A DNA stretch of 64,000 nucleotides from an uncultured bacterium (GCA_963705705.1 CAVPKK010000004.1:32741-96740); one strand, 5' to 3'; shown: positions 1 through 64,000, numbered from the stretch's first letter. The notes: generated by a model not told the origin, from the letters alone. Translations and numbers: made by a program.

Positions 1-112
1 TGGCGATAAAGTCACAACCGTTAAACCATCCGTCAAAGTACCCGAAAGTTTTTTCAAGCATTACAGTGCATTACGATCGGGCAATCTTACAATTCGCCAG
101 ATTGCCGTTGTT

Positions 113-2773
113 TTGGTACTGCTCCTCTACTTAATCATCGGCTGTTATGGTGGCTTATTCTTTTTGCTGCGGCGCAGAGAAGTAATTTGGAAACAGCCAA
201 TTTTCTGGGCATTTATCATCGCTGGGGTTTGTGCGCTTGATGAGCTTAATGGGCTGCCGCTTGCATGGATGAAATATGATACTGCTACCTCAGTAAATAA
301 CTTCTTATTCATACAATTCACCAGCATAGTTTCATCATTTATTCAAACCTTCTTAGTTACCTTGCTCGTGGCAATTATAGTCGCTGAAGGATTCACACGG
401 CTTGCATTCGGTGACAAGGTTCAGCTGTGGCGCGTCTGGTCGAAAAATGTTGCCGCAAGTCCGACAATCTTAGGCCAAACCATTGGTGGCTATCTATTAA
501 CCGGTACCGAAGTTGGATTCTCGATGGTTTTGTTTTACATCATCGCCCGGAATTATTTTGGTTGGTGGGTACCATCGCAAACATTGGCAGACCCCAACGT
601 GCTTGCCCGTTATGTACCGTGGTTACACCCTATTGCTGCGTCGCTGCATGCTGGTTTTTGGGAAGAATGTTTGTTCCGTGCAGTCCCATTAGGTGGCGCT
701 GCATTATTAGGTGAACGGTTCGGTAAACGGAATCTATTCATTGCCATTGGCATGGTTGTACAAATACTAATTTTTGGCGCCGGCCATGCCCATTATCCTG
801 CCGAACCAGCAATTGCGCGTGTTATTGAGTTGATCATTCCTTCATTCATTTTCGGCGTACTATATTTACTATATGGGCTCTTGCCAATTATCATTGCCCA
901 CTACACCTATGATGCCGCATTAATCGGCCTACCTATATTTATTTCGCATGCGCATGGCGGGATGATAGACAAGGTGATGGTTGTAATCGTCAGCTTAATT
1001 CCGCTCTGGATTATTTTATATCGTCTTATACAACAAGGCGGTTGGCGCACTGTGCCTTCCAATGCATACAATAAGGCGTATGTACCATCCGAACACGAAG
1101 CAAAACAAGCGCACATCCCGTTATCCACGCATTCAGCATTATTGGATCGACTCGGCGCAAAAAAAGTTATCGCTTCAACTACTATCTGCTTTATTGGTGC
1201 TGTGGCTGCCTGGGGCTTCCTGACCAGATTTAATCATGATGAAACGCGCTTGCATCTGGACAGAGAAAAAGCAATTGCAATTGCGCAACAAGAGCTTGCC
1301 AAGCATAACGTTGATATTCAACAATGGCATGCTCTTTCGAACGTCAGTGGCGAACCCAAGCAACAAGATCGCTATATATGGCAAGAATTCTGCCGGCCAT
1401 TGTACCGTGAGTTAATGCATGACTTTTATTTGCAACCACCGTGTTGGGAAATACGTTTTGCTACATGGCAGGGAAAATTAGCCGATCGTGCAGAAGAATA
1501 TCATGTAAACATTGCACGAGATGGTACGGTTGTGCGGTACGAGCATAAGCTGCCGCAGCACAAGCCAGGTTTGTCATTAACAGAACATGAAGCGAGGGAT
1601 GTTGCACATAAGGCTCTTTCGGCGGATGGATTTGATGTCGCAACCCTTAACGAAATGGGAGCTGTTGCCGAAAAGCAACCGGAACGCACCGATTGGAAAC
1701 TCACCTTTGAGTTAAAGCCTGAAGCACTATCGATGCCTTCATGCAAATCTACTCCACCAGATAATAAACCAACAAACCCAAGATTACGCATCGATGTCAA
1801 AATAAGCGGCGATAAAGTAACTGAAATTAAACGCTATGTGTATGTGCCGGAACAATGGTCGCGCGCAGATAAAGATAACAAGCAACTGCGGAAGGGCATC
1901 AAACATCTTATTACCTTATTTGGCTATGTTCTTATTGGCCTCGCTGCTTTATACGCGTTCATTACATTCCAATGGACTGGCAAAGTTTTATTGTTAACGG
2001 TCTTAGGACTTCTTGCACTCGGATTATTTAGCGTCGTCAACATATATGACATGTTGGCATTTAAGCTAGAAACGAGCCAATCCATTGCAGCACAACTGTT
2101 CCGGATGTTTAGCTTACTAACAGTGTTGACCATGTTCTTGGTTGGCATGCAGGCATTAGTCGCTGCTTGGTTGTATAAAATGACACATCTAAAAGAGAAA
2201 ATCCGATTGTCAGCACTATCTTTGTCGATTGCCTTAGGCGCTACATGCGCGGCACTTCTTTCATGGATGGACCGTATTTCTAGCTGCTGCGCTCCCGCAT
2301 GGGCTCACTATCAAACCGCAGGGCTTGTTTTCCCGTTGCTTGGTACTGCAGTTTCTGTAATTGATCTATTTATTAGTATCCTCATCAAACTCCTGGCTTG
2401 GGGATTGATGTGCAATGCAATCTGGTATTATGTTGGTGGACATAAACGTACTGTTTGGGCAAACACAGCAATTATCTTACTCACTATGCTTACCGCACAC
2501 ATTATCGCGGAGCCGGCCTTAGAGCATGATATTCATGGTTGGGTGATTGGCAGCATCGGATTTAGCATTATTCTAATCGTTGGTTATTACCTACTATATA
2601 GATTTGACCTGCGATTATTGATACCAACCGCAACAACCTATGTTATTATTTCGCAACTCAAGCAATTGATACTGCATGCCTTCCCTGGCGCTTGGTTGGG
2701 AGCAGCGGCTGGATTGGTTATGGTAGCACTTCTAGCTTGGGGCTGTGTTTACCTCCTGCGAAAAAGAGAGTAA
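113..2773 (+). CDS. Polytopic membrane protein. N-terminal ~300 aa is a CPBP-family intramembrane metalloprotease (CAAX protease/Abi) domain, fused to a soluble linker and a second multi-TM domain. The ORF begins with TTG, so the true start is uncertain.
   Basis: CPBP motifs FWEECLFRAVPLGG (EExxxR) and GAGHAHYP (FxxxH-like). Many hydrophobic helices. 886-aa uninterrupted ORF. Confidence 0.55.
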   Translation: MVLLLYLIIGCYGGLFFLLRRREVIWKQPIFWAFIIAGVCALDELNGLPLAWMKYDTATSVNNFLFIQFTSIVSSFIQTFLVTLLVAIIVAEGFTRLAFGDKVQLWRVWSKNVAASPTILGQTIGGYLLTGTEVGFSMVLFYIIARNYFGWWVPSQTLADPNVLARYVPWLHPIAASLHAGFWEECLFRAVPLGGAALLGERFGKRNLFIAIGMVVQILIFGAGHAHYPAEPAIARVIELIIPSFIFGVLYLLYGLLPIIIAHYTYDAALIGLPIFISHAHGGMIDKVMVVIVSLIPLWIILYRLIQQGGWRTVPSNAYNKAYVPSEHEAKQAHIPLSTHSALLDRLGAKKVIASTTICFIGAVAAWGFLTRFNHDETRLHLDREKAIAIAQQELAKHNVDIQQWHALSNVSGEPKQQDRYIWQEFCRPLYRELMHDFYLQPPCWEIRFATWQGKLADRAEEYHVNIARDGTVVRYEHKLPQHKPGLSLTEHEARDVAHKALSADGFDVATLNEMGAVAEKQPERTDWKLTFELKPEALSMPSCKSTPPDNKPTNPRLRIDVKISGDKVTEIKRYVYVPEQWSRADKDNKQLRKGIKHLITLFGYVLIGLAALYAFITFQWTGKVLLLTVLGLLALGLFSVVNIYDMLAFKLETSQSIAAQLFRMFSLLTVLTMFLVGMQALVAAWLYKMTHLKEKIRLSALSLSIALGATCAALLSWMDRISSCCAPAWAHYQTAGLVFPLLGTAVSVIDLFISILIKLLAWGLMCNAIWYYVGGHKRTVWANTAIILLTMLTAHIIAEPALEHDIHGWVIGSIGFSIILIVGYYLLYRFDLRLLIPTATTYVIISQLKQLILHAFPGAWLGAAAGLVMVALLAWGCVYLLRKRE

Positions 2774-2953
2774 TATCTTGGCGATTTGGTGGCTGCGCCA
2801 CCTAAACTTTGCGTCGCTTGCTTGGTGCTTTAGCCCAACCTCGCGCCGCTGAGTTGTATACGAAGTCAAAGCAGGGAAGCACTCGCTTCCTTGTTTGTTC
2901 TCTACCAACCAATTCCTTGAGGGCCGTTTTTTATGGTTATTTCGTTTTTCCAG

Positions 2954-4330
2954 ATGATCACCCGTCCCATGTTTGGCTCGTTCGAACGCGAAGAGTACAA
3001 AAAGTTTTTACGGATGGGATTAATCTTTACCACCCTCATTGGTTCATACTGGACCATGCGCCCGCTCAAAGATGCAATTTTTTCCGAGCTCGTTGGTGCT
3101 GCAGCAATTCCCTGGGCTAAAACGGCATCTCTCATAATCCTCATCCCAACCGTAATGTTTTATACCCGGTTATTGGATAAATATTCCCGCGAAAAAATGT
3201 TCTATATCCTCTCAGCATTTTACGGGATCACCCTGCTACTTTTTGCACTCGTATTTATTTCACCAATCGGTCTTGGCAGTGCTGAAGAAATAGCAGCACG
3301 TTCAGGCGCTGTAGCTATTCTTGATGATGCACTTGGCTATTTGTGGTATGTCTACGTAGAAAGCTTTGGTTCTCTGATCATTGCGCTTTTCTGGGCAATC
3401 GCATCTGACACAACAATGCCAGAATCAGCTAAAAAAGGGTTTCCTTTTGTAGTCTGCTTAGGCCAAATCGGCGGTATTGTTGGACCACGTTATCTTTCTC
3501 GCCTACCTCGTTATCTAAACTTTGAGACTAGTGCATTAACAGTTGCCATTGTTGGCTGCTTTGTACTTTTGGTAAGCGCATTCTTTACCTATTTCCTTAA
3601 AGCAACTCCTGCGCATCTACTTACCTCTTTCCATGGTAAAAACGAAGCTACAGAGAAAAAAGAACAAGAACCTGGCTTCCTTGAAGGTCTCAAGTTAGTG
3701 CTCGCACACAACTATTTGATCAGCATGTTTGCTGTTTACTTCTTCTACGAGTTCATCGTTACCATTTTTGACTTGCACTTTAAATTTGCAGCTGCATCAC
3801 AATACAAAGGTCTTGCACTTGCAGAGTATCTTTCACACTACGGCTCAATGGTAAACACCGTAGCACTCCTTTGCTTATTGCTTGGTGTAAGTAACATTAC
3901 TCGTTATCTTGGCATCACAATCGCATTGGTCATTCTGCCTATCATCATCTTCGGTGCACTGATTGGCTTTAACATTATCAGCCACTTGGAATTCTTATTC
4001 TGGCTCATGGTAGGCTCTAAGGCTATCAACTATGCACTTAATGGTCCGACCATGAAGCAACTATACATTCCAACTACGCATGATGTTCGCTTCAAGTCAT
4101 CTGCTTGGATCGAAACATTCGGCTCTCGCGCTTCTAAAGAAGGCGGATCACTATTCAACATGCTGCTTGGTCCATTGACCACCAAGTATGGCGTAGTTGC
4201 CGGCCGTGCGATGCACGCGATGTGGGCATCATATGTAGGCTACGCAATGGTTGCCGTTTGGGTATTCATTGCCGCATTCTTGGGCAAAACTTACAACCGC
4301 GCTATCGAAGAGAAACGCGTAGTCTGCTAA
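2954..4330 (+). CDS. Nucleotide transport protein (NTT/Tlc-type ADP/ATP translocase), copy 1
   Basis: 12-TM profile. N-terminal EREEYKKFLRMGLIFT...YWTMRPLKD and the motif FWAIASDTTMPESAKKGFPFVVCLGQIGGIVGP are typical of the Tlc/NTT family of Rickettsia and Chlamydia. Start chosen at an internal Met of the 2933 ORF. Confidence 0.85.
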   Translation: MITRPMFGSFEREEYKKFLRMGLIFTTLIGSYWTMRPLKDAIFSELVGAAAIPWAKTASLIILIPTVMFYTRLLDKYSREKMFYILSAFYGITLLLFALVFISPIGLGSAEEIAARSGAVAILDDALGYLWYVYVESFGSLIIALFWAIASDTTMPESAKKGFPFVVCLGQIGGIVGPRYLSRLPRYLNFETSALTVAIVGCFVLLVSAFFTYFLKATPAHLLTSFHGKNEATEKKEQEPGFLEGLKLVLAHNYLISMFAVYFFYEFIVTIFDLHFKFAAASQYKGLALAEYLSHYGSMVNTVALLCLLLGVSNITRYLGITIALVILPIIIFGALIGFNIISHLEFLFWLMVGSKAINYALNGPTMKQLYIPTTHDVRFKSSAWIETFGSRASKEGGSLFNMLLGPLTTKYGVVAGRAMHAMWASYVGYAMVAVWVFIAAFLGKTYNRAIEEKRVVC

Positions 4331-4390
4331 CCAGGGCTTGCCCTGGACCCGTGGAGCAATTATTCTCTACGTAGGCAGTTTTACAGATTA

Positions 4391-4420
4391 GGCCGGGAGA
4401 ACATCCCGGCCTTCTTCTTT
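4391..4420 (+). terminator. Rho-independent terminator downstream of NTT copy 1
   Basis: GGCCGGGAGAACATCCCGGCC hairpin followed by TTCTTCTTT. Confidence 0.6.
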
Positions 4421-4485
4421 GATCAAATTTTTTGTTTCACAGTTATTTTTATATATTCATCTCATTATCTTCACGTGAATGATAA

Positions 4486-4709
4486 CGCGCTCATCCTGCA
4501 TGTCCGCCAAAGCTCATGGATGTTGTAGAAATTATTATTAGATGCAAGAGGATCGCGCTCATTCTGAGGCTTCGACGAGGCTCAGCCTGTAGTCCTTCGA
4601 ATAAATTTCCTCGAGTCGAAGAGTTTACTCCTGAGTTTATCGAAGGATCGAAGAATCAAGCGCGCAAAACAACGGCATCGGCGGAAGTTGATCGAAGGAT
4701 CAGAGCGCG
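4486..4709. repeat. Composite cluster of degenerate copies of a dispersed palindromic repeat (core CGCGCTCATCCTGAG..ATCGAAGGATC..AGCGCG)
   Basis: At least three partial or complete core copies in tandem (4486, ~4620-4670, ~4688-4709). Homologous in inverse orientation to 48945-49085. Creates the spurious ORF 4516-4737. Confidence 0.7.
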
Positions 4710-4773
4710 AAGCTGGCCCTATCAAATCAGCGACTAAGAAAAAAATAAATAATCATACCTTAAAGGATAAATC

Positions 4774-5196
4774 ATGATTTGGATTTTATATGGCTTACTT
4801 TCCGCCTTCGCCGCCGCGCTCGTAGCCCTATTCGGCAAATTGGGATTAAAAGGATTTGATTCAGTACTTGCGACCACCCTTCGTTCGGGCATTCAGCTAC
4901 TCAGCATGCTTTTTTTTAGCGGTATTCTGCATCGGTTTGATCTTACAAAAATTATGGCTCTATCTGGCCGGGATTGGTTCTGGATCGCAGCCTCAGGTTT
5001 TGCAGGGGCATTATCCTGGCTGTTTTATTTTAGTGGTCTTGCAATCGGGCCGATGAATAAGATGGTGGCACTTGATCGTTTGAGTTTGGTATTCGCCATT
5101 ATCTTAAGCGCAGTTGTACTTGGTGAGAAAATCACCGCATGGACAATAATAGGAACTGCATTAATGGTCGTCGGTTCGTTCTTAATTGTTAAATAA
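4774..5196 (+). CDS. Small EamA/DMT-superfamily membrane protein (4 TM)
   Basis: 140 aa with four hydrophobic helices and an EamA-like pattern. ATG with upstream AAAGGA. Confidence 0.5.
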   Translation: MIWILYGLLSAFAAALVALFGKLGLKGFDSVLATTLRSGIQLLSMLFFSGILHRFDLTKIMALSGRDWFWIAASGFAGALSWLFYFSGLAIGPMNKMVALDRLSLVFAIILSAVVLGEKITAWTIIGTALMVVGSFLIVK

Positions 5197-5245
5197 AAAA
5201 GCATGGTCTTTGAACCAAATTTGATTCAAAGACCATGCTTACTAT
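5195..5245. terminator. Bidirectional rho-independent terminator between convergent genes
   Basis: Perfect 14-bp stem GCATGGTCTTTGAA ... TTCAAAGACCATGC flanked by an A-run and a T-run. Confidence 0.75.
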
Positions 5246-5262
5246 TAAAAAACTAATTAGTC

Positions 5263-6474
5263 CTATATTGCAGGGGCACTTGTATTCGTAGTATCAGCTA
5301 TTGGGGCGAAGATCGGTGGCTTAGTTCCACCATAATTGTTTAATAAACCATACGGTGAACCATTATTAAAGGCAATGTTATTGGCAAAAAGCGCAGTTGC
5401 AGCAGGCGAAATATAAGCAGCATAGTTTTCGAATCCATAGCCAGCGTTATAATATGCATTACAATTTTGTATCACAGCATTCGCATCTGGAGCGTCTGCT
5501 GTACCAATCAGGAAACCACTATTTGCGTTGAAGATTGCAGAACAGTTATTTATAAAACTCGATGAGCCTTCAGCACACACAAAACCATAAGAATTATTAT
5601 TTGCTGAACAATGATCAATATAAACACCCGGAGCATCAATAAATATTCCAGCGTTCGCACAGTTTGTTACAACAACATCTCGAATTGATATTTGTGCCGT
5701 TGACCCTTCGATAAGAATGCCAAATGCCGGGGCATTTTGAACAATACCATTCTTTACTGTCACATCATTCGCACTAAATACAACGATTCCATCGTTACCG
5801 CCGGCCACGGTCAGAGTGTTACCATTCAGATTAAACAAAACTTGGTTGCTTGAAATAGTAATTGGAGCCGTAATAGTTGCATTTCCACACAATATATAGG
5901 TACCCGGTACAGTAATCAGGTATCCACCTGCAACATCGGCCGGCGTAAGATAGAAAATATCGCAGCTTGGAACGCAAGAAGAACAAGCTAGAAGATTTCC
6001 TAGCACAGAGAACGTGCCATTAAAGTCTTGAACTAGCTCAGTTTTGATATCTATAAGTTCACTGAATGTGCCGTTGAAGTCATCAATAATTAGTGCTTCG
6101 AGGTCTGCTAAAACTGAGAATGTGCCATTAAAATCTGCAACGAGTGTTGCCTCAATAGCAGCAAGCATCGTGTAAGCACCACTAAGATCACAAGATCCGG
6201 AAGCACATGGGCAAGCTAAAAGGGCCTCAAGCATTGAGAATGTGCCATTGAAATCATTAACAACAAGAACTTCAAGACTATCCAAATCAGATTGGATTGA
6301 TTCTAGCATTGAGAAAGTACCATTGAAATCCGCTTCGAGTTCTGCACAACAATTAGGACGCAGACAACTTCTTTCAGCCATATCCCCGCTCATATCCATT
6401 GCGGATACATATTCCGGTGCGGCCAGCGCGCCAATACACAGAGCGGCCATTAGGGTTTGTTTAAACGACATCAT
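5263..6474 (-). CDS. Secreted right-handed beta-helix (PbH1/pectin-lyase fold) protein. The N-terminal region carries five or more DFNGTFS(x)L repeats.
   Basis: Signal peptide MMSFKQTLMAALCIGALAAPEYVSA with AAGGAG RBS. Repeated DFNGTFS motif. C-terminal PbH1-like N-x-x-A/G repeats (NCNAYYNAGYGF, HCSANNNSYGF). Paralog of 6744-8768. Confidence 0.7.
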   Translation of the reverse strand: MMSFKQTLMAALCIGALAAPEYVSAMDMSGDMAERSCLRPNCCAELEADFNGTFSMLESIQSDLDSLEVLVVNDFNGTFSMLEALLACPCASGSCDLSGAYTMLAAIEATLVADFNGTFSVLADLEALIIDDFNGTFSELIDIKTELVQDFNGTFSVLGNLLACSSCVPSCDIFYLTPADVAGGYLITVPGTYILCGNATITAPITISSNQVLFNLNGNTLTVAGGNDGIVVFSANDVTVKNGIVQNAPAFGILIEGSTAQISIRDVVVTNCANAGIFIDAPGVYIDHCSANNNSYGFVCAEGSSSFINNCSAIFNANSGFLIGTADAPDANAVIQNCNAYYNAGYGFENYAAYISPAATALFANNIAFNNGSPYGLLNNYGGTKPPIFAPIADTTNTSAPAI

Positions 6475-6680
6475 TAGAAACTCCTTTTTCCCGATTGATA
6501 CAAACAACAAGCGCTATCCCGAGTATCAATCACTTCTCGAGATGGCACATACCTTTCAGCGATACAAGTTAAGATTAACTATGGCTCAGAATGAATGGCA
6601 AGCGATGATATCAAAATGAGACGATACCGCTTTACACAAAAAGCTTTTTGGCGACACTCAGTCTAATCTTGTTTTGAGAC

Positions 6681-6726
6681 AAAAAACGAGAGGGACAGTG
6701 GCGTTAACCAAGTCCCTCTGTTTTTA
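6681..6726. terminator. Bidirectional terminator hairpin downstream of 6744-8768 (-)
   Basis: GAGAGGGAC...GTCCCTCT stem with T-runs on both strands. Confidence 0.6.
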
Positions 6727-6743
6727 AGAATATGAATTTAGGA

Positions 6744-8768
6744 TTAAGGCAATGTTGGTACTGCCACATTAGTGAATGGGTTGACGGTGGCAGTGGTCAA
6801 CAGCGTAGTGTATGAAGTCTCCATAAAGGTACCGGTTAGATTAGGTATAGAGAAATTTGCGACATCGTTATTTTGAGCCCAGTTATTGTGATATCTGTTC
6901 AAGCCAGCAGTCAATTCAGCTCCTCCAGTTGAATCATCAAATATGCCATAACCCTTGTTATTATCGAACTGTGAATTGCTTACAGCAAGATTAATCGTGC
7001 TTCCATCAACGTTCAAGCCATAAGCATTTGTACCAACCGAAAATTCCTGAGCATTATTTGCAATACAAGCATCAACATATCCGAGTTGCAAGTTATATAC
7101 CCTAAAACCAGCTGCACCAATTGCATTTGGTCCCGTAGTAATTGTGCTTCCTATAATGGTTTGTACGGTGCAATGATCAAATACAATATTAAATTGAGTA
7201 TCTTCTATTTGATCATTTCTGGTCGTAGAAAAACCTGATGCTTCGCCGCCACTAAAATTTTCAATGACGTCAGCTTGAGAATCTCGACAGACAATGCTGG
7301 AGCAAAAGTTAATAAAATGGCCGCCATCTGCAAAACCATTTCCTACAGATAAATTAGCGATCGCATGCGCGTTAAAGCGTTCCACTATCCCGCCTAGAAT
7401 ACTGGACCAGCTGAATCCTGCAGCGCCAGCAGAAGGCAAAGCGCCTCCAGAGACTATTGATGATGCCGAGCAATCGGTCATGATAATATTTTTAGAATCC
7501 GAAGCCTCGAAACCAGCGGCCATACCAATTTTTGCTATAAGATTATTGGCAACACAAGAACGTAGTATTACATCAAAAGTACCAATAGTAGTAAAACCAG
7601 CAATAATTGCTGCGAGCCCAGAGCCACCATCTGTATGCGCATTTGATTGGCAATTCAGGTATGTAATAGTCTCAGAATTATTGTCACAGAAGCCAGCAAG
7701 CCGTGATGCATTTGGTGCGATTATATTGCTGCTCTGACAGTTTTCATACAATACATCTGTTGAATTCTGTATATAAGCACCTGCAGCAGCAACCGCAAAT
7801 CCATAGTCGGAAGTTACCGCAACTGTTTGTCCAAATGAAAACTGACAATTGGTGACAAGCAAATCGCGGACACTGTCTCCAACTAAAGCTATTGAATCTG
7901 ATGCGGCTACTGTTGCATCAAGTGAAAACCCTGTTTGGAGAATGTTTACATGATCAATGGCTATTGAAAATGAGGAACGGTTCAATTGAATGCCGAACTG
8001 AGAGAAGTTTCTGATATACCCGTTTACAATCGCGATGTTACTGTTGTTGCTGGTCAATGAAATAGCAGTACATAAAGCGGTATTGTTAACCTGCTGAATT
8101 GTGTGCTCGCTCAGATCTAAGTAAACATTACGCGCAGCAATAGTAATAGCCGTCGTCCCAGGAGCAATAGGAGCAAATGCAATATCCTCCGCAAGACAAT
8201 AAACTCCCGGTGCACTAATAACATACCCGGCCGGACCAACATCTGCTTGAGTAATAGATATTGGTGTACCGCAAGGTGCCAATGCCCCAATATCGATAAG
8301 AATCTCTTCCAGCATGCTAAAGGTGCCATTAAAGTCTTGAACTAGCTCAGTTTTGATATCTATAAGTTCACTGAATGTGCCGTTGAAGTCATCAATAATT
8401 AGTGCTTCAAGGTCTGCTAAGACTGAGAATGTGCCATTAAAGTCTGCAACGAGTGTTGTCTCAATCGCGACAAGCATTGTAAAAGCACCATTAAGATCAC
8501 ATGACCCGGCAGCGCACGGGCAAGCTAAGAGAGCCTCAAGCATTGAGAATGTGCCATTAAAGTCAGCAACTAGCTCAGCTTTAATATCAATCAATTCGCT
8601 GAATGTACCATTGAAATCTGCTTCGAGTTCTGCACAGCAATTCATCTTAGGGCGCAAACAGCTTCTTGTTATTGCATCCTCGCTCATATCCATAGCGGAT
8701 ACATATTCCGGGACGAACAGCGCGCCAACACACAGAGCGGTTAATAGGGTTTGTTTAAACGACATCAT
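6744..8768 (-). CDS. Secreted beta-helix protein with DFNGTFS repeats (larger paralog)
   Basis: Near-identical signal peptide MMSFKQTLLTALCVGALFVPEYVSA. Five DFNGTFS repeats. Long PbH1-like repeat region. DNA segments ~8338-8410 and ~6037-6110 are almost identical. Confidence 0.7.
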   Translation of the reverse strand: MMSFKQTLLTALCVGALFVPEYVSAMDMSEDAITRSCLRPKMNCCAELEADFNGTFSELIDIKAELVADFNGTFSMLEALLACPCAAGSCDLNGAFTMLVAIETTLVADFNGTFSVLADLEALIIDDFNGTFSELIDIKTELVQDFNGTFSMLEEILIDIGALAPCGTPISITQADVGPAGYVISAPGVYCLAEDIAFAPIAPGTTAITIAARNVYLDLSEHTIQQVNNTALCTAISLTSNNSNIAIVNGYIRNFSQFGIQLNRSSFSIAIDHVNILQTGFSLDATVAASDSIALVGDSVRDLLVTNCQFSFGQTVAVTSDYGFAVAAAGAYIQNSTDVLYENCQSSNIIAPNASRLAGFCDNNSETITYLNCQSNAHTDGGSGLAAIIAGFTTIGTFDVILRSCVANNLIAKIGMAAGFEASDSKNIIMTDCSASSIVSGGALPSAGAAGFSWSSILGGIVERFNAHAIANLSVGNGFADGGHFINFCSSIVCRDSQADVIENFSGGEASGFSTTRNDQIEDTQFNIVFDHCTVQTIIGSTITTGPNAIGAAGFRVYNLQLGYVDACIANNAQEFSVGTNAYGLNVDGSTINLAVSNSQFDNNKGYGIFDDSTGGAELTAGLNRYHNNWAQNNDVANFSIPNLTGTFMETSYTTLLTTATVNPFTNVAVPTLP

Positions 8769-9070
8769 TAGGAACTCCTTCTTCCATGATTAATAAAAAA
8801 AGTGCAATCTCGAGCATCAATCGCATCTCGAAATCTCACTGAACTACTTTTTGGCCAATACAATTTAAGAGTACCTGCGGCAGGAAAATCCCGTCAAGCG
8901 ATAGTAGCCAAATGAAGCAATAGAGCATCCGAGAAAGCATTTTCTGATTAAGACGTGAAAATACGGCTAATTTGCAGGCCCTGTAGGCTAAAATCTGACG
9001 ATCCGGTACAATATATCATTGCAAAATGGATGTTAACTGAATATACCTGCTCCCATACCTCATTACCTTT

Positions 9071-10951
9071 ATGATTCAATTACAAAACCTCACATTCGAC
9101 CTCAATACCAACCTCATTTTTGAGGACATTAACTGCACGATCCAAGATAATGATCGTGTAGGAATAATTGGCCGCAATGGTGCCGGCAAATCCACCCTGC
9201 TTAAAATGATTGCCGGCAAACTCACACCGACATCAGGAAGCGTGCATATTCAGCGTGATTCGCGAATCGCATACTTACCACAAGAAGAGATTCTAAATTC
9301 CCCCTTAACCGTTTTTGATGAAGCATTTTCTGCCTTCAGTGAAATGGTGGTGACTGAGCAAAAAATTCATGAAATCGATGAGGCAATCGGCAATGGTACA
9401 TGCACAGACGAGCAGTTGGAAGAGTATGCAGCACTCCATGAGATCATGCGGCAATGGAATAAGGAAGAATCTATTCAACAAACTAAAGATGTACTTGCCG
9501 GATTGGGCTTCACGCCAGCAACAATCCAAAAGAATGTAAGCGAGTTGAGTACTGGTTGGAAAATGCGCCTTGCATTAGCCAAGTTATTATTAACCGATGC
9601 AGATATGTATTTATTTGATGAGCCGACCAACCACTTGGATATTGTTACTCAGCAATGGTTTTTGGAGAAACTGCAGTCGATGAAGCAAGGATTCATGTTG
9701 GTGAGCCATGATCAAGTATATTTGGAAAAAGTATGTACCAGCATCTTGGAAATTGAACGGGGCGAAGGCACCTATTACCGCGGCAATTTACAGTCTTATT
9801 TACGTGCAAAAGAAGAACGAATAGAACTTGCAAAACGAACACGTGCACGGCAAGAACGAGACATTGCGCATAAGCAAACGATTATTGAAAAATTCCGGGC
9901 AAGCGCGACTAAGGCACGGCAGGCGCAAAGCTTGATGAAGAAGATTGACCGTATTGAACTGGTTGAGGTTGAGCCCCCATTGCCGACCATTAAGTTTCAG
10001 TTCCCAAGCCCGCCCAAGCCGGGCAATATTATTCTTACATTCCATAATTTGAGCTATGCCTTTGGGCAACAGCCGCCGGTGTTCCAAAATGCATCGGGCG
10101 AAATACAGCGAGGCGAACGAGTTGCGATTGTAGCTGCCAATGGGGTGGGCAAAAGTACCTTACTTAATTGCATCATGGGTACTTACACGCCAACGTCTGG
10201 CTATGCAAAGTTTGGGCACAACGTGCAAACGGCCTTCTTTGCGCAGGATCAAGCAAGAACATTGCATCCAGATAAAACAGTATTTAATGAAGTATCAGAT
10301 GCATGTCCGAAAATAAGCACGTCGGAAATACGAGCAGTCCTTGGTGCCTTCCAATTTAGTGGTGACGACGTTGATAAAAAAATTAATGTACTGAGCGGCG
10401 GTGAGAAAAATCGTGTTGCAATGGCCAAAGTGTTGTTGCAGCGGGCAAATTTTTTGATACTCGATGAACCAACCAACCATTTGGACCTATATGCCAAGGA
10501 TGTGTTGCGTCAGGCACTCGCATCCTACGAAGGCACGATATTATTTGTTACCCACGACCTTACATTCATAAATAAACTAGCAACGCGCATCATTGAACTA
10601 ACGCCAAACGATGCACATAGTTATCCTGGCACGTATGAAGAGTTTTGTGTTGCAAAAAAATTGGCACACGTTGCAAACTCCAAGGTCACTACACCCATAC
10701 AAGTGAATTCGAAAAAGAAAGAGAAAAATCCAGAGCATCGGGAATTATATAAAGAGATCCAATCTTTGGAACGATCTATTAATAAGCTCGAACATGAAGA
10801 GAAAAGGGAAGTTGAACTTTTAGGCCGCTGTGAGTATGGTTCTAATGAATACAGTAAATCTCTGAAAAAACTGACCGAAACTCAGGAAAAGTTGAAGAAA
10901 GTTCAGATGGAATGGGAAGAAAAAATGGATGATGCGGGTCGAAATCCATGA
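9071..10951 (+). CDS. ABC-F family ATPase (Uup-like, two ABC domains plus C-terminal coiled coil)
   Basis: Two Walker A motifs (GRNGAGKST, GVGKST), two LSGG signature motifs, an inter-domain linker and a C-terminal coiled coil. No TM domain. Confidence 0.85.
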   Translation: MIQLQNLTFDLNTNLIFEDINCTIQDNDRVGIIGRNGAGKSTLLKMIAGKLTPTSGSVHIQRDSRIAYLPQEEILNSPLTVFDEAFSAFSEMVVTEQKIHEIDEAIGNGTCTDEQLEEYAALHEIMRQWNKEESIQQTKDVLAGLGFTPATIQKNVSELSTGWKMRLALAKLLLTDADMYLFDEPTNHLDIVTQQWFLEKLQSMKQGFMLVSHDQVYLEKVCTSILEIERGEGTYYRGNLQSYLRAKEERIELAKRTRARQERDIAHKQTIIEKFRASATKARQAQSLMKKIDRIELVEVEPPLPTIKFQFPSPPKPGNIILTFHNLSYAFGQQPPVFQNASGEIQRGERVAIVAANGVGKSTLLNCIMGTYTPTSGYAKFGHNVQTAFFAQDQARTLHPDKTVFNEVSDACPKISTSEIRAVLGAFQFSGDDVDKKINVLSGGEKNRVAMAKVLLQRANFLILDEPTNHLDLYAKDVLRQALASYEGTILFVTHDLTFINKLATRIIELTPNDAHSYPGTYEEFCVAKKLAHVANSKVTTPIQVNSKKKEKNPEHRELYKEIQSLERSINKLEHEEKREVELLGRCEYGSNEYSKSLKKLTETQEKLKKVQMEWEEKMDDAGRNP

Positions 10952-11784
10952 AGGGATTTTTGATGAAGAAAATTATCGGCTTGGTAATATGCATGACACA
11001 TTTCGCCTTCGGAAGCCCATGTCACCTGACCAAAGAGCAGGCGCAACAGTTGCAACAAAAAGGCTACGTTGTGCTCGAGGGAATTTTAGACAAAGAAGAA
11101 GTTGAGCTTGTCAGAACAATAGTTGATGGTATTGTTGCCGCGTATCAGATAAAAGAATGGGATAATGCATTTGCCAAGGGCTCTCACGGCAAAGATTATT
11201 ACAACATCCGTACGGCACTCGATTATACCTCAGGCCTTGATTATCTCATCGATCATCCGAAATTATATGATGTAATCACTTCGCTTATGGGGCATAACAT
11301 TCATATAACAACCTTCAATCTGTTTGTGCGTAAGCCGTGCACGCAATCAACTGATAACAAACTTGGATTATTTCACGTTGATGTGGGGGCTACCAGCAAA
11401 AAAACTGCTGCTAACTTCCCCATGCAAATAAATGTACAATTTTTTTTAACTGATCTACCTGACGAAAATGCCGGCAATTTTATGGTAGTCCCTGGTACCC
11501 ACTTCAATCATTTATCTGATGGCTACCACCAAATAGCTGAATGCAATAAATATCTTGAAAAAGATCTTTTACCACCAGGAACGGTTCAGATAAAGGCAAA
11601 GGCCGGCGATGTTTTAATTCATTTTTTGGAAGTCTGGCATGCCGTCGCTCCAAATTATTCAAACAATACACGCAAAAGCATTGGGCTGCGCTATGGGCAA
11701 AAGTCAGTTCGAAATGAAAATTTTAAGATAAATCCCGATATTCTAGGCCGCATGACAACTAGACAGCGTGGCCTATTAAGTTAG
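10948..11784 (+). CDS. Phytanoyl-CoA dioxygenase (PhyH) family 2OG-Fe(II) oxygenase
   Basis: LTKEQAQQLQQKGYVVLEGIL N-terminus, HVD...H facial-triad-like motifs and WHAVAPNYSNNTRKSIGLRYG. Start overlaps the upstream stop (ATGA). Confidence 0.55.
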   Translation: MKGFLMKKIIGLVICMTHFAFGSPCHLTKEQAQQLQQKGYVVLEGILDKEEVELVRTIVDGIVAAYQIKEWDNAFAKGSHGKDYYNIRTALDYTSGLDYLIDHPKLYDVITSLMGHNIHITTFNLFVRKPCTQSTDNKLGLFHVDVGATSKKTAANFPMQINVQFFLTDLPDENAGNFMVVPGTHFNHLSDGYHQIAECNKYLEKDLLPPGTVQIKAKAGDVLIHFLEVWHAVAPNYSNNTRKSIGLRYGQKSVRNENFKINPDILGRMTTRQRGLLS

Positions 11785-11829
11785 GGGGCACTTTGACTTC
11801 ATAGTGCGGCTGGCTAGACTTTTGTCATT

Positions 11830-13497
11830 ATGATTACAAAAAAACTACACCTAGCACTCGCATTATTTACAGCCGTTGCACCCGTTATTGCAAATCCTCA
11901 ACACAACGATTCGTGGGAGTTTGGCAATCTTGTGCAGCATTCACTTAATAACACATCGCAACGCAACCGCCTTAAGCAGGCCTGGACCGACATCTGCAAT
12001 GTCTTTGGTCTGGTAGGTGCGGAGTTTGCAAATCGGATAACCTTAAGTAACAGAGAAGCCGATGTTATTACGCGGTTTGTAAGACAAAATAAAGAACTGT
12101 ATGCCGCTTATGCCGCGACGGGGAATATTGATGATATTTTACCGCAAGTAAGCCAATCAGAAGTTAATGCCATCTTTACATCCAATCTCTATTTACGGGC
12201 TACCGATACGTTAAAAGATATGTGCCGAAATGAAGATCTTCTCTCACGCTGCTCAAATGCTATTAGATCAGCGGGCACCCAGATCATCCAATTTCTTGAT
12301 GCATTGCAACCAAGATCAGACACAGAACGAGCCGACGTAGCGACCATCCGCGAAGAGGTGCGAACGTTTGTAAATTCAGCTGAACCGAATGCCCGAGATT
12401 TAGCGGCTGCATTTACCGACTGGCTATCATCCTATCGCGCCGGGCTTAAACGAGGCATCATAAAAGCACCTCAATTTATACTACCTACCTCGTGGGCACG
12501 CTTACAACATTATGCGGAAGCGGCCCTCCGTGCTTGCGAAGTCGGTGATGGGTTTGTATTCAATCCAATTGTTTCTCTGCTTGAATCGATGGGAAAGGTG
12601 CTGGAAAAACGCTTTGCACCGCCCGCAGCTCCGGCTGATCATGCCACTTATGCGCCCGCTCCAGATAATGGTGATTCCGGGTTCGTTGATCACTTAAAAA
12701 ATTATGGTTTGATGTATGCCGGCATTACCGTTGGTGGTATTGCCATTTGGTATTATTGGTATCGTTCTGCTGCGCAACCGCGACGAGAACCGGATTTAGA
12801 TCCGCGGCCGCGACGACCAGAACCGAATCCAAATCCAAATCGTGGCCAAGGCGCCGTACCGCCACCGCCGCCGTATCAAGAAAATCCACCGCCTATTAAC
12901 CCTGAGTATGCACCAGGGAACCAAGCTCCGGTTTATCCTCGGCTTAATCCACTACCGCAGCCGCCGAATCCGCATCAGGCGCCGCCAGTTGTTCAGGCAC
13001 CACCGGTAGTAAATATTATTAATCAGATGCCAGCTAACCCGCCACAGCCAGCTCCTCAACCGCCAATGGCTGGTTTTATTCCTAATGTAATGGCTTCCAT
13101 GCTTAGGTGCGCTTTTTGCGATCGCCAGCCGTGTTTATGTTGCAGAAGTTGTCATCGCTATCAATGCTCGTGTTGTATGTGGTGCAACCAAACTCCATGC
13201 TTGGGCACTTACGCATTCTGTCTAAATCGACCCCGGCCACAGGCAGTACATGTTCACCATTATCATGAACGACCAGTTTCTCCGGTTGTTGTAGTTCAAC
13301 CTGCACCGGTATCACTGCCAACATATATACCGCCAACAAATGTACGGCCAGCGGTATCATTACCACCAGTTAGCAGCCCAGCAAGTTTGGGCGGTTTTGG
13401 CGGCGGGACTTTCCAGTCATTTGGCAGCTCAGCTAGCAGTGCAAATTCACTATCGCGGGGTAAAGGTTTTGCAACAATGCCTGGGTTTGGCAAATAA
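11830..13497 (+). CDS. Membrane protein with a proline-rich region containing a PPPPPY (PPxY) motif and a Cys-rich C-terminal module; hypothetical, possibly eukaryote-interacting
   Basis: N-terminal hydrophobic leader, an internal TM (GITVGGIAIWYYWY), a ~110-aa Pro-rich tract and the Cys cluster CAFCDRQPCLCCRSCHRYQCSCCMWCNQTPC. Confidence 0.5.
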   Translation: MITKKLHLALALFTAVAPVIANPQHNDSWEFGNLVQHSLNNTSQRNRLKQAWTDICNVFGLVGAEFANRITLSNREADVITRFVRQNKELYAAYAATGNIDDILPQVSQSEVNAIFTSNLYLRATDTLKDMCRNEDLLSRCSNAIRSAGTQIIQFLDALQPRSDTERADVATIREEVRTFVNSAEPNARDLAAAFTDWLSSYRAGLKRGIIKAPQFILPTSWARLQHYAEAALRACEVGDGFVFNPIVSLLESMGKVLEKRFAPPAAPADHATYAPAPDNGDSGFVDHLKNYGLMYAGITVGGIAIWYYWYRSAAQPRREPDLDPRPRRPEPNPNPNRGQGAVPPPPPYQENPPPINPEYAPGNQAPVYPRLNPLPQPPNPHQAPPVVQAPPVVNIINQMPANPPQPAPQPPMAGFIPNVMASMLRCAFCDRQPCLCCRSCHRYQCSCCMWCNQTPCLGTYAFCLNRPRPQAVHVHHYHERPVSPVVVVQPAPVSLPTYIPPTNVRPAVSLPPVSSPASLGGFGGGTFQSFGSSASSANSLSRGKGFATMPGFGK

Positions 13498-13579
13498 AAT
13501 CCTGCGTCTCTACCAATTTCCTCATATAGTATGTTAGCCTTAACATGAATGGCAGCTCAGGCATACATAAAGGATTTTT

Positions 13580-14983
13580 ATGACTACTGCACAAAAAGTT
13601 ATTCGCTACTTTTATCCTGACTTAAAACAGGAAGAGATAAGAAAATTTGGCATATTATCGGTTATTTTTTTTCTTATCATCGGAACTTATTGGTTACTTC
13701 GTCTGCTTAAGTACACCATTTTCCTTAAGATCGCTTTTCCGGAATGCCATGGTTGGGCATCTGAACAGGGCCGTTTGTTTCAGCCAACGGCAAAGAAATT
13801 ATCACCCTGGATAGTGTTGATCATGGTGCTCATCTACTCCAAATTGGTAGATAAGGTAAAAAAGCACCAGCTCTTTTATATAATCTGTACTTTCTATGCC
13901 ATATTGTTTTGCGGATTCGCTGGCATCCTTTTGCTAAAAGATCTCTACGGAACCCAAATGATAGGCAAATTAGCGTTGGCCACACTTGGCTGGGTAAGCT
14001 ATTTTGCCATTGAAAGCTTTGGTTCATTAGTTGTTTCTTTATTTTGGGCATTCACTAATAGCACTACCGATTCCGATTCTGCCAAACGCGGGTTTCCATT
14101 CATTGTGGCTATGGCACAACTAGCAGCCATTTTTGGATCTGGCACATTATTCTTTTCTGGTTCTCTTGGAACACTGTGGCCTATTTTGCTATTGGCCTCT
14201 ATCTTGGTTTTGGCCGTTATTCCTTGCGTGCGTTATTTCGAGCAACACGTTCCCGCATCAATGATGGTTGGTAACGTTGCTGCGGCGGCAACTGAGAAAA
14301 GGAAGGAAGGCTTCATTGAAGGATTTGTTTCAGGAATTGTATTACTATTTTCTCGCTCCTATTTACTTGGCGTGCTTGTAATTTCAACCTTCTACGAAGC
14401 GGTATCACAAATTGTGGAATATCAGATGCAAGCATATGCCTGCATGGCACCAGCGTATAAAAGCGAAATCGCTTTTGCCCAGTTTATGAGCCTGTATGGC
14501 ATCGCGACCAATGTTGTTTCATTCTTGGTTGCATTGCTTGGCACCGGCTACATTCTTAAACGATTTGGTGCCCGCATTAGTTTGTTAGTTTACCCTATCA
14601 CCTTTGGCCTCACCCTGTTAGGGCTATATACCTATTTCAAATTCCACCCTTCCCCGGCGTTACTATTATGGGCAACCTTTGTTGCAGTGGTAATCTTAAA
14701 GGGAGTTGGTTATGCGGTGAATTCGCCAACCAAGGAAATGATGTATATCCCGACCAGCAAGGATGCCAAATTCAAATCTAAAGGTTGGATCGATACCTTC
14801 GGTAGCCGCTTTTCTAAATCCGGCGGCGCCCAAGTTAATGACATGTTTAAAACCAACCTTCCCGATCTTATGTTTTATGGTTCTATGATCGGCTTTGGCG
14901 TGGTCGGCATCTGGATTGTTGCGGCCATCTATGTTGGCACCAGGAACAAACAACTCGTTGAATCTCGCCAAATCATTGAATAG
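13580..14983 (+). CDS. Nucleotide transport protein (NTT/Tlc-type), copy 2
   Basis: FWAFTNSTTDSDSAKRGFPFIVAMAQLAAIFGSG and KSKGWIDTFGSRFSKSGG match NTT family motifs. Paralog of 2954-4330. Confidence 0.85.
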   Translation: MTTAQKVIRYFYPDLKQEEIRKFGILSVIFFLIIGTYWLLRLLKYTIFLKIAFPECHGWASEQGRLFQPTAKKLSPWIVLIMVLIYSKLVDKVKKHQLFYIICTFYAILFCGFAGILLLKDLYGTQMIGKLALATLGWVSYFAIESFGSLVVSLFWAFTNSTTDSDSAKRGFPFIVAMAQLAAIFGSGTLFFSGSLGTLWPILLLASILVLAVIPCVRYFEQHVPASMMVGNVAAAATEKRKEGFIEGFVSGIVLLFSRSYLLGVLVISTFYEAVSQIVEYQMQAYACMAPAYKSEIAFAQFMSLYGIATNVVSFLVALLGTGYILKRFGARISLLVYPITFGLTLLGLYTYFKFHPSPALLLWATFVAVVILKGVGYAVNSPTKEMMYIPTSKDAKFKSKGWIDTFGSRFSKSGGAQVNDMFKTNLPDLMFYGSMIGFGVVGIWIVAAIYVGTRNKQLVESRQIIE

Positions 14984-15101
14984 ATTTGGAATTACAAATA
15001 GCGATAATTAAGCGCTTTCTGCCTTTGACAGGCAAATCAGACGTATTAACCTGTACCCTACCCAAAAATATCACCATCGATTTTACTCACGAGTATTAAC
15101 A

Positions 15102-16592
15102 ATGATACGTCAATCAGTTATTTCCTTGCTTCTTCTTGGAACCTTAAGCCTGCCGCTTCATGGCATGCATGCCGAGCACGATAGGTTTGAGCGAAGAGAC
15201 AATTACCGACGACCTCACCAAAGACCTAATCTCGCCGCGATACGGGCTCTTGGTGTTGCAGCAGGAGTTGTTGGTTGCGGTGTAATGGGCTCACTCTTCT
15301 ATGGAATTATTGACGGACAATCGACGCATGAAGGGGCGGATCATATCCAACTGTATGAAGCCGTTCGACTGCAGCAGTCGTGGTTGCTTCATCGTGTTAT
15401 ATCGGGATCCGTTGCCATAACGAATATCTTCAAAAGAGCAGATAAGGCTGGCATAAAAAGATCTACACTTTATAAAGAAGCATTAAAATTTGCTGAAGAG
15501 ATTTATGATCATCCAATCGCACGTATCTTGCATCAGCGGCTAACCGTCCAAGAGCAAGCGGAGCTTATGGCCGACTCTGAAGCTGCGATCGCACAAGCCA
15601 CTCAAATTCCGGCGCCTGTAACAACCACACAGCCACAAAATGAAACACCGTTGATTGCAGCAAAAAGATTTGATGCCGCCGACCTCATTAGCATATCCCT
15701 AGTTACGGCAGCAATAGCAGCAGCCGGCATGCGCGTAGTTACTAAGAAAAAATACAGCCAAGATCTACTTGATTCGCGAAATACCGAAGCTGATTTAAAT
15801 AAACAATTGGCTGCAGCAAATGCTCATTCACGTGATCTGCAAGCGCAGATATTAAACGCGCAAGTGCGCGCCAACAATTTGCAAAATCAAGTTCATGGAC
15901 TGAACGGACAAATTAATGCGCGCGTGGTAGAAATTGCTGCATTGAATCAACAACTAGCCGATGCAAGAAATGCACCTGCCATTGAACAACGACAATTACG
16001 GCGCGAACGCGATGTGTTAATGCTGCAGGTGGATAATTATGTAGAAGAAAGAAATGCCTGGGATGCAGAAAGAGTCCAACTGATCCAACAGGCTAACAAT
16101 TTGCAGCGACAGCTCAATCAGCGCAATGCTCAACCAGTGGCACCCGCTCCTGCTCCGGCGCCAGCACCTAACAATCAACGGCCGGTGCCGGTGCAGAATG
16201 CAAGTCTATCGCCAAGTAATCAAGCAGCCCTTACACCTACCCTTGTTCAGCTAGCTGATCAAGCTAATCGACTTTTGGCACGAGCGCAGCAAGAACGTGA
16301 AGCAAATGGCAAACGTAAAGACGAAGAGGATGAAAAAGAGGCAAAAGAGTACAAAATGGAATGTACCATTTGCATGGAAGATCGTTTAAAAACCGAAATG
16401 ATTTATTTCCATCCGCCTTCAAAAGCTATACAAGAACGCCATCTTGCGTGCATAGACTGCCTTCCTAGCTTTTTGGCCAAACCAACTGACTGTCCTAATT
16501 GTCGCGAAAATATTGATGCTGACCGCAACCGTGCCTATATTAAATCCCAGCTGGATATATTTGAAACTGAACTAGCGGCACGACGAGGCTAA
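15102..16592 (+). CDS. Paralog-family membrane protein with a C-terminal RING/U-box-like zinc finger (eukaryotic-type E3 ligase-like)
   Basis: Leader peptide, conserved LYEAVRLQQSWLLH helical module, an internal TM, a long coiled coil, then CTICMED..H..H..CIDC..CPNC (C-x2-C-x12-H-x9-H-x2-C-x2-C-x10-C-x2-C). Confidence 0.7.
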   Translation: MIRQSVISLLLLGTLSLPLHGMHAEHDRFERRDNYRRPHQRPNLAAIRALGVAAGVVGCGVMGSLFYGIIDGQSTHEGADHIQLYEAVRLQQSWLLHRVISGSVAITNIFKRADKAGIKRSTLYKEALKFAEEIYDHPIARILHQRLTVQEQAELMADSEAAIAQATQIPAPVTTTQPQNETPLIAAKRFDAADLISISLVTAAIAAAGMRVVTKKKYSQDLLDSRNTEADLNKQLAAANAHSRDLQAQILNAQVRANNLQNQVHGLNGQINARVVEIAALNQQLADARNAPAIEQRQLRRERDVLMLQVDNYVEERNAWDAERVQLIQQANNLQRQLNQRNAQPVAPAPAPAPAPNNQRPVPVQNASLSPSNQAALTPTLVQLADQANRLLARAQQEREANGKRKDEEDEKEAKEYKMECTICMEDRLKTEMIYFHPPSKAIQERHLACIDCLPSFLAKPTDCPNCRENIDADRNRAYIKSQLDIFETELAARRG

Positions 16593-16593
16593 T

Positions 16594-18603
16594 ATGTTTA
16601 AGAAACAATGGAGTGTTCCTATCCTCGTCATCGCGTTCCTTTTCCAGCCGGTACTCTATGCCAGTCCAAAAAACATGTATGCGGCAATACAAGAGCAACA
16701 CGTTAAATCGTTCCATATTGAGACTGCGGCTAATTGGGATGAAAACTCCTTTTATAAATTTGTGGTGCGCTATTTTAGGGAACAGAAAAATCCAACCGTA
16801 CGCAATAAACGCGAACTTGCATTTAATGTCCTAAAGTCTAACGCCAATGCACAGGCGAACAAATCTTCAGTCAATACTATTCTTGATCAAAATTCATGGG
16901 AAGATCTAAATTTATTTTTCAATAAAAGCGGCGCGCAGCATTGCTTAGCTGAAGTTATTAACCGAGCGACCACCGAGATTGGCCGCGTAACCTTATACCG
17001 CATGCTGGCTGAGCCGTGTGCTAATATTGATGAACTCAAAAAGCGACAAGCAATTATTCGCGAGCTGATAGAAAACGAAAAACTATTTCAATCATTAAGT
17101 GAAGCTTTGCATCTGGCACGTCAGCAGGAAAATTTGCTGCTCGCATTTTGGGATACTGACGCACTTAAGGGCGCAAGCAGAAGCCTCTATTACGAAATTG
17201 AAGCGGTACAGTATCTCAATAATTCTCAGTATGCTCTTGCCGCAAAACACCTACTTGATAACGGGCAACGGCTTACCTTCTTGGGAACCAACATTGCCGC
17301 TACGGTAATATTGCCTCTCTATACATTTGGGCGAGCAATTAAATATCGCAATGCTGGCTTTGAGGATCTTTCAAAAAAATTGATGGCGCTCAGTGGACCT
17401 GTGTCAGCATTCGGTTCTATGATTGAAAATCCATGGGTGCAAGGTTTCATTAGCCTTGGCTCAGCTGCATGCTGCGGTTTATGGGCTATGGGCATTTATG
17501 ACTGGCAACGCGGGAGCATGGCCTTAACCAATGTATTGCGGATCCGCATGCAGCATGTTGGTACATTTATGAATGCTATCAATCAAGCCGGCGTAACGGC
17601 AGCGAGCAATCCAATACTCAAAGATATGCCAGCCGTGAGCGCATTACAGCAATTCTTTGCTCCTGATGCAATGCATACACCTGGCGTAAAACAATTGCTT
17701 GATACATTGGATGCCAACAAAATAAGTTCATTAGACTTGCTTGCCACCGGAAAATTATTGAGCGCTTTCAAGCAGATGAATGATCACAAAGATAAACTTA
17801 TTCCGGCCATTGCTGCTTTTGGAGAGTTGGACGCATATTTGGCGATTGCAAAGTTGTATAAAGAATTCAATACCGAACGCGTTAATTTCACCTTTGCTCA
17901 GTACCTTGATGCTGAAAGACCATATATCCGTCTGACCAATTTCTGGAATCCATTCATTAATCCAGAGAAGGTAGTCTCCAATAGTATCGAATTAGGTGGC
18001 GCGCAGCGAAATAATATGATTGTTACCGGTCCAAATGCTGGCGGCAAGTCAACTACACTCAAAGGCATTGCCATCTGCCTCATTATGGCGCAAACATTTG
18101 GTATAGTACCTGCACAAGAAGCAGTGATTACGCCATTTACCAAAATTGCCTCGTATCTGAACATTACCGATGATATTGTGGCCGGGCATTCACTATTTAA
18201 AGCGGAAGTTATGCGTGCTCATAATTTAATTGAAACAGTAGAAAAGCTTGGGCCAAAGCAATTTAGTTTTGTGATTTTAGATGAAATCTTTAACGGAACT
18301 TCGCCACACGAAGGAGCCGCAGCCGCTTATGGAACTGCAAAACATCTGGGAACTTTCGATCGCAGCATTGCTATCGTAGCAACACATTTTTCATTGCTTA
18401 CTGATCTTGAAAAGATATCTAACTCATTCACAAATTATCGCGTTCGCGTTAATAAACAACATGACGGACGATTAGAGTATCCATTTACTATTGAACATGG
18501 CATATCAGATCAGAATGTAGCACTTGATATGCTCCGGCTTGAAGGATTCAAAGGCGAGATTTTGAAAGAAGCCGAAAACATCTTACGGCAGAGGCGCACA
18601 TGA
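16594..18603 (+). CDS. MutS-family protein (core/clamp plus ABC ATPase domain V) without a mismatch-binding domain, with an N-terminal signal-peptide-like segment
   Basis: Walker A TGPNAGGKST, the MutS signature IAAFGELDAYLAIAKL, Walker B FVILDE and STHF. N-terminus MFKKQWSVPILVIAFLFQPVLYA. Abuts the flanking RING genes. Confidence 0.7.
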   Translation: MFKKQWSVPILVIAFLFQPVLYASPKNMYAAIQEQHVKSFHIETAANWDENSFYKFVVRYFREQKNPTVRNKRELAFNVLKSNANAQANKSSVNTILDQNSWEDLNLFFNKSGAQHCLAEVINRATTEIGRVTLYRMLAEPCANIDELKKRQAIIRELIENEKLFQSLSEALHLARQQENLLLAFWDTDALKGASRSLYYEIEAVQYLNNSQYALAAKHLLDNGQRLTFLGTNIAATVILPLYTFGRAIKYRNAGFEDLSKKLMALSGPVSAFGSMIENPWVQGFISLGSAACCGLWAMGIYDWQRGSMALTNVLRIRMQHVGTFMNAINQAGVTAASNPILKDMPAVSALQQFFAPDAMHTPGVKQLLDTLDANKISSLDLLATGKLLSAFKQMNDHKDKLIPAIAAFGELDAYLAIAKLYKEFNTERVNFTFAQYLDAERPYIRLTNFWNPFINPEKVVSNSIELGGAQRNNMIVTGPNAGGKSTTLKGIAICLIMAQTFGIVPAQEAVITPFTKIASYLNITDDIVAGHSLFKAEVMRAHNLIETVEKLGPKQFSFVILDEIFNGTSPHEGAAAAYGTAKHLGTFDRSIAIVATHFSLLTDLEKISNSFTNYRVRVNKQHDGRLEYPFTIEHGISDQNVALDMLRLEGFKGEILKEAENILRQRRT

Positions 18604-27162: not shown

Positions 27163-28266
27163 TTACCAGAGATTGGCAAAACGCTCATCAATTTCTTGGC
27201 GGCGGCGAGCATCAGCTCCAGGATTGAAATCAAATTTACGATCTTTTTGTTCTTTTTGCTCAGCTTCATCTTGTTGTCTCTGAACTTCTTTCTGCGCATG
27301 CTCAAGGATAAGTTCATATGCATCGCGTATATCATTCCAACGTTCTGGGTTACCACCCTTATCAGGGTGAACACGTAGAGCAAGTGAGCGATAGATCTTT
27401 TTCACTTCATCGATGGAGGCACCTTGAGCTAGCGGCTGTCCATCAATTTGCTGCGATGCTTTATCAAGAATACGATACGCACGATTGTTAATATATTTGC
27501 GCAAAAAATTAATGTGCCATCGCAGCAGAATATCGGGGCTTTCAGTGAGTTGGAATCCAATAGCTCTTTTGGCCGGTAATAATAGAGGGTTCCACCAGCC
27601 ATTCGGCCCAAGAAGCTCCATTTCTTCTAGAACAGAATTCCCAAACTGCCCATGAAGGTTACCAAACTGTCGATTAATAGCCTCATACGCCTGTGGGCCG
27701 CCGATCGCCAAATTATTCAATATTTCCTGCACAAACCCTTGTGCCCGAATTCTACGTTCATTAGTGCTTTGTTGGCCGTGCAAATCATTGATTTCTCTAT
27801 TTCTATCCCTTATCTCGTTTTCAATCGTCGTCAGTTCCCTAAATTTATTTTCTACCTCACTGGCAAAGCGCAGTCTTTCCGCTCGTATAGATTGGCTCTT
27901 GTTATATAAAAGTTTGATTCCGCCCAATATTCCCAGCCAAATCATAGCATAGAATGGCACGCTGAATGATTCATGTGTGGCAAAACTCTTTTTCAAAATG
28001 GATGCTGTATTTGCATCGCAAAGCTCTTCTGCATATTCAGCTGCCTGCCAATATAATTCTGCATCGGTTTCACCATTCGACTTTCCTAAAGCCAGAGCAG
28101 TTATCTCAGCTTTATTAACCGCCAGGTAAGAGATCAGACTCTGGTTGTTTTTGACAGCTTTATAGAGGTCAACGATATACGGTTTTGGCTGTTGTTCTAC
28201 AGCTAAGATAGGGGAGATGAATGTTAATGTGCTTAACATTAATGACGCTGTTCTTATATTAAGCAT
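27163..28266 (-). CDS. Paralog-family membrane/coiled-coil protein with a C-terminal J domain (DnaJ-like, HPD motif)
   Basis: Leader peptide MLNIRTASLMLSTLTFISPILA, an LYKAV module, an internal TM, a coiled coil, then KKIYRSLALRVHPDKGGNPERWNDIRDAYELI. Confidence 0.65.
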   Translation of the reverse strand: MLNIRTASLMLSTLTFISPILAVEQQPKPYIVDLYKAVKNNQSLISYLAVNKAEITALALGKSNGETDAELYWQAAEYAEELCDANTASILKKSFATHESFSVPFYAMIWLGILGGIKLLYNKSQSIRAERLRFASEVENKFRELTTIENEIRDRNREINDLHGQQSTNERRIRAQGFVQEILNNLAIGGPQAYEAINRQFGNLHGQFGNSVLEEMELLGPNGWWNPLLLPAKRAIGFQLTESPDILLRWHINFLRKYINNRAYRILDKASQQIDGQPLAQGASIDEVKKIYRSLALRVHPDKGGNPERWNDIRDAYELILEHAQKEVQRQQDEAEQKEQKDRKFDFNPGADARRRQEIDERFANLW

Positions 28267-29059
28267 TAAATTGCTCCAAAAGCTGCTCAAGGTTCTTAAT
28301 ATAGTTCTGCAAATTCTTATCAATTTTATTTTTTGTGGTTTGCATTAAATGCAAATTTCTTAGAATAGTCCGCTCCTGTGTGTGCAACGATTCTCGAGGT
28401 TGTTCAGCACTGGCATTAAGCTGATCTCTCTGCATAGAGACCCTGGCAATCTCGGCATCCAACTGTCGTATCCAGTCTAGGCCCGTATGTCCATACTTAT
28501 CAAACATTTCTTTTGCTATTTCATTATCTAAGCCTGACGTTACATCGGCCTGGCGTGAAATAAGAGTCATTACAACTATTAATACCACCATGCAACCTGG
28601 AGCGTAAACTGTTGTAACCTCAAGGGCATTTAGCCAGCCCGGTGTATTCTTTGCAACCATCTCTCCGGACAAAAGCGTACTAAATGCTTTTGCGATTTCA
28701 TCATCACCCTTTTCTCTTGCATATGCAGCCGCCTTACAAAAGATGGCATCAAGCTCAGACTCTTCGCCTTTAGCTTTATCATATATTGTTACATATCTCT
28801 GCGTTAAGACCGTCCAACCATCAAGAGAGTTAATGATGATGTTGATCGTTTCATCATCCCTTAGGAAATCTACTTGCTCGAGCAGCACTCCATTGCTCTT
28901 AAGCTCGTCAAGGACATCTTTTACGCTTTTATATAGTGATATTGCGTGTGAAGAGTACTGCTCTATTGGTTTTTCAACCGCATGCAGGACAGAGGAAAAA
29001 GGGAATAGAAAAAAAAGAATTAATAGTAACGATTGTGATTGATACATGTAACGCACCAT
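28259..29059 (-). CDS. Paralog-family secreted/membrane protein (no recognisable C-terminal effector domain)
   Basis: Signal peptide MYQSQSLLLILFFLFPFSSVLHA, an ISLYKSVKD module, a TM and a coiled coil. Its stop overlaps the start of the J-domain gene (ATGCTTAA). Confidence 0.5.
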   Translation of the reverse strand: MVRYMYQSQSLLLILFFLFPFSSVLHAVEKPIEQYSSHAISLYKSVKDVLDELKSNGVLLEQVDFLRDDETINIIINSLDGWTVLTQRYVTIYDKAKGEESELDAIFCKAAAYAREKGDDEIAKAFSTLLSGEMVAKNTPGWLNALEVTTVYAPGCMVVLIVVMTLISRQADVTSGLDNEIAKEMFDKYGHTGLDWIRQLDAEIARVSMQRDQLNASAEQPRESLHTQERTILRNLHLMQTTKNKIDKNLQNYIKNLEQLLEQFNA

Positions 29060-29514
29060 AATAGTTCTTAACTGATTAAGACCGAAGTGATTCTTGGTAG
29101 CCCATTGCTGAGAATTACTGTTTGATCTCAGTAAGGCTAGCAGGTAAAAACCATGGTGCAAACAGGGATTGGATAGTTTGCTAACGGTAAATACAGCCTG
29201 AATTAATGTAATATCATAACACCTTCCCACACCAGGAATGAAATGACAATGTAATTGCTTGCCAACCGATCTGCGGCCGAAGATGGCCCTTAATTCCTGT
29301 ATAGACCCTACAACCATTTATTTAATTGCACGCCCTGGTACCATGGAAAACTCCCATAAAGATACCGTTTTTCTATTTTTTGCTTGCCAGCCACTTTGTA
29401 TATGCCAACGCAGAGCCCATGATAAACAACAATTTCACCGGCTTTATCGCTATACATCATCAGCATTGGCAAAGCACAGAAGAATTAGTCACTCAGCACC
29501 TGGCGAGAAACAAC

Positions 29515-30093
29515 ATGATAAAGATCAATGATATTTATACCGAACGTTTGCAGCTGCGACGTTGGAAAGAATCAGACAAAGAGCCGTTCGCGGCGTTAAA
29601 TGCCGATCCAGTTGTAATGGAATTTTTTCCTAAATTACTCACACGAGCTGAAAGTGATGCTTTAGCCAATGATATTAAAGCTCGCTTTGAAAAACAGGGC
29701 TTTGGTTTATGGGCAGTCGAACTCAAAGATTCGGGTCAGTTTATTGGATTTGTAGGACTTAATGTGCCGCAATTTGAGGCGCCATTCATGCCCGCCGTGG
29801 AAATTGGCTGGCGATTGGCAAAAGAATATTGGGGCAAAGGGTACGCTACTGAGGCAGCTAATGCCGTACTCGATGTTGCCTTTAATAAACTTGGTTTAAC
29901 AGAAATTGTTTCTTTCACTGTACCGGCCAATACGCCCTCCAGAAAGGTCATGGAACGGTTGGGTATGACCCATAATCCGATTGAGGACTTTGCCCATCCC
30001 AAATTGCCAGTGGACCATCCATTGAGTAAACATGTTTTATATCGTATCAATCGCGATCAGTGGATGGCATTGAAGAAAACAGATAAGAGATGA
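29515..30093 (+). CDS. GNAT family N-acetyltransferase (RimJ/RimL-like)
   Basis: ERLQLRRW..D...F, WAVELKDSGQFIGFVGL and an acetyl-CoA-binding pattern. Start chosen at an internal Met. Confidence 0.7.
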   Translation: MIKINDIYTERLQLRRWKESDKEPFAALNADPVVMEFFPKLLTRAESDALANDIKARFEKQGFGLWAVELKDSGQFIGFVGLNVPQFEAPFMPAVEIGWRLAKEYWGKGYATEAANAVLDVAFNKLGLTEIVSFTVPANTPSRKVMERLGMTHNPIEDFAHPKLPVDHPLSKHVLYRINRDQWMALKKTDKR

Positions 30094-30668
30094 AAATAGT
30101 AGTCATTGTTGCTTTGGCCATTCTTCTGATTGCGATAATAGCCTATAAAAGACAGAAGCAAGATAAGATCACTTTTCGTGAAGTGGTTGAAAACGATACT
30201 GAGCTTATTTATTCGTGGTTGCAAGAACAACATATCAGCACCTGGTGGCCGACGCCAGCAAAGGATATATTTCTACGAGATTGGTTTAAATCTTTGCGAC
30301 CCAAGGGTGCTTTTCCCTATTTAGTACTGGTAAATCAAAAGCCAATTGGCCTGATTCAATATTATTCGGCTGAAGGCGAAGCGAATGCCTGGTTGCCAAA
30401 GCTCCCGCCGAGCACGTTAGGCATCGATCAGTTTATCGGTGACAAACATTACCTTGGTAAAGGGTATGGTGTGCGGCTCATCAAGGAATTCATACAATAT
30501 TTAAAGACTATTGAGCCAAGCATGGCTGCTGTTATCGTAGATCCAGATCCAAAGAATATCGTGGCTATTAACTGCTATGAAAAAGTTGGCTTTAAGAAAA
30601 TTGGTGAATATGCGGCTCCCTGGGGCCCGGCATTGGTTATGGTGTATAAGGTTTACCCAGCGCCATAA
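30090..30668 (+). CDS. GNAT family acetyltransferase (AAC(6')-like subfamily)
   Basis: IGLIQYY, GIDQFIGDKHYLGKGYG and a GNAT fold pattern. Start overlaps the upstream stop. Confidence 0.6.
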   Translation: MKIVVIVALAILLIAIIAYKRQKQDKITFREVVENDTELIYSWLQEQHISTWWPTPAKDIFLRDWFKSLRPKGAFPYLVLVNQKPIGLIQYYSAEGEANAWLPKLPPSTLGIDQFIGDKHYLGKGYGVRLIKEFIQYLKTIEPSMAAVIVDPDPKNIVAINCYEKVGFKKIGEYAAPWGPALVMVYKVYPAP

Positions 30669-30722
30669 TCGCTGCTAAAACTGGACAATCTGACCCCTTT
30701 CTTTTACAATCAGGCCTCAACT

Positions 30723-31334
30723 TTGGGGGTTCCTTTCATGATTCATCTCTTAAATAATCTTCTCCACGGCTGGAGCGGAACTGTTTTCGGCGTAAGCGCC
30801 ATAATAGGAACGACACTCTTTGCCATACGTATGTTCCTTTCTTTTTTAGGCGGTTCCTTTGATCATGATAATGCGTTTGAATCGTACGATGAAGGGCATC
30901 ATCACGGTACCTCATTCAAGCTGCTCACTCTCCATTCGATATCAGGTTTTCTCATGGCCTTTGGCTGGGTTGGGCTCGCCTGTGAACGCCAGCTTGGCTT
31001 TTCCTCTTTTGCAGCCCTTGGTTTTGCTGTTGGAGCTGGTTTAAGCATGTTGATTCTTGTCGCTGGAATTATGAAGGCGGCTATGCTGCTGGAAAGCCCC
31101 GGCTCGGTTTTTTCTAGTCAAAAAGCGGTGGGTTTGGTTGGTGTGGTGTATCATCGCATTCCCGAACATGGGCACGGTAAGATTCATGTGGTAGTTGATA
31201 ATATTCAGCGGGAACTCCTTGCTCAGTCACAAAACAATAAAATATTGGAGTCATTTACCCTAATAAAAGTAGTGAAGATTATAGATTCATCTTTAGTCGA
31301 GGTTATTGCATTTCAAGAGGATCCAACATGTTAA
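30723..31334 (+). CDS. NfeD-like membrane protein (partner of an SPFH/flotillin protein)
   Basis: N-terminal TM helices plus a C-terminal beta domain. Immediately upstream of the flotillin gene. Confidence 0.55.
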   Translation: MGVPFMIHLLNNLLHGWSGTVFGVSAIIGTTLFAIRMFLSFLGGSFDHDNAFESYDEGHHHGTSFKLLTLHSISGFLMAFGWVGLACERQLGFSSFAALGFAVGAGLSMLILVAGIMKAAMLLESPGSVFSSQKAVGLVGVVYHRIPEHGHGKIHVVVDNIQRELLAQSQNNKILESFTLIKVVKIIDSSLVEVIAFQEDPTC

Positions 31335-32674
31335 ACTTCATTATTCTCGGCAGCTGCATGGTAGCGCTTTTCCTTGTCTTTACATTGATGTATTTGGCAA
31401 GTTGTTACCACCGTTGCCCATCCAACAAAATTTTGGTTGTATACGGTAAGGTTGCGGGCCAGCAATCTGCTAAGTGTTACCACGGCGGTGGTGCTTTTGT
31501 ATGGCCGTTGATTCAAGATTACCATTACTTGGATTTAACCCCGATCGCGATTCACGTACCATTAAAATCAGCTTTATCTCAACAAAACATCCGTATCAAT
31601 GTGCCGAGCACGTTTACCGTTGCTTTGGATACTACGCTTGAGTCAATGAATAATGCTGCAGTTCGGTTATTGGGATTGACGCTTAAAGATGTAGAGCTGA
31701 TGGCAACTGAAATTATTATTGGTCAGTTACGGTTAACCGTTGCCTCGTTGCGAATTGAAGAGATCAATCAAGATCGCGAACGCTTTTTGTTTGAAATCAG
31801 AAAACATATCGAGCCGGAGCTAAAGAAAATCGGTCTCATGCTATTGAACGTGAATATTACCGATATCACCGATGAATCTGGCTATATCGAAAGCATTGGT
31901 AAAAAATCAATCGCAACAGCGCTCAACCAAGCGAAGATCGATGTAGCAGAGCAGGAAAAACTTGGTGACATTGGTAAATCACTTGCGGAAAAGGAGCGAC
32001 GAATCCAAGTGGCCGCTTATAACGCACAAGCTGTTGAAGGTGAAAACGAATCTAAAGCACGCATTGCCAATTTCAATGCGCAACTTACTGAGCAAGAATC
32101 TGAGGCAGATCGCCGCGGTAAAATTTCTCAGCAAAATGCCTGGGCAGAGATTAATATTGCCAAAAGCGCTGCAGAGTTAAAACGACTCGAGGCAGAAGAG
32201 ATTGTGCCGAAGAGAATTGATAAGCAAAAAGTAGAAATTGCTGCATCTGCAGAAGCTGAAAAGCATAAGATTGATGCATATGCTAAAGCAGCCGCGATCT
32301 TGGCGGTTAAAGAGGCTGAAGCTCAAGGTATTTTACAAATCCTGAAGGCAAAGGCGGATGGCTATAGAATGCTTATTGATTCTTGTTCATCAAACGCACA
32401 GGATGCGGCTACCATGCTCATGGTTGAAAAGCTTGAGGAAATGGTGAAGATGCAAACCGAAGCCATCAAAAATATCAAGATTGATAAGATCACGGTATGG
32501 GATAGCGCTGGAAAAGGCGAAAGCTCAACCGCTAACTTTTTGAGCAGCTTGGTAAAATCACTTCCTCCTTTGCATGATGTTGCAGCCATGTCCGGCGTAA
32601 AACTGCCTGACTTTTTAGGTGATATGGATATACCGCCACAGCACGAGAAAAATCCTACTCAACCAACTCTGTAA
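31328..32674 (+). CDS. Flotillin-like SPFH/Band 7 domain protein
   Basis: N-terminal TM, an SPFH domain and a long EA-rich coiled coil typical of bacterial flotillins (FloT/YuaG-like). Confidence 0.8.
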   Translation: MLNFIILGSCMVALFLVFTLMYLASCYHRCPSNKILVVYGKVAGQQSAKCYHGGGAFVWPLIQDYHYLDLTPIAIHVPLKSALSQQNIRINVPSTFTVALDTTLESMNNAAVRLLGLTLKDVELMATEIIIGQLRLTVASLRIEEINQDRERFLFEIRKHIEPELKKIGLMLLNVNITDITDESGYIESIGKKSIATALNQAKIDVAEQEKLGDIGKSLAEKERRIQVAAYNAQAVEGENESKARIANFNAQLTEQESEADRRGKISQQNAWAEINIAKSAAELKRLEAEEIVPKRIDKQKVEIAASAEAEKHKIDAYAKAAAILAVKEAEAQGILQILKAKADGYRMLIDSCSSNAQDAATMLMVEKLEEMVKMQTEAIKNIKIDKITVWDSAGKGESSTANFLSSLVKSLPPLHDVAAMSGVKLPDFLGDMDIPPQHEKNPTQPTL

Positions 32675-32690
32675 TCGTATTACATTATTT

Positions 32691-32733
32691 GCTGCCATCA
32701 TGAGTCACAGCTTTTGGTGGCAGCTTTTTTTTT
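32691..32733 (+). terminator. Rho-independent terminator after the flotillin gene
   Basis: GCTGCCA...TGGCAGC stem followed by T9. Confidence 0.7.
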
Positions 32734-32811
32734 GGCCTTAATGCCAGTTGGCCAAAATCAATTCAAGAGTTAAATTTGTGAGCTATTGGATATAGAAACT
32801 AAAGGAGAAAA

Positions 32812-33333
32812 ATGAAGCCAAAACGAATTATGATCTTCGGCCGGCCAGGAAGTGGCAAAACAACCTTTGCGCTTGAACTTGGCAAACGTTTACATCTGCC
32901 GGTGTTCCATCTTGATAAATATGCGTGGCAGGCCAACTGGGTTGAACGGCCAAATGCCGAATTCATGGAATTACAATATGAACTGGTCCAGAAACCGGAA
33001 TGGATTATTGATGGCAATCATCCCTGGAGTTTTGATGTTCGTTATAGCAAAGCTGATATAGCCATCTATTTTGATTACTCGCGCTCTGTTTGCCTATTGC
33101 GTTTGCTCAAGCGCTATTTATCTAAAAATCGAACCATTGACGATCGGGCTGAAGGCTGCGGTGAAAAAATCAGTATGATGCTTTTGCGCTATATGTGGCA
33201 TTTCCAGAAATATGTAGATGCGCGAATCCCTACGCTCGAGACCTTGTTTCCCCAAGTGAAATATTACGTTGTGCATAATGACCGGGAAGCAGATGCATTA
33301 CTTAAAAAGCTTACCGTCGAAGATGAAAATTAA
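32812..33333 (+). CDS. P-loop NTPase/kinase (topology-modulation-protein or adenylate-kinase-like)
   Basis: Walker A IFGRPGSGKTT near the N-terminus. ~170 aa. AGGAG RBS. Confidence 0.55.
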   Translation: MKPKRIMIFGRPGSGKTTFALELGKRLHLPVFHLDKYAWQANWVERPNAEFMELQYELVQKPEWIIDGNHPWSFDVRYSKADIAIYFDYSRSVCLLRLLKRYLSKNRTIDDRAEGCGEKISMMLLRYMWHFQKYVDARIPTLETLFPQVKYYVVHNDREADALLKKLTVEDEN

Positions 33334-33640
33334 TAAAAAATAATTATTTCTCAGCAGTGCCATAAAAAAAGGCCCTCAGAAATCGAATTCAATTGATTTT
33401 CGCAAATAAGGTAATAGCTTTATTCATGGAAATACCTATTTTTCAACCAATTCGATGGTAGATATATTGCTGCTGAATCGCTCTTTTTTTTAATTCTTCG
33501 CTTTATTAAAAATTGCTCTGCCTGTAACATTTTGGACAGCAATAGGCGCATCCATTGGACAAAGAGAGCCAATTTCATGTATTTTTAACTAAAATTACAT
33601 AGGCGAGCCCAAAATTCTGCAAAATCGCTGGACTCTTTTT

Positions 33641-34243
33641 TTGAATGAACAGCCAAGAAATTTAATGATACATATGAGCCAAAGAACAATCCTCTCCCCA
33701 TCAATTCCCATCGAAGATTTCCGCAGCTTCTATTGGCTCAAAAAAGAGCTTCAGAATTTTTGTAGCAAGCAGGGATTATCAACGTCTGGCAGTAAGCACG
33801 AACTACAGAACGGAATTGAGCAATTTTTGAATAGCGGCACGATAGAAAAATCGAACCATAAAGTGCGTCAATCTATATCTTCGGAAGAAGAGTTGTCACT
33901 TGATACTACTGTACCTCAAGGTTTTACTTGCACACGCAAAGCTCGCGACTTTTTAATTGAACATGCCGGCAGAAAATTTAAATATACTGTAGCCCTGCAA
34001 CGCTATATTAAAACAAACCCAGGAATAACATTTCGGCAGCTCATTGATGAATGGAAGCGCCAAGCTAATCTAAAAAAAGCGGGATTAAAAACTAAAATAG
34101 GCAGCCAGTTCGAATATAATCAGTTCACCCGCGATTTTTTTGCCGATCACCGCAATAAAGGCAAATCTCGGGAAGAATATATTGCGGCATGGTATGCTGT
34201 GCGCAGCTCCCGCGGGCCACGAAAACATCTGCCAAAAGATTGA
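33641..34243 (+). CDS. Hypothetical protein with an N-terminal SAP-like motif
   Basis: FYWLKKELQNFCSKQGLSTSGSKHELQNGIEQFL resembles the SAP LxxLxVxELRxxLxxRGL..G.K..L pattern. Confidence 0.4.
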   Translation: MNEQPRNLMIHMSQRTILSPSIPIEDFRSFYWLKKELQNFCSKQGLSTSGSKHELQNGIEQFLNSGTIEKSNHKVRQSISSEEELSLDTTVPQGFTCTRKARDFLIEHAGRKFKYTVALQRYIKTNPGITFRQLIDEWKRQANLKKAGLKTKIGSQFEYNQFTRDFFADHRNKGKSREEYIAAWYAVRSSRGPRKHLPKD

Positions 34244-34336
34244 GTGGTATGCACCCAAACATGCCGTACTATCCGGTGCGCAATGATAATGAAGCCGATA
34301 ATTTGATAAAACAATTTTACGATCTAAAGAAACATA

Positions 34337-34738
34337 ATGAAAAAGATACGATTTAAAGCTGAAAAATTAATACGCGATAAAATGCCTAACAACCTGCGTA
34401 ACAAAGGCATCATCGCAGGCACGAAAGATTTATCGCACCAAGAATATTTGGCGCTGCTCAAAGAAAAACTGGTTGAAGAGGCCAAGGAAGTATACGAAAG
34501 CAAGGACAGCGCCGAGCTCATTGAGGAAATAGCTGACGTATTGGAAGTCATTTATACCCTCGCAAAAGCGCACACGATTGATATGGAACAAATCGAAGGA
34601 GTCCGTTTGCAAAAATATGCAAAACGCGGCGGTTTTGAAAACAAAACTTATTGCACAATATTTGAAATGGATGAATCTCATCCTGATATTGGCTATTATT
34701 TGGGCAAGCCGGAAATATATCCTCAGATAAGCGAATAA
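34337..34738 (+). CDS. MazG/HisE-like nucleoside triphosphate pyrophosphohydrolase
   Basis: EExxExxE and EEIADVLEV motifs of the all-alpha NTP-PPase fold. 133 aa. Confidence 0.6.
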   Translation: MKKIRFKAEKLIRDKMPNNLRNKGIIAGTKDLSHQEYLALLKEKLVEEAKEVYESKDSAELIEEIADVLEVIYTLAKAHTIDMEQIEGVRLQKYAKRGGFENKTYCTIFEMDESHPDIGYYLGKPEIYPQISE

Positions 34739-34878
34739 TGGTAGACAAATCATGCAACATCAATCGCAAAGCATTCTCTCTCATCCAATTTCAGTCTGGT
34801 CAAAAGTTTGCTGGAGTCGCTGCATGCAAGCTGTTTAAAGTTTTTTACGGCGCCTAGCCGACATTGAGAAAATAAGGA

Positions 34879-36867
34879 ATGAAAAATTTTACCTTTTTAG
34901 CATTAGCTACAACCACAGTCGTACTAATGGTAGTGATCAAACATATGGAAATAAAAAAAGACCAACCCTACGGCTCTTGGCAATCGCCAATTACAGCCGA
35001 TAACGTTGCCCAGGATGTAATAGCTTTTAAAGAAGCTTACCTTGCTAATGGCATTATCTATTGGTTAGAAAGCCGGCCACTAGAAAATGGGCGTACCGTT
35101 TTAATGTCATTCGACAAAGAAAAAGGAACGCATGAGCTTTTACCCAAAGATTACGGCGTGCGAAGCGGCGTTCATGGTTATGGCGGAGGTGCACTTCTTA
35201 TAGTGAAGATTGATCGCGAAAATCAGATTTATTTTGTTCGCGATTCAGATCAGCAAATATATTTGCTAGATAATAAACATGAGATACGCAAAATCACCTC
35301 ATATCCTCAAGCGCGCTTTGCAGATGGATGTATACACCCAGACAAAAAATCTCTTTTTTATGTGATGGAAGAGCATATAAATAATAAGGTGCTTAACTCA
35401 ATAGTTAAAACAGATATCGCGACCGGATCCGTCGATAAAATTGCGGACGGGAATGATTTTTATGCTCAACCGCGCATAAACCCCAATGGGTCGAAGCTCG
35501 TTTATACTACCTGGAACCACCCCAATATGTCGTGGGATGGCTGCGAACTTTGGGAAATTGATCTTGCTACCGGCGCCAAGAAATTACTCGGCGGAAATGA
35601 ACAATCCGTGGTAGATCCGCAATGGTCGGCAGATGGGAAGCTCCACTTCGTTTCCGATAAAACAGGTTGGTGGAATATCTATCGCAACGCGGATGAAAAA
35701 CCGCTCTTAGGCCAAGAAGCTGAGTATGCATTGCCTGGCTTTTTCTTTGGCAGATCGCTCTATGGATTTTCAGGAGACAGTATTGTCGCAAGCAATATCA
35801 TCAAGGGTGTACATTATTTTGTAAGGATCCTTGGCAATGGCTCAATTGAAAAAATCGATTTGCCATTTACCAGCGTACGAACCCTGTCGGTTGAAGATAA
35901 CCATATGGTACTCATTGCGGGCTCACCACATCAGCCAATGGGCATAATGTTGGTCAATCTCCAAGACCAATCGCATCGCGTTATTGCTTCATCTTGTAAG
36001 TTATCGCTGGACCCACAACTCATATCTGAACCACAGCTTCTTGAATTTTCGACTTCAGATAATCAGCAAGCTTATGCATTCTATTACGCACCCAAAAACC
36101 CGAAATATCAGGGAATAAGTGGCGAAAAACCGCCGCTTTTAGTTCGCGCACATGGTGGCCCGACGGCGCAATTTCCTCTTTGCTTGTCTCTGGATATTGC
36201 TTATTGGACTTCGCGCGGCTTTGCCTTAGTTGATGTGAATTATCGCGGAAGCACCGGATATGGCCGGGCTTATCGCAATAGCTTGCGCGAAAAATGGGGG
36301 TTGTATGATGTAGATGATTGCGTCAATGCAGCAAATTATTGTGTTGAACAAGGTTTAGCCGATAAAAATCGCTTAGCCATTGAAGGCGGCAGTGCCGGCG
36401 GTTTCACCACCTTAGCCGCTTTAGCAACTCGAAATGTCTTTCAAGTTGGTGCTAACTATTATGGTGTGAGCAACCTTGAAAAGCTCGTGTTGGAAACTCA
36501 TAAATTTCAGTCGCATTATCTATTCGGCCTTATTGGCAAATATCCAAATGCACGCCATGTGTATTTAGAACGATCGCCCCTTTTTCAGGTAGATGCCATC
36601 AAGAAACCAGTAATCATCTTCCAAGGCGAAAAAGATACTATTGTGCCACCTTCGCAATCGGATGTGATTTACCATAGCCTTGTTGAAAGAGGGATACCTA
36701 CTGCATATATCCTCTATAAAGATGAAGGGCATGTATTTAGCAAAGCACCGAATATTAAAAATGCGTTGGAAGCGCAACGGTACTTCTTTTCGACAATTTT
36801 AAAGATACCAATTCAAGAAAATATACCGCACATTGATATAACTAATTTTGATAAAATGGCTCAGTAG
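34879..36867 (+). CDS. S9 family serine peptidase (prolyl oligopeptidase/acylaminoacyl-peptidase type)
   Basis: N-terminal beta-propeller-like region. C-terminal alpha/beta hydrolase domain with GGSAGG (GxSxG) and downstream D/H. Confidence 0.85.
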   Translation: MKNFTFLALATTTVVLMVVIKHMEIKKDQPYGSWQSPITADNVAQDVIAFKEAYLANGIIYWLESRPLENGRTVLMSFDKEKGTHELLPKDYGVRSGVHGYGGGALLIVKIDRENQIYFVRDSDQQIYLLDNKHEIRKITSYPQARFADGCIHPDKKSLFYVMEEHINNKVLNSIVKTDIATGSVDKIADGNDFYAQPRINPNGSKLVYTTWNHPNMSWDGCELWEIDLATGAKKLLGGNEQSVVDPQWSADGKLHFVSDKTGWWNIYRNADEKPLLGQEAEYALPGFFFGRSLYGFSGDSIVASNIIKGVHYFVRILGNGSIEKIDLPFTSVRTLSVEDNHMVLIAGSPHQPMGIMLVNLQDQSHRVIASSCKLSLDPQLISEPQLLEFSTSDNQQAYAFYYAPKNPKYQGISGEKPPLLVRAHGGPTAQFPLCLSLDIAYWTSRGFALVDVNYRGSTGYGRAYRNSLREKWGLYDVDDCVNAANYCVEQGLADKNRLAIEGGSAGGFTTLAALATRNVFQVGANYYGVSNLEKLVLETHKFQSHYLFGLIGKYPNARHVYLERSPLFQVDAIKKPVIIFQGEKDTIVPPSQSDVIYHSLVERGIPTAYILYKDEGHVFSKAPNIKNALEAQRYFFSTILKIPIQENIPHIDITNFDKMAQ

Positions 36868-36933
36868 CATGAGATTTCGAAACTTTCTTCTAAGAAGATC
36901 TAGCTGCAGCCCGATACCAAAATAGGAACATTT

Positions 36934-37476
36934 GTGAACGAGCAATTGGAATATACCATTCGAAAAGGCACATCCGAGGATTTTCTTCCACTTAAAGAAC
37001 TTTACCAAAAAGTGGCGGCGATACCTGGCGGCTTAGCAAGAAGCCGTGATGAAATTACCGATACTTATATCCATACAAATTTAACAAATGCATTACATAC
37101 CGGCCTCATTTTTGTAGCCGAATATCACGGGAAACTTATCGGCTCAATATTGGCTTGGAAGCTTGAACAAAAAGTGTTTGCTCATGTGCTTTCACAAACC
37201 AGCATCCTGGTAGATCCTGATTTTCAAGGCAAAGGCATTGGTTCAAAACTTATTGCTACAATGTTGGATGAGATCAAACAACACAAGCCAGATATTTTGC
37301 GTGTTGAATTAATGGCTCGTGAATCCAATCCAGCAATCAAACTCTATGAGCGAATGGGCTTCAGGCACGAGGGCGCCTTTGAGAAAAGAATTCTTGGCAT
37401 CACTGGCACCTTCGAAGCCGATATACCCATGGCGTGGTTCAATCCAAACTTCGATGCAACAGCTATCCGAAAGTAG
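36934..37476 (+). CDS. GNAT family N-acetyltransferase
   Basis: QGKGIGSKLI acetyl-CoA loop. GTG start. Confidence 0.65.
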   Translation: MNEQLEYTIRKGTSEDFLPLKELYQKVAAIPGGLARSRDEITDTYIHTNLTNALHTGLIFVAEYHGKLIGSILAWKLEQKVFAHVLSQTSILVDPDFQGKGIGSKLIATMLDEIKQHKPDILRVELMARESNPAIKLYERMGFRHEGAFEKRILGITGTFEADIPMAWFNPNFDATAIRK

Positions 37477-37485
37477 AGAATTTCC

Positions 37486-37980
37486 ATGATGCCAATTCGC
37501 AATGCGGTACGTGTACTGCTATTAAATGGTGATAAATTACTTTTAATGTGCATCGAAGATTTTGATATTAGCGCTCCAAATAGCAAACCAAACAAACGAT
37601 TTTGGTGCACAATCGGCGGCGGTATTGAATCAGGCGAATCGATTCAAGAAGCGGCTATGCGCGAAATTTATGAGGAAACTAGCCTAAGCTCCGAGAACAT
37701 AGAACTTGGGCCTATTGTATGGCAAAGCGATCTCAATCTAATGCTTCGCGGCACATTAACGCGTTTTAAAGAAGTATACGTTGTGGCCAAAACCAGCACC
37801 CATAATGTAAGCCTCCATCAGCCAACGCAGGCCGAACTAGACATCGTCAAAGAGCTGAAGTGGTTCACACTGGAAGAGATTAAACAATGCCCGGATGTCA
37901 TTTTCCCAACTTCACTGCCGCAGCATTTACCTGATATATTGGCCGGAATTTATTCCGAAGAACCAATTCTAATTAAATAA
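37486..37980 (+). CDS. NUDIX hydrolase
   Basis: Nudix box GGGIESGESIQEAAMREIYEETS. Confidence 0.75.
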   Translation: MMPIRNAVRVLLLNGDKLLLMCIEDFDISAPNSKPNKRFWCTIGGGIESGESIQEAAMREIYEETSLSSENIELGPIVWQSDLNLMLRGTLTRFKEVYVVAKTSTHNVSLHQPTQAELDIVKELKWFTLEEIKQCPDVIFPTSLPQHLPDILAGIYSEEPILIK

Positions 37981-38176
37981 GTATGGTGCATCGAAATCAG
38001 ACTTATCGATGATTCGGCATCGCCTGCCATGAGACAACCTGAAATCTTTATACAATAATGCTTGATTCTGTCATTGGGTATTTGCGCGGTTACCCATATG
38101 TTGCTACCATCGATATAATCATCTAGTAACTCCACTGAATAAACCTACCTCAGCATCTTGTTTAAAGGATTAACAT

Positions 38177-38644
38177 ATGGCCAATAAGCACCAAAACGAA
38201 AAAAATATTCCTCTCAATCAAATACAAGAAGTGCCAACCGAAGAGCTACAAATTGACGCTGAGTATGCGGCATTTGAGGAAGCGCTTAAAGAGGAAGCTC
38301 GCCGAATAGCTCGTGAAAATCCTGAAATGTCCATGGATGAGGATACACTCGATTCAGTAACGAATGCCGTCATGTTAGAAATCATGCTCACAGAAAATCC
38401 AGAATTAACAGTGGCAGACATTCCGGAATTACACTATTTAGCAACTGAATGGATTAACGATCCGCTGGAGGAACTTGGAGGGCTTACGCCACTTGAGGCA
38501 GTAAAAAATGATGAGTATCGTGATACGGTAGATATGCTATTGGTCGAAATGGACAATAGCCCAAGCGAGAAAGTCCAAAAGCTAATGGATCCCATCGTAG
38601 CAGATCTACGCACTCAGCTTGGCTTACTTAATACAGAAGAGTAA
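38177..38644 (+). CDS. Acidic hypothetical protein
   Basis: 155-aa Glu/Asp-rich ORF. No recognisable domain. Confidence 0.4.
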   Translation: MANKHQNEKNIPLNQIQEVPTEELQIDAEYAAFEEALKEEARRIARENPEMSMDEDTLDSVTNAVMLEIMLTENPELTVADIPELHYLATEWINDPLEELGGLTPLEAVKNDEYRDTVDMLLVEMDNSPSEKVQKLMDPIVADLRTQLGLLNTEE

Positions 38645-38708
38645 CCAACCCGAGGCAGAGTAGTAAGAGACATGATTTGTTGCAGAAAGTACAGAGTAAC
38701 AAAATTGT

Positions 38709-39263
38709 ATGAATATTATCACCATTGACCAACATCTAACCCTCGAGCCTCTAACAATGCATTATGCGCCTGCTATCTTTAATCTGGTTGAAAAAAATCG
38801 CTCATATCTGAGAGCATGGCTTCCCTGGCTGGATCATTCAAAAACTGTCCAGGACACCGAATTCTTCATTCGACAAGATTTGGAACAGCGTGCAAAGAAC
38901 CAATCAATGACATTCGTTGTTTGCCTTGATAGAAACCCATTAGGCATGGTTGGGTTTAAAGATATCAGCATGGAAAATCGTCGTGCCAAAATTGGCTATT
39001 GGCTTACTGAAGATTCTCAGGGCAAAGGCATCATGACCGTAGCCGTACGAGCCTTACTGAATTATGGCTTCGAAGACCTTAAGCTCAATAAAATTGAGAT
39101 CGAGGCCGCCGTTGGCAACAACAAAAGTAATGCTATTCCCGAACGTCTTGGCTTCTTAAAAGAAGGTGTAATCCGAGATGGCGAATGGCTCTATGATCAT
39201 TTTGTTGATTTAGCTGTATACGGCATGCGGGCGGCAGAATGGGAACGCACAACTAAGAATTAA
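38709..39263 (+). CDS. GNAT family N-acetyltransferase (RimL-like)
   Basis: LEPL..H..L.....N, QGKGIMT and a GNAT pattern. Confidence 0.7.
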   Translation: MNIITIDQHLTLEPLTMHYAPAIFNLVEKNRSYLRAWLPWLDHSKTVQDTEFFIRQDLEQRAKNQSMTFVVCLDRNPLGMVGFKDISMENRRAKIGYWLTEDSQGKGIMTVAVRALLNYGFEDLKLNKIEIEAAVGNNKSNAIPERLGFLKEGVIRDGEWLYDHFVDLAVYGMRAAEWERTTKN

Positions 39264-39524
39264 GTGGAGACCAGCTTTCTACAATTCTTTTAACTGCCCA
39301 CTGGATGCCCTTGAACAAGGTAAAGCAGCGCGTGGCACATCGCCAAAGGGCCATGCACGTAGCCACTATCCCACGGTATATGGCAATAATAAATATGATC
39401 TACGGGTAAACTCAGATCGCAGTACCGCACAAGAAATAGCGCAACAGTTACAAGCTTTGGTTAAATGAAATTAAGATTTTGTTAAAATGGATGCCTAATA
39501 TATCAACTAAGGGAGACCCTAATA

Positions 39525-40496
39525 ATGTTTAAGTTTATCATTGCACTATCTGCACTCACCCTACTCACCACCATACAAGCTTCGCAGCTATCAAGCTCAA
39601 TAAGCTCATCTCGAGGCATTGGTTATAAAGCATATGTAGATCAACAGGCCATTCGGCCAGGCCAAGTGCGCATAGCAAAAGCAGGCGTTAAACAAAAAAT
39701 TGAGGAGGCCGTTGAAAAAGGGTATGTGCGAAGCAACGATCAAAGTTTTAGTGATATCCAGTTCGATAATGGATCAAGTATAATCCCGGAATCTAATGCC
39801 CTGCCTGTCGTACTCGTTAACATTGATGGTAAAGATTGGATGATATTACTAGACGGTCACCATGATTTTTTGGCCAACAAAGCAGTCGGTGGCAAAACGG
39901 TACCTATTGAAATTAAGGATAGAATACGCAACGAACATGATGTCTGGAGTTTTTTGAAAACAAAAGGCTATGTTTATACCCAATCTCTTGATGGCAAGGA
40001 TGCCAAACAATTACCAGCATCATTCGATCAGTTAGAAGATGATCCATATCGCTACTTTGTGAAGTTAGCTATGTGGGAGGCCAAAACTCCACAGACACCA
40101 TTTGAGCAGTCCAAGCCAGGAACTAAAGGTTTAACCAATCCACTGGCCGTCAAATGGAAAGATAAAAAATTTAATGGCTGGCATGTTGAATACGAAAAAT
40201 CAAAATATGCGACCATTAATCTGCCTTTTGTAGAATTTGCCGTTGCTGATTTGTTATATAAATACGCCAAGCAATTTGGTTTCGATTACAAAGCAGGCGA
40301 CGAAAAAGATCTTAAGACCTTCCAAGAAATGGTAGAAAAAGCACGTGCCATTATTGTACGACATGGTCATGAAGATTATAGGATCTGCAGTTTTAATGTG
40401 ATACAAAGTCGGCAGATTGCGGAAACTTTAATAAAAGAAAAAACAATCTGCAGCTATGTTGCGCCGTACATTTCCGCCGAAATTTCTAAGTCTTAA
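39525..40496 (+). CDS. Secreted hypothetical protein
   Basis: Signal peptide MFKFIIALSALTLLTTIQA. GGGAG RBS. No confident domain. Confidence 0.45.
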   Translation: MFKFIIALSALTLLTTIQASQLSSSISSSRGIGYKAYVDQQAIRPGQVRIAKAGVKQKIEEAVEKGYVRSNDQSFSDIQFDNGSSIIPESNALPVVLVNIDGKDWMILLDGHHDFLANKAVGGKTVPIEIKDRIRNEHDVWSFLKTKGYVYTQSLDGKDAKQLPASFDQLEDDPYRYFVKLAMWEAKTPQTPFEQSKPGTKGLTNPLAVKWKDKKFNGWHVEYEKSKYATINLPFVEFAVADLLYKYAKQFGFDYKAGDEKDLKTFQEMVEKARAIIVRHGHEDYRICSFNVIQSRQIAETLIKEKTICSYVAPYISAEISKS

Positions 40497-40524
40497 TGCC
40501 ACGATACTGTGTGTATAAAATAGG

Positions 40525-41052
40525 TTAATCTGCCTTACAGGCATCACCATGATGGCAACATTTGTCGCCACAGGTTTCGCATTCTTCTTCTTTTTGGCCT
40601 CTGGTCCAAATATGCTCATCTGGCATCTCATGGAAAAGTTCCAAATATTTTTCTGCGAAATCATCGTAGGCAATCTTTGCCTGCTCAGGATCTAATTTTT
40701 TATTTACATGATCACGTGGATCGTGATGAATGAATCGGCCGGCAAAATGCTCGCAAAAACTTTGATACTCTTGGGTAAAGAGCAAAAATGTGTGCCAAAA
40801 ATCATCTACTTCCTTACTAAACATGGGGAATTTACTTGCGGGATAAAGAGCACACAAGGTTAGATATCGCCTTAATTCTTGTTCATGCTTTTTTGCCGTT
40901 TGGCATGGTACATTATAATCCTTTTTATAACGCTCAATTACACGATCCATTGAAAAGCCTTGAACAGCTTTTACAACAGCCATGGGTTGTCGGTGAGCAG
41001 CCGCATGCATTGATGTAATCACCAGAAAAGATGCAAGAATTGATTTCTTCAT
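40525..41052 (-). CDS. Secreted hypothetical protein with a Cys/His-rich C-terminus
   Basis: Signal peptide. C-terminal CETCGDKCCHHGDACKAD. Confidence 0.45.
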   Translation of the reverse strand: MKKSILASFLVITSMHAAAHRQPMAVVKAVQGFSMDRVIERYKKDYNVPCQTAKKHEQELRRYLTLCALYPASKFPMFSKEVDDFWHTFLLFTQEYQSFCEHFAGRFIHHDPRDHVNKKLDPEQAKIAYDDFAEKYLELFHEMPDEHIWTRGQKEEECETCGDKCCHHGDACKAD

Positions 41053-41211
41053 ACCTAAACCCTTCGATTCGAATATTTAATTAAATTAAACAGACTAAAT
41101 CAATCTATAAGAAGGTATTGCCTTGTCAATGCGCCTGGAATCTCACCCCTGCATCAAGCATCTAAAACAAACCCCTCGATTTTAACCATGGAACCATTGC
41201 TAAAATCTTTT

Positions 41212-42270
41212 TCAATAAGCTTGGTGGTGTACTGGTTTTGGTGCTGGATTATGCTGTGGTTTTGGCGGCGGATTATGTGCTGGTGCATGTGATTTTGGAG
41301 GTGCTGGACTATGTGTTTGATGGTGTACTTCCGGTGCACGTACGGCAGACGCCTTTGGAGGTGCGCCGGCCAGTGGGGCCGCGTGATGTACTTCTGCTGC
41401 ATGTGCGACAGGTGGCTTTGGTTGTGCGCCTGTTTTCAGAACCGTCCCGCCAGTTTTACCAGGAACTGATACAGCAGGTGCTCCAGTTTTGCCCGAACTT
41501 GTTGCAGTTGGCTTTGTCGTTGCTGTGACCGCCTTCTGAGCTTCCCCAGCCTTAACAACTGATGGTGCTGCTGCTTCCTTCTTTCCAGCTTTACTAGCTG
41601 GCGATGCAGCTACTTTCGAATGCGCAAGTGATGCCTCATATGCCTTTCTTCCAGTTGTATTAGGTTTTAATGCTTGTGGTGCTTTTTTCGATATTTGTTC
41701 AGCCGCAGCCATCGCTTGCTTGGCATTTGGTATCTGTTTTTCTAGAGTTGCCAAGTTCTTTGCATAGGACTCGGTATTTTTTTTCTCATGCACAGCCATT
41801 TCCTCTAATGCCTTTTTTTGAGCCGGATTTTTTGCTGCCTTAGCTGCTTGCTCTAGTTGTGATGCATATAGTTTATGGTTGTTATATTCATTTCTTGCAA
41901 GTAGTGCGTCATAAGGCTTTAACTCTGCAGGAGTAGGTTGCCTCCCAAATTTAACTGGTAATGCTGCTATCTCTGCCTTAGTCGGTTGCCTACCTAATTT
42001 AGTCGCAAGTGCTTTTATCTCTGCTTTAGTCGGGGGCCTAGGTAATGTTGCTGATAATGCAGCTTCCGCGTTTATCTTAGCTGTATACTCGGCCACGGAA
42101 TTATCATAATGCAACTCATGCATCTGATCTGGAGTCATAGCTAGAAGCTCAGCAATTGAAACTGATTTTGGTACTATTGCTCCCTGTGCCGGAGGTGGAT
42201 TTGGTTGTGTGCGGCTAGCTTCAAGTGCCAGGCCAAATACCGTTGCAAATATTATCAGTAGATTTTTCAT
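41212..42270 (-). CDS. Secreted Lys/Ala/Pro-rich repeat protein with a His/Pro-rich C-terminus
   Basis: Signal peptide. Repeated GRQPTKAEIAAL units. C-terminal HxxPxP tract. Confidence 0.5.
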   Translation of the reverse strand: MKNLLIIFATVFGLALEASRTQPNPPPAQGAIVPKSVSIAELLAMTPDQMHELHYDNSVAEYTAKINAEAALSATLPRPPTKAEIKALATKLGRQPTKAEIAALPVKFGRQPTPAELKPYDALLARNEYNNHKLYASQLEQAAKAAKNPAQKKALEEMAVHEKKNTESYAKNLATLEKQIPNAKQAMAAAEQISKKAPQALKPNTTGRKAYEASLAHSKVAASPASKAGKKEAAAPSVVKAGEAQKAVTATTKPTATSSGKTGAPAVSVPGKTGGTVLKTGAQPKPPVAHAAEVHHAAPLAGAPPKASAVRAPEVHHQTHSPAPPKSHAPAHNPPPKPQHNPAPKPVHHQAY

Positions 42271-42638
42271 AAGCTGTCCTTGACCAAAGGGTTCCCATAG
42301 TATCTATCATTACTAACGTACTTGATGCAACTTAAAAATTTCAACAGTTGGCCTAAAGCTAACCATAAACCCCGAGGACAAGGGCTACACTATTGGTTGC
42401 GAAAAGTTGATCGTCCTCTGCCGTATGTTTAATGTTAATTACCAACCATGCTCTGAATAATGATTATTCTGCTGAATTTGTTGTATGGCATGCAAATGAG
42501 CCGAAATTATATTTTGAGGAAGATCAGATAGCGGAAACCAGTGCAGACATTATAGGTCGCCTGTCGCTTTGACAGGTGGCTGATGACCTATAAACTGATT
42601 TATAGTACCAAATATGTCTCTGAATATCCGCTTAGTTA

Positions 42639-43304
42639 ATGATTCAACGAACAATGACACAACGATATAAATTTTATCGAGCGCACAAATACGTCAGCAC
42701 TGCATTAAATGACGTAGAACGCAAATTGGCACAAACAGATTTTAGTTCTATGGATGAAACAACAAAGGTTTGCCAAGAGCTAAACAATCTGCTCACGATG
42801 CTGCAACATCATGCAGAGTATGAAGACAAGATGTTGCATCCACTATTGGCTCAAAAAGGTTCTAAGGTACTCGTTGCCGTTGAAGCCGATCATGAAAAAC
42901 TTGAGCTAGAAATAGAAAATCTCCAAAAGCTCTGCCATGCAATAACGCATGAGTCTGATGCACATGAACGGTTAGCCAAAGGCTACACACTCTATCTGAC
43001 CTACAGAAAATTTGTGGGCGATAACCTCGTACATTTGCATGAAGAAGAAACGGTTATTTTACCTGAGCTGCAGCGCTTATATTCCGATGAAGAACTCAAA
43101 GCAGTAGGCGCAAGAAGCTATTCATTCATGACCCCAGATGACATAGTTGGTATGGTCCAAGAACTATTCCCGCATATGAGCCCTGAAGATCACCAAGCGT
43201 TCTTATCAGAGATTAAAGAAGCAGAACCGGCCAAATTTGCTCTAATTTGGGAGAGAATTAAGTCACTGGCCAGGCCAATGAGTCACGATATGAAACAACA
43301 ATAA
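42639..43304 (+). CDS. Hemerythrin-like (HHE cation-binding) domain protein
   Basis: Spaced H/E pattern (HHAEYEDK..H..., HLHEEE) typical of hemerythrin-like four-helix bundles. Confidence 0.5.
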   Translation: MIQRTMTQRYKFYRAHKYVSTALNDVERKLAQTDFSSMDETTKVCQELNNLLTMLQHHAEYEDKMLHPLLAQKGSKVLVAVEADHEKLELEIENLQKLCHAITHESDAHERLAKGYTLYLTYRKFVGDNLVHLHEEETVILPELQRLYSDEELKAVGARSYSFMTPDDIVGMVQELFPHMSPEDHQAFLSEIKEAEPAKFALIWERIKSLARPMSHDMKQQ

Positions 43305-43313
43305 GGAAAAATC

Positions 43314-43799
43314 ATGGAACAAAACAAATCATTAAGTAAAAGTGCACAAAGCGTCCAAGACATTTTGTGCCATAAAGGATTACCGCTCACGGTTATTGAA
43401 CTAGCTGCGAGTACGCGAACCGCACAAGACGCAGCACAGGCCATCGGCTGCAATGTTGCCCAGATTGTAAAGTCTCTTATCTTTCGCACCAAAGAAACTC
43501 ACCGGCCAATTCTGGTTCTAGCCAGCGGGCCTAATCGTGTAGATGAGAAAATCATTGAACAACAGGTTGGTGAAAAAATAACCAAGGCTGATGCAGATTT
43601 TACGCGAGAGGTTACGGGCTTTGCCATAGGTGGTATACCGCCTATTGGCCATAAGCAGCATATTGACACCTACATCGATGAAGATCTTTTAAAATACGAT
43701 GAAGTATGGGCAGCAGCCGGAACACCGAATGCAGTATTTAGTTTGCCGTCAAAAGAATTAGCCGCATTAACAGGCGGGAAGATTATTAAAATCAATTAG
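43314..43799 (+). CDS. YbaK/EbsC-type aminoacyl-tRNA deacylase (prolyl-tRNA editing domain)
   Basis: KSLIF, GFAIGGIPPIGH and a YbaK fold pattern. Confidence 0.75.
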   Translation: MEQNKSLSKSAQSVQDILCHKGLPLTVIELAASTRTAQDAAQAIGCNVAQIVKSLIFRTKETHRPILVLASGPNRVDEKIIEQQVGEKITKADADFTREVTGFAIGGIPPIGHKQHIDTYIDEDLLKYDEVWAAAGTPNAVFSLPSKELAALTGGKIIKIN

Positions 43800-43801
43800 G
43801 A

Positions 43802-44893
43802 ATGAAGCGAATGCAACTCATAAAACGCCTCTCGCCAGCAATTCCAATATTGCTGTCTTTAACAGTCACAACTTCAGGTAGTCACTCAGCCGCTCGTATC
43901 CTTTTACCCCAAACTCACCCTGAAAGGGAACCCGAGTTTCGGGGACCCCAGTCCGATCGCCCTGAGTATTTTGCGCAGCAAAATGTATCGAAGGGTCGAC
44001 AGGCACAGGACGAGCGGACATCTCTATCACGCGAACATAAAGCAACGGATGCCATCCAATTAAAACAACAATCAGCTAATGAAAAAGCTGCCGTTTTTGA
44101 TATTGGTGGCGTTCTTGTAGAAGTTAATAATAACCAGCAGATTCTTAGTAAGATTGGTTGGTGGAATATCCTAAATTACACCCTTCATTTTAATAACCCG
44201 TTTAAGCTTCGTGATCATCTACTCAAAATTGCATTCGATATCCTGTACAAAATGCGTGGCGAAAAACCTGATCCTGCGTCATTCCCTCCCGGGCATCCAA
44301 TGGCCGCGGGCTTTCCAATGCCCAGCATTATGGTTGATTGGCAGCTCGGGAAAATAAGTTCAGCTGCGGTTTTAGCAGAGGCGAAAACTTTCATCAAACG
44401 GTTGGCAAAACAAGGTTACTTTAAAAATTCACTCGACGAAGAAATGACACACATTTATTTTGGGTGCATTTTTGATGCGAGCCAACGAGTTCCATTCACC
44501 GAGCCAATTAAAGAAGGCTGGGATTTAGTAAAGAAATACAAAGATGATGGCTATAGGATTTACCTGCTCTCCAACATGGACCCTGATACCATGCCACTCA
44601 CCAAGGCCAAGCTTCCAAAGCTTTTTGCGATGGTTGATGGCATCGTCTACTCGAGTGCAGAACATATCATGAAACCGCAGCCAGAATTCTTTAAGATATT
44701 ATTGGATAGGTACCATCTACAACCTGAGCAATGTATCTTCTTTGATGATCAGAAGGAGAATATTGCTGCGGCACAAAAATTGGGCTTTGAAACCTTCCTA
44801 TGCTCACGTGAAAGTATGAAGACTTTGCTTACGCAGCTTGAAGAAAAGCCAGATCAAGCATCGACCGTTGTCGTTGCTGCAACTTATGTATAA
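43802..44893 (+). CDS. HAD-superfamily hydrolase with a signal peptide and a low-complexity N-terminal insert
   Basis: HAD motif I AAVFDIGGVL and motifs III/IV FFDDQKENI. N-terminal signal-like MKRMQLIKRLSPAIPILLSL. The stretch EYFAQQNVSKGR is encoded by a dispersed palindromic repeat. Confidence 0.6.
   Translation: MKRMQLIKRLSPAIPILLSLTVTTSGSHSAARILLPQTHPEREPEFRGPQSDRPEYFAQQNVSKGRQAQDERTSLSREHKATDAIQLKQQSANEKAAVFDIGGVLVEVNNNQQILSKIGWWNILNYTLHFNNPFKLRDHLLKIAFDILYKMRGEKPDPASFPPGHPMAAGFPMPSIMVDWQLGKISSAAVLAEAKTFIKRLAKQGYFKNSLDEEMTHIYFGCIFDASQRVPFTEPIKEGWDLVKKYKDDGYRIYLLSNMDPDTMPLTKAKLPKLFAMVDGIVYSSAEHIMKPQPEFFKILLDRYHLQPEQCIFFDDQKENIAAAQKLGFETFLCSRESMKTLLTQLEEKPDQASTVVVAATYV
43930..43996. repeat. 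Palindromic repeat module (TTTTGCGCAGCAAAA-TGTATCGAAGG) lying in-frame inside the HAD hydrolase CDS
   Basis: Matches 49041-49082 (GTTTTGCGCAGCAAAACGTATCAAGG) and resembles the ATCGAAGG-containing core repeats. Confidence 0.45.
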
Positions 44894-44969
44894 TTATTCG
44901 TTTCGGGCATTGAGGAGAGGTGCAATAATTCTATTGCGCTTAAGCACTTGAGCCGGTCCTGAGGCCGGC

Positions 44970-45467
44970 CTAATCAAAATCACCAAAATCAACCATCAAA
45001 TTTTTATTGCCGACAAGCTCAATAAATTTAGAAATGTCTTTTGTGGCTATGACGGTTGTGGCTGTGTTTACCAATGGATGGAAGCCGGCTTGTTCATGTT
45101 TGAAGAGATTGCTATCCAATATAACAGTGACCTTGCGCTGCACATCATTAATGAGCGCGAAGAGCGTAACCGAACCTGGTTCAACGCCGAGGGTTTCCCG
45201 CAATAGTTCAGGACTGGCAAAACGAAGTTCGGGCGCATGTAGATATTTGGATAATTTCTTCAGGGCTATGGCCGTGTCATATACGGCAACCACCAAATAA
45301 AGATTGCCCTTGCTATCCTTCAAAAATAGGTTCTTAACCCAGGCTCCTGGGATTGGAATTGCGGATGCCACCTTAACTGCTTGCTCGGCAGTAAATAATG
45401 GCTCATGCTGGTAGGTGGTATAAGGAATTGATAGCTCATCTAATTTCTTGAATACGTTTGCTGACAT
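44970..45467 (-). CDS. ProX/YbaK-like prolyl-tRNA editing (deacylase) domain protein
   Basis: VKNLFLKD...LYLV and GVEPGSVTLFAL motifs of the ProX/PrdX family. Confidence 0.7.
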   Translation of the reverse strand: MSANVFKKLDELSIPYTTYQHEPLFTAEQAVKVASAIPIPGAWVKNLFLKDSKGNLYLVVAVYDTAIALKKLSKYLHAPELRFASPELLRETLGVEPGSVTLFALINDVQRKVTVILDSNLFKHEQAGFHPLVNTATTVIATKDISKFIELVGNKNLMVDFGDFD

Positions 45468-45569
45468 GTGAATCCTTGGAATTTTTAGCGGTCAAAATAA
45501 TATCACATTAACCAGCTCTTGACTTTCACGTTGCGTCATACTTTATAGTTACCTACAGGAGACAAAACT

Positions 45570-46301
45570 ATGCAGTGGAAACCAAATGAATTTAGCAAGC
45601 TTACCAAGGTATCGGTGCGCACACTCCATCATTATGATGATATCAGCTTGCTCAAACCTTCAGCTCGGTTAGCCAACGGCTATAGGTTGTACTCCGAAAC
45701 TGATTTGCAAAAGCTGGAACGAATAGTTGCTCTTAAATTTTTCGGCTTCGGCTTAAAGCAGATCAAGGTATTGGTTAACAACGATCAAGATGTTGTCAGC
45801 TCGCTCAAAGATCAGCAACGGTGTTTGGACGGGCAGATTGAACAGCTTAATCAGGCGAGAGAAGCCATCAACCAGATTCTGGCCACTTCAAAGGCCAGTC
45901 GAGAAGTTGAATGGCAAAGTATCGCTAAACTTATTGAGGTATTTCGTATGACGAAGAAACTACAAGAAAGCTGGGCTGGCAAGGTATACACCCAAGAACA
46001 GCTACAAAAATTCGCCGAATTCGGGCAGGAATTCCCCGAGAAAGAGCGAATTGGTATAGAAAACCGCTGGAAAGCTTTGTATGCAGAAGTTGAAAAGCAT
46101 TTGCATGAAGACCCAGCCGGGCCTGCTGGCAAAAAGCTAGCCAAAGTGTATAACGAACTCATGCAAGAGATGAAGAAGGCATGGGCACCGCAACCTGAAC
46201 TTTGGAAGGCTATCGGCAAGGCATATGATAAAGGCAAAATGCCTGAAGAGGCGTTCCCAAAGAAAATTCGGGAATGGCTCGAGAAGGCAGCCAAGGCATA
46301 A
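45570..46301 (+). CDS. MerR family transcriptional regulator with a TipAS-like C-terminal domain
   Basis: MerR HTH VSVRTLHHYDDISLLKP..R..NGYRLY and a coiled-coil dimerisation helix. C-terminal TipAS-like region. Confidence 0.8.
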   Translation: MQWKPNEFSKLTKVSVRTLHHYDDISLLKPSARLANGYRLYSETDLQKLERIVALKFFGFGLKQIKVLVNNDQDVVSSLKDQQRCLDGQIEQLNQAREAINQILATSKASREVEWQSIAKLIEVFRMTKKLQESWAGKVYTQEQLQKFAEFGQEFPEKERIGIENRWKALYAEVEKHLHEDPAGPAGKKLAKVYNELMQEMKKAWAPQPELWKAIGKAYDKGKMPEEAFPKKIREWLEKAAKA

Positions 46302-46309
46302 TAACCGCA

Positions 46310-46344
46310 GCACTCTTGTCCATTTGGATGAGAGTGCTTTTTTC
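46310..46344 (+). terminator. Rho-independent terminator after the MerR gene
   Basis: GCACTCT...AGAGTGC stem followed by TTTTTT. Confidence 0.7.
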
Positions 46345-46355
46345 TTCGTAAAAAT

Positions 46356-46922
46356 ATGAATGAAACCAATTCAAAGCTCCTCGAATGCTGGGGATGTAAA
46401 ACAAAATTCCCGCCGACCGATGTTTCCATGCTCGGACCAAATGATGCCTTTCTTAGGTATGGTGTTGCATCACCCGAATGTGCAAAGATCTTCTTTGAGC
46501 TATTGGCCTTTGGGATGGAACAATTTGGCCAGTCGACACACCAACTTATTGTTGATGCATATGCGGTACAACATCCAAGACATGCTGACATTCAAAAAAA
46601 ACTTGGCATTTCGCCACGATTTATTGCCGCTTCTATTCAATCACCCGTTGTGCATTTACTTGGCCTTTATGCAGCGATCAATAATATTCCTTCTTCAGAT
46701 GTGATCGGTAAAAAGGTGCTTGATCATATTCTTTCTAAGGGCGCAGAATTTGAAGAACTCATGCCACCAGATAATCTTGGTAAGATGATGGCACCGGATT
46801 TGTTGAAAGCAAAGAATTTGGATGAATATACCACTTTGACCTGGCAATGGGCGCGTGAGGCATGGAGTGCATGGTCACCGCATCATGCCTCAATAAAGGT
46901 ATGGTATGAAAAGTATAAGTAA
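46356..46922 (+). CDS. Hypothetical protein (DUF-type)
   Basis: 188-aa ORF with good coding periodicity. No confident domain. Confidence 0.45.
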   Translation: MNETNSKLLECWGCKTKFPPTDVSMLGPNDAFLRYGVASPECAKIFFELLAFGMEQFGQSTHQLIVDAYAVQHPRHADIQKKLGISPRFIAASIQSPVVHLLGLYAAINNIPSSDVIGKKVLDHILSKGAEFEELMPPDNLGKMMAPDLLKAKNLDEYTTLTWQWAREAWSAWSPHHASIKVWYEKYK

Positions 46923-47808
46923 GATTGCGCTTATCATTTTTTCTATTTTAGGATTCATTTTGGTCAAAAAATTGCTCATACCCAATAAATACGGACGTAT
47001 CATTTTACTCAACGGCACCTCTTCAGCTGGTAAATCGGCAATTCTTGAAGAGCTTAATAAGATAGATTCATCTTTTTACATTCTCAAAGTAGATGATTGG
47101 TGGCCGCCGGTAATGAAGGCTAAGGCAAAAGAATTAGGGTGGGACGAAAATTCTCAAATGGATCCATGGATGTATCTGTATCATTATATGGCCAAAAAGA
47201 CGGGCATATGGTATTTCGCAACCGAGATGCGTGAAATTTTATTTCGCGATTCAGCAAGCTTTTACCAGCTAGCTTGTGATGTTGCGCTACGAGGCCAGGA
47301 TGTGATCATCGATACTGTATTGGAATACGAGCGCGAGTATAAAGAATTTGATACTTTCTTTGCTAACAAAGATATGGTTGTTAAAAAAATACTGGTTTAC
47401 TGCCCGCTCGACATATTGCTCCATCGCGTAGAGCAACGAAATGCATCTGGCAATCCTGAAGAACAGCGCACTGTTTTCCAGTCATTTGAGCAATTCCCGG
47501 CTATATTTAAGGTACAAGAACATGCTGATGAACAAGTCGTTGATACCGTGCAGAGCTCAGTAATTAAACAGACGCTTGATGAGGCAATTGCTCAGTTAAA
47601 GAAACACGGTATCCCAGATCCTTCCCTGCCTCGGCTGGAAGAGTTTAGGGAAAAGTTCATCGCGCGATTTAAGCTCGACGAACAAAAAGAGATAAAATTG
47701 GTACCAATACATTCCTATCAGCTTATATTAAATAGTAGGACAGAGACGCCGGCAAAAATGGCTCAAGATATTGTGCGGTATATCGCTTCGCTAATTACTC
47801 AAAAATAG
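46906..47808 (+). CDS. Chloramphenicol-phosphotransferase-like P-loop kinase with a C-terminal extension
   Basis: IILLNGTSSAGKSAI matches the CPT family Walker A (iilNGgsSsGKS). Confidence 0.55.
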   Translation: MKSISKIALIIFSILGFILVKKLLIPNKYGRIILLNGTSSAGKSAILEELNKIDSSFYILKVDDWWPPVMKAKAKELGWDENSQMDPWMYLYHYMAKKTGIWYFATEMREILFRDSASFYQLACDVALRGQDVIIDTVLEYEREYKEFDTFFANKDMVVKKILVYCPLDILLHRVEQRNASGNPEEQRTVFQSFEQFPAIFKVQEHADEQVVDTVQSSVIKQTLDEAIAQLKKHGIPDPSLPRLEEFREKFIARFKLDEQKEIKLVPIHSYQLILNSRTETPAKMAQDIVRYIASLITQK

Positions 47809-47817
47809 ATAAAGAAA

Positions 47818-47850
47818 GGGCCACTCGTTATGAGTGGCCCTGTTGTTTTC
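47818..47850. terminator. Terminator hairpin between convergent genes
   Basis: GGGCCACTCGTTATGAGTGGCCC followed by TGTTGTTTT. Confidence 0.7.
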
Positions 47851-47854
47851 GCCT

Positions 47855-48823
47855 TTATTTCCCTTTCTCCGCGAGAGCTTTTTGCAAAGCTCTATCTGCA
47901 TAGCTCATACCCAGAACTGCTAATACAACGCGCAGGCCACGGAATTCAAGGCCATCCCGCAATGACTTGAGGCCTTGATTCTTAACCAATGCACATAAGG
48001 TTTGCCAGGTTGATGGGAATTCGCGCAGTAAATCATCTTGCATGCATTTCCTGAGTCGGGCAGCGGGATGTGTCATCACCGCTGCAGCAACACCTGCCGT
48101 TAATGTCGCCGCAAGTTTACGCGCCTGCTCATTATCAAGATACGGTTTATAAACTCTCTCGACCAATGGCGGAAGAGCTTTAAACCCAGCTACGAAGCCG
48201 GCATCTCGGAATGCGACTGGCCAGAATCCTCGGTATAAACCACGGAGACCGTTGGTTGCATACACCTCATTGAATGCTTGGCGAGTCGACAACAATACAT
48301 TGCGATTTTCATTCGCATACTGTTGACGCTGCGCCAATAGTTCCTGCGGGCAGCTTACTAATGCGCCAAGTCCTCCTGCGGCAGTTGCTGTTGCCAATCG
48401 TTGGCCATCAGTTAATGGTTGATGGTTCACAGCCATAACTGCCTGGTTCAAGCCTTCCGCACAGCCATTCTGCACAGCGGTGATTGGGGCCATACCTGCA
48501 ACCATGGTTCCGAAACTCGAATACCAAACGCGCGGACTAAGTGATAAGTTGCGCAAGCGCTGCGACCAGCTCTTGGCGACCTGACCAGCCGTTGGCTGCA
48601 TGGCATTGGAGAAATAGAAGCACGGTGTACCCGTGATTGGCTCTAGACTTCCAAGCGCAGCGCCAACGACGGTATTTCTCGCTAATGTTGCAAGCGCCGA
48701 TTTCGGCGGCGTGCTTTTGTTTTCTTCTGCATTATCCATGGCAAACATGGAGACGCAGAATGTTACGCTGACCATTAATAGGTTCAGCACCTTATTGATG
48801 TAATGCATCGCATTACCTTTCAT
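47855..48823 (-). CDS. Membrane protein, possibly mitochondrial-carrier-family-like (eukaryotic-type solute carrier); tentative
   Basis: ~320 aa, the typical mitochondrial carrier family size. Roughly three repeats with Px[E/A]xx[R]-like motifs (CPQELLAQRQQ, HPAARLRKCMQ). The signature is degenerate. Confidence 0.35.
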   Translation of the reverse strand: MKGNAMHYINKVLNLLMVSVTFCVSMFAMDNAEENKSTPPKSALATLARNTVVGAALGSLEPITGTPCFYFSNAMQPTAGQVAKSWSQRLRNLSLSPRVWYSSFGTMVAGMAPITAVQNGCAEGLNQAVMAVNHQPLTDGQRLATATAAGGLGALVSCPQELLAQRQQYANENRNVLLSTRQAFNEVYATNGLRGLYRGFWPVAFRDAGFVAGFKALPPLVERVYKPYLDNEQARKLAATLTAGVAAAVMTHPAARLRKCMQDDLLREFPSTWQTLCALVKNQGLKSLRDGLEFRGLRVVLAVLGMSYADRALQKALAEKGK

Positions 48824-48944
48824 TAAAATGGGTTAAAAAAATAATTACGCAACTGCGCAATTACCTCTTGAAGAAAAGACGCAATCATGCCCTGCAGTGC
48901 AAAATTGGCGCTATGTGTCCAATAGATTTTTTGAGATGGTCGTT

Positions 48945-49085
48945 GATTTACTCGTCCTGCGAAGTCTCAACCTTAGCTCATATTCGCGCTTTGATTCTTC
49001 GATAAACTCAGAATGAGCGCGTTCAAGTCAATCCGGACTAGCAGCGTCGTCGGAAGTGTTTTGCGCAGCAAAACGTATCAAGGAA
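48945..49085. repeat. Composite palindromic repeat element (inverse-orientation homolog of 4486-4709)
   Basis: 48986-49021 is the reverse complement of the core CGCGCTCATTCTGAGTTTATCGAAGAATCAAAGCGC. Followed by the GTCGGAAGTG-TTTTGCGCAGCAAAA-CGTATCAAGG module. Confidence 0.65.
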
Positions 49086-49415
49086 TATGAGCAACAATAG
49101 TCAGTCAACGACCGATCTAATTTTTGAAATCGAAAATGTTGGGTTAAAAAAGAATGTATTGGGCGCTTACGCCACAATAAATCGAATGAGGTTTGAAATC
49201 AGCAGAATGCTGAGGAAGAAAGAGAAAGAAGAAATAGTAGAAAAATGAGAATATGAATGTGACGGCCGACTGGTCTGTCGCGGAGTCGTCATGATCGTTC
49301 CTTTTGGTTAAAATGATACATATAATACCCAATACCCTACCAGCTCTTCTTATAAGATCAACCGGTAGGTTTCGGTTGCATCCATCAAATCTCGAAAATA
49401 AAAGAGTTAAGCCCT

Positions 49416-49664
49416 ATGGACACATTAAAGCCATTCTCAGAAAAAGCGCGAAACCTCAAACTCGGTATGTATGAGCATTATAGTGGCAAACGGTACACCG
49501 TCATTTCTGTTGCACGGCATAGTGAATCATTGGAAGAGCACGTAGTATACCAAGCACATTATGGCGATCGCGATGTCTGGGTTCGACCATTCAGCATGTT
49601 TTGTGAGCAGGTAGAAATAAACAAATTAATGGTTCCTCGGTTCCGCCACATTGAAGACGTTTAG
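49416..49664 (+). CDS. DUF1653 family protein
   Basis: YEHYSGKRYTVISVARHSESLEEHVVYQAHYGDRDVWVRPFSMF matches the conserved DUF1653 pattern. Confidence 0.6.
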   Translation: MDTLKPFSEKARNLKLGMYEHYSGKRYTVISVARHSESLEEHVVYQAHYGDRDVWVRPFSMFCEQVEINKLMVPRFRHIEDV

Positions 49665-49773
49665 CGGCACTGAACGGCAATAGGCCATAAAGGCTCCTGC
49701 CTTTTGACAATAGGCAATAGGATCCTTAGGTTTAAGTTTCTTATTCTTTTTTTAAAACACCTTAGGAGAACCT

Positions 49774-50466
49774 ATGAACCTATCATTTAAAAGCCTTAGT
49801 CTTCTTTTGACCTTGGCTAGCCTTCCCCTATTGGCTACTTCATCAATCGGTGAAAATAAGCAAAATAGCGGATTATCCGATTTGCCTTTCATGAAGTCAG
49901 TAAATTTCTGCCTCCTAGCTTGTACTGATGCGCCCGTGGATATGGTCACCGAGTTTACGAATAAGCTCATCGCATTTCGACAGGCTGAGACCAAAATTCC
50001 TGCTATGAAAGATCAGAAAAAAGCGCGACGCGATTTTACAAAAACGGTTGAATATACCTTATTCAAAGATAAAGCTCAGTTTAATCTCGCTTATCAAGAA
50101 ATTGTTAAAGCAACAAACGAGAGAACCGCCAACCCAATGAAGGATTTGTTGCGCGATTCCAGAATTACTTTTAAGCCAGAAGCTAAGAAAGTAATAACGG
50201 TTAAGGCCGATGGCACTATTAGAAGATCATTAGCATATGATTTAATTAAGAAAGCTGCCATGGAATATTTCAAACAGCGTGAACTTGTCGGCAAAGATCC
50301 AAATTTTAAGGCATGGGACGATGCAAGGGTTACCCTAGAAATATCAATGAAGAAGTTTTTGAAAGCACAATTTGAAGATTTAGCAGAACTCAACGCATTC
50401 TACACCAAGAAGTCCGAGAATCTTAAAGCATTTCTTATTGGCCAGCTGAATGGTCCAAACGAATAA
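49774..50466 (+). CDS. Secreted hypothetical protein
   Basis: Signal peptide MNLSFKSLSLLLTLASLPLLATS. AGGAGA RBS. Confidence 0.5.
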   Translation: MNLSFKSLSLLLTLASLPLLATSSIGENKQNSGLSDLPFMKSVNFCLLACTDAPVDMVTEFTNKLIAFRQAETKIPAMKDQKKARRDFTKTVEYTLFKDKAQFNLAYQEIVKATNERTANPMKDLLRDSRITFKPEAKKVITVKADGTIRRSLAYDLIKKAAMEYFKQRELVGKDPNFKAWDDARVTLEISMKKFLKAQFEDLAELNAFYTKKSENLKAFLIGQLNGPNE

Positions 50467-50528
50467 CCGTTAGACTCAAATGATTATGATTAACTAAATT
50501 GCCATCTTACATACAGACGTTTAATATT

Positions 50529-50565
50529 CCTCTCATGGATTTTATGCCATGGGAGGATTTTTTTA
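50529..50565 (+). terminator. Rho-independent terminator
   Basis: CCTCTCATGG...CCATGGGAGG followed by ATTTTTTTAT. Confidence 0.6.
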
Positions 50566-50713
50566 TGTTGCACAGGCCAAGCTTGGGAAAATTATTTCCA
50601 TTATTTTGGTTTAGTCGCAGCCCATGGGCGCGGACTCTAATCCCACATTGCAGCCTTTTCATTTAGCTACTATGATGCTTAGCCCCCTCAGCGGAATATC
50701 AAGGATCATAAAA

Positions 50714-51958
50714 ATGTTAATCAATCTTTCATTTCTAAAAACACACCGCGATTACCGATACCTATTCCTGGGCCAAGCGATTTCGGCCGTAGGCAGTATG
50801 ATGACCTATATCGCCCTGCCGTATCAGATGTATGAACTCACAAAGTCATCATTTTCCGTTGGCATGATCAGCATCGCGGAACTTTGCCCACTGCTCATTA
50901 CAGCATTTTTAGGCGGGGCATACGCCGATCGGCTTGATCGCAGAAAGTTATTACTACGCTCAGAGTTTGCACTTGCCGCTGCAACTGCATTACTTGCGTG
51001 GTATACCTGGTATACCACCCCGAGCCAATGGGTGCTTTATATTGCGGCGGCTGTCATATCGGCCATTAACGGATTTCATCGGCCGGCACTGGAAGCGTTG
51101 ACGCAACAATTAGGACGACCTGAAGATTTTGCGGATATTAGCGCATTGAATTCTCTGAAAAGCATTTTAGGATCAGTAGGTGGACCATCACTCGCCGGTT
51201 TTTGCATTGCGGTTTTTGGATTACCAGTGGCTTACCTCATTGATGCGGCAAGTTTCGCATTGAGCCTACTGGCCATCATGCAAATAAAACAAATCACATT
51301 CGTGAGATCTGAAGCGCCCGTTGATTCGCCACTTACCGACATAAAGGAAGGGATACACTATGCCTGGCAGCGGCAGGAACTGATTGGATCATATGCCGTC
51401 GATTTCTGCGCCATGATCTTTGGCATGCCAACCGCATTATTCCCGGCAGTTGCTGCTTCATTTGCCGATTCTTCAATAACTAGCGCACAGGCTGTTGGAT
51501 ATTTATATTCAGCGCCGGCGGCGGGCGCATTGATTGCCACCATATTTAGTGGCTGGACACATCGGATACGATCATTTGGCAAGGCAATATCATTATCTGC
51601 ACTAATTTGGGGCATCGGGATTATTGGCTTCGGCTTTGCCACTAATTTTTGGCTGGCAGTTGCATTTCTCATGCTTGCTGGAGCGGCTGATGCCAAGAGC
51701 GGAATTTTCCGGATGACACTTTGGAATATGACTATACCTAAACATCTGCGCGGCCGTTTGGCTGGCATTGAAATGATTAGTTATATGAGTGGTCCTATGC
51801 TTGGTAACGCCGAATCTGGTTTGGTGGCTGCTGCATTCGGCACCAGCTTTTCAATTATTTCTGGCGGTTTTATGTGTGTCTTGAGTGTTGGCCTGTGCGC
51901 ACTCGCCCTGCCAAAGTATTGGCAATTTAGGTGGACGGGTTCAATCGAGCAGAGTTAG
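50714..51958 (+). CDS. MFS transporter
   Basis: 12 TM helices. MFS motif region GGAYADRLDRRK. Start chosen at the Met with an AAGGA RBS. Confidence 0.75.
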   Translation: MLINLSFLKTHRDYRYLFLGQAISAVGSMMTYIALPYQMYELTKSSFSVGMISIAELCPLLITAFLGGAYADRLDRRKLLLRSEFALAAATALLAWYTWYTTPSQWVLYIAAAVISAINGFHRPALEALTQQLGRPEDFADISALNSLKSILGSVGGPSLAGFCIAVFGLPVAYLIDAASFALSLLAIMQIKQITFVRSEAPVDSPLTDIKEGIHYAWQRQELIGSYAVDFCAMIFGMPTALFPAVAASFADSSITSAQAVGYLYSAPAAGALIATIFSGWTHRIRSFGKAISLSALIWGIGIIGFGFATNFWLAVAFLMLAGAADAKSGIFRMTLWNMTIPKHLRGRLAGIEMISYMSGPMLGNAESGLVAAAFGTSFSIISGGFMCVLSVGLCALALPKYWQFRWTGSIEQS

Positions 51959-51978
51959 ATTATTTTTGAGATAAATTA

Positions 51979-52413
51979 ATGAACTGTTTTACCATCGCAC
52001 TCGCTTCGCAAACTGCTTTCGTCATCTGGTTTCTCATCACCCATTTCATTTCGCTGCCGCCTTTGAATGATCTTTCCAAAGAAGCATTTGCTGGTGAGCA
52101 TAGAGTTAACTTTTTCTTACTTTGCTTGTGGGCTCTGGGAGTATACGGATTCTATAGCCGAGTACCATGGCATATGTGGGTTGCGGCAATCTTCTGCTGG
52201 ACCATAACTATGATAGGCCATATCATGTCGTGGTGGCTTCCTTATTTTTTCGGTTGGCCTGCAGTCTTTCTCGAGGATGCCGTCGAAGATAATAAACGCA
52301 CCTATCATTTCTTACCTGCCCGCGGGAATCACCCTATTCCAGATCTCAATCACTGCATCATTGGCATATTGCTCACCACAGCCTTTATCTCAACCTGGTG
52401 CACGTTGCTATAA
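51979..52413 (+). CDS. Hypothetical membrane protein (4 TM)
   Basis: Hydrophobic 144-aa ORF. Confidence 0.4.
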   Translation: MNCFTIALASQTAFVIWFLITHFISLPPLNDLSKEAFAGEHRVNFFLLCLWALGVYGFYSRVPWHMWVAAIFCWTITMIGHIMSWWLPYFFGWPAVFLEDAVEDNKRTYHFLPARGNHPIPDLNHCIIGILLTTAFISTWCTLL

Positions 52414-52438
52414 AAATAAGATACGAAAGTCATTTAAC

Positions 52439-53323
52439 ATGCATCTTAATCTCGATATTGATTCAACGATTTCAGTTACCATTCGCGATAAGGAATATCC
52501 GGTTGCAGTTGCAGGAAATGGTATTCCATGTCTAAGTATCGGACAAGGAACATTTGGTCAGCTCACGCTATCAAAACATTTTAAGCACTATTTTAAGATC
52601 TATTCTTCAAATTTATATTTCGATAAGGAATATGCTTTAGATAACCCTTCGACCCTAACCATGGATCGAATGATTGACGATATTAAAGAGCTTGGAGATC
52701 AGCTTGGGCTAACACAATATGTGCTCTTCGGCTTTTCGGCTTTTGGCATCATCACGCTGGAATTTGCTAAGAAATATCCCGATCTTGTTGCCGGCATTAT
52801 CATGGTAGGAACCCCGCCAAATTCCAATCAATACGTAGCTGCTCGCAATAATGCCTATTTTGAATCCCATGCAGAACCAGAACGCAAGGCATTATATGCC
52901 TATCGGCGGGCAGAGGTCGCCAAAGAAGATCTCAGCAAGCTTGATTACTCAGCCAAAATTTTACGAACCTATGTATATCGCGATGCGCCGTTATATTGGC
53001 ATAATCCAGATTTTGATTGCTCAGAAATTTGGCACCATATCCAGTTGGATGAAGCGACGAACATCCATCTGTTTACGGATGTTCTTCCGAAGATAGATGT
53101 CATGAAAGGCCTCGAAAAGATACAATGCCCGATATTTCTTGCAGCTGGCCTGAGTGATTATAATTGTTGCCCGTTCATATGGAAGGAAGTAAAGAATCTC
53201 CCCCCACATATGACGATTGTTGAATTTAATAAGAGTGGGCATTGGCCGATGTACGAAGAGCCGGCAGAATTTGATAAAGCTATAATCAACTGGATGAAAG
53301 ATAATCCAAAGGCAAACATATGA
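52439..53323 (+). CDS. Alpha/beta hydrolase (proline iminopeptidase-like)
   Basis: Nucleophile elbow GFSAFG. C-terminal GHWPMYEEP. Confidence 0.65.
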
Positions 53324-53673
53324 ATCAACAAACCGCGCCAAATCTAATTTCATGGCAAGACTTTGAAAAAGTAGACATTCGCATCGGCACTATTGTACGA
53401 GCTGAAGATTTTCCCGAGGCACGCAAACCAGCCTTCAAACTCTGGATTGATTTGGGAGATCTGGGCATTAAACCATCTAGCGCACAGATCACGGCGCATT
53501 ACACCAAAGATAATTTAGTCGGCAAACAGGTTATCTGCGTTTGCAATTTTCCACCCAAGCAGATCGGCCCATTTACCTCAGAAGTTTTGACCACCGGCTT
53601 CCCAGATAAAGATGGTGCGGTAGTTCTTGCAACGGCAACACAAGTAGTACCGAACGGAAGCAGATTGTTTTAA
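53320..53673 (+). CDS. tRNA-binding domain protein (CsaA/YgjH-like)
   Basis: [32 protein letters not shown]... matches the EMAP/Trbp111 OB fold. Confidence 0.75.
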
Positions 53674-53685
53674 GCCAGGATATTG

Positions 53686-54522
53686 ATGAAGAAACAACTA
53701 TTAATTTTATGGGTCGGCATTATGAGCGCTACAATCACAAAAGCTAAATTATCGCCATTGCTACATGAAAACCCTTTCGCTTACAATCTTGGCGTGAAAA
53801 TAATCCCGAGCAAGAAAGATAGTGCCGGCGTCATGATCTGTTGCCATGGCTACGGGCATAGTAATGATCTGGTGAATTCACTCCACTCATATCCAATTTC
53901 GGACCATTTAGTTGGATTCAACTTTCCCGACTACGGCATTACCAGTGCAATTGATCACACCAAAAGTAAATTTGGAACCATCGATGAGCTATTACCGTTG
54001 CTCTATATGCTCAAGCGATGCGTGATTGATTTGAAACTTTCTGCCATAAAGCTGTACGGCTTTTCAGCCGGTGGCGGCGCGGTCGTTAATGCATTAGCGG
54101 TGTTAAATGAATCAACGTACGATAAACAGTTGCATAGTATTGGTATTTCTCCTACTGCTAAGAAAGCAATTTTAGGAGCGATAGGAAAGGGTCTAGTAAT
54201 TCTTGATTGCCCGCTTAAATCGGTCGAAGAAATAATCACCTTGCGCGGGCTGAGCAAAGGATTTGCTGCGCTGGCATCAAGCTACAAACGCAATAATATG
54301 CGGCCAATAGATTCCGCAGCGAGGATTGCCGGTGAATCGCTGAATATCCTTTTGTATTTCGAACAGCCCGACGACATTTTAGGCAACCAGGATGATCAAT
54401 TATTCATTGATCGTTTAACCAAAGCAAACAAAGGGAAAACCACGGTTGTTCTTGGCTCTGATGGCGGGCATAATGGCTATCATGCAGCCTTATGGCAGGC
54501 ATACACAAAACGTCGAAAGTAA
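53686..54522 (+). CDS. Secreted alpha/beta hydrolase (esterase/lipase-like)
   Basis: Signal peptide. GFSAGG nucleophile elbow. Confidence 0.55.
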   Translation: MKKQLLILWVGIMSATITKAKLSPLLHENPFAYNLGVKIIPSKKDSAGVMICCHGYGHSNDLVNSLHSYPISDHLVGFNFPDYGITSAIDHTKSKFGTIDELLPLLYMLKRCVIDLKLSAIKLYGFSAGGGAVVNALAVLNESTYDKQLHSIGISPTAKKAILGAIGKGLVILDCPLKSVEEIITLRGLSKGFAALASSYKRNNMRPIDSAARIAGESLNILLYFEQPDDILGNQDDQLFIDRLTKANKGKTTVVLGSDGGHNGYHAALWQAYTKRRK

Positions 54523-54549
54523 TACATCACATGAAAAAGATTATCCAAT

Positions 54550-54978
54550 ATGATCAACTGTAACGGCAATAATTGCAATGGCACAAAAAGGCCACGCATT
54601 GGCATTGGCATCATGGTTGTAAAAGATAATAAGATTTTGATGGGAAAGAGAAAAAGCAGTCATGGCGCAGGATCCTGGGCGCCACCTGGCGGGCACCTAG
54701 AATTTGGCGAAACACCAGAAGCTTGTGCTGCACGAGAATTGTTGGAAGAAACGGGAATACGGGCAATATCGTTACGTCCAGGCCCTTGGGTGAATACCAT
54801 CATGGAACACGACAAACACTATGTGACGATTTATGTAATAGTCGACCAATTTGTTGGTGAGCCACAGCTTATGGAACCAGACAAATGTGAAGGATGGGAT
54901 TGGTTTGCAATGAACCAATTACCATCACCGATTTTTATGCCAATGCAAAGTTTGATTGCCAAGGGTTGGCAAAACTAA
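54550..54978 (+). CDS. NUDIX hydrolase (MutT-like)
   Basis: Nudix box GGHLEFGETPEACAARELLEETGI. Confidence 0.75.
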   Translation: MINCNGNNCNGTKRPRIGIGIMVVKDNKILMGKRKSSHGAGSWAPPGGHLEFGETPEACAARELLEETGIRAISLRPGPWVNTIMEHDKHYVTIYVIVDQFVGEPQLMEPDKCEGWDWFAMNQLPSPIFMPMQSLIAKGWQN

Positions 54979-55004
54979 TCTAAATTAAGTTGAAGAGGCT
55001 CATC

Positions 55005-55724
55005 ATGATGGAATACATCAATTTACTTGCGCTACCATTCGTAGCCATCGATTTGACGCATACAATCAAACCAATAATACCGACTTGGGATGGCTCGTGC
55101 GGTTTCTCAATGGTAAAGAAAGTTGATTACGATCAATGTAGCGGAGTAGATAAATTTCGCGTACAGCAATTTTCTATGGCTGCCGGCATCGGTACACATA
55201 TGGATGCGCCTGCACATTGTATTGAGGGCTCTCCAACAATTGATATGCTGAATCTTGGCCAATTAATTGTACCGTGCGTGGTAATTGATGTTTCTGCCCA
55301 AGCCGATGCTCAGTTCAGTTTGAACACAGCGAACATTATGGCCTTTGAACAACAATATGGCCCTATTAAATCCGGCTCATTTGTAATTATATATACCGGC
55401 TGGGATCAGTATTGGAATGACCCAGCTCGCTACCGTAACAATCTCGTTTTCCCCAGCATTTCGCCCGAAGCCGCAAATTTATTATTGCAGCGAAATATTT
55501 TAGGTATTGGCATTGATACCTTATCTCCCGACCGGCCGGATAATGGCTTTCCAGTCCATCGCATCATTTTGGGAGCCGGCAAATATATTGTTGAAAATAT
55601 AGCGCATGCAAAGCAATTGCCTGCCACCGGAAGCACAGTTGTTATTTTACCGATTAAGGTTGATGGAGCTACTGAGTGCCCGGTAAGAATGGTTGGCCTC
55701 ATACCAAAAGATCTTGCACAATGA
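55005..55724 (+). CDS. Cyclase-family protein (kynurenine formamidase/KynB-like)
   Basis: GIGTHMDAPAHC motif (HxGTHxDAPxH). Confidence 0.65.
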   Translation: MMEYINLLALPFVAIDLTHTIKPIIPTWDGSCGFSMVKKVDYDQCSGVDKFRVQQFSMAAGIGTHMDAPAHCIEGSPTIDMLNLGQLIVPCVVIDVSAQADAQFSLNTANIMAFEQQYGPIKSGSFVIIYTGWDQYWNDPARYRNNLVFPSISPEAANLLLQRNILGIGIDTLSPDRPDNGFPVHRIILGAGKYIVENIAHAKQLPATGSTVVILPIKVDGATECPVRMVGLIPKDLAQ

Positions 55725-56227
55725 AGATAACCATCAGACAAGCACGCCTTGAAGATGCATCACATCTTGCACAGGCTGAACGAGAAATTGCTCAAAGGCC
55801 GGGCATGCTGGTATCGAAACCGAATGAACTAACTGATGCCCAGTTTCAAGCAACCATTGAAAAACTTTCGCAGCGCAATGATGGCCAATATTTGGTAGCT
55901 GAAGAGAATGGCAACATTGTCGGCCACGCTGTTTTAGTTCCTCTACATCTCGCAGCAATTAGCCATGTTGCAAATCTAACCTTGGTCGTTAATGAAGGCT
56001 GGCAAGGGAAAGGTATTGGCACTTTGTTATTACAGCATTTAATTGATTGGGCAAAATCATCGTCGACTATTGAAAAGATTGAACTATCTGTTCGGGCGTC
56101 CAATGCACGCGCAATTGGCCTTTATAAAAAAATGGGATTTGTCGAAGAAGGCCGCCTCAAGAATAGAATCAAGATTGGCGCTCGTGAATATATCGATGAT
56201 GTTTTGATGGCTTTCTTCGTTAAATAA
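55721..56227 (+). CDS. GNAT family N-acetyltransferase
   Basis: QGKGIGTLLL acetyl-CoA loop. Start overlaps the upstream stop. Confidence 0.7.
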   Translation: MKITIRQARLEDASHLAQAEREIAQRPGMLVSKPNELTDAQFQATIEKLSQRNDGQYLVAEENGNIVGHAVLVPLHLAAISHVANLTLVVNEGWQGKGIGTLLLQHLIDWAKSSSTIEKIELSVRASNARAIGLYKKMGFVEEGRLKNRIKIGAREYIDDVLMAFFVK

Positions 56228-56242
56228 GAATGTGCTAGCAAA

Positions 56243-56280
56243 CAAAAAGGCCGACTCAAATTGAGCCGGCCTTTTTGTTT
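56243..56280. terminator. Bidirectional terminator between convergent genes
   Basis: AAAAAGGCCGACTCAAATTGAGCCGGCCTTTTT. Confidence 0.75.
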
Positions 56281-56299
56281 GATTAACTAATCTTAACGT

Positions 56300-57922
56300 T
56301 TATTGGAAGCTATATTGCATATTAAGTATTGTACGATAGTTAGCAACGAACTTAGCGTTCTTTACGCGAGCATGATCATCCAAGCTACCGTAAGCCATAC
56401 CAGTAAATTCGAATTCTAGACCCACTGAGAAATCGCTCATATTAAAGACAACTCGTGGTGCTACGCGAACTTGATAGTCAGCATTCATAATGTAACCATA
56501 AACGATCGGTTGGCCACAAGAATCAAATGCGCAGATTTTCTTTGTAGTACCAAGGGTTTTTGTGAAACCAGCAAAAATACCTGGGACAATATTGCGTTTT
56601 GAAGAAGCAAGATCAAACCATCCTGATACCGCTTGTGTTGGCGCATACTCTCTGTGATCGGTTAGCGGGTCGATGCTTGTTACTGCATAACCAGTCATAC
56701 CGTATGCTTCTGCTAAATTTTGGGTGTATAAAAATTGTGTGCGCAAGGTAACTGAATCCCACTCTCTAAAACCAAATATTGTGGCACTCACTGAATCAAC
56801 ATGCTCTTTTTCTTTGCGGCAATTAGGTTGCAGACATCTCGTGGAAGAAAAATTACAATCGGTTGCAATGCTACAGTCGTTAGTGGAAATATTGCAATTA
56901 CTCCTAGTAATATTGCAATTATTGCTAGAAACATCGCAATTATTGCTGGAGATATCACAACCGCTAAGTTCGCCAGATGTAGGACAAGAACCCTCAAAGC
57001 AAACATTACATGGATTGCATCCGGTATTACACGGAAGGATGGCTTGGCAACATTCGCCACCTGAAATTGAAGATGTTGCAGTGCAACATTTTAGACCACC
57101 GGTATCAGCCATATCTTTACAGCAGGCAAGGCATGCTGCATTGCAACTGCCATTAGCAACGCGTGGGACAAGGCGCTTATAGTCAACGCCAGCACCAAAC
57201 AATGCTACATCCTGGCCGTCTTTTTTGCGCTCGTAATCTAATTGGAAGTATAAGTTTGGAACGATGGCATTACGAATGTATTGTGTCGTTGTGCCTTGAG
57301 GACCATTACTTGCGTGTAACTGACCTTGGCTCAATGCAGCAACCATGAGTCCAAATTTGCTTTCGCAATGACCTGCAGTGAATTTATAACGAAGTTGTGG
57401 CTGAGATAGGAAGATAGCAACTGGAGCACCAAAGCCAACACCAATTACTTGTGGTTGGGTAAGGCCTGGTTGAATAGGGTGTGCATCATAACCAAAAAGG
57501 ATGTGATGATAATCGTCAATCACATCATCAAGCTTAACATACGCCGAATCAAGTTGTGCTTGACCCATACCACCTGCGCATGGCATTGCGCCAACAAAGT
57601 TAAACGCAATATTTGCGGTAGGTTGGAACCCACGGAAAGTAGTACCGGTAACGTTTACTTCTAAGAACGAACTCCACGTGTTCAAACTGAACATTACCTT
57701 CGCATTCATGTCTCTGCCTTCGGAATCGTAACACTTTTCCGCAGGCGCTGTCATGATTAGGTTATCAAACAAACCGGCAACTTGTCGGGAATCTAAGAAC
57801 GGTTGGAATTGTACGGAACCACTCCAATCAATATCTGCTGCTACAATAGCTGCTGGAGCTAAGAGAAAAGCCAGAACAACTTTTGTTTTTCCATTACGAC
57901 TGAACATTCTTTGTTCCTTCAC
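56300..57922 (-). CDS. Cys-rich outer-membrane beta-barrel protein (MOMP-like) with internal SSNNC(D/N) mini-repeats
   Basis: Signal peptide. Alternating amphipathic beta strands. A ~110-aa surface insert with >30 Cys and repeats CDISSNNCDVSSNNCNITRSNCNISTNDC. Aromatic-rich C-terminal strand. Confidence 0.55.
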   Translation of the reverse strand: MKEQRMFSRNGKTKVVLAFLLAPAAIVAADIDWSGSVQFQPFLDSRQVAGLFDNLIMTAPAEKCYDSEGRDMNAKVMFSLNTWSSFLEVNVTGTTFRGFQPTANIAFNFVGAMPCAGGMGQAQLDSAYVKLDDVIDDYHHILFGYDAHPIQPGLTQPQVIGVGFGAPVAIFLSQPQLRYKFTAGHCESKFGLMVAALSQGQLHASNGPQGTTTQYIRNAIVPNLYFQLDYERKKDGQDVALFGAGVDYKRLVPRVANGSCNAACLACCKDMADTGGLKCCTATSSISGGECCQAILPCNTGCNPCNVCFEGSCPTSGELSGCDISSNNCDVSSNNCNITRSNCNISTNDCSIATDCNFSSTRCLQPNCRKEKEHVDSVSATIFGFREWDSVTLRTQFLYTQNLAEAYGMTGYAVTSIDPLTDHREYAPTQAVSGWFDLASSKRNIVPGIFAGFTKTLGTTKKICAFDSCGQPIVYGYIMNADYQVRVAPRVVFNMSDFSVGLEFEFTGMAYGSLDDHARVKNAKFVANYRTILNMQYSFQ

Positions 57923-58083
57923 TACGATGGGTTAACCGATGCAGGATGTGCATGACACACTCATGACTATCTGCAACAATGCGTGACACAATATCAACGA
58001 ATTCGCAAAAGTAAAGGATTATAGTTTTTGTGATATTCTGATGAAGTGAAAACAATAGTCTGTAAAGCCATGAGGAATTTCTG

Positions 58084-64000: not shown

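What the first reader, a model, noticed from the sequence alone, without database searches (positions are those of the whole stretch)
5263..8768. Tandem pair of secreted beta-helix proteins with an unusual DFNGTFS repeat module, homogenised at the DNA level
The two adjacent minus-strand genes share near-identical signal peptides and 5-6 copies of a D-F-N-G-T-F-S-x-L motif at irregular spacing, followed by a Cys-containing linker and PbH1-like parallel beta-helix repeats. DNA stretches ~6037-6110 and ~8338-8410 are almost identical although the rest has diverged, which suggests gene conversion. The DFNGTFS module does not match adhesin repeats I know (it is not the Chlamydia Pmp GGA[ILV]/FxxN pattern). 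It may be an uncharacterised surface or adhesin family.
Basis: seen in the sequence. Interest (0 to 1): 0.6.

Follow-up and report, generated by a model that had tools for sequence, protein, structure and literature searches.

The report
Secreted stalk-plus-beta-helix fibre protein pair
Two neighbouring genes encode exported proteins with a short repeat-built stalk and a sugar-binding-type beta-helix head; they belong to a large, undescribed protein family found almost only in Babeliales, bacteria that live inside protists, and probably serve in host contact.

Summary
Genes A (5263-6474, minus strand, 403 aa) and B (6744-8768, minus strand, 674 aa) share a Sec-type signal peptide. Each has five exact DFNGTFS motifs plus one degenerate copy, at 18, 22 or 25-residue spacing, then a Cys-containing junction and a right-handed beta-helix. 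An 86-nt tract (6014-6099 = 8323-8408) is identical within about 82% identical surroundings. No shuffle of 100,000 reached that length, which supports gene conversion.

The repeat matches no Pfam or NCBIfam model and no paper. It is not unique, though. A profile search found 155 protein clusters, some with about 45-57 repeats. All named sources but two are Candidatus Babeliales (Dependentiae) MAGs.

Conserved hydrophobic positions (0, 4, 7, 10, 14, 17/18, 21) and motif spacings follow the 3.6-residue alpha-helix period. All weak profile matches are coiled coils. I therefore read the module as a disulfide-stapled coiled-coil stalk carrying a glycan-binding or glycan-cutting head. AlphaFold with a shallow alignment instead drew short strands there at pLDDT 53-64, so the stalk fold is unsettled.

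Function (host attachment) is inferred, not shown. This is a new variant of a known kind, of moderate interest.

The parts
6744..8768 (-). Gene B, 674 aa: signal peptide, DFNGTFS stalk, beta-helix head, C-terminal tail
   Evidence: ORF. It is protein P0011 in the public collection, on a 160,667-bp contig.
5263..6474 (-). Gene A, 403 aa: the same architecture with a shorter beta-helix head
   Evidence: ORF. The start at 6474 is supported by the RBS and by the alignment with B. It is protein P0010.
8694..8768 (-). B signal peptide (aa 1-25, MMSFKQTLLTALCVGALFVPEYVSA, predicted cleavage after VSA)
   Evidence: Read directly from the sequence: a basic n-region, a hydrophobic core and a small -3/-1 pair. 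It is nearly identical in A and in paralogue P0097.
6400..6474 (-). A signal peptide (aa 1-25)
8271..8660 (-). B stalk module (aa 37-166). It has a CC staple at 44-45 and six F-x-G-T-F-S/T-x-L motifs at 18, 22, 18, 18, 18 spacing. It also has a C-P-C-x4-C knot at 83-90 and a closing Cys at 166.
   Evidence: AF2 pLDDT here is only 53-64.
5962..6366 (-). A stalk module (aa 37-171). It has CC at 42-43 and six motifs at 25, 22, 18, 18, 18 spacing. It also has a C-P-C-x4-C knot at 88-95 and C-x2-C-x3-C at 164-171.
6873..8270 (-). B head: a conserved N-terminal cap (PISITQADVG..GYVISAPGVYCLAEDI) followed by a right-handed parallel beta-helix (aa 167 to about 632)
   Evidence: AF2 pLDDT is 85-98 for residues 170-280 and mostly above 70 up to about 450. 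Foldseek hits are AlgE4 epimerase, Klebsiella phage depolymerases and tailspikes. The best viral hit is a Hyperionvirus beta-helix protein (E 5.8e-11, TM 0.73 on the target).
5305..5961 (-). A head: cap plus right-handed beta-helix (aa 172 to about 390)
   Evidence: Pfam Beta_helix PF13229 covers aa 229-384 at E 2.6e-14; NosD is weak.
6014..6099 (.). 86-nt tract identical to 8323-8408 (covers motifs 4-5 of A): candidate gene-conversion tract
8323..8408 (.). 86-nt tract identical to 6014-6099 (covers motifs 4-5 of B)
6475..6594 (-). Upstream region of A, about 70% identical to the upstream region of B. It contains the AAGGAG ribosome-binding site at 6481-6486.
8769..8888 (-). Upstream region of B, with AAGGAG at 8775-8780
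5199..5240 (-). Terminator-like hairpin with a 19-bp stem and a T-run, just downstream of gene A. No such site lies between B and A.
   Evidence: a consensus scan only.

Best explanation
A and B are tandem paralogues of a lineage-specific family of exported fibre-like proteins of Candidatus Babeliales (Dependentiae), bacteria that live inside protists.

Each chain is exported by the Sec pathway. Its DFNGTFS region is not a set of separate domains. It is one continuous amphipathic helix that assembles, probably as a trimer, into a nearly straight coiled-coil stalk about 18 nm long. The F-x-x-x-F-x-x-L part of every motif sits in the core. The Cys pairs and Cys knots at the start, middle and end lock the chains by disulfides.

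The stalk presents a right-handed beta-helix head of the type that binds or cuts polysaccharides. The most likely role is contact with host (protist) surface glycans: attachment, with or without local degradation.

The gene family diversifies heads and stalk length. Recombination between paralogues (gene conversion) keeps the leader and stalk alike, which explains the 86-nt identical tract.

Shown: the architecture, the family, its taxonomic range, the helical periodicity, the beta-helix fold and the non-random identity tract. Inferred: the coiled-coil fold, the oligomeric state, the disulfide staples, the surface location and the host-glycan function.
For: Architecture and paralogy.

Family:
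- The profile of the module finds 155 representative clusters at E<=1e-3, 79 at E<=1e-10, among 1.84 billion proteins. Members range up to 2,924 aa, with about 45-57 motifs in the richest.
- A degenerate DNA pattern for two adjacent motifs hits 8 loci in 185,579 species genomes, 6 of them in Babeliales MAGs.
- NCBI names for P0063, P0015 and P0161 say Candidatus Babeliales.

Helical register:
- Across the family the conserved hydrophobic positions relative to the motif's first F are 0, 4, 7, 10, 14, 17/18 (the CC pair) and 21. Only 3- or 4-residue steps occur, for 11-, 14-, 18- and 25-residue units alike.
- Motif-to-motif distances peak at 11, 14, 18, 22, 25, 29, 32 and 36, which are integers next to multiples of 3.6. 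At the protein level 307 of 441 spacing types fall on such integers, which make up 28% of all integers.
- The hydrophobic-moment spectrum summed over 81 proteins peaks at 100 degrees.
- Proline is 0.6% of module residues.

Weak profile matches are all alpha-helical coiled coils:
- In the PDB: coronavirus spike HR1 'SNFGAISSVLNDILSRL', influenza HA2, FliS.
- In Pfam: Baculo_PEP_C, HAMP_2, KxDL, HALZ. Baculo_PEP_C is documented as a promiscuous coiled-coil family (PMC3695513).

Head: Pfam Beta_helix for A; AF2 plus Foldseek for B.

Modular diversification:
- The same genome encodes P0097 with the same leader, one motif and a different head. It also encodes P0176 with one motif and a CBM5/12-like stretch.
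- Two tandem paralogues have no motif.
- Other Babeliales loci hold tandem arrays, one with near-identical leaders.
- Locus L001 has beta-helix and beta-propeller heads that share one C-terminal tail.

Gene conversion: an 86-nt exact run, reached by 0 of 100,000 shuffles.
Against: - AlphaFold2 with a 22-sequence alignment drew the module as short beta strands (residues 51-152, pLDDT 53-64). That would suit a beta-solenoid continuing the head.
- The single-sequence model gave helices, but at pLDDT 31-41. Neither model is reliable.
- In A and B the period-2 component of hydrophobicity is as strong as the 3.6 component. It is a forced harmonic of an 18-residue repeat, but it does not exclude strands.
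- The modules are rich in Thr (14%) and have one Gly per repeat. Some relatives have Pro at the Gly position, which is unfavourable for a helix.
- About 30% of spacing types are off register.
- No anchor, secretion partner or glycan-related gene lies next to the pair.
- Oligomeric state, disulfides, location and ligand were not testable here.
- The window's own taxonomic identity was not shown directly. It is inferred from the relatives and from the two ATP/ADP translocase genes.
Confidence: 0.55

Rival explanations
1. The DFNGTFS repeats are coils of a beta-solenoid. Each 18-25-residue unit adds one turn that extends the C-terminal beta-helix towards the N-terminus, with Thr ladders (TFT, TLT) on a flat face and Cys pairs bridging inside. 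The protein would then be one long monomeric beta-helix rather than a stalk plus a head.
For: - The AF2 model built from an alignment predicts strands in every repeat.
- Unit lengths of 18, 22 and 25 are in the range of beta-helix coils.
- There is a high content of beta-branched Thr, Val and Ile, and an N-G turn signature.
- A strong period-2 hydrophobic signal is present in A and B.
Against: - pLDDT is only 53-64 and the alignment of the repeats is shallow and messy.
- The conserved hydrophobic positions are spaced 3 or 4 residues apart with no i/i+2 pairs, unlike solenoid strands.
- Units of 11 and 14 residues are common (31 and 25 proteins) and are too short for a three-sided coil.
- In A and B the segments between motifs (SELIDIKAELVA, MLEALLA, VLADLEALI) are strongly helix-favouring. 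Chou-Fasman alpha exceeds beta in the module, and the reverse holds in the head.
- No beta-solenoid family appears among the weak profile matches.
Confidence: 0.25
2. The proteins are secreted polysaccharide-degrading or polysaccharide-modifying enzymes (lyase, hydrolase or epimerase). They would act on host or bacterial glycans in the vacuole or periplasm, and the N-terminal module would serve only for oligomerisation. They would not be adhesins.
For: The closest solved folds are enzymes: mannuronan C-5 epimerase AlgE4, Klebsiella phage capsule depolymerases, chondroitinase B and alginate lyases. Paralogue P0176 carries a CBM5/12-like stretch.
Against: - The fold matches are weak (E about 4e-4, TM 0.25-0.45, 9-13% identity), and no catalytic residues could be aligned.
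- No CAZyme-type Pfam family is matched beyond the generic Beta_helix and NosD.
- Stalk length across the family varies from 0 to about 45-57 motifs, up to roughly 1,400 aa. That is hard to explain for a soluble enzyme and typical of reach-out fibres.
Confidence: 0.3
3. The pair is a remnant of a phage or giant-virus receptor-binding protein (tailspike or fibril) carried on an integrated element, rather than a bacterial host-interaction family.
For: - The best structural matches in the viral library are Klosneuvirinae 'right handed beta helix' proteins (E 5.8e-11, 21% identity), followed by phage tailspikes.
- The C-terminal repeats of paralogue P0097 match a PHROG tail-fibre family (E 9e-13).
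Against: - tblastn of B against 50,697 phage records gives no hit.
- A and B match no PHROG family.
- Neither the motif pattern nor the cap profile is found in 2.9 million IMG/VR contigs.
- The flanking genes are cellular: transporters, ABC-F and a MutS-like protein.
- A Sec signal peptide is not a feature of virion proteins.
Confidence: 0.05
4. The 86-nt identical tract is not gene conversion. It would reflect either selection on the nucleotide sequence (for example an RNA element or codon constraint) or a mis-assembly of a metagenome-derived contig.
For: The window appears to come from a metagenome-assembled genome, since its relatives are MAGs. The tract encodes the two best-conserved repeats, with no amino-acid differences across B codons 109-150.
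Against: - Synonymous sites are also identical over the 86-nt run, while flanking, equally conserved motifs differ at synonymous sites.
- Both copies are in frame inside otherwise diverged genes, and 86 nt is shorter than a typical read pair, so a chimeric join is unlikely to leave both genes intact.
- Near-identical leaders in tandem paralogues recur in an independent Babeliales genome.
Confidence: 0.1

Closest known systems
Stalks of trimeric autotransporter adhesins (YadA, SadA, UpaG class)
   Same: Both are exported fibrous proteins. In both, a short sequence motif recurs in a coiled-coil stalk with mixed 7- and 11-residue-type periodicities, so the motif always faces the core. Stalk length is highly variable between paralogues, and the role is host adhesion. 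From memory, YadA stalk repeats of the form FDGRxTALDxKV resemble F-N-G-T-F-T-A-L-x-D-I-K; this is a lead, not a test.
   Different: No YadA-type C-terminal membrane anchor and no YadA stalk or head Pfam domains are matched. The globular head is C-terminal, not N-terminal. It is a single-chain right-handed beta-helix. Periodic CC pairs are present.
Phage tailspike / capsule depolymerase proteins and bacterial beta-helix carbohydrate enzymes (AlgE4 epimerase, chondroitinase B, PL6 lyases)
   Same: They share the right-handed parallel beta-helix fold of the head and an N-terminal oligomerising or attachment module followed by a variable receptor-recognising head.
   Different: There is no sequence-level match. 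A Sec signal peptide is present, there is no phage context, and no catalytic residues were identified.
'Right handed beta helix domain-containing' proteins of Klosneuvirinae giant viruses (Hyperionvirus, Klosneuvirus, Edafosvirus)
   Same: These are the best structural match of B's head (E 5.8e-11, TM 0.73 on the target, 21% identity). Both kinds of organism infect protists.
   Different: The DFNGTF module was not found in viral contigs. The relation rests on predicted structures only.
Chlamydial polymorphic membrane proteins (Pmp)
   Same: Both are multi-gene families of exported beta-helix proteins in an obligate intracellular bacterium.
   Different: There is no GGA[ILV] / FxxN repeat array (0 and 1 GGA[ILV] in A and B). 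There is no Chlam_PMP or autotransporter Pfam match, and the phylum is different.
Pfam Baculo_PEP_C (PF04513)
   Same: Long family members exceed this model's cut-off in the repeat region (for example P0165 at 66 bits against 38).
   Different: A and B do not match it. The model is a known promiscuous coiled-coil family (PMC3695513), so the match indicates composition, not homology.

Membership tests
Right-handed parallel beta-helix (Pfam Beta_helix PF13229, pectin-lyase fold) | Sequence match to the PbH1-type repeat profile above the curated cut-off | tested here: met
   Protein A scores 53.6 bits against a cut-off of 25.9, E 2.6e-14. Protein B has no Pfam match.
Right-handed parallel beta-helix (Pfam Beta_helix PF13229, pectin-lyase fold) | Predicted fold superimposes on solved beta-helix proteins | tested here: met
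   The B model has pLDDT 85-98 over residues 170-280. All top Foldseek hits are beta-helix proteins, though with modest scores in the PDB (E 4e-4) and stronger ones in BFVD (E 5.8e-11).
Alpha-helical coiled-coil fibre | Conserved hydrophobic positions spaced 3 and 4 residues apart throughout the repeat, and repeat lengths that are sums of 7 and 11 | tested here: met
   Positions are 0, 4, 7, 10, 14, 17/18, 21. Unit lengths are 11, 14, 18, 22, 25. At the protein level, 70% of spacing types are on register.
Alpha-helical coiled-coil fibre | Helical secondary structure and an oligomeric bundle | tested here: inconclusive
   Single-sequence AF2 gave helices at pLDDT 31-41. AF2 with an alignment gave strands at pLDDT 53-64. 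No multimer prediction was available.
Trimeric autotransporter adhesins | C-terminal YadA-like membrane anchor (12-strand barrel made by three chains) | tested here: not met
   No YadA_anchor, YadA_stalk or YadA_head Pfam match in A, B or ten relatives. The C-termini end in a short N-hydrophobic-x-hydrophobic motif instead.
Chlamydial Pmp / classical autotransporters | GGA[ILV] and FxxN repeat array plus a C-terminal autotransporter beta-barrel | tested here: not met
   A has 0 GGA[ILV] and B has 1. There is no Chlam_PMP or Autotransporter Pfam match.
Phage tailspike / tail fibre | Sequence relatives in phage genomes or phage protein families, and a phage gene neighbourhood | tested here: not met
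   No tblastn hit in 50,697 phage records. No PHROG match for A or B. The neighbours are cellular genes.
Pfam Baculo_PEP_C (PF04513) | Match above the gathering score | tested here: not met
   No match for A or B at E<=0.01. Longer relatives do match, but the family is a documented coiled-coil attractor.
Babeliales DFNGTF-repeat / beta-helix family (defined here) | Signal peptide, then Cys-flanked F-x-G-T-F-[ST]-x-L repeats, then the conserved cap C-x-P-x-I-x-Q-x(7-11)-PG-x-Y-x-L, then a beta-helix | tested here: met
   A and B score E 3e-66 and 1e-63 against the module profile and carry the cap.

The most novel reading that the evidence does not exclude
The DFNGTF repeat would define a previously unseen type of bacterial surface fibre. 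It would be a nearly straight coiled coil with a 3.6-residue period, covalently knotted at regular intervals by CC pairs. In Babeliales it would be built from 1 up to about 45-57 motifs (roughly up to 200 nm) and would carry interchangeable heads (beta-helix, beta-propeller, CBM) used to capture or enter protist hosts. The beta-helix heads would have been exchanged with Klosneuvirinae giant viruses that infect the same hosts.
Probability: 0.15. Interest if true: 0.7.

Novelty: new variant of a known kind. Interest (0 to 1): 0.45.

Why it matters
Dependentiae (Babeliales) are widespread obligate parasites or symbionts of protists, with almost no experimentally studied proteins. How they recognise and enter hosts is unknown.

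A large, lineage-restricted, rapidly diversifying family of exported stalk-plus-head proteins is an obvious candidate for the host-recognition machinery. It also gives concrete targets for antibodies, structures and glycan-binding assays.

For protein science, the repeat is a clean natural example of a motif locked to a 3.6-residue register, with periodic Cys pairs.

The structural link to giant-virus beta-helix proteins hints at shared solutions, or gene flow, among protist-infecting agents.

None of this is categorically new. Stalk-and-head adhesins, beta-helix receptor binders and concerted evolution of paralogue leaders are all well known.

Tried and rejected
- Word-index homologue searches were limited. 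With B residues 1-198 only 2 hits came back, and with a module alignment only short fragments. The family became visible only with the full HMMER scan.
- The first genome-contig scan, with a protein alignment, found no confirmed relative.
- Exact look-ups of B and P0001 for their contigs failed.
- Cluster look-ups gave no names.
- Both metagenome-contig scans, with a leader pattern and a two-motif pattern, returned nothing.
- Viral searches found no relative, either by pattern or by cap profile. Two further attempts failed because the alignments were too divergent.
- Sequence searches of the PDB gave no real hit for B, and only weak coiled-coil hits for the module profile.
- The afdb50 fold library was not available.
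- Literature searches for the motif, and for Dependentiae or Babeliales with beta-helix, coiled-coil or adhesin, gave nothing relevant.
- Rfam found no RNA in the window.
- Single-sequence AF2 of A was uninformative, with pLDDT 42.
- Considered and rejected: Pmp or autotransporter, TAA membership, a prophage tailspike, and homology to Baculo_PEP_C. Reasons are in the membership table.


Full report
**What is there.** Two adjacent minus-strand ORFs occupy 5263-6510 and 6744-8768. Gene A most likely starts at 6474. There the protein begins MMSFKQ exactly as B does, an AAGGAG lies 6 nt upstream in both genes, and about 120 nt upstream are about 70% identical between them.

Both proteins begin with a typical Sec signal peptide (MMSFKQTL..ALC.GAL..PEYVSA, then MDMS). 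Each has five exact DFNGTFS motifs and one degenerate copy (DLSGAYT in A, DLNGAFT in B). Motif starts are A 49, 74, (96), 114, 132, 150 and B 51, 69, (91), 109, 127, 145. No further copy exists in any frame of the window.

Cysteines flank and interrupt the module:
- CC lies just before motif 1.
- C-P-C-x4-C lies before the degenerate motif.
- One to three Cys lie at the junction with the head.

The first ~290 residues are 57% identical.

**The heads.** Protein A's C-terminal part matches Pfam Beta_helix (E 2.6e-14). Protein B matches no Pfam, NCBIfam, PHROG or PDB sequence.

An AlphaFold2 model of B, built with 22 relatives, gives a right-handed beta-helix with pLDDT 85-98 for residues 170-280 and mostly above 70 up to about 450. 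Its best solved-structure neighbours are all beta-helix proteins that act on polysaccharides: AlgE4 mannuronan epimerase, Klebsiella phage depolymerases, tailspikes and chondroitinase B. The scores are modest (E about 4e-4, TM 0.25-0.45).

In the viral predicted-structure library the best hits are better, and they are giant-virus proteins. The top one is a Hyperionvirus protein at E 5.8e-11, TM 0.73 on the target and 21% identity. Klosneuvirus, Edafosvirus and Barrevirus proteins follow, and then phage tailspikes.

**DNA homogenisation.**
- The two genes share a 299-nt direct repeat at 85% identity and a 110-nt repeat at 89%.
- Inside the first repeat, 6014-6099 equals 8323-8408 exactly (86 nt). 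A wider span, 6013-6135, is 119/123 identical.
- In a codon-guided alignment of the leader and stalk (477 nt, 88 differences), none of 100,000 shuffles of the differences produced an identical run of 86 nt. The mean longest run was 24 and the maximum 71.
- Flanking motifs that are equally conserved at the protein level do differ at synonymous sites.

A recent conversion or recombination tract is therefore the simplest reading. A strong terminator-like hairpin follows A (5199-5240) and none separates B from A (a consensus scan only).

**The repeat is undescribed but not unique.** Searching the 5.8-billion word-indexed collection with B's N-terminus gave only two relatives. A full HMMER scan of 1.84 billion cluster representatives, using a four-sequence profile of the module, gave 155 clusters at E<=1e-3, 79 at E<=1e-10 and 22 at E<=1e-30.

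Many members are 1,000-2,900 aa long. A protein in locus L006 has up to 57 loosely defined motifs, and the representative set reaches 46. The family consensus is D-F-N-G-T-F-T-x-L-x-D-I-K-N-T-L-T-x-C-C. It is usually followed by the same conserved cap (C-x-P-x-I-x-Q, then PG-x-Y-x-L-x-E-[DN]-I) and a beta-helix.

No Pfam or NCBIfam model describes the repeat. Long members exceed the cut-off of Pfam Baculo_PEP_C. That model is documented as one of the most promiscuous coiled-coil families (PMC3695513). The motif strings occur in no paper of the library.

**Where the family lives.** A degenerate DNA pattern for two neighbouring motifs hit 8 loci among one genome each of 185,579 species. Six are in Candidatus Babeliales MAGs, one is an unclassified bacterial MAG, and one is a single hit in an archaeal MAG. 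The proteins that carry NCBI names are all from Candidatus Babeliales bacteria. Nothing was found in phage genomes, IMG/VR contigs or JGI metagenome contigs.

The window itself is not named. It encodes two ATP/ADP-translocase-type transporters (2933-4330 and 13580-14983) and a RING-finger protein. Both are typical of obligate intracellular bacteria. I infer a Babeliales or Dependentiae origin, but I did not show it.

**Family dynamics.** Two further paralogues come from the same sample. P0176 lies on the window's 160,667-bp contig.
- P0176 (1,003 aa) has one DFNGTFS motif and the same cap.
- P0097 (760 aa) has a leader about 80% identical in DNA to B's, exactly one motif, and a different head. 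That head ends in repeats matching a phage tail-fibre PHROG.
- P0097 is preceded by two tandem beta-helix paralogues that lack the motif.

Other Babeliales loci show tandem arrays of two or three members. In one, two neighbours share nearly identical leaders. In L001, four beta-helix members and three beta-propeller proteins share one C-terminal segment.

So leaders and stalks are kept alike while stalk length (0 to about 45-57 motifs) and heads vary. This is the pattern expected of receptor-binding fibre families.

**What the module most likely is.** The 'irregular' spacing is regular in helical terms. Across the family, motif-to-motif distances pile up at 11, 14, 18, 22, 25, 29, 32 and 36 residues, the integers nearest to multiples of 3.6. 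At the protein level, 307 of 441 spacing types fall on such integers, which make up only 28% of all integers.

Within units of every length, the positions that are at least 60% hydrophobic are 0, 4, 7, 10, 14, 17/18 and 21. Only steps of 3 or 4 occur, which is the a/d pattern of a coiled coil with one stutter per unit. The CC pair occupies one such step. Further points:
- The summed hydrophobic-moment spectrum of 81 members peaks at 100 degrees.
- Proline is rare, at 0.6%.
- Every weak profile match, in the PDB and in Pfam, is an alpha-helical coiled coil. The best is the coronavirus spike HR1 segment SNFGAISSVLNDILSRL.

I therefore read the module as a continuous coiled-coil stalk of about 120 residues, roughly 18 nm, in A and B. 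The Cys pairs and knots would act as inter-chain staples, as in other extracellular coiled coils. The staples and a trimeric state are inferences.

**Counter-evidence.** The alignment-based AF2 model draws short strands in every repeat, but at pLDDT 53-64 and from a shallow, poorly aligned set of repeats. The single-sequence model draws helices at still lower confidence. The modules are Thr-rich, each motif has a Gly, and A and B show a strong period-2 signal that is a harmonic of their 18-residue repeat.

A beta-solenoid extension of the head therefore stays a live rival, at about 0.25. Units of 11 and 14 residues and the absence of i/i+2 conservation argue against it.

**Function.** No anchor domain, secretion partner or glycan-metabolism gene lies next to the pair. 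Sec export and the extracellular-type Cys pattern point to an exported protein. The head fold and the family's modular diversification point to a receptor-binding role. Together they indicate an exported protein that contacts glycans, most plausibly on the protist host. Whether it only binds or also cleaves cannot be told here.

A recurrent C-terminal end (aromatic-x-N-hydrophobic-x-hydrophobic) is present in 42% of long members against 6% background. B has it as FTNVAV. It may be a cap or a sorting signal.

**Comparison and verdict.** Functionally the closest analogues are trimeric autotransporter adhesin stalks and phage tailspikes. Membership in either is excluded by the missing anchor domain and by the missing phage relatives or context. 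Pmp and classical autotransporter membership is also excluded.

The finding is real. It is a new, lineage-specific variant of a known kind of protein, a stalk-and-head host-interaction fibre, with a clear signature of gene conversion between tandem paralogues. Interest is moderate (0.45). It is valuable for Dependentiae biology and as a clean repeat system, but it is not categorically new.

Noticed in passing
window 20228-21388 (+): A 386-aa ORF with a C-terminal RING finger (Pfam zf-C3HC4_3, E 1.3e-5, just below the cut-off). This is a eukaryote-type E3 ubiquitin-ligase domain in a bacterial genome, so it is a candidate host-targeting effector.
   Followed up: no
window 2933-4330 (+) and 13580-14983 (+): Two TLC / NTP-NDP exchange transporter genes lie within 12 kb and flank the pair. 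This is a hallmark of energy parasitism in obligate intracellular bacteria.
   Followed up: partly
window 11830-13497 (+): A 555-aa ORF with a signal-like N-terminus, a long proline-rich region and a dense Cys cluster (CAFCDRQPCLCCRSCHRYQCSCCMWCNQTPC). It has no Pfam match.
   Followed up: no
window 6242-6619 (+) and 8353-8793 (+): Plus-strand ORFs of 125 and 146 aa lie antisense to the repeat regions, with their own 'VPLKS' repeats. They mirror the minus-strand repeats and are most likely not genes. The same mirror ORFs appear opposite family genes in the Babeliales loci.
   Followed up: partly
C-termini of family proteins; B aa 662-669 (window about 6762-6785): A short aromatic-x-N-[LIVM]-x-[LIVMF] motif lies within the last 12 residues of 53 of 125 long members, against 6% at random internal positions. 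It is present in B and weak in A. It may be a C-terminal cap or a sorting signal.
   Followed up: partly
L001 3060-7760 and 1498-13519: In an ENA metagenome contig (35% GC), three lactonase-type beta-propeller proteins and four DFNGTF/beta-helix proteins lie in one array. They share the same ~100-aa C-terminal segment ending GLTGPFAGxNLF[IM], so heads are swapped on a common tail.
   Followed up: partly
L011 4337-6619 (P0097), aa 610-740: This paralogue from the same sample has two ~70-aa C-terminal repeats that match PHROG tail-fibre family phrog_38233 (E 9e-13) and phrog_21413 (E 7e-19).
   Followed up: no
model of B against the BFVD library: The best structural neighbours of the head are Klosneuvirinae giant-virus beta-helix proteins (E 5.8e-11, 21% identity). 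They rank ahead of all phage tailspikes and all solved structures. This could reflect gene flow among protist-infecting agents, or bacterial contigs binned into the virus MAGs.
   Followed up: partly
L004 2321-4714 and 4851-8000: In a Babeliales MAG, two tandem family genes have almost identical leaders (MNPKSLSKKMSFLILISLIFQPISIQSKQH and MNRKSLSKKISFLILISLIFQPISIQSKQR) but 5 and 35 motifs respectively. This is the same leader homogenisation as in the window.
   Followed up: no
window 1-64000: No Rfam family, not even a tRNA, reaches its gathering score in 64 kb.
   Followed up: no
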